This document shows, one piece after another, positions 1 through 8,396 of a stretch of DNA of 8,396 bases. The stretch lies in IMG/VR virus record IMGVR_UViG_2778261464_000009, positions 1 through 8,396 of that record. One strand, given 5' to 3'. The stretch is from a virus (taxonomy: Duplodnaviria > Heunggongvirae > Uroviricota > Caudoviricetes). Positions within the stretch are counted from its first letter, which is position 1. Each line of letters starts with the position of its first letter. A program made the position numbers and the translations under genes. The notes below the pieces were generated by a model. It saw nothing but the letters and a program-made list of their open reading frames with translations. It was not told the origin of the DNA and searched no databases.

Positions 1-69
1 AATAATTTCTGGTCAGACTCTGAATACCGACTCAATAAACACGGCTCTGTATTAAATGCTGTATTAATC

Positions 70-267
70 ATGCTGGCGCAACATGCTCTGCTTATAGCAA
101 TTTCAAGCGACTTAAATGCATATGGTGTTGTGTGTGAGTTCGACTGGAATGATGGAAATGGTCAGGAAGGATGGCCTCCAATGGATGGTAGCGAAGGAAT
201 AAGAATTACCGATATCGATACATCAGGAATATTTGATTCAGATGATATGACTATCAAGGCCGCCTGA
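70..267 (+). CDS. Hypothetical acidic protein; may be the C-terminal part of a longer CDS, since this frame has no stop back to position 1
   Basis: ORF track 70..267; the same frame is open from nt 1. No Shine-Dalgarno before ATG 70, so the true start may lie upstream of the window. A GC hairpin follows the stop. Confidence 0.3.
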   Translation: MLAQHALLIAISSDLNAYGVVCEFDWNDGNGQEGWPPMDGSEGIRITDIDTSGIFDSDDMTIKAA

Positions 268-342
268 GTGCGGCTTTACCGCATACCAATAACGCTTCAC
301 TCGAGGCGTTTTCGTTATGCAATCAAACAGAAGGAGAATCCT

Positions 343-513
343 ATGCAACAGTTCGCTATTGCAGGGGCGGCATCGGTTCGCCCTTTCAACCCGATTTTAT
401 CGGTACAGCATTCACGAAAAAATATTTTAACCGGAGCAGACTTTAAACAACCAAGAATGAAAAGTTTGCTCGAAAAGCTTTGGGATATTTTTAAACAACA
501 AGGCCGTCCATGA
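343..513 (+). CDS. Small hypothetical phage protein (56 aa); the track ORF 268..513 trimmed to the RBS-supported start
   Basis: AGGAG at 332-336 sits 6 nt before ATG 343. The stop TGA 511-513 overlaps a downstream ATG at 510 (ATGA). Confidence 0.35.
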   Translation: MQQFAIAGAASVRPFNPILSVQHSRKNILTGADFKQPRMKSLLEKLWDIFKQQGRP

Positions 514-620
514 GTTTTACAGATAACTGGTCAGACGAAGAATTCATTCGTCAGATGAAAGAAATGCTCAATCAGCACAAAGAACAGGAGAAAGATGATG
601 ATTCTGACTCTGAAAGATGA
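510..620 (+). CDS. Possible 36-aa acidic micro-ORF (MSFTDNWSDEEFIRQMKEMLNQHKEQEKDDDSDSER)
   Basis: ATG 510 overlaps the upstream stop. Weak RBS (AAGG). It overlaps the next CDS by 26 nt in another frame. Not in the ORF track because of its size. Confidence 0.2.
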   Translation: MSFTDNWSDEEFIRQMKEMLNQHKEQEKDDDSDSER

Positions 621-906
621 GCGTGAAATATCGCAAATAATCGCAAGTTTTACTGATGAAGATTACGAACGAATCAACAGTGAAGTTGATCGCCTCTGCA
701 AACGTTGCGACCCAATAAGCGAAATGCTTCGCTCATATAAACCAGATGAACACACTAAGGACGCTATCGACTGGCTGGAAGATTATGACTGTAACTATCA
801 GGAAAAAGCCGCTGAATGGTTCTGGGATGCAATAACCGAAAGAGTTAAGGCTGAATATGCCTTCGCAATATTCAAACGCAGACACGTTTATGGAGAAGCA
901 GCATGA
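595..906 (+). CDS. Hypothetical phage protein (103 aa), translationally coupled to recT
   Basis: AGGAG at 586-590; ATG at 595 and 598 (598 gives the better spacing). Stop TGA 904-906 overlaps the recT ATG 903 (ATGA). No recognisable family. Confidence 0.55.
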   Translation: MMILTLKDEREISQIIASFTDEDYERINSEVDRLCKRCDPISEMLRSYKPDEHTKDAIDWLEDYDCNYQEKAAEWFWDAITERVKAEYAFAIFKRRHVYGEAA

Positions 907-1814
907 GCAATATCGTTGAATTCGTTAAACAGCAAGAGCAGTTATTCTGCGGAGCATTGACTGAACAGACGGTGACATGGGCTAAGGAAAGCCAGTTTGC
1001 AATTCAGTATTTCCAGAAAAATGATTACCTGGCTAAAACAGCACTGGCAAATCCAACCAGCGCACAGAACGCCATCATCAATGTTGCGGCGATCGGTATC
1101 ACCTTAAACCCGGCTAGCAAACTGGCTTATCTGGTTCCGCGCGACGGCATGGTGTGCCTTGATATCAGTTATATGGGATTGCTCCATATTGCAATGGAGT
1201 CTGGTGTTATCTCATGGGGTCAGGCAAAACTTGTTCATGCTAACGATACCTATGAGTCAAACGGGCTTGATAAAGCACCAACCCATAAATACAACGCCTT
1301 CGGTGATCGTGGTGATATTGTTGGCGTTTACTGCACAGTTAAGACGCCAGCAGGTGATTATCTAACGGAAGAGATGAGTCTGGCTGAAATTGAGGCTGTA
1401 AGGAAAACAAGCAAGGCAGCATTCAGCGATAAAGGACCATGGGTAAATCACTGGAATGAGATGGCGCGAAAGACGGTCGTAAAGCGTGCAAGCAAGTATT
1501 GGCCTAAGGCATCACGTCTTGATAGTGCTATTCACGTACTAAACGAAGAAGAAGGTGTGTGGACTGAACCAGTTATGCCGCACAAATCAGAGGAAGATAT
1601 CCGCGAAGATGAACGGAAACGCCAGCAGGAAATAATGGATAAAGCACAACTTCTTTGCGATGAAATGGCTCAGGCAGAAAACATGGATGATTTGAAGCGA
1701 TATTTTGCAGAAGCATATCGCCTGACATCTGGAATGAAATTGCAGCAGAACGTACAAGCCATTTACATAGAATGCAAAGCGAAACTGGAGGTTGCCAGTG
1801 AGCAAACTGTATGA
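903..1814 (+). CDS. recT: RecT-family single-strand annealing recombinase
   Basis: 303-aa product with the segment GPWVNHWNEMARKTVVKRASKYWP, which closely matches the conserved E. coli RecT region GPWVTHWEEMAKKTAIRRLFKYLP as recalled. GGAG 7 nt upstream of ATG 903. Confidence 0.85.
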   Translation: MSNIVEFVKQQEQLFCGALTEQTVTWAKESQFAIQYFQKNDYLAKTALANPTSAQNAIINVAAIGITLNPASKLAYLVPRDGMVCLDISYMGLLHIAMESGVISWGQAKLVHANDTYESNGLDKAPTHKYNAFGDRGDIVGVYCTVKTPAGDYLTEEMSLAEIEAVRKTSKAAFSDKGPWVNHWNEMARKTVVKRASKYWPKASRLDSAIHVLNEEEGVWTEPVMPHKSEEDIREDERKRQQEIMDKAQLLCDEMAQAENMDDLKRYFAEAYRLTSGMKLQQNVQAIYIECKAKLEVASEQTV

Positions 1815-2280
1815 AATTGCCAATGAATACGCAAAATTGATGGATTCAGATTTAGAACCAGAGATGATTGCTGACACAATAGAAGGCATGGAAGGAGAAT
1901 TTACCGATAAAATAGAGCAACTTCTTGCCATTATTAAAAATGAATCTGGTTATGCTGAACGCCTCAAGGAAGAGGCAAGGTCGCTGAATGAGCGAGCCGC
2001 AGTAATTCAAAATAAGATTGACAGCATTATGGCGTATATAGCGGCATCGCTTGAAATGGTTGGCAAGAAAAAGATTCGAGCAGGTATTCACCAGGTAACA
2101 ATCCGCAAACCGTCAGAAATTGTAGAAATAATCGACTCAAGCGCCCTTCCTCCTGAATACGTTGAGTTTGAAACGACAATTAAAGCCGACAAACTGGCAA
2201 TCAAACACCAACTAAAAGCAGGAATAAATATCCCCGGTGCTCAACTCAAAGTTGGGAAACCTTCACTTCTTATCAAATAA
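1798..2280 (+). CDS. Siphovirus Gp157-family protein (often partnered with phage annealing proteins)
   Basis: N-terminal LYEIANEYAKL...IADTIEGMEGEF, then a coiled-coil, then a C-terminal VTIRKPSEIVEIID...LPPEYV...IPGAQL pattern, consistent with the Gp157 family as recalled. GGAGG at 1787-1791 is 6 nt before GTG 1798; the track start TTG 1792 is the alternative. Overlaps the recT 3' end. Confidence 0.6.
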   Translation: MSKLYEIANEYAKLMDSDLEPEMIADTIEGMEGEFTDKIEQLLAIIKNESGYAERLKEEARSLNERAAVIQNKIDSIMAYIAASLEMVGKKKIRAGIHQVTIRKPSEIVEIIDSSALPPEYVEFETTIKADKLAIKHQLKAGINIPGAQLKVGKPSLLIK

Positions 2281-2291
2281 CGGTATCGCCT

Positions 2292-2606
2292 ATGAAAAAG
2301 ACTCCATGGGAGAAATGGGAAGTCGATTTCTTGCGCGAGGTAGCGGCGACAATGCCAGTTGAAGTTATCGCAGAAAAACTGGAAAGGACTGAAAAAGCAG
2401 TAATGGCGAAAGCAACAAGGATTGGCGCTGACATTGTTAGCCGACTTCGTGGAAGACGCTGGACAAGAGCCGAAGTATCACTTTTCGGTAAGTTCTCCGC
2501 AGAAGAAATAGCAATTGCAACCTGCCGCTCAATTTATTCAGTAAGAGCTATGCGATACAAGCTAAAAAAACTCGATGAAGAAAGAGCAGGCATACAAATA
2601 AATTAA
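2292..2606 (+). CDS. Hypothetical protein (104 aa) with two internal helix-rich repeats, possibly a Myb/HTH-like DNA-binding fold
   Basis: ORF track. Two similar segments ([32 protein letters not shown] and [31 protein letters not shown]). Weak RBS. Confidence 0.5.
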
Positions 2607-2622
2607 CAAAGAGGAATTTACC

Positions 2623-2787
2623 ATGAGAGGGCTTGCATACAATCCCGGCATTCTTCCGGCAGAAATGATTATTCGCCAACGCGTAAAGCCAATGCCATCG
2701 AGAGAGGAATTGCTTAAGAGAAATTCTTTTCCATCAGTAAATCAAAACAAATATCTGAATGCGATGTGGCGGAGTGGGAAGAAATGA
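2623..2787 (+). CDS. Small hypothetical protein (54 aa, basic)
   Basis: AAGAGG RBS before ATG 2623. Stop TGA 2785-2787 overlaps ATG 2784 of the next CDS (ATGA). Below the track length cutoff. Confidence 0.3.
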
Positions 2788-3266
2788 AACAAATGTCACT
2801 AATTGAGATGGATGATTTTCTGAAAGGTAAATGCATCCCACGAGATTTAAAGGTTAACGAAACAAACGCTGAATATCTGGTGCGTAAATTTGCTGAAGCG
2901 GAGGCCAAGTGCGCGGCGCTGGCCGAAGACCAACAGAAAGCGATTGAGTCAATTAAGCAGGCTGATGCGGCTGTTAAGTTGGCACACGAGAAGTTTTCGG
3001 CGCTGGCGGCGGAGAATGCGGGTCTGAAACACGCAATGGCCGTAACTCTTGAGCATGTGTCGGTAACGGATGCAGGGCAGGCCGGAGTTGCTGCAATGAT
3101 TATCAACGATGCCCTACACCACAGCGAAACCCCAACCACCGATGCTTTCCTGGCTGAAGTACGGGCGCAGGGGGTAGAGATGTTTGCTGACCATCTGTTG
3201 TGCCCAGACCTTGATGACACTATCCGTGACTTTGCTGCCCAGCTTCGCAAAGGAGGCAACCAGTGA
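2784..3266 (+). CDS. Ala-rich coiled-coil phage protein, possibly an Ea22-like module
   Basis: Track ORF 2766..3266. ATG 2784 is preferred because of the ATGA coupling and a GGAG at 2770-2773; GTG 2766 is the alternative. The stop overlaps the next start (GTGA). Confidence 0.55.
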
Positions 3267-3832
3267 GCGAAATTAATTACCAGGCACTGCGTGAGGCGGC
3301 AGAGAAAGCAACGTGGGGAGACTGGGACTCATATAAACCACACCGTGGCGCACGTGGTTATGAGGTCCGACTAAGTAGTCAGGCCATTGCGCAACACGTC
3401 CTGAAAAACAACGCTGAATTTATTGCTGCCTTTAATCCAAAGATTGCTTTGGCACTACTGGATGAACGGGAAAGAAACCAGCAATACATCAAACGCCGCG
3501 ACCAGGAGAACGAGGATATTGCGCTAACAGTAGGGAAGCTGAGAGTTGAGCTGGAAGCCGCAGAGAAGCGCATTGCAGAGCTGGAAAGCAACGAAGTCCG
3601 TGAAGTCGGAAATCAGTTTCTTGTTGTTCGCCATCCTGGGAAAACTCCTGTCATCAAGCACTGCACTGGTGACCTGGAAGAGTTTCTGCGGAAGTTAATC
3701 GAACAAGACCCGTTAGTAACTATCGACATCATTACGCATCGCTATTACGGGATTGGCGGTCAATGGGTTCAGGATGCAGTTGAGTATCTGCATATGATGT
3801 CTGACGCTGGCATTCGCATCAAAGGAGAGTGA
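3263..3832 (+). CDS. Ead/Ea22-like family protein
   Basis: AGGAGG at 3251-3256 is 6 nt before GTG 3263. The N-terminus [17 protein letters not shown]... resembles prophage Ea22-like proteins as recalled; central coiled-coil. Position between the recombination module and xis matches lambda ea22. Confidence 0.55.
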   Translation: MSEINYQALREAAEKATWGDWDSYKPHRGARGYEVRLSSQAIAQHVLKNNAEFIAAFNPKIALALLDERERNQQYIKRRDQENEDIALTVGKLRVELEAAEKRIAELESNEVREVGNQFLVVRHPGKTPVIKHCTGDLEEFLRKLIEQDPLVTIDIITHRYYGIGGQWVQDAVEYLHMMSDAGIRIKGE

Positions 3833-3833
3833 T

Positions 3834-4043
3834 ATGGCTATCGCTGCAAGTTACACCATGCATCTCTATTGTGATTGCCTCCAGTGTACAGATGGCAAAT
3901 ATAAGTCGCCAGACTTCGGTGAGTATATCGGTACGTCATGGGCTGGCTGTGCAAAAGAGGCGCGCAAGGACGGCTGGCGAATAAGCAAAGACAAAACACG
4001 TGCTTTTGCGCCCGGGCATAAAGTTTTGAGGATTAACAAATGA
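3834..4043 (+). CDS. Small Cys-rich protein (69 aa), possible zinc-ribbon
   Basis: AGGAG at 3823-3827 before ATG 3834. The CDC-x2-C motif plus a further Cys suggests metal binding. Stop TGA 4041-4043 overlaps ATG 4040. Confidence 0.5.
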   Translation: MAIAASYTMHLYCDCLQCTDGKYKSPDFGEYIGTSWAGCAKEARKDGWRISKDKTRAFAPGHKVLRINK

Positions 4044-4738
4044 CAACTATTACCAGAGAGCGACTGCTGACAATCAGGCAGTGGCGCGAAACATACGGAC
4101 CGGGTAGCAACGTTGTACTGCCAGCAGAAGAAGCGGAAGAACTGGCACGAATTGCACTGGCATCGATCGAAGCGGAGCCTGTAGCGTGGAAATGGCGGCT
4201 TACTAGTCTTTTTGACGGTGTGCAAATTGGCCCGTGGCGGGTGTGTCTTGCGCCACTATCACCCGGCAAGGGGGATGGGTGCAAGACAGAAGCTATTCCA
4301 CTTTACACCGCCCCGCCAGTACCGGTGGTACCTGCTGCATTACCTGAGAACGACGATGAGGACGGGCATGACATTGATTATCTTGAGCCATCTGAAGTTT
4401 ACGCGCTTGGGCGAACATCTGGCTGGAACGCCTGCCGCGCTGCCATGCTTCATAGTGCCGAACCTGTAAGCCAGGCTTACAAGTTGAACGCGCTGGCTGG
4501 CAACTCTCCGGTAACTCCGGATGGTTGGATAAGCTGTAGTGAGCGAATGCCGAACGATAAACAGTATGTTTGGTGTTGGGGTAAGTCTTACGGTTGGACT
4601 GAGTGCGATACCTTCGAAGGGTATTACGATTGGTCGAGAAACAAATGGTGGGCAGTTACTGACGATGGGGAAGAGCCGGCATCGAAAGTAACCCACTGGA
4701 TGCCGCTGCCAGAACCGCCGGAGCAGGATGGTGAATGA
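4040..4738 (+). CDS. DUF551-domain prophage protein (232 aa)
   Basis: The C-terminal region (PDGWISCSERMPNDKQYVWCW...VTHWMPLPEPP) matches the DUF551 signature as recalled. The N-terminal half is a separate, unrecognised domain. Confidence 0.6.
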   Translation: MTTITRERLLTIRQWRETYGPGSNVVLPAEEAEELARIALASIEAEPVAWKWRLTSLFDGVQIGPWRVCLAPLSPGKGDGCKTEAIPLYTAPPVPVVPAALPENDDEDGHDIDYLEPSEVYALGRTSGWNACRAAMLHSAEPVSQAYKLNALAGNSPVTPDGWISCSERMPNDKQYVWCWGKSYGWTECDTFEGYYDWSRNKWWAVTDDGEEPASKVTHWMPLPEPPEQDGE

Positions 4739-4824
4739 TGCCGCCAGTTAAAGTTGTGATTATCACTTTGGTGATGATAGTGATTGCGAGAATCATGTCT
4801 GGTGAAGTTTGGTGGATATGGTAA
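4735..4824 (+). CDS. Predicted 29-aa hydrophobic single-helix membrane peptide (MMPPVKVVIITLVMIVIARIMSGEVWWIW)
   Basis: ATG 4735 overlaps the upstream stop TGA 4736-4738. One continuous hydrophobic stretch with a Trp-rich C-terminus. Two hairpin-plus-T-tract structures follow directly. Confidence 0.3.
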   Translation: MMPPVKVVIITLVMIVIARIMSGEVWWIW

Positions 4825-4857
4825 TGGCTAAGGCAGCAGCAGAGCGCAACTAACAAT

Positions 4858-4882
4858 CCTCGCTCTCGCGGGGATTTCTTTT
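4858..4882 (+). terminator. Putative intrinsic terminator (first of a tandem pair)
   Basis: Stem CCTCGC/GCGGGG (5 Watson-Crick pairs plus one G-U) with loop TCTC, followed by ATTTCTTTT. Confidence 0.4.
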
Positions 4883-4887
4883 ATCTG

Positions 4888-4912
4888 AACTCGCTACGGC
4901 GAGTTTTGTTTT
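4888..4912 (+). terminator. Putative intrinsic terminator (second of the pair)
   Basis: Perfect 7-bp stem AACTCGC/GCGAGTT with loop TACG, followed by TTGTTTT. Confidence 0.45.
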
Positions 4913-4925
4913 ATGGAGATGATAA

Positions 4926-5093
4926 ATGCACTTCCGAGTCACAGGAGAATGGAATGGAGAGCCATTCAACAGAGTTATCGAAGCAGAGAACATCAACGAC
5001 TGCTATGACCACTGGATGCTATGGGCGCAGATAGCACATGCAGACGTAACCAATATTCGAATTGAAGAACTGAAAGAACACCAAGCCGCCTGA
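4926..5093 (+). CDS. Small hypothetical protein (55 aa)
   Basis: GGAG at 4915-4918 is 7 nt before ATG 4926. Product MHFRVTGEWNGEPFNRVIEAENINDCYDHWMLWAQIAHADVTNIRIEELKEHQAA. The stop lies inside a terminator hairpin. Below the track cutoff. Confidence 0.45.
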   Translation: MHFRVTGEWNGEPFNRVIEAENINDCYDHWMLWAQIAHADVTNIRIEELKEHQAA

Positions 5094-5108
5094 TGGCGGT
5101 TTTTTATT
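5083..5108 (+). terminator. Putative intrinsic terminator
   Basis: GC stem GCCGCC/GGCGG(T) with loop TGAT, followed by TTTTTTATT. Confidence 0.45.
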
Positions 5109-5119
5109 GGAGACAAGAA

Positions 5120-5464
5120 ATGTCAGATTTGGCTATGAAGGTTTTGAAATGGCAATCGACTGGCGATGTTGGCATCAGTAGCGCAACTCTTGCCTCAATC
5201 GCATGTGGACTGAAAAAGAATATCTATGGTCATAGCTTCGGTGCTCCACATGACGCAGCCGATTTCCGACGATGCGTTGCGCTTGTCGAGCAGATTCCAG
5301 AAATCAGGGATTCATTCGACAAGGTTGCAAAGCGCGTTCCGGCATTCAAAGGAATCCTCAACGAATGGGATTCCCTCGTTGCTCTGTTGAAGTCTGAAAT
5401 GAAGATACACGGAAACAAAGCACCAGAGACTTACAGAAGAATCAGCGAGCTACGCAAGGACTAA
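5120..5464 (+). CDS. Hypothetical protein (114 aa), uncharacterised accessory gene just upstream of xis
   Basis: Track ORF 5093..5464 trimmed to ATG 5120, which has a GGAG at 5109-5112 with 7-nt spacing; ATG 5093 sits inside the terminator stem. No recognisable family. Confidence 0.55.
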   Translation: MSDLAMKVLKWQSTGDVGISSATLASIACGLKKNIYGHSFGAPHDAADFRRCVALVEQIPEIRDSFDKVAKRVPAFKGILNEWDSLVALLKSEMKIHGNKAPETYRRISELRKD

Positions 5465-5553
5465 CCACAGCCTCACACTCGATGAGGCCTGTTCATTTCT
5501 CAAGATATCCAGACCTACCGCAATAATACCAACGCAATAAATGGAGATTCCAG

Positions 5554-5901
5554 GTGGAAGAAGAAATCTTCACTCGTGAAGAGGCTGCGTCGTATCTGAA
5601 GGTAGACAAAGGCACTATCACGCAGTGGATACGAAGTGGACGACTTCAAGCCGCAAAGATAAATCCAGATAAACCTAAAAGCCCATATCGCATTTGCAAG
5701 TCAGACTGCATTGCGGCGCTTAAGTCTGTGAGACACAATAGCGCGGTGAATGCGGTTGATGTGCAGGAGGTTAAAGCATGTCAATCAAACTACGCGGTGG
5801 CACGTGGCACTGCGATTTCGTCGCGCCAGATGGATCAAGAGTTAGACGCTCTCTTGAAACATCGGACAAAAGGCAAGCGCAAGAACTTCACGATCGTCTG
5901 A
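5554..5901 (+). CDS. xis: Excisionase-family DNA-binding protein (Xis)
   Basis: N-terminal FTREEAASYLKVDKGTITQWIRSGRLQAAKI matches the excisionase-family HTH pattern. GGAG is 7 nt before GTG 5554. It lies directly upstream of int and overlaps it by 124 nt in another frame; the 3' extent is uncertain. Confidence 0.6.
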   Translation: MEEEIFTREEAASYLKVDKGTITQWIRSGRLQAAKINPDKPKSPYRICKSDCIAALKSVRHNSAVNAVDVQEVKACQSNYAVARGTAISSRQMDQELDALLKHRTKGKRKNFTIV

Positions 5902-6938
5902 AAGCAGAAGCGTGGAGAGTAAAAAATCTCGGGGAATCACCGAAAAAGCTATTCAAGGAAGCCTGCATACGGTGGCTGCGTGAGAAATCGGATAAGAAGT
6001 CCATTGATGATGACAAGAGCATTATATCGTTCTGGATGTTGCACTTCAGAGAAACCATTCTCTCTGACATAACAACAGAAAAAATAATGGAGGCGGTAGA
6101 CGGGATGGAAAACCGCCGCCATCGCCTGAACTGGGAGATGAGCCGGGACAGGTGTTTGCGGCTTGGCAAGCCAGTGCCGGAGTATAAACCAAAGCTGGCA
6201 AGCAAAGGAACGAAGACGCGGCATCTGGCAATACTTCGCGCTATTCTCAATATGGCTGTTGAATGGGGATGGCTTGACAGGGCGCCAAAAATATCAACAC
6301 CACGCGTTAAGAATGGACGAATCAGATGGCTTACAGAGGAGGAATCGAAGCGCCTGTTTGCAGAAATTGCTCCTCATTTCTTCCCTGTGGTCATGTTTGC
6401 AATCACGACAGGCCTTCGCCGTTCCAACGTTACAGACCTTGAGTGGTCACAGGTCGATCTGGATAAGAAAATGGCATGGATGCACCCTGATGAAACAAAA
6501 GCTGGCAATGCGATCGGAGTTCCTCTTAACGAAACCGCATGCCAGATATTAAGAAAACAGCAGGGGCTCCATAAGAGATGGGTATTTGTCCACACCAAAC
6601 CTGCCTACCGAAGCGACGGAACAAAAACAGCAGCGGTAAGGAAGATGAGAACCGACAGCAACAAGGCATGGAAGGGAGCGTTAAAGCGGGCAGGCATTAG
6701 CAACTTCCGCTTCCATGACCTGAGGCATACCTGGGCAAGCTGGCTGGTTCAGTCTGGTGTCTCTCTTCTTGCGCTTAAAGAGATGGGAGGATGGGAAACT
6801 CTCGAAATGGTTCAAAGATACGCCCACCTTTCAGCCGGGCATCTCACCGAGCACGCGAGCAAAATCGATGCGATTATAAGTCGCAATGGCACAAATACGG
6901 CACAAGAGGAGAACGTAGTTTACTTAAATGCGAGGTAA
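5778..6938 (+). CDS. int: Tyrosine-type site-specific integrase (phage integrase family)
   Basis: 386 aa. N-terminal arm-type domain (MSIKLRGGTWHCDFVAPDGSRVRRS...). Catalytic residues in context: TGLRRSN, HDLRHTWAS, and Tyr in MVQRYAHL. AGGAGG is 7 nt before ATG 5778. Ends 14 bp from the tRNA. Confidence 0.9.
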   Translation: MSIKLRGGTWHCDFVAPDGSRVRRSLETSDKRQAQELHDRLKAEAWRVKNLGESPKKLFKEACIRWLREKSDKKSIDDDKSIISFWMLHFRETILSDITTEKIMEAVDGMENRRHRLNWEMSRDRCLRLGKPVPEYKPKLASKGTKTRHLAILRAILNMAVEWGWLDRAPKISTPRVKNGRIRWLTEEESKRLFAEIAPHFFPVVMFAITTGLRRSNVTDLEWSQVDLDKKMAWMHPDETKAGNAIGVPLNETACQILRKQQGLHKRWVFVHTKPAYRSDGTKTAAVRKMRTDSNKAWKGALKRAGISNFRFHDLRHTWASWLVQSGVSLLALKEMGGWETLEMVQRYAHLSAGHLTEHASKIDAIISRNGTNTAQEENVVYLNAR

Positions 6939-6952
6939 CTTATTGATTTAAA

Positions 6953-7028
6953 TGGTGCCGATAATAGGAGTCGAACCTACGACCTTCGCATTACGAATGC
7001 GCTGCTCTACCAACTGAGCTATATCGGC
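6953..7028 (-). tRNA. thrW: tRNA-Thr (anticodon CGU)
   Basis: The reverse complement is a 76-nt tRNA: GCCGATATAGCTCAGTTGGTAGAGCAGCGCATTCGTAATGCGAAGGTCGTAGGTTCGACTCCTATTATCGGCACCA. 7-bp acceptor stem, GTTCGA T-loop, anticodon CGT at positions 34-36, encoded CCA end. Confidence 0.9.
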
Positions 7029-7142
7029 CCTGAAAGGACATGTTCACGAACGTGAATCACGGTGGGCAAGGTTAAAACTAACCGGGCGATGCGTCAATGG
7101 CCTTGTGAATCAAATGGCTACTTTTGCATCACCCGGTTTTAT

Positions 7143-8396
7143 TTACGCACGAATGGTGTAATCACCAATGCCGATCCACTTGTAAGTGGTCAGTGCTTCC
7201 AGCCCCATTGGGCCACGCGCGTGGAGTTTTTGTGTGCTTACCGCCACTTCCGCACCCAGTCCAAACTGACCGCCGTCGGTAAAACGCGTAGAAGCGTTAA
7301 CGTAAACAGCGGACGAATCCACTTCGTTAACAAAACGCTGGGCGTTGCGCATATCGCGGGTCAGGATCGCATCGGAGTGTTGTGTGCCGTGTTCACGAAT
7401 ATGGGCGATGGCATCGTCAAGATCGCTGACGATTTTGACGTTCAAATCTAATGACAGAAACTCATCGTCATACTCTTCGGCTTTAACCGCCACCACCTTC
7501 GCGGGGCCAGCCTGCAACTGTGTCAGCGCAGCTGCATCTGCGTGTAATGTCACGCCGCTTTCCGCCATTTGTTTGCTTAATACGGGCAGGAAGCTATCGG
7601 CGATGTTTTTATTCACCAGCAACGTTTCTACCGTATTACATGTGCTCGGACGCTGAGTTTTCGCGTTGACGATCACTTTTAATGCTTCAGCGATCTCTGC
7701 ACTTTCATCAACATAAATATGGCATACGCCTATACCACCTGTGATCACCGGGATCGTCGACTGTTCGCGGCACAGTTTATGCAAACCAGCCCCGCCGCGC
7801 GGGATCAGCATGTCGATGTATTTATCCATACGCAGCATTTCACTGACCAGCGCACGGTCAGGATTATCAATTGCCTGCACGGCACCCGCCGGTAAGCCAC
7901 AGGATTTCAGGGCGTCCTGAATCACCGCCACCGTTGCCGCGTTAGTGCGACAGGTTTCTTTGCCGCCGCGCAGGATCACCGCGTTACCGGTTTTCAGGCA
8001 CAGCGAAGCGACATCAACCGTCACGTTCGGGCGCGCTTCATAAATCACGCCAATAACCCCCAGCGGTACGCGACGACGCTCAAGACGCAGGCCGCTGTCC
8101 AGTACGCCGCCATCGATTACCTGCCCCACCGGATCGGCGAGGTTGCACACCTGACGTACATCGTCGGCAATGCCTTTCAGCCGTGCGGGCGTCAGTGCCA
8201 GACGGTCAAGCATCGCTTCGCTAAGGCCATTGGCACGCGCGTCAGCAACATCCTGGGCGTTAGCGTTGAGGATGATTTTGCTCTGTGCTTCCAGTTCATC
8301 GGCGATTTTTTCCAGCACGCGATTTTTTTCGCGGCTTGAGAGTTGCGCTAATTTATACGAGGCTTGCTTCGCGGCAATGCCCATTTGCTCCAGCAT
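7143..8396 (-). CDS. proA: Gamma-glutamyl phosphate reductase (glutamate-5-semialdehyde dehydrogenase), full length
   Basis: 417-aa product beginning [39 protein letters not shown]... and ending ...[12 protein letters not shown], near-identical to E. coli ProA as recalled. The start codon is at the window's right edge. Confidence 0.95.

Follow-up and report, generated by a model that had tools for sequence, protein, structure and literature searches.

Does the run of stop-start overlaps between positions 343 and 4824 of this viral sequence (the window, 8,396 nt in full) mark a single operon with coupled translation, and do the overlaps vouch for the small ORFs that they join? The six overlaps listed in the original prediction all lie where it placed them: ATGA at 510-513, 903-906, 2784-2787, 4040-4043 and 4735-4738, and GTGA at 3263-3266. 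[quoted passage not shown] The list was correct but incomplete, having missed the overlap between RecT and Gp157, where Gp157 starts at a GTG (1798) 17 nt inside RecT, whose stop is at 1814. The junction spacings across the block are, in order, -4, -23, -4, -17, +11, +16, -4, -4, +1, -4 and -4 nt; thus 8 of 11 junctions overlap, another is separated by 1 nt, and the widest gap is 16 nt. The NTGA arrangement, the commonest spacing among co-directional prokaryotic genes (PMC6728339, PMC12548453), joins two genuine genes at 510, 903, 2784, 3263 and 4040, where the partners have family support or evidence of selection. A further GTGA, at 3829-3832, was rejected as a start; it is a decoy, and the true start of the next gene is the ATG at 3834.

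We compared the number of overlaps with dinucleotide shuffles (n=1000), requiring ORFs of at least 25 or at least 50 codons to flank the junction. The raw count of six is weakly significant, because 36 of the 1000 shuffles (3.6%) attain six at the 25-codon threshold, where the average is 2.3 junctions. At 50 codons the real sequence has five junctions (903, 2784, 3263, 4040 and the decoy at 3829); the shuffles average 0.18 with a maximum of 3, and none of the 1000 attains four. The four overlaps between large genes exceed chance. Comparison with relatives, which the original prediction had named as a check, provides stronger evidence than the shuffle test. Across 107 related loci, scored as distinct sequence contexts, the 4-nt overlap was kept after cIII in 11 of 12 contexts, between the 598 gene and RecT in 23 of 23, after DUF2737 in 48 of 50, after the 2784 gene in 24 of 25 and after the 3834 gene in 7 of 7. 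Overlaps persist even beside differing neighbour genes, and conservation is weakest after DUF551, at only 15 of 40 contexts.

Gene content points to what this block is: with a probability of about 85%, 343-4824 comprises the cIII, recombination and "ea" genes that form the central part of a lambdoid/P22-like prophage's early-left (pL) operon. All of its genes lie on the + strand. The first is a 56-aa cIII homolog (343-513; PHROG 550, E 1e-21; Shine-Dalgarno energy -8.8 kcal/mol), which is an annotated gene in relatives, and it is followed by a small, possibly Arf-like gene (510-620). The recombination module begins with a conserved 102-aa protein of unknown function (598-906; PHROG 3486, E 1.1e-57); an ATG at 595 is an alternative start, and the annotation of relatives places the start at the 598 equivalent. 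Overlapping it by ATGA is RecT, a single-strand annealing protein (903-1814; Pfam RecT 3.7e-32; PHROG 148, 5.9e-92). Next come a Siphovirus Gp157/Mu Gam-like protein with a GTG start (1798-2280; Pfam Sipho_Gp157 5.2e-36; PHROG 253, 5.8e-53; Shine-Dalgarno -10.0 kcal/mol) and, 11 nt past its stop, a 104-aa protein of unknown function (2292-2606; PHROG 11492, 4.5e-23; PHROG 323, 2.2e-20), whose start has a weak Shine-Dalgarno of only -3.0 kcal/mol and which gave no blastp match to P22 Abc1. The 17-nt RecT/Gp157 overlap is annotated likewise in HK140, MB53, EC12 and Kapi1.

The "ea" string follows, opening with a 54-aa DUF2737 protein of the P22 orf56/HK97 gp38 family (2623-2787). Overlapping that gene by ATGA is a 160-aa ea-type (coiled-coil) protein (2784-3266; PHROG 614, 6e-57), and a GTGA overlap leads into an Ead/Ea22-like protein (3263-3832; Pfam Ead_Ea22 1.2e-31; Shine-Dalgarno -11.6 kcal/mol). 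A 69-aa Cys-rich protein starts 1 nt past the Ea22-like stop (3834-4043; PHROG 926, 1.5e-36; Shine-Dalgarno -8.7 kcal/mol), and a DUF551 protein begins at the next ATGA overlap (4040-4738; Pfam DUF551 2.8e-17; PHROG 60, 4.3e-63). Pfam confirms the recombination (RecT), Ead/Ea22 and DUF551 genes of the original prediction.

Judged by Pfam and PHROG families and by the lambda, HK97 and P22 records, the layout cIII, recombination module, ea genes, xis, int and att is present on a single strand, with kil absent. The order is collinear with lambda (N-...-ea10-cIII-kil-gam-bet-exo-orf60a-...-ea22-ea8.5-p35-xis-int), with P22 (gene 24 ... terminator-c3-kil-arf-erf-abc1-abc2-orf56-ea genes-xis-int) and with HK97 (N-gp45-terminator-cIII-kil-gp42.1-erf). 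Relative to xis, int and tRNA-Thr, the genes are ordered and oriented as in the pL operons of all three, as expected of the early leftward-type operon that had been proposed. The overlaps are a correct yet ordinary finding, because tight stop/start overlaps are the normal packing of early-left genes; the gene string itself is already well known. Four-nucleotide overlaps also occur, by annotated coordinates, at arf/erf, eaE/orf45, eaF/eaD and eaD/eaI in P22 and at bet/exo and exo/orf60a in lambda.

The window resembles P22 in how its genes are ordered and oriented with respect to xis, int and att, and in having a small acidic gene ahead of the module for the annealing protein; the motif SDEEFI is common to Arf and the 510 ORF. 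It differs from P22 in carrying RecT and Gp157 instead of Erf and Abc1/Abc2, in lacking a kil gene, in having an additional 102-aa gene that separates the Arf-like ORF from the annealing protein, and in the sequence types of its ea genes (Ead/Ea22-like, DUF551). With lambda it shares cIII, an Ea22-family gene and p35, and a DUF2528 gene takes the place of ea10 before cIII; by contrast, recombination in lambda is by Red (Exo/Beta/Gam) rather than RecT/Gp157, the integration site differs and most ea genes are unrelated. Also close are the RecT-type early-left regions of HK140, mEpX1, Kapi1 and Gally, at 95-98% nucleotide identity over 281/510-2900 and other segments. These phages annotate the same junctions (-4 at RecT, -17 at Gp157, -4 after DUF2737), but in their ea part (2900-4700) the mosaic is combined differently.

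The original prediction took the overlaps as support for three small ORFs. Overlaps alone are insufficient for this, but two of the ORFs are upheld by independent evidence, while 4735-4824 is unproven. The DUF2737 gene at 2623-2787 matches Pfam PF10930 (2.6e-31) at 107.7 bits against a gathering cut-off of 25, covering model positions 1-52 of 53; its product is 75% identical to P22 orf56, and the exact protein is found on at least 1000 contigs. Comparative evidence likewise marks the 36-aa acidic ORF at 510-620, which overlaps the cIII stop by ATGA, as a real gene related to the N-terminus of HK97 gp42.1. Significant matches are to PHROG 17766 (8.6e-16), PHROG 2123 (9e-12) and the first 20-21 residues of gp42.1. 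The ORF is present in 92 phage records, with 25 of its 26 distinct sequences intact, and shows a pN/pS of 0.17-0.35 against diverged orthologs, with stops in the alternative frames; its equivalent is annotated in Kapi1 as Kapi1_014, and gene calls on 747 contigs yield exactly this protein. The product is possibly Arf-like: it shares 38% identity over 21 aa, including the SDEEFI motif, with P22 Arf, the E value of 0.002 being against only 11 sequences. Its position resembles that of Arf, but the 102-aa gene intervenes and the annealing protein is RecT, not Erf. A more speculative reading makes the protein a cofactor of Arf type, working with annealing proteins of both the RecT and the Erf type.

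The third ORF, 4735-4824, is a hydrophobic 29-codon candidate (MMPPVKVVIITLVMIVIARIMSGEVWWIW; GRAVY 1.58) on the + strand that overlaps DUF551 by ATGA. We lean slightly towards its being no gene, and instead an untranslated tail, open by chance, that separates the DUF551 stop from the terminators or the following gene. It has no Pfam or PHROG family match and is unannotated in the three phage records inspected (E212, EC.P3 and Stx2a_F349). All known copies are at least 90% identical, and the 40 instances, which comprise 13 distinct 120-nt sequences, show four nonsynonymous changes, one synonymous change and one stop at the last codon, compatible with neutrality. Given the composition, the chance of its 28 inner codons staying open is 0.13. 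On the other side, the ORF is open in all 40 instances save one lacking the last codon, and variable sites number 6 of 90 within it versus 7 of 30 in the following 30 nt. Its start has an SD-like AGGA (-5.9 kcal/mol), and the predicted peptide consists of one clean hydrophobic helix. Moreover, in three loci (L112, L116 and L139) the ORF exactly fills the interval from DUF551, joined by ATGA, to a gene of PHROG 536, joined by TAATG; the PHROG 536 gene is intact in L112 and L139 and interrupted by a contig end in L116. A remnant of this 112-aa regulator gene (PHROG 536, 1.2e-53), eight codons and a stop, lies at 4824-4853 (+) in the window, where the gene has been lost by deletion. The segment 4735-4850 also acts as a separate mosaic module, found in about 212 genomes versus about 2500 for the terminators after it. 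Our tentative alternative, a little short of an even chance, is that 4735-4824 encodes a genuine unannotated single-helix membrane peptide of 29 residues, made by re-initiation at the DUF551 stop in the distal ea region of some lambdoid/Stx prophages. A type I toxin-like peptide was considered, but the overlapping or adjacent antisense RNA gene, with a promoter and terminator of its own, that this would call for did not emerge: no Rfam family matched, the sole signal was a promoter-like match (9/12) to the - strand (4801-4774), and that strand folds no better than shuffles (z -0.04).

Translational coupling, the second element of the original prediction, is plausible from the arrangement of the junctions. 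A ribosome terminating at a -4 nt NTGA overlap could re-initiate on the next gene, and this would probably count most at starts with a weak Shine-Dalgarno, such as 510. The tetranucleotide geometry is that of known NTGA coupled pairs, with the Shine-Dalgarno mostly within the upstream gene's 3' end (PMC6728339, PMC12548453). Coupling is possible but not required, because 9 of 12 starts have their own Shine-Dalgarno (-5.9 to -11.6 kcal/mol; energies of -5.9 or lower occur at 8-10% of background positions), and independent initiation could account for expression. The overlaps might then be a by-product of genome compaction and the easy origin of NTGA, with the genes co-transcribed and each translated from its own ribosome-binding site without functional coupling. 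One review attributes the abundance of -4 spacing probably to ease of evolution and finds the spacing not exceptional for coupling (PMC12548453), and related loci consistently keep a junction without overlap downstream of Gp157 and of the 2292 gene. We nevertheless regard this explanation as somewhat doubtful: coupling was strict in 13 of 14 tested NTGA or TGATG pairs, five of them from E. coli (PMC6728339), and the 510 start, despite its weak Shine-Dalgarno (-3.0 kcal/mol), retains the ATGA overlap behind at least four different upstream genes.

Terminators and promoters in this region are predictions from consensus or folding. Upstream, the block is limited by a terminator-like hairpin just before cIII (291-310, +; pattern scan; -9.9 kcal/mol, z -2.5), and P22 and HK97 each have an annotated terminator in the equivalent place, directly before c3/cIII. 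Downstream, the scan predicted two tandem intrinsic terminators on the + strand (4855-4876 and 4887-4906; -24.9 kcal/mol, z -6.4), in a segment common to about 2500 E. coli genomes from position ~4850. Further predicted terminators lie at 5083-5102 and 5470-5488. It is improbable that the block comprises several transcription units, with internal promoters or Rho-dependent or cryptic terminators separating the recombination genes from the ea/DUF551 genes: the block is mosaic, its modules differing in origin, two weak 9/12 promoter-like sites lie on its + strand (516-543 and 1871-1900) and Rho-dependent terminators are undetectable by the prediction tools used, yet promoter-like sites are rarer than in shuffles (6 vs 10.8 expected), the pattern scan found no + strand intrinsic terminator within 343-4824, the junctions, mostly overlapping or separated by 1 nt and never by more than 16 nt, leave no space for regulatory regions, and the curated P22 record has a leftward transcript without promoter or terminator from c3 to eaG.

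The single polycistronic unit originally predicted thus stands as to its common strand and the absence of predicted + strand terminators inside it, but 343-4824 does not form an operon on its own. The unit very probably reaches past both limits, and the block is best read as a segment, bracketed by predicted terminators, of a longer N-to-int transcript. P22-like early-left operons begin with an N homolog and are strongly mosaic (PMC2629481), and Rec modules are present in them (PMC12315714). Relatives with the same left end as the window (HK140, Gally, MB53 and EC12) have an N gene 1-2 kb upstream, and a nutL boxA is annotated in HK140 and P22. Dependence on N/nutL antitermination, as in lambda, is inferred from relatives because pL, N and nutL lie outside the window. 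By homology with those phages, induction would start transcription from pL upstream of the window, N at nutL would render it resistant to terminators, and the resistant transcript would cross the 291-310 hairpin, the block, 4855-4906 and the later terminators into xis and int.

Mosaicism is evident at the gene junctions, where homology breakpoints concentrate: of 43 breakpoint clusters, 11 are no more than 15 nt from one, versus 12.6% expected (P = 0.015). Heavy clusters fall at 278, 510, 2621, 4039 and 5106, and homology to many relatives starts at ~278-281. No phage record (at most 54%) or complete E. coli genome (at most 79%) spans most of the query. To the right of the block, the + strand carries a 55-aa lambda p35 homolog (4926-5093; 98% identical to lambdap35; PHROG 676), followed by the predicted terminator at 5083-5102, a conserved 114-aa protein resembling HK022 p30 (5120-5464; PHROG 1229, 1.9e-51) and a gene at 5554-6938 (PHROG 2907; Pfam HTH_17 and Phage_integrase). 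The attachment site, which adjoins int, is a tRNA-Thr(CGT) on the - strand (6953-7028; ARAGORN, Rfam tRNA and the PGAP annotation of relatives), beyond which lies proA (7143-8396, -). These features identify a prophage inserted at thrW, the tRNA-Thr(CGT) gene adjoining proA.

The plus-strand gene string at 343-4824 (the block) opens with a cIII homolog (343-513; PHROG 550, 1e-21). With the junction to each start written as negative where reading frames overlap, this is followed on the same strand by a small 36-aa gene (510-620; -4 nt), a 102-aa gene of the PHROG 3486 family (598-906; -23 nt), RecT (903-1814; Pfam 3.7e-32; -4 nt), a Siphovirus Gp157/Mu Gam-like gene starting at GTG 1798 (1798-2280; Pfam 5.2e-36; PHROG 253; -17 nt), a gene for an uncharacterised 104-aa protein (2292-2606; +11 nt), DUF2737 (2623-2787; Pfam 2.6e-31; +16 nt), a 160-aa member of PHROG 614 (2784-3266; -4 nt), an Ead/Ea22-like gene (3263-3832; Pfam 1.2e-31; -4 nt), a 69-aa member of PHROG 926 (3834-4043; +1 nt), a DUF551-carrying gene (4040-4738; Pfam 2.8e-17; -4 nt) and a 29-codon ORF (4735-4824; -4 nt). 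All six ATGA or GTGA overlaps listed in the original prediction are present, each formed by the stop of one ORF and the start of the next; the RecT/Gp157 overlap had escaped that list. A GTGA at the Ea22-like stop (3829-3832), considered as a seventh overlap, is a decoy that opens a 51-codon alternative-frame ORF (3829-3984): the following gene, a PHROG 926 member, begins instead at ATG 3834, where there is a good Shine-Dalgarno (SD) sequence (-8.7 kcal/mol). In the phage Gally record (locus L002, 5012-5326) the counterpart of the 2292 gene is labelled "Anti-RecBCD protein 1, similar to P22 Abc1". We did not adopt this identity; blastp of the 2292-2606 product against P22 Abc1 gave no match at E up to 10.

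The raw count of six overlaps is weakly significant: requiring at least 25 codons on each side, dinucleotide shuffles averaged 2.3 junctions and 36 of 1000 (3.6%) reached six. We therefore set this count aside as evidence and relied on a 50-codon test and on comparative conservation. With at least 50 codons on each side we observed five junctions, four of them real, against a shuffled mean of 0.18 and maximum of 3, with 0 of 1000 shuffles reaching four. Conservation in relatives, the check proposed with the original prediction, was scored in 107 related loci, of which 80 came from IMG/VR, 9 were annotated records and 18 belonged to other enterobacterial genera (RecT identity 67-91%), counting retention per distinct sequence context. 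The 4-nt overlap was kept after cIII in 11 of 12 contexts, between the 598 gene and RecT in 23 of 23, after DUF2737 in 48 of 50 (ATGA and GTGA about equally frequent), after the 2784 gene in 24 of 25 and after the 3834 gene in 7 of 7; the exception was DUF551, after which only 15 of 40 contexts kept it. The junctions that follow Gp157 and the 2292 gene likewise stay non-overlapping in the relatives. The overlaps are confirmed, beyond chance.

Among co-directional prokaryotic genes, no other spacing comes near the NTGA (-4) arrangement in frequency, and strict translational coupling was found in 13 of 14 tested pairs (PMC6728339, PMC12548453). In the window, SD energies of -5.9 to -11.6 kcal/mol occur at 9 of 12 starts, against a background in which 8-10% of positions reach -6, so that independent initiation from these starts' own SD sequences is possible. 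Translational coupling of these genes is plausible. The weak-SD starts 510 and 2292 are most likely those that would need an upstream ribosome, and the weak SD at 510 (-3.0 kcal/mol) makes it the best candidate for true termination-reinitiation dependence.

A scan of 343-4824 found no plus-strand terminator, in keeping with the proposal of a single polycistronic unit as far as its interior is concerned. The same stretch holds two weak plus-strand promoter-like sites (9/12 matches), and the whole window has fewer promoter-like sites than its shuffles. Plus-strand terminator-like hairpins bracket the block, at 291-310 on the 5' side (-9.9 kcal/mol, z -2.5) and in tandem at 4855-4906 on the 3' side (-24.9 kcal/mol, z -6.4), with others farther downstream at 5083-5102 and 5470-5488. 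The P22 and HK97 authors annotated a terminator just before c3/cIII, a position equal to that of the 291-310 hairpin. In relatives sharing the window's left end, N lies 1-2 kb upstream, and a nutL boxA is annotated upstream in HK140 and P22; the positions of pL, N and nutL all lie outside the window. An Rfam scan of the window covering the cIII thermometer, nut/boxB and antisense RNAs returned only a tRNA. Together, the terminator-free interior, the bracketing hairpins and N/nutL in relatives suggest that the block is best read as a segment of a long N-dependent transcript and not as its own operon. It would be transcribed as one part of a message running on to int, a larger unit than the limits originally proposed, with antitermination predicted from homology.

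Read along the plus strand, the window leads to xis and int, as the pL ("early left") transcript does. In P22-like phages the early-left operons begin with an N homolog, are highly mosaic (PMC2629481) and hold a contiguous recombination module (PMC12315714). The window order agrees with those of lambda (N...ral-ea10-cIII-kil-gam-bet-exo...ea22-ea8.5-p35-xis-int), HK97 (N-gp45-terminator-cIII-kil-gp42.1-erf) and P22 (PL-nutL-24...17-terminator-c3-kil-arf-erf-abc1-abc2-orf56-ea genes-xis-int). By coordinates, curated lambda and P22 records also contain 4-nt overlaps, at bet/exo, exo/orf60a, arf/erf, eaE/orf45, eaF/eaD and eaD/eaI. Textbook accounts of lambdoid phages already include this operon architecture, the -4 overlaps and read-through that depends on N, and nothing in the block departs from known lambdoid biology. 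The overlap reading is essentially textbook once corrected for the extent of the unit, the missed overlap, coupling that is only plausible and one small ORF that is a candidate.

The importance of these results lies mainly in annotation, as two small real genes, the 36-aa gp42.1/Arf-like gene and DUF2737, are missed by simple ORF tracks. Three small ORFs had been put forward as real, and for two of them the comparative evidence agrees. The ORF at 2623-2787 spans DUF2737 at full length and is 75% identical to P22 orf56; it is a real gene. The 510-620 ORF matches PHROG 17766 and PHROG 2123, and the first 20-21 residues of its product show 86-90% identity with the HK97 gp42.1 N-terminus and with Sf6 gene 30; this gp42.1-type N-terminal match occurs in 92 phage records, and the Kapi1 authors annotated the equivalent as Kapi1_014. 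With P22 Arf the product has in common the motif SDEEFI and the map position, and the similarity is weak. Among the collected loci, 25 of 26 distinct 510 ORF sequences are intact, and the ATGA start is retained whichever of at least four sequences lies upstream (cIII, kil or two more). Over the non-overlapping 28 codons, pN/pS was 0.17-0.35 against diverged orthologs (L104, Enterobacter L010 and Erwinia L012), comparisons in which synonymous sites are near-saturated; in the two other frames stops occur and pN equals or exceeds pS. The 510-620 ORF is a genuine gene and evolves under purifying selection. In the window and HK140, no kil gene separates cIII from the 510 ORF; Kapi1, HK97 and mEp043 have kil, and the small ORF's ATGA lies on the kil stop instead (related loci L005, 2352-2608, and L141, 1352-1752).

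The third, the 29-codon ORF at 4735-4824, encodes MMPPVKVVIITLVMIVIARIMSGEVWWIW (GRAVY 1.58) and may reasonably be considered a candidate small membrane protein gene next to DUF551; on mixed evidence, we put its being a real gene at slightly worse than even. In its favour, in three related loci (L112, L116 and L139) it fits exactly between DUF551 (ATGA) and a 112-aa PHROG 536 gene (TAATG), which L112 and L139 carry whole and L116 only up to the end of its contig. It adjoins DUF551 in Stx2 phages among others. Window positions 4824-4853 (ATGGCTAAGGCAGCAGCAGAGCGCAACTAA) hold the first 8 codons of this PHROG 536 "transcriptional regulator" gene; the rest is missing, a deletion having joined the remnant at ~4849 to the tandem terminators. 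The chance of the 28 inner codons staying open, given composition, is 0.13, falling to a roughly estimated 2% with phase and start requirements added, and variation is lower in the ORF than in the 30 nt after it; both points also favour a gene. Counting against it, searches of Pfam and PHROG gave no family match, and the ORF is unannotated in all three phage records inspected. Its 40 instances, all at least 90% identical, hold 1 synonymous and 4 nonsynonymous changes and 1 stop at the last codon, substitutions that are compatible with neutrality. A degenerate back-translated DNA pattern for the peptide retrieved 31 nearly identical loci from IMG/VR. We rejected a type I toxin-antitoxin reading, for which we found neither antisense RNA evidence nor an Rfam hit; RNA structure in 4730-4853 was significant on neither strand (z -1.7 and -0.04). 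Short inverted repeats (GTGATTATCAC and TGATTGCGAGAATCA; 4760-4800) and a minus-strand promoter-like site (9/12; 4801-4774) lie within the ORF.

The points at which homology between the window and related loci ends cluster at gene junctions: 11 of 43 clusters are no more than 15 nt from a start or stop (12.6% expected, P = 0.015), with heavy clusters at 278, 510, 2621, 4039 and 5106. Modules have thus been swapped at the overlapping junctions, as is classical for lambdoid phages. The 4735-4850 segment, present in ~212 complete E. coli genomes, behaves as a separate mosaic module from the segment beginning with the terminators at ~4850, found in ~2500 of 5426, a further point in favour of the 29-codon ORF. 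By megablast, 637 phage records share segments 95-98% identical to the window, including HK140, mEpX1, Kapi1, Gally and mEp043. Query coverage reaches at most 54% in any phage record and 79% in any complete E. coli genome, so that the window combines known lambdoid/P22-like modules in a new mosaic.

Upstream of the block lies the end of a DUF2528 gene (70-267). Downstream, a 55-aa homolog of lambda p35 (4926-5093; 98% identical) stands alone between the strong terminators at 4855-4906 and 5083-5102, followed by a PHROG 1229 gene, the excisionase (5554-5901) and the tyrosine integrase (5778-6938). A tRNA-Thr(CGT) (6953-7028) on the strand opposite to the integrase and proA (7143-8396, minus strand) come next; this proA/tRNA-Thr/integrase/excisionase order recurs in PGAP-annotated E. 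coli genomes with the prophage to the left. The excisionase and integrase ORFs overlap by 124 nt, the length of the P22 xis/int overlap (22393-22516 in its record); the E. coli relatives have a similar annotated overlap. Two 1.9-kb contigs among the related loci, labelled Micromonospora sp. and Streptomyces sp. (L018 and L019), carry an enterobacterial-type RecT (72% amino acid identity) alongside the same set of neighbours, and are probably contamination of those assemblies.

Follow-up and report, generated by a model that had tools for sequence, protein, structure and literature searches.

A nuclease-free RecT and Gp157 recombination module in a lambdoid prophage, with a candidate RecBCD antagonist as its first gene

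The module and its flanks

The window, by which we mean the whole 8,396-nucleotide stretch analyzed here (IMG/VR record IMGVR_UViG_2778261464_000009), carries a recombination (Rec) module at positions 595-2280 of the plus strand. The module lies in the early-left (pL) operon of a lambdoid prophage, between cIII and int, and the prophage is integrated at a tRNA-Thr beside proA. Three overlapping genes make up the module, and their coordinates were confirmed: ORF103 (595-906), which encodes a small, acidic, all-helical protein of 103 aa; recT (903-1814), which encodes a single-strand annealing protein (SAP), type 4 in the scheme of Zheng et al. 2025; and a Sipho_Gp157-family gene (1798-2280; termed 'MuGam' in that scheme), hereafter Gp157. 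The ORF103 stop and the recT start share an ATGA at 903-906, and recT overlaps the Gp157 gene by 17 nt. The Gp157 start at 1798, as originally predicted, is correct, because its GTG follows a GGAGG ribosome-binding site (1787-1791, inside the 3' end of recT) by six bases and because 160 aa is the annotated length of most homologs. ORF103 had been described as translationally coupled to recT and unrecognized, and this also stands: its product has no Pfam (E <= 0.1) or NCBIfam match, and it falls in phrog_3486, a family of unknown function. No terminator-like sites were found on the plus strand inside 595-2280, and promoter-like sites there were no commoner than in shuffled sequence.

The second and third genes were assigned by profile. 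RecT scored 111.9 bits against PF03837 (cutoff 24; E 3.7e-32) and 82.4 bits against TIGR00616 (cutoff 52.65), but only 101.7 against the 296 required by the Rac RecT equivalog NF007351; it is therefore a RecT-family protein and not an ortholog of Rac RecT. Gp157 scored 124.5 bits against PF05565 (cutoff 28.6) over profile positions 1-162, as a member of phrog_253. All 35 of its homologs match the same Pfam family, and it shares 62% identity with the protein of HK639 termed 'MuGam' in PMC12315714.

The flanks are those of a swappable cassette. To the left is a cIII homolog (343-513; phrog_550, 'CIII anti-termination', E 2.8e-21), a conserved flank common to different cassettes in SEN22, HK542, 29485 and Dewey. 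A 36-aa ORF (510-620) overlaps both the stop of cIII and the start of ORF103. It matches phrog_2123 through its residues 1-21 and phrog_17766 through residues 1-32, in each case over the N-terminal part of the family only. It is probably the truncated 5' part of the small gene found ahead of erf in other cassettes, and it marks the left mosaic junction. The conserved right flank is ORF104 (2292-2606), a D5-like ORF for a basic, HTH-like protein in phrog_323 (E 2.2e-20), a family that also holds P22-type Abc1 and Mu gp9. Across loci, ORF104 alternates with Abc1 after the Gp157 gene. The Gally record labels ORF104 'Anti-RecBCD protein 1 (Abc1)', a name that was not supported: BLASTP found no similarity between ORF104 and Abc1, tblastn gave no match to P22-type phages, and beyond the shared slot the loose phrog_323 is the sole link.

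Absence of an exonuclease and relation to described modules

The original prediction noted that no exonuclease was visible near recT and left two alternatives, a noncanonical partner set or an exonuclease beyond the left edge. The former is correct. No product of the window matched a nuclease family, and phmmer searches with YqaJ and RecE-like references gave no match below E 0.5 across the window, the EC12 prophage locus and the whole mEpX1 genome. The idea of a partner encoded off the window, either before position 1 or at another prophage locus, draws what plausibility it has from the left edge cutting a DUF2528 gene, which makes the upstream sequence itself unreadable. Yet the EC12 prophage, the closest one covering that edge, carries N, two small ORFs, DUF2528 and cIII there; the viable phages mEpX1 and Gally, which carry this module, have no annotated Exo, RecE or YqaJ gene anywhere in their complete genomes; 0 of 244 RecT and Gp157 loci have a YqaJ or RecE-like gene within their 5-6 kb flanks; and PMC12315714 scores HK140 as nuclease-free. 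The adjacent YqaJ/Exo or RecE-type PD-(D/E)XK exonuclease of canonical Red/RecET systems is thus missing from the window, the prophage flanks, whole phage genomes and all 244 loci. An exonuclease outside the window is effectively refuted, and a phage exonuclease is truly absent from the module. The finding named beforehand as counter-evidence, an exonuclease gene immediately upstream together with a Kil- or Gam-type ORF103, was not made: there is no such upstream gene, and sequence comparison links ORF103 to no known Kil or Gam family.

Decay of the module into a remnant that lost both its exonuclease and its function is likewise very improbable. The module does sit in a prophage, but its three ORFs are all intact and coupled, isolated plaque-forming or inducible phages share the arrangement, and the same gene order recurs across more than 240 independent loci, from Escherichia to Aeromonas, in which the proteins have diverged while their lengths are conserved. 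Recurrence on this scale also means that the arrangement is not due to chance.

A nuclease-free module of RecT and Gp157 is already known, having been described in 2025 as the HK140 type (Zheng, Casjens, Davidson, Amundsen & Smith, Genome Res 2025; PMC12315714). There, the HK140 module consists of SAP-4 and 'MuGam', an anti-RecBCD protein, and lacks both a nuclease and an SSB; 84 of 246 lambdoid Rec modules are without a nuclease, and the P22-type class, with only an anti-RecBCD protein and a SAP, comprises 46 phages. The earlier view of the missing nuclease as unusual was accordingly overstated. The present locus belongs to this P22 functional class and to the HK140 sequence type: HK140 and mEpX1 share ~98% nucleotide identity with the window over 281-2700, with the same gene order and flanks. 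The module itself is essentially the same as theirs, while the prophage described here is at tRNA-Thr/proA and has a different integrase region. RecT with Gp157 and without an exonuclease is a documented, common lambdoid design, and its presence here changes no picture. The 103-aa first gene is left out of the module in PMC12315714.

The module shares its operon position with lambda Red (gam-bet-exo) and phi80 (gamL-rec-exo), as well as the translationally coupled order of slot-1 protein, annealing protein and partner. It differs from both in that the third gene encodes Gp157 and not YqaJ/Exo, and in that ORF103 in slot 1 has no sequence similarity to Gam or GamL. Relative to the P22 arf-erf-abc1-abc2 region, the annealing protein is RecT and not Erf, and Abc2 is missing. 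The P22 Abc2 protein acts by modifying RecBCD; the action proposed here would be the blocking of DNA ends. An Abc1-like (phrog_323) gene follows in P22 as it does here, and in HK542 and 29485 a P22-type region is bounded by the flanks seen here. In the 2025 scheme, both systems combine an annealing protein with an anti-RecBCD function, lack a phage nuclease and rely on host enzymes.

The RecT tail and the nature of Gp157

RecT is 100% identical to that of mEpX1 and 99-100% identical across the HK140/mEpX1 type, and beyond this type its two parts behave differently. The cores (about 903-1547 here) reach 70-78% identity between Gp157- and Exo-partnered groups, whereas the C-terminal tails (about 1575-1811 here) share 37-46% identity among Gp157-partnered RecTs and 11-19% with Exo-partnered tails. 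The phi80 protein illustrates this, with a core that is 59.5% identical by tblastn (61% by local alignment) and an unrelated tail (18%). The tblastn alignments to Exo-partnered relatives end at RecT residues 218-233. Nucleases take the place of Gp157 in Ss-VASD, phi80 and a Vibrio phage, and a Gp157 predicted in Aeromonas phage 4_L372X was confirmed at 56% identity. The tail therefore groups by downstream partner, Gp157 or exonuclease, and not by core, a grouping that goes beyond Zheng et al. 2025. Since the tail tracks the partner, Gp157 may be a physical partner of RecT. The association may also be plain linkage, because the tail codons adjoin the partner gene and co-inheritance alone could suffice. 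This natural domain-swap series suggests that the C-terminal tail specifies the partner, a non-nuclease partner included, and such specificity bears on why some RecTs recombineer alone and others need a cognate partner.

By sequence, the link between Gp157 and Mu Gam is weak. The match to PF07352 is colinear and sub-threshold (17.4 bits; cutoff 28.3), and this profile was matched at E <= 0.05 by only 8 of 35 Gp157 homologs. An hhalign comparison with Mu Gam gave a non-significant probability of 1.2%, and the PHROG assignments differ (phrog_491 for Mu Gam, phrog_253 for Gp157). A profile search against PDB sequences found no match, and Foldseek against BFVD returned only unnamed Gp157-like models and no named Gam or Ku. 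Membership of the Mu Gam family was thus not found by sequence, and homology is not demonstrable here. The likeness to Mu Gam and Ku lies in similar size and in a predicted architecture, since the Gp157 monomer model (pLDDT 82) has a long helix (21-88) and a small beta domain. In Firmicutes phages, Mu gam-like and orf157-like genes are positionally equivalent beside annealing-protein genes (PMC8093625), which supports the earlier statement that Gp157-family genes often adjoin such genes. Mu-type Gam binds DNA ends and blocks RecBCD loading (PMC12407980). Literature on Gp157 with RecT yielded incidental annotation mentions only.

Position raises another reading of Gp157, namely that it supplies the missing resection activity as a cryptic or highly divergent nuclease, or recruits a host nuclease, instead of protecting ends. 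Gp157 occupies the YqaJ/Exo position of sister cassettes and never co-occurs with such a gene in the 244 loci. For example, ENT47670, Midgardsormr38 and Dryocola have ORF103-RecT-YqaJ, as against ORF103-RecT-Gp157 here. The RecT tail co-varies with Gp157 as it does with true exonucleases, and the predicted succession of a helix, three strands, another helix and then strands superficially resembles a PD-(D/E)XK core. Foldseek also gave weak matches to phage PD-(D/E)XK and RecB-like exonuclease models (E 0.008-0.8), but these may align the long helix alone. No nuclease family in Pfam, PHROGs or NCBIfam matched Gp157, no catalytic motif was identified, Mu Gam was the only second family seen, and the fold-based classification of 2025 calls this type MuGam (PMC12315714). 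We consider a resection role for Gp157 improbable.

ORF103 and a proposed mechanism

ORF103 could not be placed in either described family of RecBCD-inhibiting Gam proteins by sequence. It did not match lambda Gam (PF06064; hhalign probability of 5.9% against Dewey Gam) or the phi80 GamL equivalog (NF033500, to which HK639 GamL scores 151 bits; hhalign probability of 0.2%). Its predicted fold is weakly Gam-like, and Foldseek of ORF103 against viral models found no match. In gene order, ORF103 is the immediate upstream neighbor of the annealing-protein gene and alternates there with Gam and GamL: among 131 loci seeded on Gp157, the slot upstream of recT held GamL in 66, ORF103 in 45, lambda Gam in 10 and an unknown product in 7, and was cut off in 3. 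Dewey and HK639 are concrete examples of Gam or GamL in this slot together with Gp157. ORF103 thus occupies the RecBCD-inhibitor slot of other phages, which appears to have gone unremarked before.

ORF103 might nevertheless be something other than a RecBCD antagonist, such as an accessory recombination factor or an unrelated small gene hitch-hiking at the cassette boundary. P22 Arf, which also lies just upstream of the annealing gene, offers a parallel for an accessory factor. Against this, ORF103 and Gam/GamL are mutually exclusive in an otherwise identical slot, the single co-occurrence being with a 47-aa GamL remnant, and the occupant switches even within RecT clusters that are at least 95% identical. 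The coupling of ORF103 is conserved whichever gene comes next. ORF103 is also the only anti-RecBCD candidate in SEN22-, ENT47670- and phiEt88-type modules, and the SEN22 class has zero Chi sites in Table 1 of PMC12315714. Redundancy with Gp157 is no objection to ORF103 as an antagonist, because Gam and GamL co-occur with Gp157 as well. We regard a non-antagonist role as a serious possibility, though one that falls short of an even chance.

With moderate confidence, we regard 595-2280 as a complete and functional nuclease-free Rec module, expressed as one pL transcript of three coupled genes and working as follows. RecT would anneal complementary single strands, and Gp157 would replace the exonuclease of sister cassettes. 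By analogy with Mu Gam, Gp157 would be a dimeric DNA-end-binding protein that shields phage ends from RecBCD, and the dedicated C-terminal tail of RecT would contact it, which would bring RecT to ends. An end-blocking protein does not account for the source of RecT's single-stranded DNA, which speaks against the mechanism as proposed; the single strands would come from host enzymes (e.g. RecQ/RecJ) or replication forks and not from a phage nuclease. ORF103, in the lambda Gam/phi80 GamL slot of otherwise near-identical cassettes, would most likely neutralize RecBCD directly.

More tentatively, and at rather less than even probability, we propose that ORF103, of phrog_3486, represents a third Gam-type inhibitor of RecBCD, unrelated by sequence to lambda Gam and phi80 GamL, and that Gp157 is a dedicated RecT partner, joined through an exchangeable tail and acting as an end-binding loader in place of an exonuclease. 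If true, SEN22-, ENT47670- and phiEt88-type modules scored as having no anti-RecBCD gene do carry one, and DNA ends would be coupled to an annealing protein without a nuclease. ORF103 is a candidate for a new family of RecBCD inhibitors. Proteins of this kind serve in recombineering and can potentiate quinolones, as lambda Gam demonstrates (PMC5218532).

Avoidance of Chi is usual in phages that encode RecBCD inhibitors (PMC3784561). With the few complete genomes considered, Chi counts are too weak a test of inhibition, and the mEpX1 genome, with six Chi sites on the top strand and none on the bottom (0.63 same-strand sites expected), points mildly against full RecBCD inhibition.

Gene content and the search for an exonuclease

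The window comes from the integrase-proximal part of a lambdoid prophage. On the plus strand it carries a truncated DUF2528 gene (70-267), a cIII homolog (343-513), the 103-aa ORF103 (595-906), recT (903-1814), a Sipho_Gp157-family gene (1798-2280; Gp157), the small, basic, HTH-like ORF104 (2292-2606), DUF2737, ea22-like and DUF551 genes, an excisionase-like HTH gene (5554-5901) and a tyrosine integrase gene (5778-6938). Downstream of the integrase, tRNA-Thr(CGT) (6953-7028) and proA (7143-8396) lie on the minus strand. Parts of the window recur in thousands of E. coli genomes, and in no genome does a single continuous match reach 80% of it, the pattern to be expected of a mosaic prophage at thrW. 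GC content rises from ~0.42 to ~0.51 at about position 2750, just past the DUF2737 gene, suggesting that the recombination region meets the ea22/DUF551 block at a further mosaic junction.

The three ORFs of the original prediction are real: RecT exceeds Pfam and TIGRFAM cutoffs, and Gp157 matches PF05565 over its full length. ORF103 was rightly called unrecognized, as Pfam and NCBIfam scans were blank and its sole match was a PHROG of unknown function. Its stop codon overlaps the recT start (ATGA). The Gp157 start codon, a GTG at 1798, lies six bases downstream of a GGAGG located within recT, and most Gp157 homologs are 160 aa, consistent with this start. No plus-strand terminator-like site was found within the module block. 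To the left, a 36-aa ORF (510-620, plus strand) overlaps the cIII stop with its ATG and the start of ORF103 with its 3' end. Similarity to phrog_2123 and phrog_17766, the small gene preceding erf in HK542 and 29485, is confined to the first 21-32 residues, and the ORF looks like a truncated remnant marking the cassette's left recombination junction.

The module consists of ORF103, recT and Gp157 and lacks a nuclease. None of the window's products resembles one, and the suggestion that an exonuclease might lie beyond the left edge is contradicted by four lines of evidence. A related prophage covering that edge (EC12) has N, two small ORFs, DUF2528 and cIII in the stretch reaching back to pL. 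The module is ~98% identical in viable sequenced phages with two unrelated virion backbones, HK97-like (mEpX1, HK140) and P22-like (Gally, Kapi1), and Exo, RecE and YqaJ genes are all absent from the full mEpX1 and Gally annotations. When all stop-to-stop ORFs from mEpX1, the window and the EC12 locus were scanned permissively by phmmer with four reference nucleases, no match was better than E 0.5. Finally, none of 244 RecT-Gp157 loci had a YqaJ/RecE-like gene within flanks of 5-6 kb.

Covariation of the RecT tail with its partner

In an alignment of RecT proteins from cassettes with different partners, residues 1-215 form a conserved core, and the C-terminal tail (about 225-303) is exchangeable. 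Among Gp157-partnered RecTs the tails share 37-46% identity and among Exo/YqaJ-partnered RecTs 42-80%, whereas identity between the two groups is 11-19%, even where cores are 70-78% identical. In tblastn searches with RecT, alignments to Exo-partnered relatives ended at residues 218-233; only a few relatives aligned through to the end. The RecT of Aeromonas phage 4_L372X aligns through the tail, and the resulting prediction of a downstream Gp157 was borne out by an unannotated 160-aa gene product 56% identical to that of the window; core-only aligners (Ss-VASD, phi80 and a Vibrio phage) carry nucleases. Annealing proteins of RecT's class interact specifically with cognate exonucleases, and this, together with the covariation, suggests from sequence comparison that Gp157 is a physical partner of RecT. 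Alternatively, the covariation could stem from physical linkage, as the tail codons adjoin the next gene.

Relation to known Rec modules and proposed action

The feature is real, ordinary and already catalogued. HK140 has been scored with a type 4 strand-annealing protein and a "MuGam" anti-RecBCD protein, without a phage SSB or nuclease (Zheng et al. 2025, PMC12315714). The starting premise of a usual pairing between annealing protein and exonuclease holds only loosely, since 84 of 246 lambdoid Rec modules in that classification are nuclease-free, and 46 phages form a P22-type functional class with an anti-RecBCD and an annealing protein only (PMC12315714). Mu gam-like and orf157-like (Sipho_Gp157) genes share a place beside annealing-protein genes in Firmicutes phages, from which analogous function was inferred (Szczepankowska et al., PMC8093625). 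What is added here is modest: a hypothesis for ORF103 and the tail-partner covariation.

Window Gp157 is 62% identical to the HK639 protein named MuGam (PMC12315714). It scored 17.4 bits against the Mu Gam Pfam model (cutoff 28.3), which only 8 of 35 Gp157 homologs reached even at E 0.05. Profile-to-sequence comparison with authentic Mu Gam was not significant, a sequence-profile search of the PDB gave no match, and the two proteins fall in separate PHROGs, with the label alone in common. The AlphaFold model (pLDDT 82) consists of a long helix spanning residues 21-88 and, after it, a small beta domain, and its Foldseek matches among viral models were mostly unnamed Gp157-like proteins. These results suggest that Mu Gam likeness is weaker than the labels imply; we therefore treat Mu Gam-like action as putative, proposed on the basis of gene position, a published classification by fold and colinear similarity that is weak. 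The same model (m5b59b53573ea) weakly matched several phage PD-(D/E)XK/RecB-like exonuclease models (E 0.008-0.8), which could reflect the long helix only, or the fusion of nucleases to a Gp157-like domain.

In the mechanism we propose for this nuclease-free Rec module, RecT would anneal complementary single strands, supplied by host functions or replication. Gp157 would bind DNA ends, shield them from RecBCD and recruit RecT via its tail, and ORF103 may antagonize RecBCD independently. The complete mEpX1 genome (L003) has six Chi sites (GCTGGTGG), all of them on the top strand, with the bottom strand lacking any (~0.63 expected per strand); a phage presumed to carry one or two anti-RecBCD functions would not be expected to show this.

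Cassette variants

Phages sharing flanks (cIII on the left, a D5-like/Abc1-like ORF on the right) differ in cassette: Erf, SSB-like and Abc2 in HK542; Erf, Abc1 and Abc2 in 29485; ORF103, a RecE-like nuclease and a 189-aa protein in SEN22; lambda Gam, RecT and Gp157 in Dewey; and GamL, RecT and Gp157 in HK639. Distant ORF103 homologs (33-48% identity) lead RecT-YqaJ cassettes in Cronobacter phage ENT47670 and Erwinia phage Midgardsormr38 and a RecE-like-RecT cassette in phiEt88, all with nucleases confirmed by Pfam.

For a census, 269 loci were fetched and their ORFs classified by phmmer against reference proteins. ORF103 was the first gene wherever present, and an ATGA or TAATG overlap joins its stop to the start of the following gene, be it recT or that of a RecE-like nuclease. 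In the 131 Gp157-seeded loci, which are unbiased for this position, the slot immediately before recT held GamL (66), ORF103 (45), lambda Gam (10) or an unclassified small acidic ORF (7), and was cut off in three. Occupants change within clusters of RecTs sharing at least 95% identity, and their sole co-occurrence involves a 47-aa GamL fragment. The position following recT is taken by Gp157 or, alternatively, by an exonuclease. Unclassified small acidic proteins of 103-126 aa upstream of RecT-Gp157 in a few viral contigs (L172 3797-4108, L182 3755-4108, L253 3694-4074) had no PHROG match, nor, for L172, the one scanned, an NCBIfam match; they may be additional sequence types for the upstream slot. 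In 4_L372X (L270 1912-2195) the cassette is preceded only by two 47-aa ORFs, with no ORF103, Gam or GamL, so the upstream gene is not obligatory outside Enterobacterales.

The SEN22 189-aa protein (gene 31; L004 3945-4514), which follows the RecE-like nuclease in SEN22-type cassettes headed by ORF103, matches phrog_11517 and no Pfam or NCBIfam family. SEN22 was scored with a nuclease and SSB, without an annealing protein (PMC12315714), so this protein could be either an SSB or a novel annealing protein. ORF104, which alternates with Abc1 in the slot after Gp157, is grouped in phrog_323 with P22-type Abc1 and phage Mu gp9 (loci: window 2292-2606, L007 3722-4006 and L012 5482-5781), but BLASTP found no direct similarity. 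The Mu gp9 gene lies directly upstream of Mu gam, and this small HTH-like family repeatedly adjoins end-protection and recombination genes.

Follow-up and report, generated by a model that had tools for sequence, protein, structure and literature searches.

Downstream of ea22, the exo-xis region carries a variable set of genes (PMC8614690), and exo-xis genes influence the lysis-lysogeny decision as well as the physiology of the host (PMC3824215, PMC10789677). The nin accessory region of lambdoid phages is characterised by unusually tight gene packing (PMC8022706). In the NMR paper on Ea22, DUF551 was presented as a portable domain, found in the V2 variant of Ea22, in YfdS and in a dATP/dGTP pyrophosphohydrolase (PMC10834534), and YfdS is the sole DUF551 member with a reported phenotype, the mechanism of which is not known (PMC4776307).

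The two adjacent genes considered here, one for a 69-aa protein and the other for a 232-aa protein with DUF551 at its C-terminus, belong to a window of 8,396 nucleotides, i.e., the whole stretch of DNA that was analysed. To our knowledge, there is no DUF551 protein with a demonstrated molecular function; the original prediction, made from the sequence alone, had said that DUF551 is without an assigned function, which holds, and the same can be said of PHROG 926, the family of the 69-aa protein, which is without annotation. A search of the exo-xis literature found no study of either gene. The pair consists of ordinary accessory genes, previously deposited as “hypothetical protein” and “DUF551 domain-containing protein”, and what was newly worked out is the prediction of a metal site, the cassette-and-joint anatomy of the DUF551 proteins, and the standing of the pair as a functional unit, for which the support is loose at best.

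The window is the left arm of a lambdoid/P22-like E. coli prophage, integrated at thrW beside proA. The insertion site, tRNA-Thr(CGU) of thrW, is located at 6953-7028 and the host gene proA at 7143-8396, both on the minus strand, while the integrase (5778-6938) and an excisionase-type HTH gene (5554-5901) are on the plus strand. The early-left operon is tightly packed, with all genes on the plus strand, and runs from RecT (903-1814) over a Gp157/Gam-like gene, several small genes and an Ead/Ea22-like gene to the genes of the 69-aa and 232-aa proteins, both of which fall within the variable part bounded by the Ea22-like gene on one side and xis/int on the other. An identical gene order was called in the E. 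coli assembly GCA_902810155.1. The Ead/Ea22-like gene (3263-3832, plus strand) encodes a coiled-coil protein of 189 aa with the C-terminus ...GIRIKGE, and its membership in the Ead/Ea22 family follows from the Pfam PF13935 match (E 1.2e-31, 110.6 bits with a cut-off of 27). Five of the 14 operon junctions are 4-nt overlaps, and at two further junctions the neighbouring genes overlap by, or are separated by, a single nucleotide. The gene block is closed by two hairpins with T-runs (4855-4876 and 4887-4906, plus strand) that resemble terminators and were identified by pattern match only; a scan with the terminator consensus returned 6 sites, with 1.7 expected from shuffles. A hydrophobic ORF of 29 aa (MMPPVKVVIITLVMIVIARIMSGEVWWIW; 4735-4824, plus strand) shares a 4-nt overlap with the stop of the 232-aa gene, and since it is present in only 3 of 247 related loci, it is too seldom conserved to be called, and its status as a gene is uncertain.

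Both the 69-aa and the 232-aa ORFs are real genes and not chance ORFs. Related loci were taken as the best 80 matches per query, so that the locus counts lean toward close relatives, and the set for the small gene comprises 79 IMG/VR loci. The small gene (3834-4043, plus strand) has a Shine-Dalgarno-like AAGGAG 7 nt ahead of position 3834, which is held by the last codons of the upstream gene (K-G-E-stop) within the conserved gene junction AAAGGAGAGTGATATG (3821-3836, plus strand). Nearly all 79 loci have this junction ahead of the small gene, regardless of the preceding gene (a 62-aa basic protein in 56/79, an Ea22-like gene in 15/79), and it is reused 3' of the small gene where a 72-aa membrane ORF comes next. 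In the small gene, of which 29 distinct DNA versions were compared, 13, 5 and 32 variable sites fall on codon positions 1, 2 and 3, respectively, and 2699 codon differences are synonymous as compared with 1170 nonsynonymous ones; judged by this codon-position pattern, the small gene shows purifying selection. An antisense ORF of 119 aa (3866-4225) was rejected, as stop codons interrupt it in 10 of the 29 variants and the pattern of variation fits the annotated frame; an overlapping plus-strand ORF (3829-3984) was also considered, and here too the variation fits the annotated 69-aa frame. Stx phages, e.g., VT2-Sakai and Min27, carry the small gene at 97% identity. The gene for the 232-aa protein (4040-4738, plus strand) has a Shine-Dalgarno-like GAGGA 9 nt ahead of position 4040, and its exact protein sequence is present in NCBI (P0047) under the label “DUF551 domain-containing protein”.

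The phrog_926 HMM matches the 69-aa protein over its full length (residues 1-69 on profile positions 1-69 of 69, E 1.5e-36). In a profile search of 1.84 billion representative proteins, 418 clusters at 50% identity were obtained with E<=1e-3, nearly all of them with proteins of 60-80 aa, while tblastn against the phage collection returned 433 records, 312 of which were below 60% identity. The relatives include virulent Ackermannviridae (Det7, PhaxI, SFP10), Rogunavirus, and phages of Klebsiella, Dickeya and Agrobacterium, and 70 of 71 diverse family members were assigned to PHROG 926. Going by these searches, PHROG 926 is a broad phage family which spans temperate and virulent phages, and not a lambdoid speciality. 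No match to the 69-aa protein was found among the Pfam, NCBIfam and PADLOC models; a PDB sequence search with it gave only a chance match to a tail protein (E 1.9), and Foldseek of its model against BFVD returned uncharacterised homologues only. The 71 diverse members, when scanned against Pfam, had nothing in common. In the same scan, one member (P0292) proved to be a single HTH_17 fusion, and a fibronectin type II/matrixin match of another (P0199) was a false positive. A relationship to Lar was rejected, as only one of the 71 members touches the Lar PHROG (E 8e-5).

The 69-aa product contains the cluster C13-D-C15-x2-C18 (codons of C13, D14, C15 and C18 at 3870-3887, plus strand) and additionally C39 (3948-3950, plus strand), just as had been predicted from the sequence. 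The suggestion that these residues might form a zinc ribbon, with the further Cys as a ligand, was borne out in one part only: metal binding through Cys is plausible, but the predicted fold is not that of a ribbon. The two CxxC(H) knuckles of such a ribbon are absent, and AlphaFold (pLDDT 79.7) predicts an alpha/beta fold, for which neither a zinc ribbon nor any other solved structure was found as a match. Some close homologues have T or V in place of C39, which is conserved in just 57% of the wider family, and in the ligand set that we propose C39 is displaced by H62 (4017-4019, plus strand), which is the more likely fourth ligand.

The proposal is based on the conservation of residues at two levels. 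In the close subfamily, represented by 13 full-length homologues of which the most distant has 56% identity, the set is complete, with C13, C15, C18 and H62 all invariant. Across 129 diverse members, Cys was counted at position 13 in 127, at position 18 in 102, at position 39 in 74, at position 15 in 68 and at position 59 in 52, from which it can be seen that only C13 is nearly invariant in the whole of PHROG 926. The residues C15 and C59 all but exclude each other: C15 is the only one of the two in 61 members and C59 in 46, while four members have both and one has neither (Fisher p 1.5e-25, a value that ignores phylogeny). Position 62 is His or Cys in 84 of the 85 ungapped members; at the seven sites taken together, no ungapped member has fewer than four Cys/His. 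Taken together, the swap between C15 and C59, the His or Cys at position 62 and the minimum of four Cys/His would fit a single metal site with exchangeable ligands. The ligands are therefore probably C13, C15, C18 and H62 in the protein of this window, with C59 substituting for C15 in other subfamilies, and zinc binding by the 69-aa protein is plausible.

For the 232-aa protein, the original prediction was of two domains, the C-terminal one DUF551-like and the N-terminal one, of 130 aa, unrecognised. The former was recovered as expected: PF04448 matches aa 162-228 (4523-4723, plus strand) over profile positions 1-68 of 68, with E 2.8e-17 and 63.8 bits as compared with a cut-off of 22. The latter dissolved on closer inspection, as aa 1-160 have a pLDDT of 30-63 in the AlphaFold model (10-residue blocks) and consist of swappable segments. 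An HMM search of this part yielded a divided result: none of the Pfam, NCBIfam and PADLOC models matches the first 160 aa, while the 232-aa protein does match phrog_60, 660, 5117 and 3323. Structure prediction of the single proteins, proposed at the outset as a check, was likewise informative in part, giving a confident DUF551 barrel (pLDDT 65-88 in the blocks of aa 161-230) and a model of the small protein that corresponds to no solved structure.

An alignment of 55 homologues revealed that short conserved joints part segments which are replaced wholesale, and the conserved joints of the family are an MTT(I/L/F)T start, J2 (ARIALASLEAEPV), J3 (YAAPPVPVVP), J4, J5 and J6. Breakpoints of BLAST coverage of the 232-aa protein lie near residues 37, 99, 139, 164 and 194, and the same coverage indicated that some relatives stop after J4 or bear other C-termini in place of DUF551. 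In the 74 proteins having all joints, typing of the five slots gave 8, 9, 4, 9 and 12 types, in 44 combinations, and one of the slots subject to swapping is the DUF551 core. As read from this alignment and typing, the N-terminal 160 aa are a chain of exchangeable cassettes between joints and not one domain.

The joints of the 232-aa protein differ in the level at which they are conserved. J2 (A36-V48, ARIALASIEAEPV; 4145-4183, plus strand), with I38-A45 and P47 nearly invariant, has an identity of 0.89 at codon positions 1 and 2, and of 0.64 at position 3. The corresponding values are 0.84 and 0.54 for J3 (Y89-P98, YTAPPVPVVP; 4304-4333, plus strand), a proline-rich linker in which P93 and P98 are invariant and Y89, A91, P92 and P95-V97 nearly so, and 0.95 and 0.75 for J6 (T218-P227, THWMPLPEPP; 4691-4720, plus strand), the C-terminal edge of DUF551, where W220 is invariant and H219 and M221-P227 nearly so. 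J4 (G128-L137, GWNACRAAML; 4421-4450, plus strand) is conserved from W129 to L137 with a position-3 identity of 0.88, and several relatives terminate just past it, without DUF551. At J5 (S156-P171, SPVTPDGWISCSERMP; 4505-4552, plus strand), which forms the N-terminal edge of DUF551 and is probably a site of recombination, the position-3 identity is 0.92 overall, and it is 0.91 between genes with unrelated DUF551 cores as compared with 0.93 within one core type. This indicates that J2, J3 and J6 are conserved as peptide, and J4 and J5 as DNA; a third-position identity of 91% across unrelated cores would fit homologous recombination at the J4/J5 joints.

Around its all-beta core, the DUF551 domain has the expected edge motifs, W-I-S-C-S-E-R-M-P at the start and H-W-M-P-L-P at the end, and W163, I164, C166, S167, P171 and W220 are invariant in the 55 homologues. 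AlphaFold places four strands in this part, and DUF551 is the only portion of the 232-aa protein that is predicted to fold confidently, as an all-beta SH3/Tudor-like barrel. A search of the DUF551 profile against the PDB gave no matches.

On balance, we think it reasonably probable that the pair represents two independent, early-transcribed accessory genes, the small one encoding a binder that is probably stabilised by zinc, and the large one a modular adaptor that recombines and includes a DUF551 barrel. The 69-aa protein would be a small alpha/beta protein with one tetrahedral metal (zinc) site formed by C13, C15, C18 and H62, and it would most likely work by itself, binding a host factor or nucleic acid, a role suggested by the fold class and the context; action on its own is proposed because virulent phages carry the small gene without any partner gene. 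The 232-aa protein would resemble beads on a string, with five exchangeable cassettes, the last of which is the DUF551 barrel with its core swapped between conserved edges, and considering again its fold class and surroundings, it may serve as a modular adaptor or binder. Homologous recombination would re-assort the cassettes, with the joints (J4 and J5 at the least) as its sites. The overlap of the two genes would represent ordinary translational coupling, as at many operon junctions, and their adjacency would mostly reflect shared cassette junctions and conserved gene order rather than an obligate two-protein machine.

The first alternative to be weighed is that the small Cys protein and the cassette protein, possibly together with the Ea22-like protein, do form a functional unit, in which the small protein binds a joint or acts as a regulator and co-translation through ATGA fixes the ratio of the two. 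We regard this as rather unlikely, although part of the evidence speaks for it. The ATGA start/stop overlap proposed originally is indeed present at 4040-4043 (plus strand), as read from the sequence, and the same overlap was found in 66 of the 79 related loci: directly after the small gene there is an ATGA-coupled cassette gene with DUF551 in 37 loci, an ATGA-coupled cassette gene without DUF551 in 29, an unrelated 72-aa membrane ORF in 10, and a cassette-type gene cut by the contig end in 3, so that a complete coupled cassette gene follows in 84% of loci, plus the three that are cut. The order is also kept at a distance. A Kosakonia prophage (small protein with 63% identity) has, within its nin region, an Ea22-like gene, the small gene, ATGA and a gene for a 328-aa cassette protein with DUF551 in succession, and in a Klebsiella Uetakevirus (45%) the Ea22-like gene and the small gene are followed through ATGA by a cassette protein without DUF551 that shares the joints alone with the protein of this window. 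An E. coli prophage has the gene block in its nin region as well, the P1-like phage-plasmid RCS47 carries it, and it is also present in a backbone of the P22 type (Erf/SSB/Abc2); the block moves between different recombination-module backbones, and the protein-level conservation of J2, J3 and J6 could mark docking sites.

However, the reverse relationship does not hold. The small gene lies upstream in only 1 of the 80 loci picked by this DUF551 variant and in 14 of the 80 picked by this N-terminal cassette, and at least 12 other genes take the upstream place of the large gene. Moreover, DUF551 itself accounts for fewer than half of the downstream genes (the 37 counted above), and identical small proteins adjoin several different N-terminal cassettes, with 14 distinct N-terminal 9-mers in the 79-locus set. 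A cassette partner was not found beside the small gene in Pantoea (58%), in a metagenomic relative (60%), in Klebsiella phage VLCpiS10a, in Det7 or in AHS24, and the partner gene is absent with the homologues of Ackermannviridae and Rogunavirus. Reciprocal co-occurrence, as a test of a two-gene module, thus gave 66-69 of 79 in the forward direction (37 with DUF551) and 1 of 80 and 14 of 80 in the reverse, which means that the co-occurrence anticipated for prophages was seen from the side of the small gene and for the cassette family, and was not seen for DUF551 or from the side of the large gene. The linkage is real but one-sided, and it is to the cassette family, not to DUF551. The strong linkage on the small-gene side, still seen where identity has fallen to 63% and 45%, could point to a functional connection; a conserved gene order together with shared junctions accounts for it at least as well as a joint function does. 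Since five of the 14 operon junctions are 4-nt overlaps, an overlap such as ATGA is commonplace in this operon and provides no evidence of joint function, contrary to how the coupling had been read in the original prediction, where it marked the pair as a candidate functional unit.

Another explanation, which we hold to be improbable, concerns a counter-defence or host-takeover arsenal, in which each cassette, including the DUF551 core, binds a different protein of host immunity or housekeeping, and the joints are shuffled under an arms race. The extreme combinatorial mosaicism of the cassette proteins would suit such a role, as would their location, since early accessory regions (exo-xis type, nin, phage-plasmid) house host-modulating and anti-restriction genes, and a Lar family gene is present in the equivalent region of strain MB53. 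The effects of exo-xis genes on lysis-lysogeny and host physiology (PMC3824215, PMC10789677) and the joining of DUF551 to other effector-type proteins (PMC10834534) point in the same direction. Yet neither protein matches a PADLOC, NCBIfam or annotated anti-defence family, J2, J3 and J6 are under ordinary purifying selection, and lambdoid accessory regions are commonly mosaic, for which an arms race is not required. With similarly low confidence, the proteins with the MTT(I/L/F)T start might even be seen as a dedicated combinatorial system, where constant joints (J4 and J5 at the DNA level) re-assort at least five binding-cassette slots to yield multi-headed host-targeting or counter-defence proteins, and where the PHROG 926 zinc protein is a frequent co-translated partner recognising a constant joint. 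It is very hard to believe that the 69-aa protein is the positional and functional counterpart of lambda Ea8.5, because, although it occupies the same place directly after the Ea22-like gene, where Ea8.5, a zinc-containing homeodomain/zinc-finger hybrid, is encoded downstream of ea22 (PMC8614690), and although the helix-GWRI segment of the family profile has a weak match (E 0.01) to plant ZF-HD homeodomains, no Ea8.5 homologue was matched and the model is not helical, for which reasons the ZF-HD match is taken as chance.

Returning to the reading of two independent accessory genes, some practical consequences can be stated. The ligand-swap signature of PHROG 926 leads to a cheap and testable prediction of a zinc site, namely C13, C15, C18 and H62, and not C39. 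The description of the cassette proteins as strings with defined joints explains why DUF551 proteins are difficult to classify and become fragmented in identity-based clustering. Stx-converting phages have both genes in their exo-xis region, through which lysogeny and induction are influenced, so that any role discovered for these genes would matter in that setting. None of these points by itself opens a long-standing question.

When compared with known systems, the two genes share with the exo-xis genes of lambda and the Stx phages (Ea8.5, Ea22 and their neighbours) the same early-left position, from the recombination genes to xis/int and after an Ea22-like gene, and like these genes both are small, non-essential and mosaic; a relationship of the 69-aa or the 232-aa protein to Ea8.5, Orf60a, Orf61, Orf63 or Orf73 was found neither in sequence nor in predicted fold. 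Zinc ribbons and Lar-type Cys proteins are likewise small, rich in Cys and located in the same accessory regions (the Lar family gene of strain MB53 lies near the Ea22-like gene), but the 69-aa protein is without the two CxxC knuckles and has a predicted alpha/beta fold. For PHROG 926, a family carrying no annotation, the ligand pattern of C13, C18 and H/C62 together with C15 or C59 is put forward here. Finally, in the DUF551 proteins of prophages (YfdS of E. coli CPS-53, Ea22 V2 of Stx phages and the DUF550 fusions), DUF551 is likewise a portable C-terminal module in an accessory gene, whereas in the 232-aa protein it follows four further swappable cassettes, and not a coiled coil or an enzyme.

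The junction upstream of the small gene (AAAGGAGAGTGATATG, window 3821-3836) was found again between differing gene pairs in loci L001-L080, and in these same loci upstream proteins that are unrelated to each other have a common C-terminal end, K-G-E/D (e.g., IRIKGE, LRTKGE and TGIKGD), because their last codons double as the Shine-Dalgarno sequence of the next gene. The N-terminal cassette of the 160-aa protein (window 2784-3266, plus strand) is itself mobile: in L062 and L065 the gene after the small gene begins with it, and it also starts a protein of 120 aa whose end is DUF551-like (…THWAVIPKAPEAGA), this cassette-headed protein being the most frequent upstream neighbour of the DUF551 genes among the loci chosen by DUF551 variant.

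On the other side of the 232-aa gene, a strongly hydrophobic ORF of 29 aa (MMPPVKVVIITLVMIVIARIMSGEVWWIW, window 4735-4824, plus strand) starts 4 nt inside the 3' end of that gene, to which it is joined by an ATGATG overlap. Its variants are present in only 3/247 related loci, in every case preceded by the ...EQDGE ending. Downstream of the gene block, matching to a consensus pattern placed a tandem pair of terminator-like hairpins with T-runs (window 4855-4876 and 4887-4906, plus strand), and a third such hairpin (5083-5102) spans the point where the 55-aa gene meets the 123-aa gene; the consensus scan of the region gave six terminator-like sites, versus 1.7 expected from shuffled sequence.

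Further downstream, the listed excisionase-like ORF (window 5554-5901, plus strand, GTG start) and the integrase ORF (5778-6938, plus strand) overlap by 124 nt, and the gene calls of the identical E. coli locus have the same overlap; therefore, the start of one of the two may be mis-set.

The PHROG 926 domain of the small gene was found in other architectures, namely twice in tandem in the 134-aa protein P0167 (two matched stretches, E 5e-73, representative protein search), and fused to HTH_17, an excisionase-type DNA-binding domain, in P0292. In a Kosakonia radicincitans prophage (L248), the Ea22-like coiled-coil product encoded 5' of the small gene (2411-2998) carries at its C-terminus a DnaJ-type CxxCxGxG zinc-finger pair, which may be the reason why P0079, an E. 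coli relative of the cassette family, is named 'molecular chaperone DnaJ'.

Plasmid-borne matches account for 549 of the 6295 matching places in the E. coli genome search. The block of small gene and DUF551 gene is also present elsewhere: a prophage of E. coli 24A16CRGN010 (L082) has the block in its nin region, with replication gene P on one side and hokD/rem on the other, and the same block is carried by the P1-like phage-plasmid RCS47 (L087).

Follow-up and report, generated by a model that had tools for sequence, protein, structure and literature searches.

A probable membrane microprotein gene of 28 codons in the accessory early region of enterobacterial prophages

A very short, hydrophobic open reading frame (ORF) begins on the stop codon of a DUF551 gene in the prophage DNA analysed here (a stretch of 8,396 nucleotides, referred to as the window), and the question that this locus raises is whether such an ORF is a gene at all and, if so, what its product may do. 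An initial annotation of the same DNA read it as a regulated micro-gene for a peptide of 29 residues with a likeness to type I toxins and other small membrane-active peptides. The comparative analysis reported here supports the view that positions 4738-4824 are a real, selected and coupled coding gene for a membrane microprotein, a reading to which we assign a probability of roughly 85%. As judged from the relatives collected, the micro-gene belongs to a family (MPPVKVV[IV]IT…W) that enterobacterial prophages of the lambdoid, P22-like and epsilon15-like types carry among their accessory early genes, in the exo-xis or 'ea' region and, in certain genomes, in the nin region.

Position, reading frame and start codon

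The window covers the left arm of a prophage of lambdoid or P22-like type, whose integration site is a tRNA-Thr(CGT) gene that adjoins proA. All phage genes lie on the plus strand, in the order recombination genes, Ead/Ea22-like gene, DUF551 gene, micro-gene, two hairpins, homologue of lambda orf55, an ORF of 123 residues, excisionase and integrase (Table 1); in lambdoid phages this accessory region is known as 'exo-xis' (PMC10834534, PMC8614690).

Table 1. Features at and around the micro-gene, in positions of the window.
Feature	Position	Strand	Remarks
Ead/Ea22-like gene	3263-3832	+	
DUF551 gene	4040-4738	+	Pfam PF04448, E=2.8e-17, 63.8 bits against a cut-off of 22, residues 162-228
3' end of DUF551 gene (…HWMPLPEPPEQDGE)	4690-4734	+	also serves as micro-gene initiation region
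Candidate ORF	4735-4824	+	ATG1 4735-4737, ATG2 4738-4740, TAA 4822-4824
Extra upstream ATG (ATG1, ATGA overlap)	4735-4737	+	lineage-specific, dispensable
Stop codon TGA of DUF551 gene	4736-4738	+	overlaps both candidate starts, ATG1 as ATGA and ATG2 as TGATG
Conserved micro-gene	4738-4824	+	28 codons and TAA; product MPPVKVVIITLVMIVIARIMSGEVWWIW; one predicted transmembrane segment
Stub of phrog_536 'transcriptional regulator' gene	4824-4853	+	9 codons (MAKAAAERN, then stop); ATG overlaps micro-gene stop (TAATG)
Recombination joint	4850-4851		micro-gene/regulator module meets lambda-type terminator-orf55 module
Two tandem intrinsic-terminator hairpins	4855-4876, 4887-4906	+	part of lambda exo-xis module, not of micro-gene unit
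Homologue of lambda orf55	4926-5093	+	phrog_676, E=3.7e-40; next gene of lambda-type module
tRNA-Thr(CGT)	6953-7028	-	prophage integration site

The ATGA overlap with the DUF551 stop on which the initial annotation was built is present in the sequence, and translation from the first of the two adjacent ATGs yields MMPPVKVVIITLVMIVIARIMSGEVWWIW. The ORF itself therefore stands as described, but its start and length have to be revised to a conserved form of 28 residues beginning at 4738. The first ATG is replaced by ATA in seven of the loci collected and is missing from the relatives outside E. coli, a pattern that points to ATG2 as the conserved start and to ATG1 as an extra of the E. coli lineage. 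An in-frame TGA at 4732-4734 shuts the reading frame immediately 5' of ATG1, by which a frameshift fusion of the micro-gene to DUF551, or an upstream extension of it, was ruled out.

Sequences resembling a Shine-Dalgarno (SD) element, AGGA at 4725-4728 and GGTGA at 4730-4734, fall within the final codons of the DUF551 gene. The predicted duplex with the anti-SD sequence amounts to -7.8 kcal/mol in the window, against -10.6 to -12 kcal/mol in most relatives, which carry GGAGGTGA and in which a strong SD (GGAGG), ranking among the best 2% of the window background, precedes the start by 7 nt; across the 23 distinct sequences of the family the values run from -7.8 to -12 kcal/mol, with the exception of one relative (L072) at -3.7. 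In all 23 of them the upstream stop overlaps the micro-gene ATG as T[GA]ATG (TGATG or TAATG), so that the coupling geometry claimed for the window is kept throughout.

On the other hand, the terminators right after the ORF, which had been taken as a further argument for a real gene, do not serve as such. The first hairpin begins 31 nt past the micro-gene stop, and window positions 4851-5100 are 97.6% identical to lambda positions 29111-29360; because homology to lambda, a phage without the micro-gene, starts only at 4851, both hairpins are part of the lambda-type module, which in lambda itself is located after ea8.5. [quoted passage not shown] 2014 (PMC4195576, Table 4), and the second hairpin corresponds to one of these. 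The joint was placed at 4850/4851 from alignments with HK140, 720R6, EC.P3 and a phiV10/epsilon15-like contig (L046); EC.P3 has the micro-ORF without the terminators, while in other genomes other genes follow directly and no terminator is present. The locus also has a fold z-score of -2.0, which is accounted for by the terminators, and Rfam has no match there.

Near-identical copies and divergent relatives

Size and hydrophobicity by themselves do not set this ORF apart. The maximal mean Kyte-Doolittle value of the window peptide over 19 residues is 2.26, which is reached by about 1% of 1,511 ATG-initiated ORFs of 25-40 residues in 466 kb of related phage DNA; since the window holds 32 ORFs in this size range, one of which (antisense to int) is equally hydrophobic, the ORF taken alone is not beyond chance. 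It is the comparative data, namely the fixed length of 28 codons, the start and stop overlaps and the synonymous excess in divergent relatives, that lift it beyond chance.

Copies closely related to that of the window are frequent in E. coli: the segment 4735-4850 is present in 222 of 5,426 complete E. coli genomes (about 4%), always at an identity of at least 93%; of 50,697 phage records just 10 contain it, those named being E212, EC.P3 and the Stx2 phages 1717, 2851, F349, WGPS4 and WGPS8. Among 59 E. coli loci gathered with anchors outside as well as inside the ORF, 58 retain an ORF that starts with ATG and runs for 28 to 31 codons. The changes across these loci comprise 4 synonymous and 9 non-synonymous ones out of 13 (P=0.27); third codon positions account for 7 of the 13 (P=0.10), and variable sites are no sparser than in the flanks. 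Within the hydrophobic core (codons 5-21) all five substitution events fall on wobble positions, which is a post-hoc observation, while radical changes occur at positions 24-26, position 26 being W, G or V. Damaged copies exist as well: one locus has lost both ATGs, one has W28 changed to a stop, two carry C-terminal frameshifts, and in BY68 and PEC411 the 5' end is truncated, the deletion joint of BY68 lying inside the ORF. Selection cannot be shown from these close E. coli copies by themselves. A leftover spacer ORF had even been favoured, on account of the stub, of the mosaic joints and of a tblastn search without matches beyond ten near-identical phages, a view that was overturned by the divergent relatives.

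These relatives were collected by a protein search with a tandem-duplicated peptide query, by contig look-ups and by a scan of IMG/VR with peptide alignment; the tandem query returned five proteins whose gene calls are extended upstream in frame (…GGEV-MPPVK…). The resulting sample comprises 23 distinct nucleotide sequences that encode 18 peptides, all exactly 28 codons long when counted from the M of MPPVK, which fall into a subfamily A (MPPVKVVIITL…AR[ILFM][ML][STA]G[ED][IMV]…[IV]W) and a subfamily B (MPPVKVVVIT…CQLI[STA]…G[IL]W). Between the window and its relatives dN/dS (NG86) is 0.07-0.23 at a dS of 0.6 to >2, with synonymous sites almost saturated and the peptide retained. The strongest single comparison is that of the window with L118, in which, over codons 8-28, 13 of 13 synonymous sites but 9 of 50 non-synonymous sites are changed (P=4.8e-8); four further pairs of the window with a relative gave Fisher P values of 7e-4, 4e-3, 0.011 and 0.012 over the same codons. 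The limits 8-28 leave out MPPVKVV, which together with a C-terminal motif had served as search pattern in the IMG/VR scan, and the invariance of residues 1-7 is accordingly in part an artefact of ascertainment. A serine at position 21 is encoded by TCT in the window and by AGC in three relatives.

Within subfamily A, pN/pS is 0.19-0.37 in frame, against 0.67 and 1.19 in shifted-frame controls, and the other two forward frames are interrupted by internal stops in 23 of 23 and 13 of 23 sequences. The antisense frame that shares the wobble position is open in 21 of 23 sequences; an antisense ORF of 66 residues in it (4856-4656) was nevertheless rejected as a candidate, having stops in two of the 23 relatives, boundaries that are not conserved and a start within a different module. 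The family reaches beyond E. coli, since the chromosome that carries L072 has a pgsA gene with no more than 86% identity to any pgsA of E. coli. The proposal that related prophages would show conservation of the peptide itself, together with a synonymous-site pattern, was thus borne out, and the micro-gene is very probably a real coding gene under selection.

Its standing in databases is uneven. Annotation by RefSeq/PGAP lacks it in all records inspected, as had been anticipated in the remark that ORF callers would miss it; that remark was too general, in that gene calls of GenBank, IMG and Logan sometimes include the exact peptide as a 'hypothetical protein'. When 1.84 billion representative proteins were searched with a profile, only five members were recovered, because ORFs of 28 codons lie below the limits of gene callers and are rarely called. 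No match to the peptide was obtained in Pfam, PHROG, NCBIfam, PADLOC or the sequences of the PDB. Prophage early genes are repressed in lysogens, and the peptide is absent from the supplements of a Ribo-seq study of O157:H7 Sakai. The peptide strings are absent from 8 million full texts, literature searches for small exo-xis ORFs gave nothing, and a search of a 2021 review of exo-xis modelling (PMC8614690) met neither the word 'transmembrane' nor anything resembling the micro-ORF. Hence, while small phage proteins are already recognised as a class (PMC11323111), this family of hydrophobic peptides of 28 residues is previously undescribed.

Variable neighbours and rival readings

The genes on either side of the micro-gene differ from one genome to another. 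Upstream, DUF551-type genes, 'VPVEPT'-type genes, a gene of 60 residues and others are found, and most of them, many being unrelated, end in the same linker, …APQQEVK followed by a stop. Downstream, the intact gene present in most relatives has its start overlapped by the micro-gene stop (as TAATG, TGATG, GTGA or ATGGTGA) and may be phrog_536, an ASCH-domain gene (intact in L072, L114 and L121), a gene for a CxxC protein of 89 residues or a second hydrophobic micro-ORF (MPNPFD…, 25-26 residues); in L118 and L120 no gene of at least 40 residues was found 3' of the micro-gene. The whole lies before xis/int or, in L073, in the nin region. Because the neighbours on both sides differ between genomes, the micro-gene moves as an independent mobile cassette. 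A comparable site is the 3' end of DUF551 itself, a conserved coupling site at which GGAGGTGAAGTGATG leads to unrelated real genes in ST101-KPC2phi6.1 and BUCT554, a Klebsiella and an Enterobacter phage, respectively.

In the window, the downstream partner has been reduced to a stub of nine codons while the micro-gene has stayed intact, and lambda-type terminators and orf55 have taken the place of this partner. An intact phrog_536 gene of 112 residues (E=4e-54) follows the micro-gene in six relatives, five of which are phiV10/epsilon15-like contigs in which the micro-ORF stop overlaps its ATG (TAATG) and two of which (L046 and L037) have terminase genes after it. Window positions 4824-4849 are identical in 26 of 26 nucleotides to the 5' end of this intact gene in three of these contigs (L046, L037 and L038), and the stub is joined in frame to a TAA of the lambda-type slot. 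Several other origins or homologies were tried and set aside: a remnant of an ASCH-domain gene (in the ea8.5 slot), for which spliced alignment gave P ~0.1 and 0.012, failed to convince and was superseded by the intact ASCH genes in relatives; homology to the gene of 75 residues after DUF551 in ST101-KPC2phi6.1 was matched equally well by 59 of 500 shuffles; an ORF of 31 residues after DUF551 in the Klebsiella phage ST11-OXA245phi3.2 shows no relationship and lacks a hydrophobic character; and a scan of genome contigs with a downstream anchor produced a Pantoea match attributable to chance only.

Such a truncated neighbour lends itself to a reading in which the family is real while the copy in the window is a functionless passenger that reached a lambda-type prophage on a recombinant fragment, the true cargo having been phrog_536, then truncated, and the ORF being open through recency. 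In addition to the stub, this reading draws on the neutral-looking substitution pattern of the E. coli copies, all of them at least 93% identical, and on the loss of the start codon, the nonsense change and the 5' truncations seen in a few genomes. It is at odds with the retention of the ORF in 58 of 59 loci and with the restriction of all five core changes to wobble positions; moreover, the stub arrangement persists throughout the 222 E. coli genomes in several upstream-gene contexts, and across the family the peptide is not tied to any one neighbour, its downstream partners being variable. On balance a passenger is improbable. A role mainly in cis, with the micro-gene as a coupling or leader ORF, or as a nascent membrane-targeted peptide that feeds or tunes the next gene, would fit the stop/start overlaps, which are seen on either side of the ORF if the next gene is intact, as well as the invariant N-terminal MPP, which is potentially slow to translate, Pro-Pro motifs being dependent on EF-P. 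Yet the gene to be tuned differs between genomes and is absent in the window, and a pure coupler needs no conservation of amino acids along the whole helix, so that we regard this role as very improbable.

A function as toxin in a type I toxin-antitoxin pair, a likeness drawn by the initial annotation, is harder still to reconcile with the data and is considered extremely unlikely. Ibs, ShoB and TisB-like toxins are small and hydrophobic, and the micro-gene product shares their size and composition; a weak promoter-like site on the minus strand (4801-4774) also speaks for this reading. This site is, however, the sole minus-strand match of its kind and at chance level, no terminator lies nearby on that strand and Rfam offers no RNA family; the micro-gene lacks both an own promoter and an own 5' UTR, its start overlapping the upstream stop in all relatives, and no toxin model of NCBIfam, Pfam or PADLOC is matched. 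In each of the features compared, namely an own transcription unit, an antisense RNA and membership of a toxin family, the supposed resemblance breaks down. The reading retained is that of a coupled gene for a membrane microprotein.

Predicted action, significance and comparison with known small proteins

All 18 family peptides have a maximal mean Kyte-Doolittle value of 2.0-2.4 over 19 residues, and the product of 4738-4824 is probably a membrane peptide. As the uninterrupted apolar run of the window copy (V6-A17, flanked by K5 and R18) spans only 12 residues, we infer its transmembrane status, and its 'membrane-active' character is likewise a matter of composition. Within the family, position 17 is a small residue (A or C), position 18 is polar (R or Q), position 21 is S, T or A, and W28 is invariant; this pattern is more in keeping with specific helix-helix recognition than with generic membrane damage.

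According to the mechanism proposed, transcription would proceed from the early leftward operon of the prophage after induction, ribosomes finishing the DUF551 protein would re-initiate at 4738 (or 4735) to make the peptide and, in intact arrangements, would then pass from the micro-gene to the next gene. The peptide would insert into the inner membrane as a single-pass helix, its K5 facing inwards and its aromatic C-terminus lying at the outer interface, and would act there in trans. It may bind a membrane protein of the host or the phage and modulate it, a tentative idea that we place somewhat short of even odds and that is favoured because of the conserved R/Q18, the small residue 17, S/T at position 21 and the invariant W28; direct membrane perturbation or toxicity is rather unlikely, and other modes of action make up the remainder. 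A more far-reaching proposal is that of mobile 'microprotein cassettes', in which the linker (…APQQEVK and stop, with GGAGGTGA) would graft onto the C-terminus of an upstream gene and hand ribosomes downstream, while the peptide would be a trans effector on a host inner-membrane protein. In this complete form the proposal is doubtful; if true, the cassette peptide would sway host physiology or the outcome of the lysis-lysogeny decision, including that of Stx2c phages of E. coli O157:H7.

The significance of the locus lies in part in its distribution. A conserved gene is omitted from RefSeq annotation in the 222 complete E. coli genomes that carry it, among them many O157:H7 strains, and the Stx2-converting phages 1717 and 2851 are likewise affected. 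The exo-xis accessory region, as yet poorly understood, would gain a membrane component; its genes reportedly tip the choice between lysis and lysogeny in lambda and Stx phages. From a methodological perspective, this is an example of an ORF of fewer than 30 codons that looks neutral among close copies and was validated only via divergent relatives, and the combination of a portable linker with a coupling architecture indicates how phage mosaicism can shift micro-genes while the translation of the operon is left undisturbed.

With regard to known systems, the micro-gene product is alike in length and hydrophobic composition to the type I toxins Ibs, ShoB, TisB, Ldr and Hok, and differs from them in having neither an own transcription unit nor an antisense RNA that could be found nor a family match. 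Enterobacteria possess several small single-pass proteins of the inner membrane, such as MgtS (31 residues), PmrR (29 residues), AcrZ (49 residues) and MgrB (47 residues). The likeness to these consists in a length below 50 residues, a single hydrophobic helix that has been overlooked by annotation, and conserved polar and small residues in the helix that are compatible with the binding of a larger membrane protein; there is no sequence relationship to them, however, and the micro-gene is phage-borne, promoterless and set within a tightly coupled early operon.

Among phage genes, the exo-xis genes of lambda (orf60a, orf61, orf63, orf73, ea8.5 and orf55; PMC8614690, PMC4195576) share with the micro-gene a place that has the recombination genes on one side and xis/int on the other, a mosaic inheritance in the manner of cassettes and the presumed transcription from the early leftward operon, whereas their products, modelled or solved, are soluble proteins. 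Lambda Kil and T7 Gp0.4 (reviewed in PMC11323111) are, like the micro-gene product, small early phage products, although their target is FtsZ and no membrane helix is predicted for them; in comparison with these systems, a role of the micro-gene in host takeover or in the balance between lysis and lysogeny would be plausible.

Linker and hydrophobicity of the micro-gene

Hydrophobicity alone is weak evidence for the MPPVK micro-gene (the 28-codon ORF 3' of the DUF551 gene), because a 30-aa ATG-ORF (MPARFNAPFHALLLSVLIFLTAAVFVPSLR), which is probably a chance ORF, encodes an equally hydrophobic peptide. With regard to its upstream context, unrelated genes in the homologous loci L118-L132 and in the window share a common end, the linker (A)APQQEVK followed by a stop codon (GCAGCACCGCAGCAGGAGGTGAAGTGATG), which provides the Shine-Dalgarno sequence of the micro-gene. 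Since the mosaic joints are located upstream of this linker, linker and micro-gene appear to travel together.

Coordinates of the features described
Feature	Location	Strand	Context
APQQEVK linker	window 4709-4737; L118-L132, some 24 nt 5' of position 1501		
9-codon stub	window 4824-4853		gene 3' of micro-ORF
Third intrinsic-terminator hairpin	window 5083-5102		overlaps orf55 homologue stop and next ORF's start
Integrase gene	window 5778-6938		abuts tRNA-Thr(CGT)
30-aa hydrophobic ATG-ORF	window about 6605-6697	minus	antisense within integrase gene
tRNA-Thr(CGT)	window 6953-7028		prophage integration site
proA side of integration site	window 7143-8396		prophage integrated next to proA
MPNPFD micro-ORF copies	L076:570-647; L120:1587-1664; L059:1484-1564; L075:3261-3347		

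Joints and terminators downstream

The gene that follows the micro-gene is truncated to nine codons, and this stub is joined in frame to the TAA opening the lambda-type terminator module; an analogous stub of about 11 codons, derived from an ASCH-domain gene, is found at the same joint in HK140 (locus L002, about 1760-1800) and N7 (locus L057, 1240-1276). Stubs of this kind end 1-3 nt 5' of the first terminator hairpin, and a ribosome terminating there could therefore mask the 5' arm of that hairpin. Further downstream, the third hairpin matches the lambda terminator t5 predicted by Bloch et al. 2014 (PMC4195576).

Rearranged copies and a second micro-ORF family

In E. coli BY68 (locus L007, 1495-1570) and strain PEC411 (H293) a deletion fuses abc2 (an anti-RecBCD gene) at its end to the micro-ORF, which is entered midway at a position equivalent to window 4760, and generates the hybrid open frame MALSVMTEEFTILVMIVIARIMSGEIGWIW. 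In locus L077 (3001-3111) and the homologous proteins P0009 and P0012, insertions of a single base into a run of G residues close to the micro-gene 3' end fuse it with the following MPNPFD micro-ORF or with a stub thereof.

This second hydrophobic micro-ORF family, MPNPFD[AFV][IV]MF[VA]LL…GW..W, is unannotated and encodes peptides of 25-28 aa, three of the four intact copies having 25-26 aa. The micro-ORF is coupled through TGATG immediately 3' of the MPPVK micro-gene or, in Enterobacter phage BUCT554, of an 81-aa gene, and is followed by an 89-aa CxxC gene. The MPNPFD and MPPVK peptides are similar in layout, with an MP… start, a mid-helix Q and a G-aromatic-W end, a resemblance suggesting that the MPNPFD family may be a distant paralogue of the MPPVK micro-gene.

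Follow-up and report, generated by a model that had tools for sequence, protein, structure and literature searches.

Phage P22 carries an excisionase gene, xis (351 nt, 116 aa), and an integrase gene, int (1164 nt, 387 aa), which overlap by 124 nt (X04052, BK000583). P22 Xis has been purified and, in the account of Mattis 2008 cited in PMC7498355, binds and bends att DNA. For this type of excisionase, the promotion of excisive and inhibition of integrative recombination and the binding and bending of the att arm are known from P22 Xis alone, and the Xis described here is known from its sequence. Among the papers searched, none was found that treats how long the P22 overlap is or whether it is under selection. 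Lambda Xis is a small winged-helix protein that bends the att arm and has a basic, disordered C-terminal tail, which is required for cooperativity with Int and is dispensable for DNA binding (PMC4880445). The tail is directed towards the N-terminal domain of Int or towards arm DNA (PMC4880445).

The locus reported here lies in a window (the whole 8,396 nt stretch of DNA analyzed) and shares several features with P22: the same gene order, the +1 phase of the overlap, the end of the overlap at the junction of Int L41 and K42, and a position beside a thrW-type attachment site. The P22 Xis also carries the tail motif described below, in the form LSSLLGQRT. The two loci differ in that their sequences have diverged, in the GTG start of xis in the window, and in the presence of gtrABC beyond attP in P22.

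Closely similar modules are found in mEp213, mEp043, HK75, HK446, HK542, mEpX2, ECP1 and the Shigella phage SfX, all with 97–99% nt identity to window positions 5400–6100. These phages differ from the window by only a few substitutions, e.g. Xis A87 of the window is V in mEp213. The records of mEp213, HK75 and SfX annotate a 348 nt excisionase gene and an integrase gene with the identical 124 nt overlap, and mEp213 in addition has an annotated thrW-like attP directly after int. The long xis-int overlap is an already known, standard P22-type layout, and the exact module is annotated in several phages. A preliminary description of the window had regarded an overlap of 41 codons as unusually long. 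In this family it is the norm: each of 351 loci shows 124, 142 or 145 nt, and the P22 record X04052 carried the annotation as early as 1986.

Organization of the xis-int locus

The features of the locus are listed in Table 1. The genes, their coordinates, the AGGAGG ribosome binding site with its 7 nt spacing and the 124 nt overlap, as given in the preliminary description, all agree with the open reading frame list and the sequence.

Table 1. Features of the xis-int locus and its surroundings (window coordinates)
Feature	Position	Strand	Remarks
xis, P22-type excisionase (recombination directionality factor)	5554..5901	+	GTG start, TGA stop, 115 aa; open reading frame list
Xis residues 1–57, winged-helix DNA-binding domain, outside the overlap	5554..5724	+	AlphaFold2 prediction
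GGAG Shine-Dalgarno of xis	5543..5546	+	7 nt 5′ of GTG; sequence reading
AGGAGG Shine-Dalgarno of int	5765..5770	+	7 nt 5′ of ATG; within xis codons 71–73 (Q-E-V)
int, tyrosine integrase	5778..6938	+	ATG start, 386 aa; open reading frame list
Dual-coding overlap, 124 nt	5778..5901	+	Int codons 1–41; Xis 75 (last base only), 76–115 and stop
Xis motif E-L-x-x-L-L-x-x-R-T, residues 96–105 (ELDALLKHRT)	5839..5868	+	conserved beyond the Int-imposed level
tRNA-Thr(CGT) gene, thrW-type	6953..7028	-	ARAGORN; 15 nt past the int stop

The overlap comprises 41 codons of xis, the stop among them, and one further nt, and Xis reads the +1 frame of int. The TGA of xis (5899–5901) spans Int codons L41 (CTG) and K42 (AAA). 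Both the Shine-Dalgarno and the AUG of int lie inside xis codons 71–76, and a GAGG or GGAG core is retained at the position of the int Shine-Dalgarno in all lineages compared. The start position of xis is shared with the annotated xis genes of mEp213 and HK75; GTG and ATG alternate as the start codon among homologues.

The xis-int pair is the integration/excision module at the end of a lambdoid prophage at the thrW tRNA-Thr site, and the tRNA-Thr(CGT) gene beyond int marks the attachment-site junction of the prophage. The minus-strand open reading frame at 7143–8396, after the tRNA-Thr gene, presumably encodes gamma-glutamyl phosphate reductase (proA).

On the other side of the module, upstream of xis, two open reading frames at 5093–5464 (123 aa) and 4926–5093 (55 aa) gave no Pfam match. 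Their DNA shows 94–99% identity to HK022, phage 434 and Stx phages, and the int modules of these phages are unrelated to that of the window. Thus a mosaic boundary is placed just 5′ of xis, near position 5520. A terminator-like hairpin (GCCTCA...TGAGGC, 5470–5497) followed by a T-rich run is situated between the 5093–5464 open reading frame and xis; the region scanned holds no more terminator-like sites than chance would produce.

Identity of Xis and Int

Residues 6–51 of Xis match Pfam HTH_17 (PF12728) with E-value = 1.4e-8, above the curated cut-off, and the protein aligns end to end with PHROG 2907 'excisionase' (positions 2–117 of 117, E-value = 1.5e-52). The identity is 98–99% with the excisionases annotated in mEp213, HK75 and SfX, and 42.5% with P22 Xis (tblastn, residues 1–112, 97% of the length, E-value = 8e-22). 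The locus thus shows the combination that marks the PHROG 2907 type, i.e. an HTH_17 domain, full-length homology including the tail, and a +1 overlap with the int start beside an att site. HTH_17 was the only Pfam match at E ≤ 0.01, and the lambda-type excisionase family was not among the matches. A sequence search of solved structures with Xis gave just weak, BldC-like matches (E-value = 0.14).

Int shows the Phage_integrase catalytic domain (PF00589) at residues 184–353 (E-value = 9e-35) and has 54% identity with P22 Int. Matches to Int in the PDB consist of XerC-like proteins and HP1 integrase and cover the catalytic domain only; lambda Int was not reached in this sequence search. Part of the N-terminal end of Int is encoded by the overlap. 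The AlphaFold2 model of residues 1–80 displays strands at 3–6, 9–15 and 21–25 followed by a helix at 31–52, with pLDDT about 80. Foldseek with this model found no significant PDB neighbour (best E-value = 0.31), Pfam gave only a sub-threshold DUF6538 match for the region, and a protein search with residues 1–80 returned 12 fragments and nothing else. The order strand-strand-strand-helix is that of the lambda Int arm-binding domain, and by this order of predicted secondary structure the Int N-terminus may correspond to that domain.

Distribution and constancy of the overlap

A first set of 28 loci was drawn from 15 phage records plus 13 contigs of genomes; their Int sequences are 52–100% identical to that of the window. 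The xis frame enters int in every one of these, with an overlap of 124 nt in 22 and 145 nt in six, and the third reading frame closes within 17–68 nt. Four single-protein scans of viral contigs enlarged the set to 351 related loci with 225 unique int sequences. The overlap is 124 nt long in 265 of the 351 loci and 145 nt in 85; the one remaining locus has a one-codon deletion and an overlap of 142 nt. In the 145 nt class, Int position 41 is R and not L, so that there is no stop at that junction and xis ends seven codons later.

Betaproteobacterial prophages, fetched separately, keep the layout, with overlaps of 124 nt in Chromobacterium and 106 nt in Vogesella. In Vogesella urethralis (L354/L355, 1265–1606), Xis stops six residues early, at ...ELDRLLAQRTKNRH, thus the extreme C-terminus of the tail is dispensable there. 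Vogesella keeps the tail motif as ELDRLLAQRT, and Chromobacterium vaccinii (L352, 1190–1624) displays a weakened form, SALEAALAHRT. Both frames are open across the relatives, in 351 of 351 informative loci and in the Betaproteobacterial loci. An early stop in the xis frame near the int start, which in window coordinates would fall near 5780 and which the preliminary description had named as the result that would speak against a functional tail, was found neither in the 351 loci nor in the Chromobacterium and Vogesella prophages examined.

Two sets of apparent exceptions were rejected. Locus L313 seemed to have a 37 nt overlap, but its int is interrupted and it was set aside as an outlier. The truncated or chimeric Xis-like proteins P0025–P0031 form mostly singleton clusters (one has four members); they are rearranged or fragmentary and do not represent a lineage without the tail.

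Among 5426 complete E. coli genomes, 125 hold the same module, with both overlapping genes annotated by PGAP. A separate observation concerns E. coli strain 2452 (H100, NZ_CP031833.1, 3730029–3730158), in which only window positions 5772–5901 are matched, at 100% identity. The match adjoins a gene annotated as a phage tailspike; the int start is joined to other upstream DNA, and the N-terminal part of xis is absent.

Selection in the two reading frames

It is not unusual for a +1 frame to stay open by chance across 40 codons of int. With the Int sequence fixed and synonymous codons drawn at random from int codon usage, the probability is 0.15–0.53 per lineage, and frame openness within a single lineage is weak evidence of coding. 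Multiplied over 12 representatives, with independence assumed, the probability falls to 4e-7.

The phase of the overlap allows a more direct comparison. The third codon position of Int is the second position of Xis, therefore every Int-silent third-position change alters Xis. In seven independent within-clade pairs, Int-silent differences number 45/257 (0.175) in codons 2–41 and 896/1970 (0.455) from codon 49 to the end (Fisher p = 5e-19), and the lowest value for any other 40-codon window is 0.264. Eleven sister pairs with 2–15% divergence show 13/422 (0.031) and 428/3437 (0.125) for the same two regions (Fisher p = 1.2e-10; lowest other 40-codon window 0.060). Relative to the remainder of int, the overlap is depleted 2.6- to 4-fold in Int-silent changes. 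In a sliding window the rate climbs between codons 36 and 46 to the gene-wide level, from about 0.15–0.3 in the seven pairs or 0.02–0.05 in the 11 pairs, and in both sets the rise coincides with the xis stop. The xis-only part of the same seven pairs has a value of 0.314, thus the overlap is not simply a segment that was shared more recently.

At the amino acid level, the seven pairs differ at 0.057 of Int positions within the overlap vs 0.107 in the rest of Int, and at 0.179 of positions in the Xis tail vs 0.128 in the Xis DNA-binding domain. The 86 substitutions seen in the overlap in 17 pairs were also classified by their effect in each frame, with rates expressed per possible change. Changes silent in both frames have the highest rate (0.078), followed by those silent in Int that change Xis (0.045), those that change Int and are silent in Xis (0.011), and those changing both (0.0036). 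None of the 86 substitutions creates a xis stop.

Eight deep lineages, in which silent sites are near saturation, have a summed pairwise Xis-tail identity of 497. A simulation constrained by Int only, which takes no account of any common ancestry still visible at silent sites, gave 311 ± 32, and the highest of its 2000 runs reached 390.

Purifying selection is seen in each frame separately, as in a dual-coding segment. Both frames are under purifying selection, that on Int being the stronger, that on the Xis tail weaker but clear. The preliminary description had left the choice between a true dual-coding region and a Xis tail that is not conserved, to be made by comparing substitution patterns at homologous junctions. 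That comparison yields constraint in both frames and not in int alone. The first possibility is supported, by the depletion of Int-silent changes up to the xis stop, by a tail identity above the simulated maximum and by a xis frame that is open in all 351 loci.

The Xis tail

The AlphaFold2 model of Xis, built on an alignment of 18 sequences, consists of two unlike parts. Residues 1–57 form a predicted winged helix-turn-helix (helices 8–15, 19–28 and 49–57, strands 33–35 and 45–48; pLDDT 70–83). In residues 60–115 the pLDDT is below 50 everywhere but in one short helix (94–102), which coincides with the conserved motif. By sequence reading, the tail has 8 Lys/Arg vs 3 acidic residues.

In a per-position comparison with simulation, S78, T86, E96, L97, L100, L101, R104, T105 and G107 are conserved beyond the constraint imposed by Int. 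Together the excess-conserved tail positions define the E-L-x-x-L-L-x-x-R-T segment. Other residues are explained by the int frame: C76 is fully forced by Int M1-S2, and G85 by Int W10.

An exhaustive profile search produced about 30 clusters of 103–123 aa that align end to end with Xis. More distant relatives are 56–76 aa long and match residues 1–65 only. From these sequence comparisons, a short HTH_17 excisionase appears to have gained the tail by growing into the 5′ end of int, a case of overprinting. An origin by overprinting fits the faster evolution of the tail and its predicted disorder.

Two phages show how the parts of the module may recombine. SfV (L008) and ev243 (L010) share 80–100% nt identity in the DNA-binding domain of xis, and about 60–65% in the remaining tail and int, starting from about Int codon 8. 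The mosaic junction is situated inside the overlap, at locus positions ~1741–1760 (Int codons ~5–11). Thus one Xis DNA-binding domain occurs in company with two distinct sets of integrase and tail, a pattern which implies that the DNA-binding domain is exchangeable and that the tail necessarily follows int. A further variant is found in the Salmonella phage SEN22 (L018, 1444–1785), whose xis frame has no N-terminal helix-turn-helix, its homology starting from about residue 30 of Xis. The SEN22 tail frame is still open to the stop of the 145 nt class. The SEN22 excisionase may be defective.

RNA structure and regulatory signals around the overlap

The RNA of window positions 5754–5794 shows a predicted 11-bp hairpin (GGUUGAUGUGC / GCAUGUCAAUC), whose loop holds the int AGGAGG and whose stem includes the int AUG. 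The surrounding 101 nt segment has a folding energy of -36.8 kcal/mol (z-score = -2.1). A consensus RNA structure at the int start was sought in the 12-lineage alignment and had 0 pairs; as the hairpin over the int AUG has no counterpart there, it is not regarded as typical of the family. No sigma-70-like promoter was found in 5300–7150, and no cII-type site (TTGC-N6-TTGC) near xis; matches to the latter with at most one mismatch number 15 in the window, with 15.2 expected. A programmed -1 frameshift from xis into int was also considered and rejected, as no X-XXY-YYZ slippery heptamer is present in the xis frame of the overlap.

These signals bear on a reading in which the overlap is mainly regulatory. 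Translation of xis would set the translation of int, by occluding or opening its start, and hence the Int:Xis ratio, and the sequence of the tail would be of minor importance. This is unlikely as the principal explanation. The position of the int Shine-Dalgarno and AUG within xis codons 71–76 is compatible with it, as is a hairpin that locally could mask the AUG, but that hairpin is not conserved in the 12 lineages. Likewise the overlap keeps its phase and roughly its length, yet the exact length varies (106, 124, 142 and 145 nt) while the motif persists, and a purely positional role leaves the amino acid conservation of the motif unexplained. A regulatory role could coexist with a functional tail.

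A second reading attributes the low silent variation in Int codons 1–41 to a nucleic acid element (RNA structure, promoter or binding site) or to recent exchange, and we regard it as highly improbable. The 5′ ends of genes are often under extra constraints, the window hairpin has the favourable z-score given above, and mosaic junctions do fall inside the overlap. The depression, however, covers all 40 codons and stops at the xis stop, the consensus pairs, promoter and cII-type site that such elements would provide are missing from the regions and lineages searched, the neighbouring xis-only stretch shows no exceptional similarity in these pairs (0.314), and the conservation at the amino acid level is specific to the Xis frame.

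That the tail is functionless read-through, with the first ~60–75 residues sufficient and its conservation a mere reflection of the Int N-terminus, has very little probability left: the chance openness of the frame in any one lineage, the wholly Int-forced residues C76 and G85, the predicted disorder, the faster change of the tail than of the DNA-binding domain (0.179 vs 0.128) and the many HTH_17 excisionases of just 56–76 aa would all agree with it, but Int-silent, Xis-changing substitutions are depleted solely up to the xis stop, the tail identity exceeds the Int-only maximum, the excess conservation clusters in the helix-forming motif, and no early stop occurs in any of the loci examined.

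A proposed role for the tail

The reading we prefer, and consider very probable, is that the locus is a P22-like module with a two-part Xis, that both frames of the overlap are selected, and that the tail arose, as we infer, by overprinting and probably aids the assembly of the excisive complex with Int. In this mechanism the N-terminal domain of Xis would bend the att arm; the bend made by P22 Xis is reportedly about 137 degrees. The tail would contact Int or arm DNA and in this way lead to cooperative assembly of the excisive complex, as the C-terminus of lambda Xis does. Int would be translated from its own strong Shine-Dalgarno, embedded in the xis codons. Encoded in the same stretch as the Int N-terminus, the tail would stay with its own integrase whenever modules recombine.

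Lambda Xis provides the analogy for a tail that probably mediates the cooperation between Xis and Int. Since no homology between P22-type and lambda Xis can be detected, the functional parallel may fail. A more specific proposal, which we put forward tentatively and as rather doubtful, is that the Xis tail helix and the sheet-helix domain at the Int N-terminus, both encoded by the same 124 nt, bind each other directly in the excisive complex. In that case the overlap would weld the partner-specific surface of a directionality factor to its own integrase, and the Xis DNA-binding domain could be swapped (apparently the SfV/P22-type against the ev243-type) without separating the tail from its cognate Int.

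Annotation of xis

With the layout itself known, the remaining value of the locus lies in a pitfall of annotation and in a defined motif, which offers a target for the question of how P22-type Xis communicates with Int. In six phage records, i.e. ev243, 75/02 Stx, Edno5, HK639, RAH1 and SEN22, the integrase is annotated and xis is not. All six (L010, L012, L013, L014, L017 and L018) hold a full-length xis open reading frame that overlaps int, that of SEN22 being without the N-terminal domain. In the Edno5 record, a minus-strand hypothetical gene is called across the xis site instead. In the phage L genome paper, xis was added by hand (PMC8022706). The xis gene is often dropped by gene callers because of the long overlap, and prophages of this kind may therefore be wrongly scored as lacking an excisionase.

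Comparison with lambda and with other overprinted genes

Lambda has the same gene order as the window, and its xis also overlaps the start of int. The lambda overlap is only 23 nt, however, lambda Xis is 72 aa long, and it has no detectable sequence homology to the Xis of the window. The attB site used by lambda lies between gal and bio, and not in a tRNA gene.

Overprinted phage genes of the Rz/Rz1 type likewise carry two frames on one segment, both of them selected, and as in the window the peptide of the newer frame is disordered and evolves faster. The xis-int overlap differs from Rz/Rz1 in that it joins the 3′ end of one gene to the 5′ end of the next, and in that its two products act in one recombination complex.

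Follow-up and report, generated by a model that had tools for sequence, protein, structure and literature searches.

An integrase-thrW junction that very probably forms the int-proximal end of an HK446/mEp043-type lambdoid prophage

Gene content of the window

The window, by which we mean the whole stretch of 8,396 nucleotides that was analysed (positions 1 to 8,396 of IMG/VR record IMGVR_UViG_2778261464_000009), carries phage genes on its left, a tRNA gene and a chromosomal gene of the host on its right. The genes around the junction are arranged as follows.

5554-5901, plus strand: xis, an excisionase of 115 aa with a GTG start, overlapping int by 124 bp
5778-6938, plus strand: int, a heterobivalent-type tyrosine integrase of 386 aa, reading towards thrW
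6939-6952, no strand: the 14-bp spacer that separates the int stop codon from the tRNA 3' end, CTTATTGATTTAAA
6953-7028, minus strand: thrW, tRNA-Thr(CGU), assigned by ARAGORN, Rfam and identity to K-12
7143-8396, minus strand: proA, glutamate-5-semialdehyde dehydrogenase, the host flank, assigned by Pfam Aldedh and by annotation

The int product matches the Pfam family Phage_integrase (PF00589, E=9e-35) and carries the R-K-H-R-H/W-Y signature of tyrosine recombinases, with a complete catalytic set (R214, K241, H313, R316, W339 and Y348) as judged by its motifs and by aligning it with chains of XerC-like and HP1 integrases. Solved chains of lambda Int did not come up at E<=0.001 in the sequence search. 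The int product is identical (100%) to the Int of phage HK446, 99.7% identical to those of mEp043 and mEpX2, and about 55% identical to those of P22, SfV, SfI and ST64T (54% across 380 aa in the case of P22). The xis product matches both the Pfam family HTH_17 (E=1.4e-8) and the excisionase family PHROG 2907 (E=1.5e-52), and shares 42% identity with P22 Xis. The two reading frames overlap by 124 bp in the window (5778-5901) as in P22 (22393-22516), and full-length homology to the P22 family of integrases is found together with an upstream, overlapping xis. Further to the left, positions 1-5500 hold an early-left region of mosaic character that encodes RecT, a Mu Gam-like protein, a fragment of a D5-like regulator, Ea22/ead-like proteins and several proteins of unknown function. 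Neither among phage genomes nor among complete E. coli genomes was there a match covering at least 80% of the window.

On the other side of the junction, ARAGORN calls a minus-strand tRNA-Thr at 6953-7028 (anticodon CGT), the Rfam tRNA model matches the same interval (71.8 bits, E=1.3e-14), and the gene is identical to thrW of E. coli K-12, its 3' CCA reading TGG on the plus strand at 6953-6955. The int stop codon, read directly from the sequence, is the TAA at 6936-6938. The gene beyond the tRNA is annotated as proA at the matching position in all matching E. coli genomes and is about 98% identical to E. coli/Shigella proA. The junction as such was found in 633 of 5,426 complete E. coli genomes. 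No promoter-like sites that the junction could have created for thrW were found, nor a junction-made thrW terminator, two terminator-like hairpins being not above the shuffle expectation of 1.2.

The short distance between int and thrW is a recurrent feature. It is likewise 14 bp in P22, and the same gap is kept in all six intact convergent homologues that adjoin thrW in other genera; given these instances, it is not a product of chance. A side observation concerns Shimwellia pseudoproteus DSM 3038 (L106, NZ_WBXP01000038.1), in which an Int 99.5% identical to that of the window adjoins thrW next to a proA that shares only about 87% identity with the one in the window, which suggests either recent spread of the phage module between genera or a mislabelled genome.

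The att identity block and the P' arm

Several shorter features, some of them directly read and others predicted from motifs, lie within and next to the tRNA gene.

6888-6894 and 6899-6905, plus strand: two tandem arm-type motifs, GGCACAA, inside the 3' coding end of int; candidate Int sites of the P' arm
6936-6948, minus strand: an H'-like match to the IHF consensus, AATCAATAAGTTA, an exact fit to WATCAANNNNTTR
6951-6998, no strand: the att identity block, made up of 46 nt of thrW (6953-6998, tRNA positions 31-76) and AA (6951-6952)
6969-6991, minus strand: the equivalent of the 23-bp attP core annotated in P22, ATGCGAAGGTCGTAGGTTCGACT, with its centre at 6977-6983
6991-6997, minus strand: the anticodon loop, TTCGTAA, the favoured candidate place of the 7-bp strand-exchange region
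6999-7028, minus strand: thrW positions 1-30, host-derived; the 3' part of the gene belongs to the shared block

Free phage genomes define the outer edge of the block. Megablast identity to mEp043, mEp213, mEpX2, HK542 and ECP1 stops at 6998, a short-query search found SfII, ST64T, ST160, phage L and ES18 to stop at the same base, and the match to Edwardsiella phage GF-2 extends 3 bp beyond it. These attP sites thus carry the 46-nt 3' part of thrW, with a break at tRNA position 30/31. A similar picture emerges from viral contigs: among the 120 stretches listed from IMG/VR there are 45 partial thrW 3' copies, which start at position 31 (38 copies), 30 (2), 28 (4) or at position 31 with one SNP (1). 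At the other edge, a four-way alignment of the window, both junctions of a lysogen (E. coli MB53, described below) and the mEp043 attP gives a common block of 48 bp (6951-6998), of which the P22 attP shares 46 bp (6953-6998); the extra AA (6951-6952) is shared only in the closest phages. Read in reverse complement, these 46 bp agree base for base with the published core ATTCGTAATGCGAAGGTCGTAGGTTCGACTCCTATTATCGGCACCA, which is 46 nt long and is stated to be the same in SfI, SfII, SfV, SfX and P22 (PMC3636060).

Since shared identity ends at 6998, this is the outermost phage-identical base, host-only DNA begins at 6999, and the crossover has to fall within 6951-6998; the part of the tRNA between the crossover and the CCA end is phage-supplied and base-for-base the same as native thrW. 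The initial annotation therefore fares well in its main points. Coordinates, ARAGORN and Rfam agree with an int stop at 6938 that lies 14 bp from the thrW 3' end; the att core is indeed inside the tRNA gene, the identity with free-phage attP reaching tRNA position 31; and the 3' part of the tRNA, which had been attributed to phage DNA, matches the thrW positions 31-76 carried by attP. The statement that the junction fixes the right prophage boundary needs refinement: a boundary can be drawn, with host-only sequence from 6999, but its edge is 46 nt into the tRNA and not near the CCA.

We also considered whether the attP sequence 5' of position 31 could be a decayed 5' half of the tRNA. This was rejected, as it aligns no better than shuffles (median z = -0.15 for 46 distinct attP flanks against tRNA positions 1-30). 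Two further arrangements at the block were observed. E. coli STK78-E (L003:9176-13221) has the same int side and a wholly different right flank, with the break at the same base: the int-side core leads to a P22-like P arm, a type ISP restriction-modification gene and ISVsa5, without the 5' half of thrW, in what looks like tandem elements at thrW. The 44.8-kb record of E. coli CE-O153H30 (NZ_CP172337.1:38882-38925) holds a 44-bp exact match to window 6935-6978, which spans the int stop codon, the spacer and the 3' 26 nt of the tRNA and lies under a tyrosine recombinase gene; this replicon may be a circular phage or a phage-plasmid with a shorter att block.

Within the block, the pattern of conservation favours one place of strand exchange. 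In essentially all lineages the edge of the block is found 1 bp to the 5' side of the anticodon loop (tRNA positions 32-38), and the lineages that share this edge have unrelated P arms. Across 46 distinct attP-side flanks, tRNA-equivalent position 25 is C in 96% and position 26 is T in 83%. The left-flank consensus of attP is TTCTTCTAA; with the loop as the axis it mirrors ACCTTCGCA, which is positions 39-47 in reverse complement, and a CTTC element in the flanks (L001-L248) is symmetric to positions 42-45 about the same loop; such mirror symmetry between flank and stem is consistent with C and C' core-type sites, as would be expected of them. An anticodon-loop sublocation class of tRNA-integrating elements was reportedly described by Williams in 2002, and the block in the window has the extent of that class, running from the anticodon loop through the tRNA 3' end (positions 31-76). 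From these patterns we favour the anticodon loop, at 6991-6997, as the place of strand exchange, with moderate confidence.

The P22 record, on the other hand, marks a 23-bp attP core (feature 21300-21322) that does not coincide with the anticodon loop, and the window has the identical sequence, ATGCGAAGGTCGTAGGTTCGACT; the same 23-bp core is quoted in PMC8022706. Exchange could accordingly take place at the centre of this core (tRNA positions 46-52, window 6977-6983), which is flanked by an imperfect inverted repeat, ATGCGAAG/AGTCGAAC. With that centre, the identity block would contain all four core half-sites, and the IHF motif would lie at about +38 and the arm motifs at about +75 to +92, distances nearer to those of the lambda P' arm. 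However, this placement leaves unexplained why positions 31-37 are invariant everywhere while position 30 and beyond are variable, and why CTTC in the attP flank mirrors positions 42-45 about the loop; moreover, the symmetry of the 23-mer is just 5/8 by manual count. We regard the 23-bp centre as a tenable but less probable place of exchange. Polymorphism between proximal and distal copies was uninformative on the crossover because the listed copies, which are either the full tRNA or identical from the 5' edge (28-31) to the 3' end, do not vary save for one change: among about 240 copies listed, the sole polymorphism in the block is G35A, at the middle base of the anticodon, in an IMG/VR contig (L197, 2290-2330). 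The 120 genome loci among the copies had been chosen for an exact 46-mer. In the L197 contig, the partial thrW copy has an mEp043-type P arm on one side and an SfX-like int on the other.

On the left side of the block, motifs suggest a P' arm that reaches into the 3' coding end of int. The window contains the P' arm only, and the P arm was read from mEp043 and P22. The arm-type motif is G(G/T)CACAA in the lineage of the window and mEp043, and GTCCCA in P22; in both mEp043 and P22, two tandem copies lie at -65 and -54 from the CCA end, and three copies lie in the P arm, at +112, +153 and +164 in mEp043 and at +100, +154 and +165 in P22. These attP sets account for five of the six forward motif copies in the 11.8-kb mEp043 locus and for five of the eight forward GTCCCA copies in the whole P22 genome. 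The sequence of the arm repeat thus differs between two Int lineages and its five positions are kept almost to the base, and a change in arm-site specificity appears to accompany the divergence of the Int N-terminus, as far as motif comparison can tell.

The IHF-consensus match provides the other element of the arm. The TTA of its motif is the complement of the int stop codon. Among 120 genome loci from many Enterobacterales genera, selected by an exact 46-mer, 32 have an exact IHF motif no more than 40 nt downstream of thrW, 22 of them at the same offset; the background for the motif is 0.27% of 40-nt windows. Arm-type sites on both arms and an IHF site adjacent to the core are therefore represented by the presence of the motifs and by their conserved offsets, and binding of Int and IHF at these predicted sites would be in keeping with the biochemistry of P22 and lambda. 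In our reading, the 14-bp gap would be fixed by an H'-type IHF site of the P' arm: int probably ends so near the tRNA because this site spans the spacer together with the stop codon, and because the arm sites lie within int.

The distal end and the unoccupied site

The initial annotation predicted that the tRNA 3' segment recurs as a direct repeat at the far end of the prophage, outside the window. The window has indeed a single copy of this segment and no second one, and the distal end was examined in related lysogens. E. coli MB53, which is 98% identical to window 4851-8396 (int, thrW and proA), has a second exact 48-bp copy 40,157 bp away. The two copies flank a complete P22-like prophage of about 40 kb with genes for tailspike, ejection proteins, a gp5-type capsid, portal, terminase, lysis, replication and immunity, and after the immunity genes the order runs through early-left genes, xis and int. 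A distal direct repeat has also been described for SfI/SfX (PMC3636060, PMC3306764). As for its length, 15-45 nt had been guessed; the actual block of 46-48 bp puts it at the top of that range.

The distal repeat is not universal among genomes with this junction. E. coli MB06232 (L249:43259-49246) has a junction 99.8% identical to that of the window but only a remnant of ~6 kb. What is left is int with a tailspike, an acyltransferase and a truncated DNA-transfer gene, and next to the remnant lie a partial integrase and CP4-6-like genes; no second core copy was found there within 49 kb. The int of the window could by analogy belong to a decayed, non-excisable remnant whose distal att repeat is absent from the source genome, and fossils of this int end are common at E. 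coli thrW. Yet int and xis are intact in the window and identical or near-identical to the versions in plaque-forming phages, and they are preceded by 5.5 kb of unbroken early-left genes (RecT, Gam-like, Ea22-like and others) in the same order as in the complete MB53 prophage. We therefore consider such decay unlikely, and infer that the prophage is complete in its source genome.

A distal junction of another kind is seen in E. coli NS-NP030 (L250:3640-6621), where the core joins a fossil P' arm to a P22-type P arm with GTCCCA motifs, and the reverse transcriptase and effector of retron Ec48 come directly after it; the retron appears to be defence cargo that a thrW prophage carries at its attR end.

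An unoccupied site was available for comparison in E. coli 2017.17.03CC, where the order paoB-paoC-paoD-yagP'(truncated)-thrW-proA has no inserted element. The comparison confirmed the right edge at 6998/6999. Its left edge is blurred, because the unoccupied site itself already bears a fossil of int: thrW is followed by ~70 bp (L128:3990-4068) whose identity to window 6884-6952 is roughly 95%, and the window and the empty site are thus similar between about 6884 and 6998. The ~70 bp are what remains of the same int 3' end, with yagP truncated alongside, and they hold two GGCACAA-type motifs and the IHF consensus. In K-12 the same fossil follows ptwF, the distal repeat of CP4-6 (L126:3755-3790). 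The arrangement of yagP', fossil and core is present in 1,891 of 5,426 genomes, a count that pools empty sites and distal junctions. The distal flank of MB53 was also tried as the native attB flank and rejected, as it belongs to a further island, the integrase of which is co-directional; a site that is truly unoccupied has the order paoD-yagP'-thrW.

With this fossil of a window-type P' arm, the 'empty' thrW of E. coli is not a naked attB. In a more far-reaching reading, which we consider rather improbable as a whole, a phage with this Int would recombine attP with an attL-like site, and the resulting distal junction would be attP-like, with a P arm, the core and a fossil P' arm. If Int and IHF still bind the fossil arm, the forward and reverse reactions would use equivalent substrates, and this could weaken Xis-dependent directionality, or favour tandem lysogeny and prophage replacement at thrW. 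The fossil P' arm is an only mildly new angle on the site, and its functional relevance is speculative.

Relation to other thrW elements and significance

The closest known relatives of the junction are the lambdoid phages HK446, mEp043, mEp213, mEpX2 and HK542, the module of which is annotated as 'type CP4-6 / thrW'; in the records of mEp043 and HK542, attP bears the annotation 'similar to thrW and ptwF'. The HK446/mEp043 group shares with the window an Int of 99.7-100% identity and DNA of about 98% identity through xis, int and attP up to 6998. It differs in that these are free genomes with an attP and not an integrated junction, and in its early-left content, which is mosaic. The Shigella flexneri phages SfI, SfII, SfV and SfX have the same 46-nt core and a site downstream of proA, but their Ints are about 55% identical and gtr O-antigen genes lie at the distal end; in these phages int and cargo occupy opposite ends of the prophage, and tandem integration has been documented (PMC3636060, PMC3306764). 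P22 resembles the window in its 46-nt core, 14-bp gap, 124-bp xis/int overlap, place of the IHF consensus and five arm-type repeats, the offsets of which are almost the same, and differs in Int (54%) and Xis (42%), in the motif (GTCCCA versus G(G/T)CACAA) and in a P arm that is unrelated beyond the core. Lambda provides a more distant parallel, with a heterobivalent Int that uses arm-type and core-type sites, to which the window can be likened on the strength of its motifs, an IHF site between core and P' arm, and an xis upstream of int and overlapping it. Lambda itself integrates between gal and bio, at a 15-bp core without a tRNA gene.

CP4-6 of K-12 (thrW ... ptwF) has the same tRNA target, and ptwF repeats thrW positions 28-76, followed by the fossil of a window-type int end. 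It differs from the window in that intF lies at the far end, adjoining ptwF, with its start towards ptwF, and in that intF is a different, longer integrase (a 1,401-nt gene). This comparison bears on whether the junction might belong to a P4-type genomic island, similar to CP4-6, that uses the T-loop/3' end of thrW with a repeat of ~19 nt. P4-type elements do occupy thrW: in MB53 and many other loci a co-directional integrase lies downstream of a thrW copy, and O157-type genomes share positions 58-76 only. However, such islands have a co-directional downstream integrase and a repeat of about 17-20 nt, neither of which is seen here; in the window int runs convergently to thrW and stops 14 bp short of it, its product is a member of the P22 Int family, and the block measures 46-48 nt. 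Because of this orientation, homology and block length, an island of the P4 type can be dismissed with near certainty.

As an aside, a second class of thrW element is apparent in the data, either as 19 nt (positions 58-76) shared with the yagP' flank (O157-type genomes, H166/H167) or as a co-directional integrase downstream of a thrW copy (L001:6361-7575). These are P4-type islands at a different sublocation of the same tRNA.

The reading that we prefer, with a probability of about 0.93, is that positions 5554-6998 form the int-proximal end of a lambdoid prophage with an int-xis-attP module of the HK446/mEp043 type, integrated at thrW. This module is related to that of P22/SfV/SfX. Its attP carries thrW positions 31-76 exactly, Int would have recombined this attP with chromosomal thrW, and the end in the window would be attL in the proA-thrW-int orientation. 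The int-adjacent tRNA would have remained functional, with a 5' side from the host and phage DNA from the crossover to the CCA, its sequence unchanged. The P' arm, to the left of the block, would consist of two candidate arm-type Int sites within the int 3' coding end and of a site with the IHF consensus, which occupies the 14-bp spacer and takes in the stop codon of int.

The thrW gene beside proA is a classic integration hot spot of P22, the Shigella Sf phages and CP4-6, and the junction in the window is already known as a well-documented P22/SfX-type lambdoid insertion at this place. It leaves the current understanding of such insertions unchallenged. Its value lies in annotation: one end of the prophage is fixed, the module is typed as HK446/mEp043, and a 46-nt search string is provided. 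Beyond this, the junction illustrates what may underlie the 14-bp gap between int and thrW, namely a spacer and a stop codon that together form a conserved IHF consensus of the P' arm.
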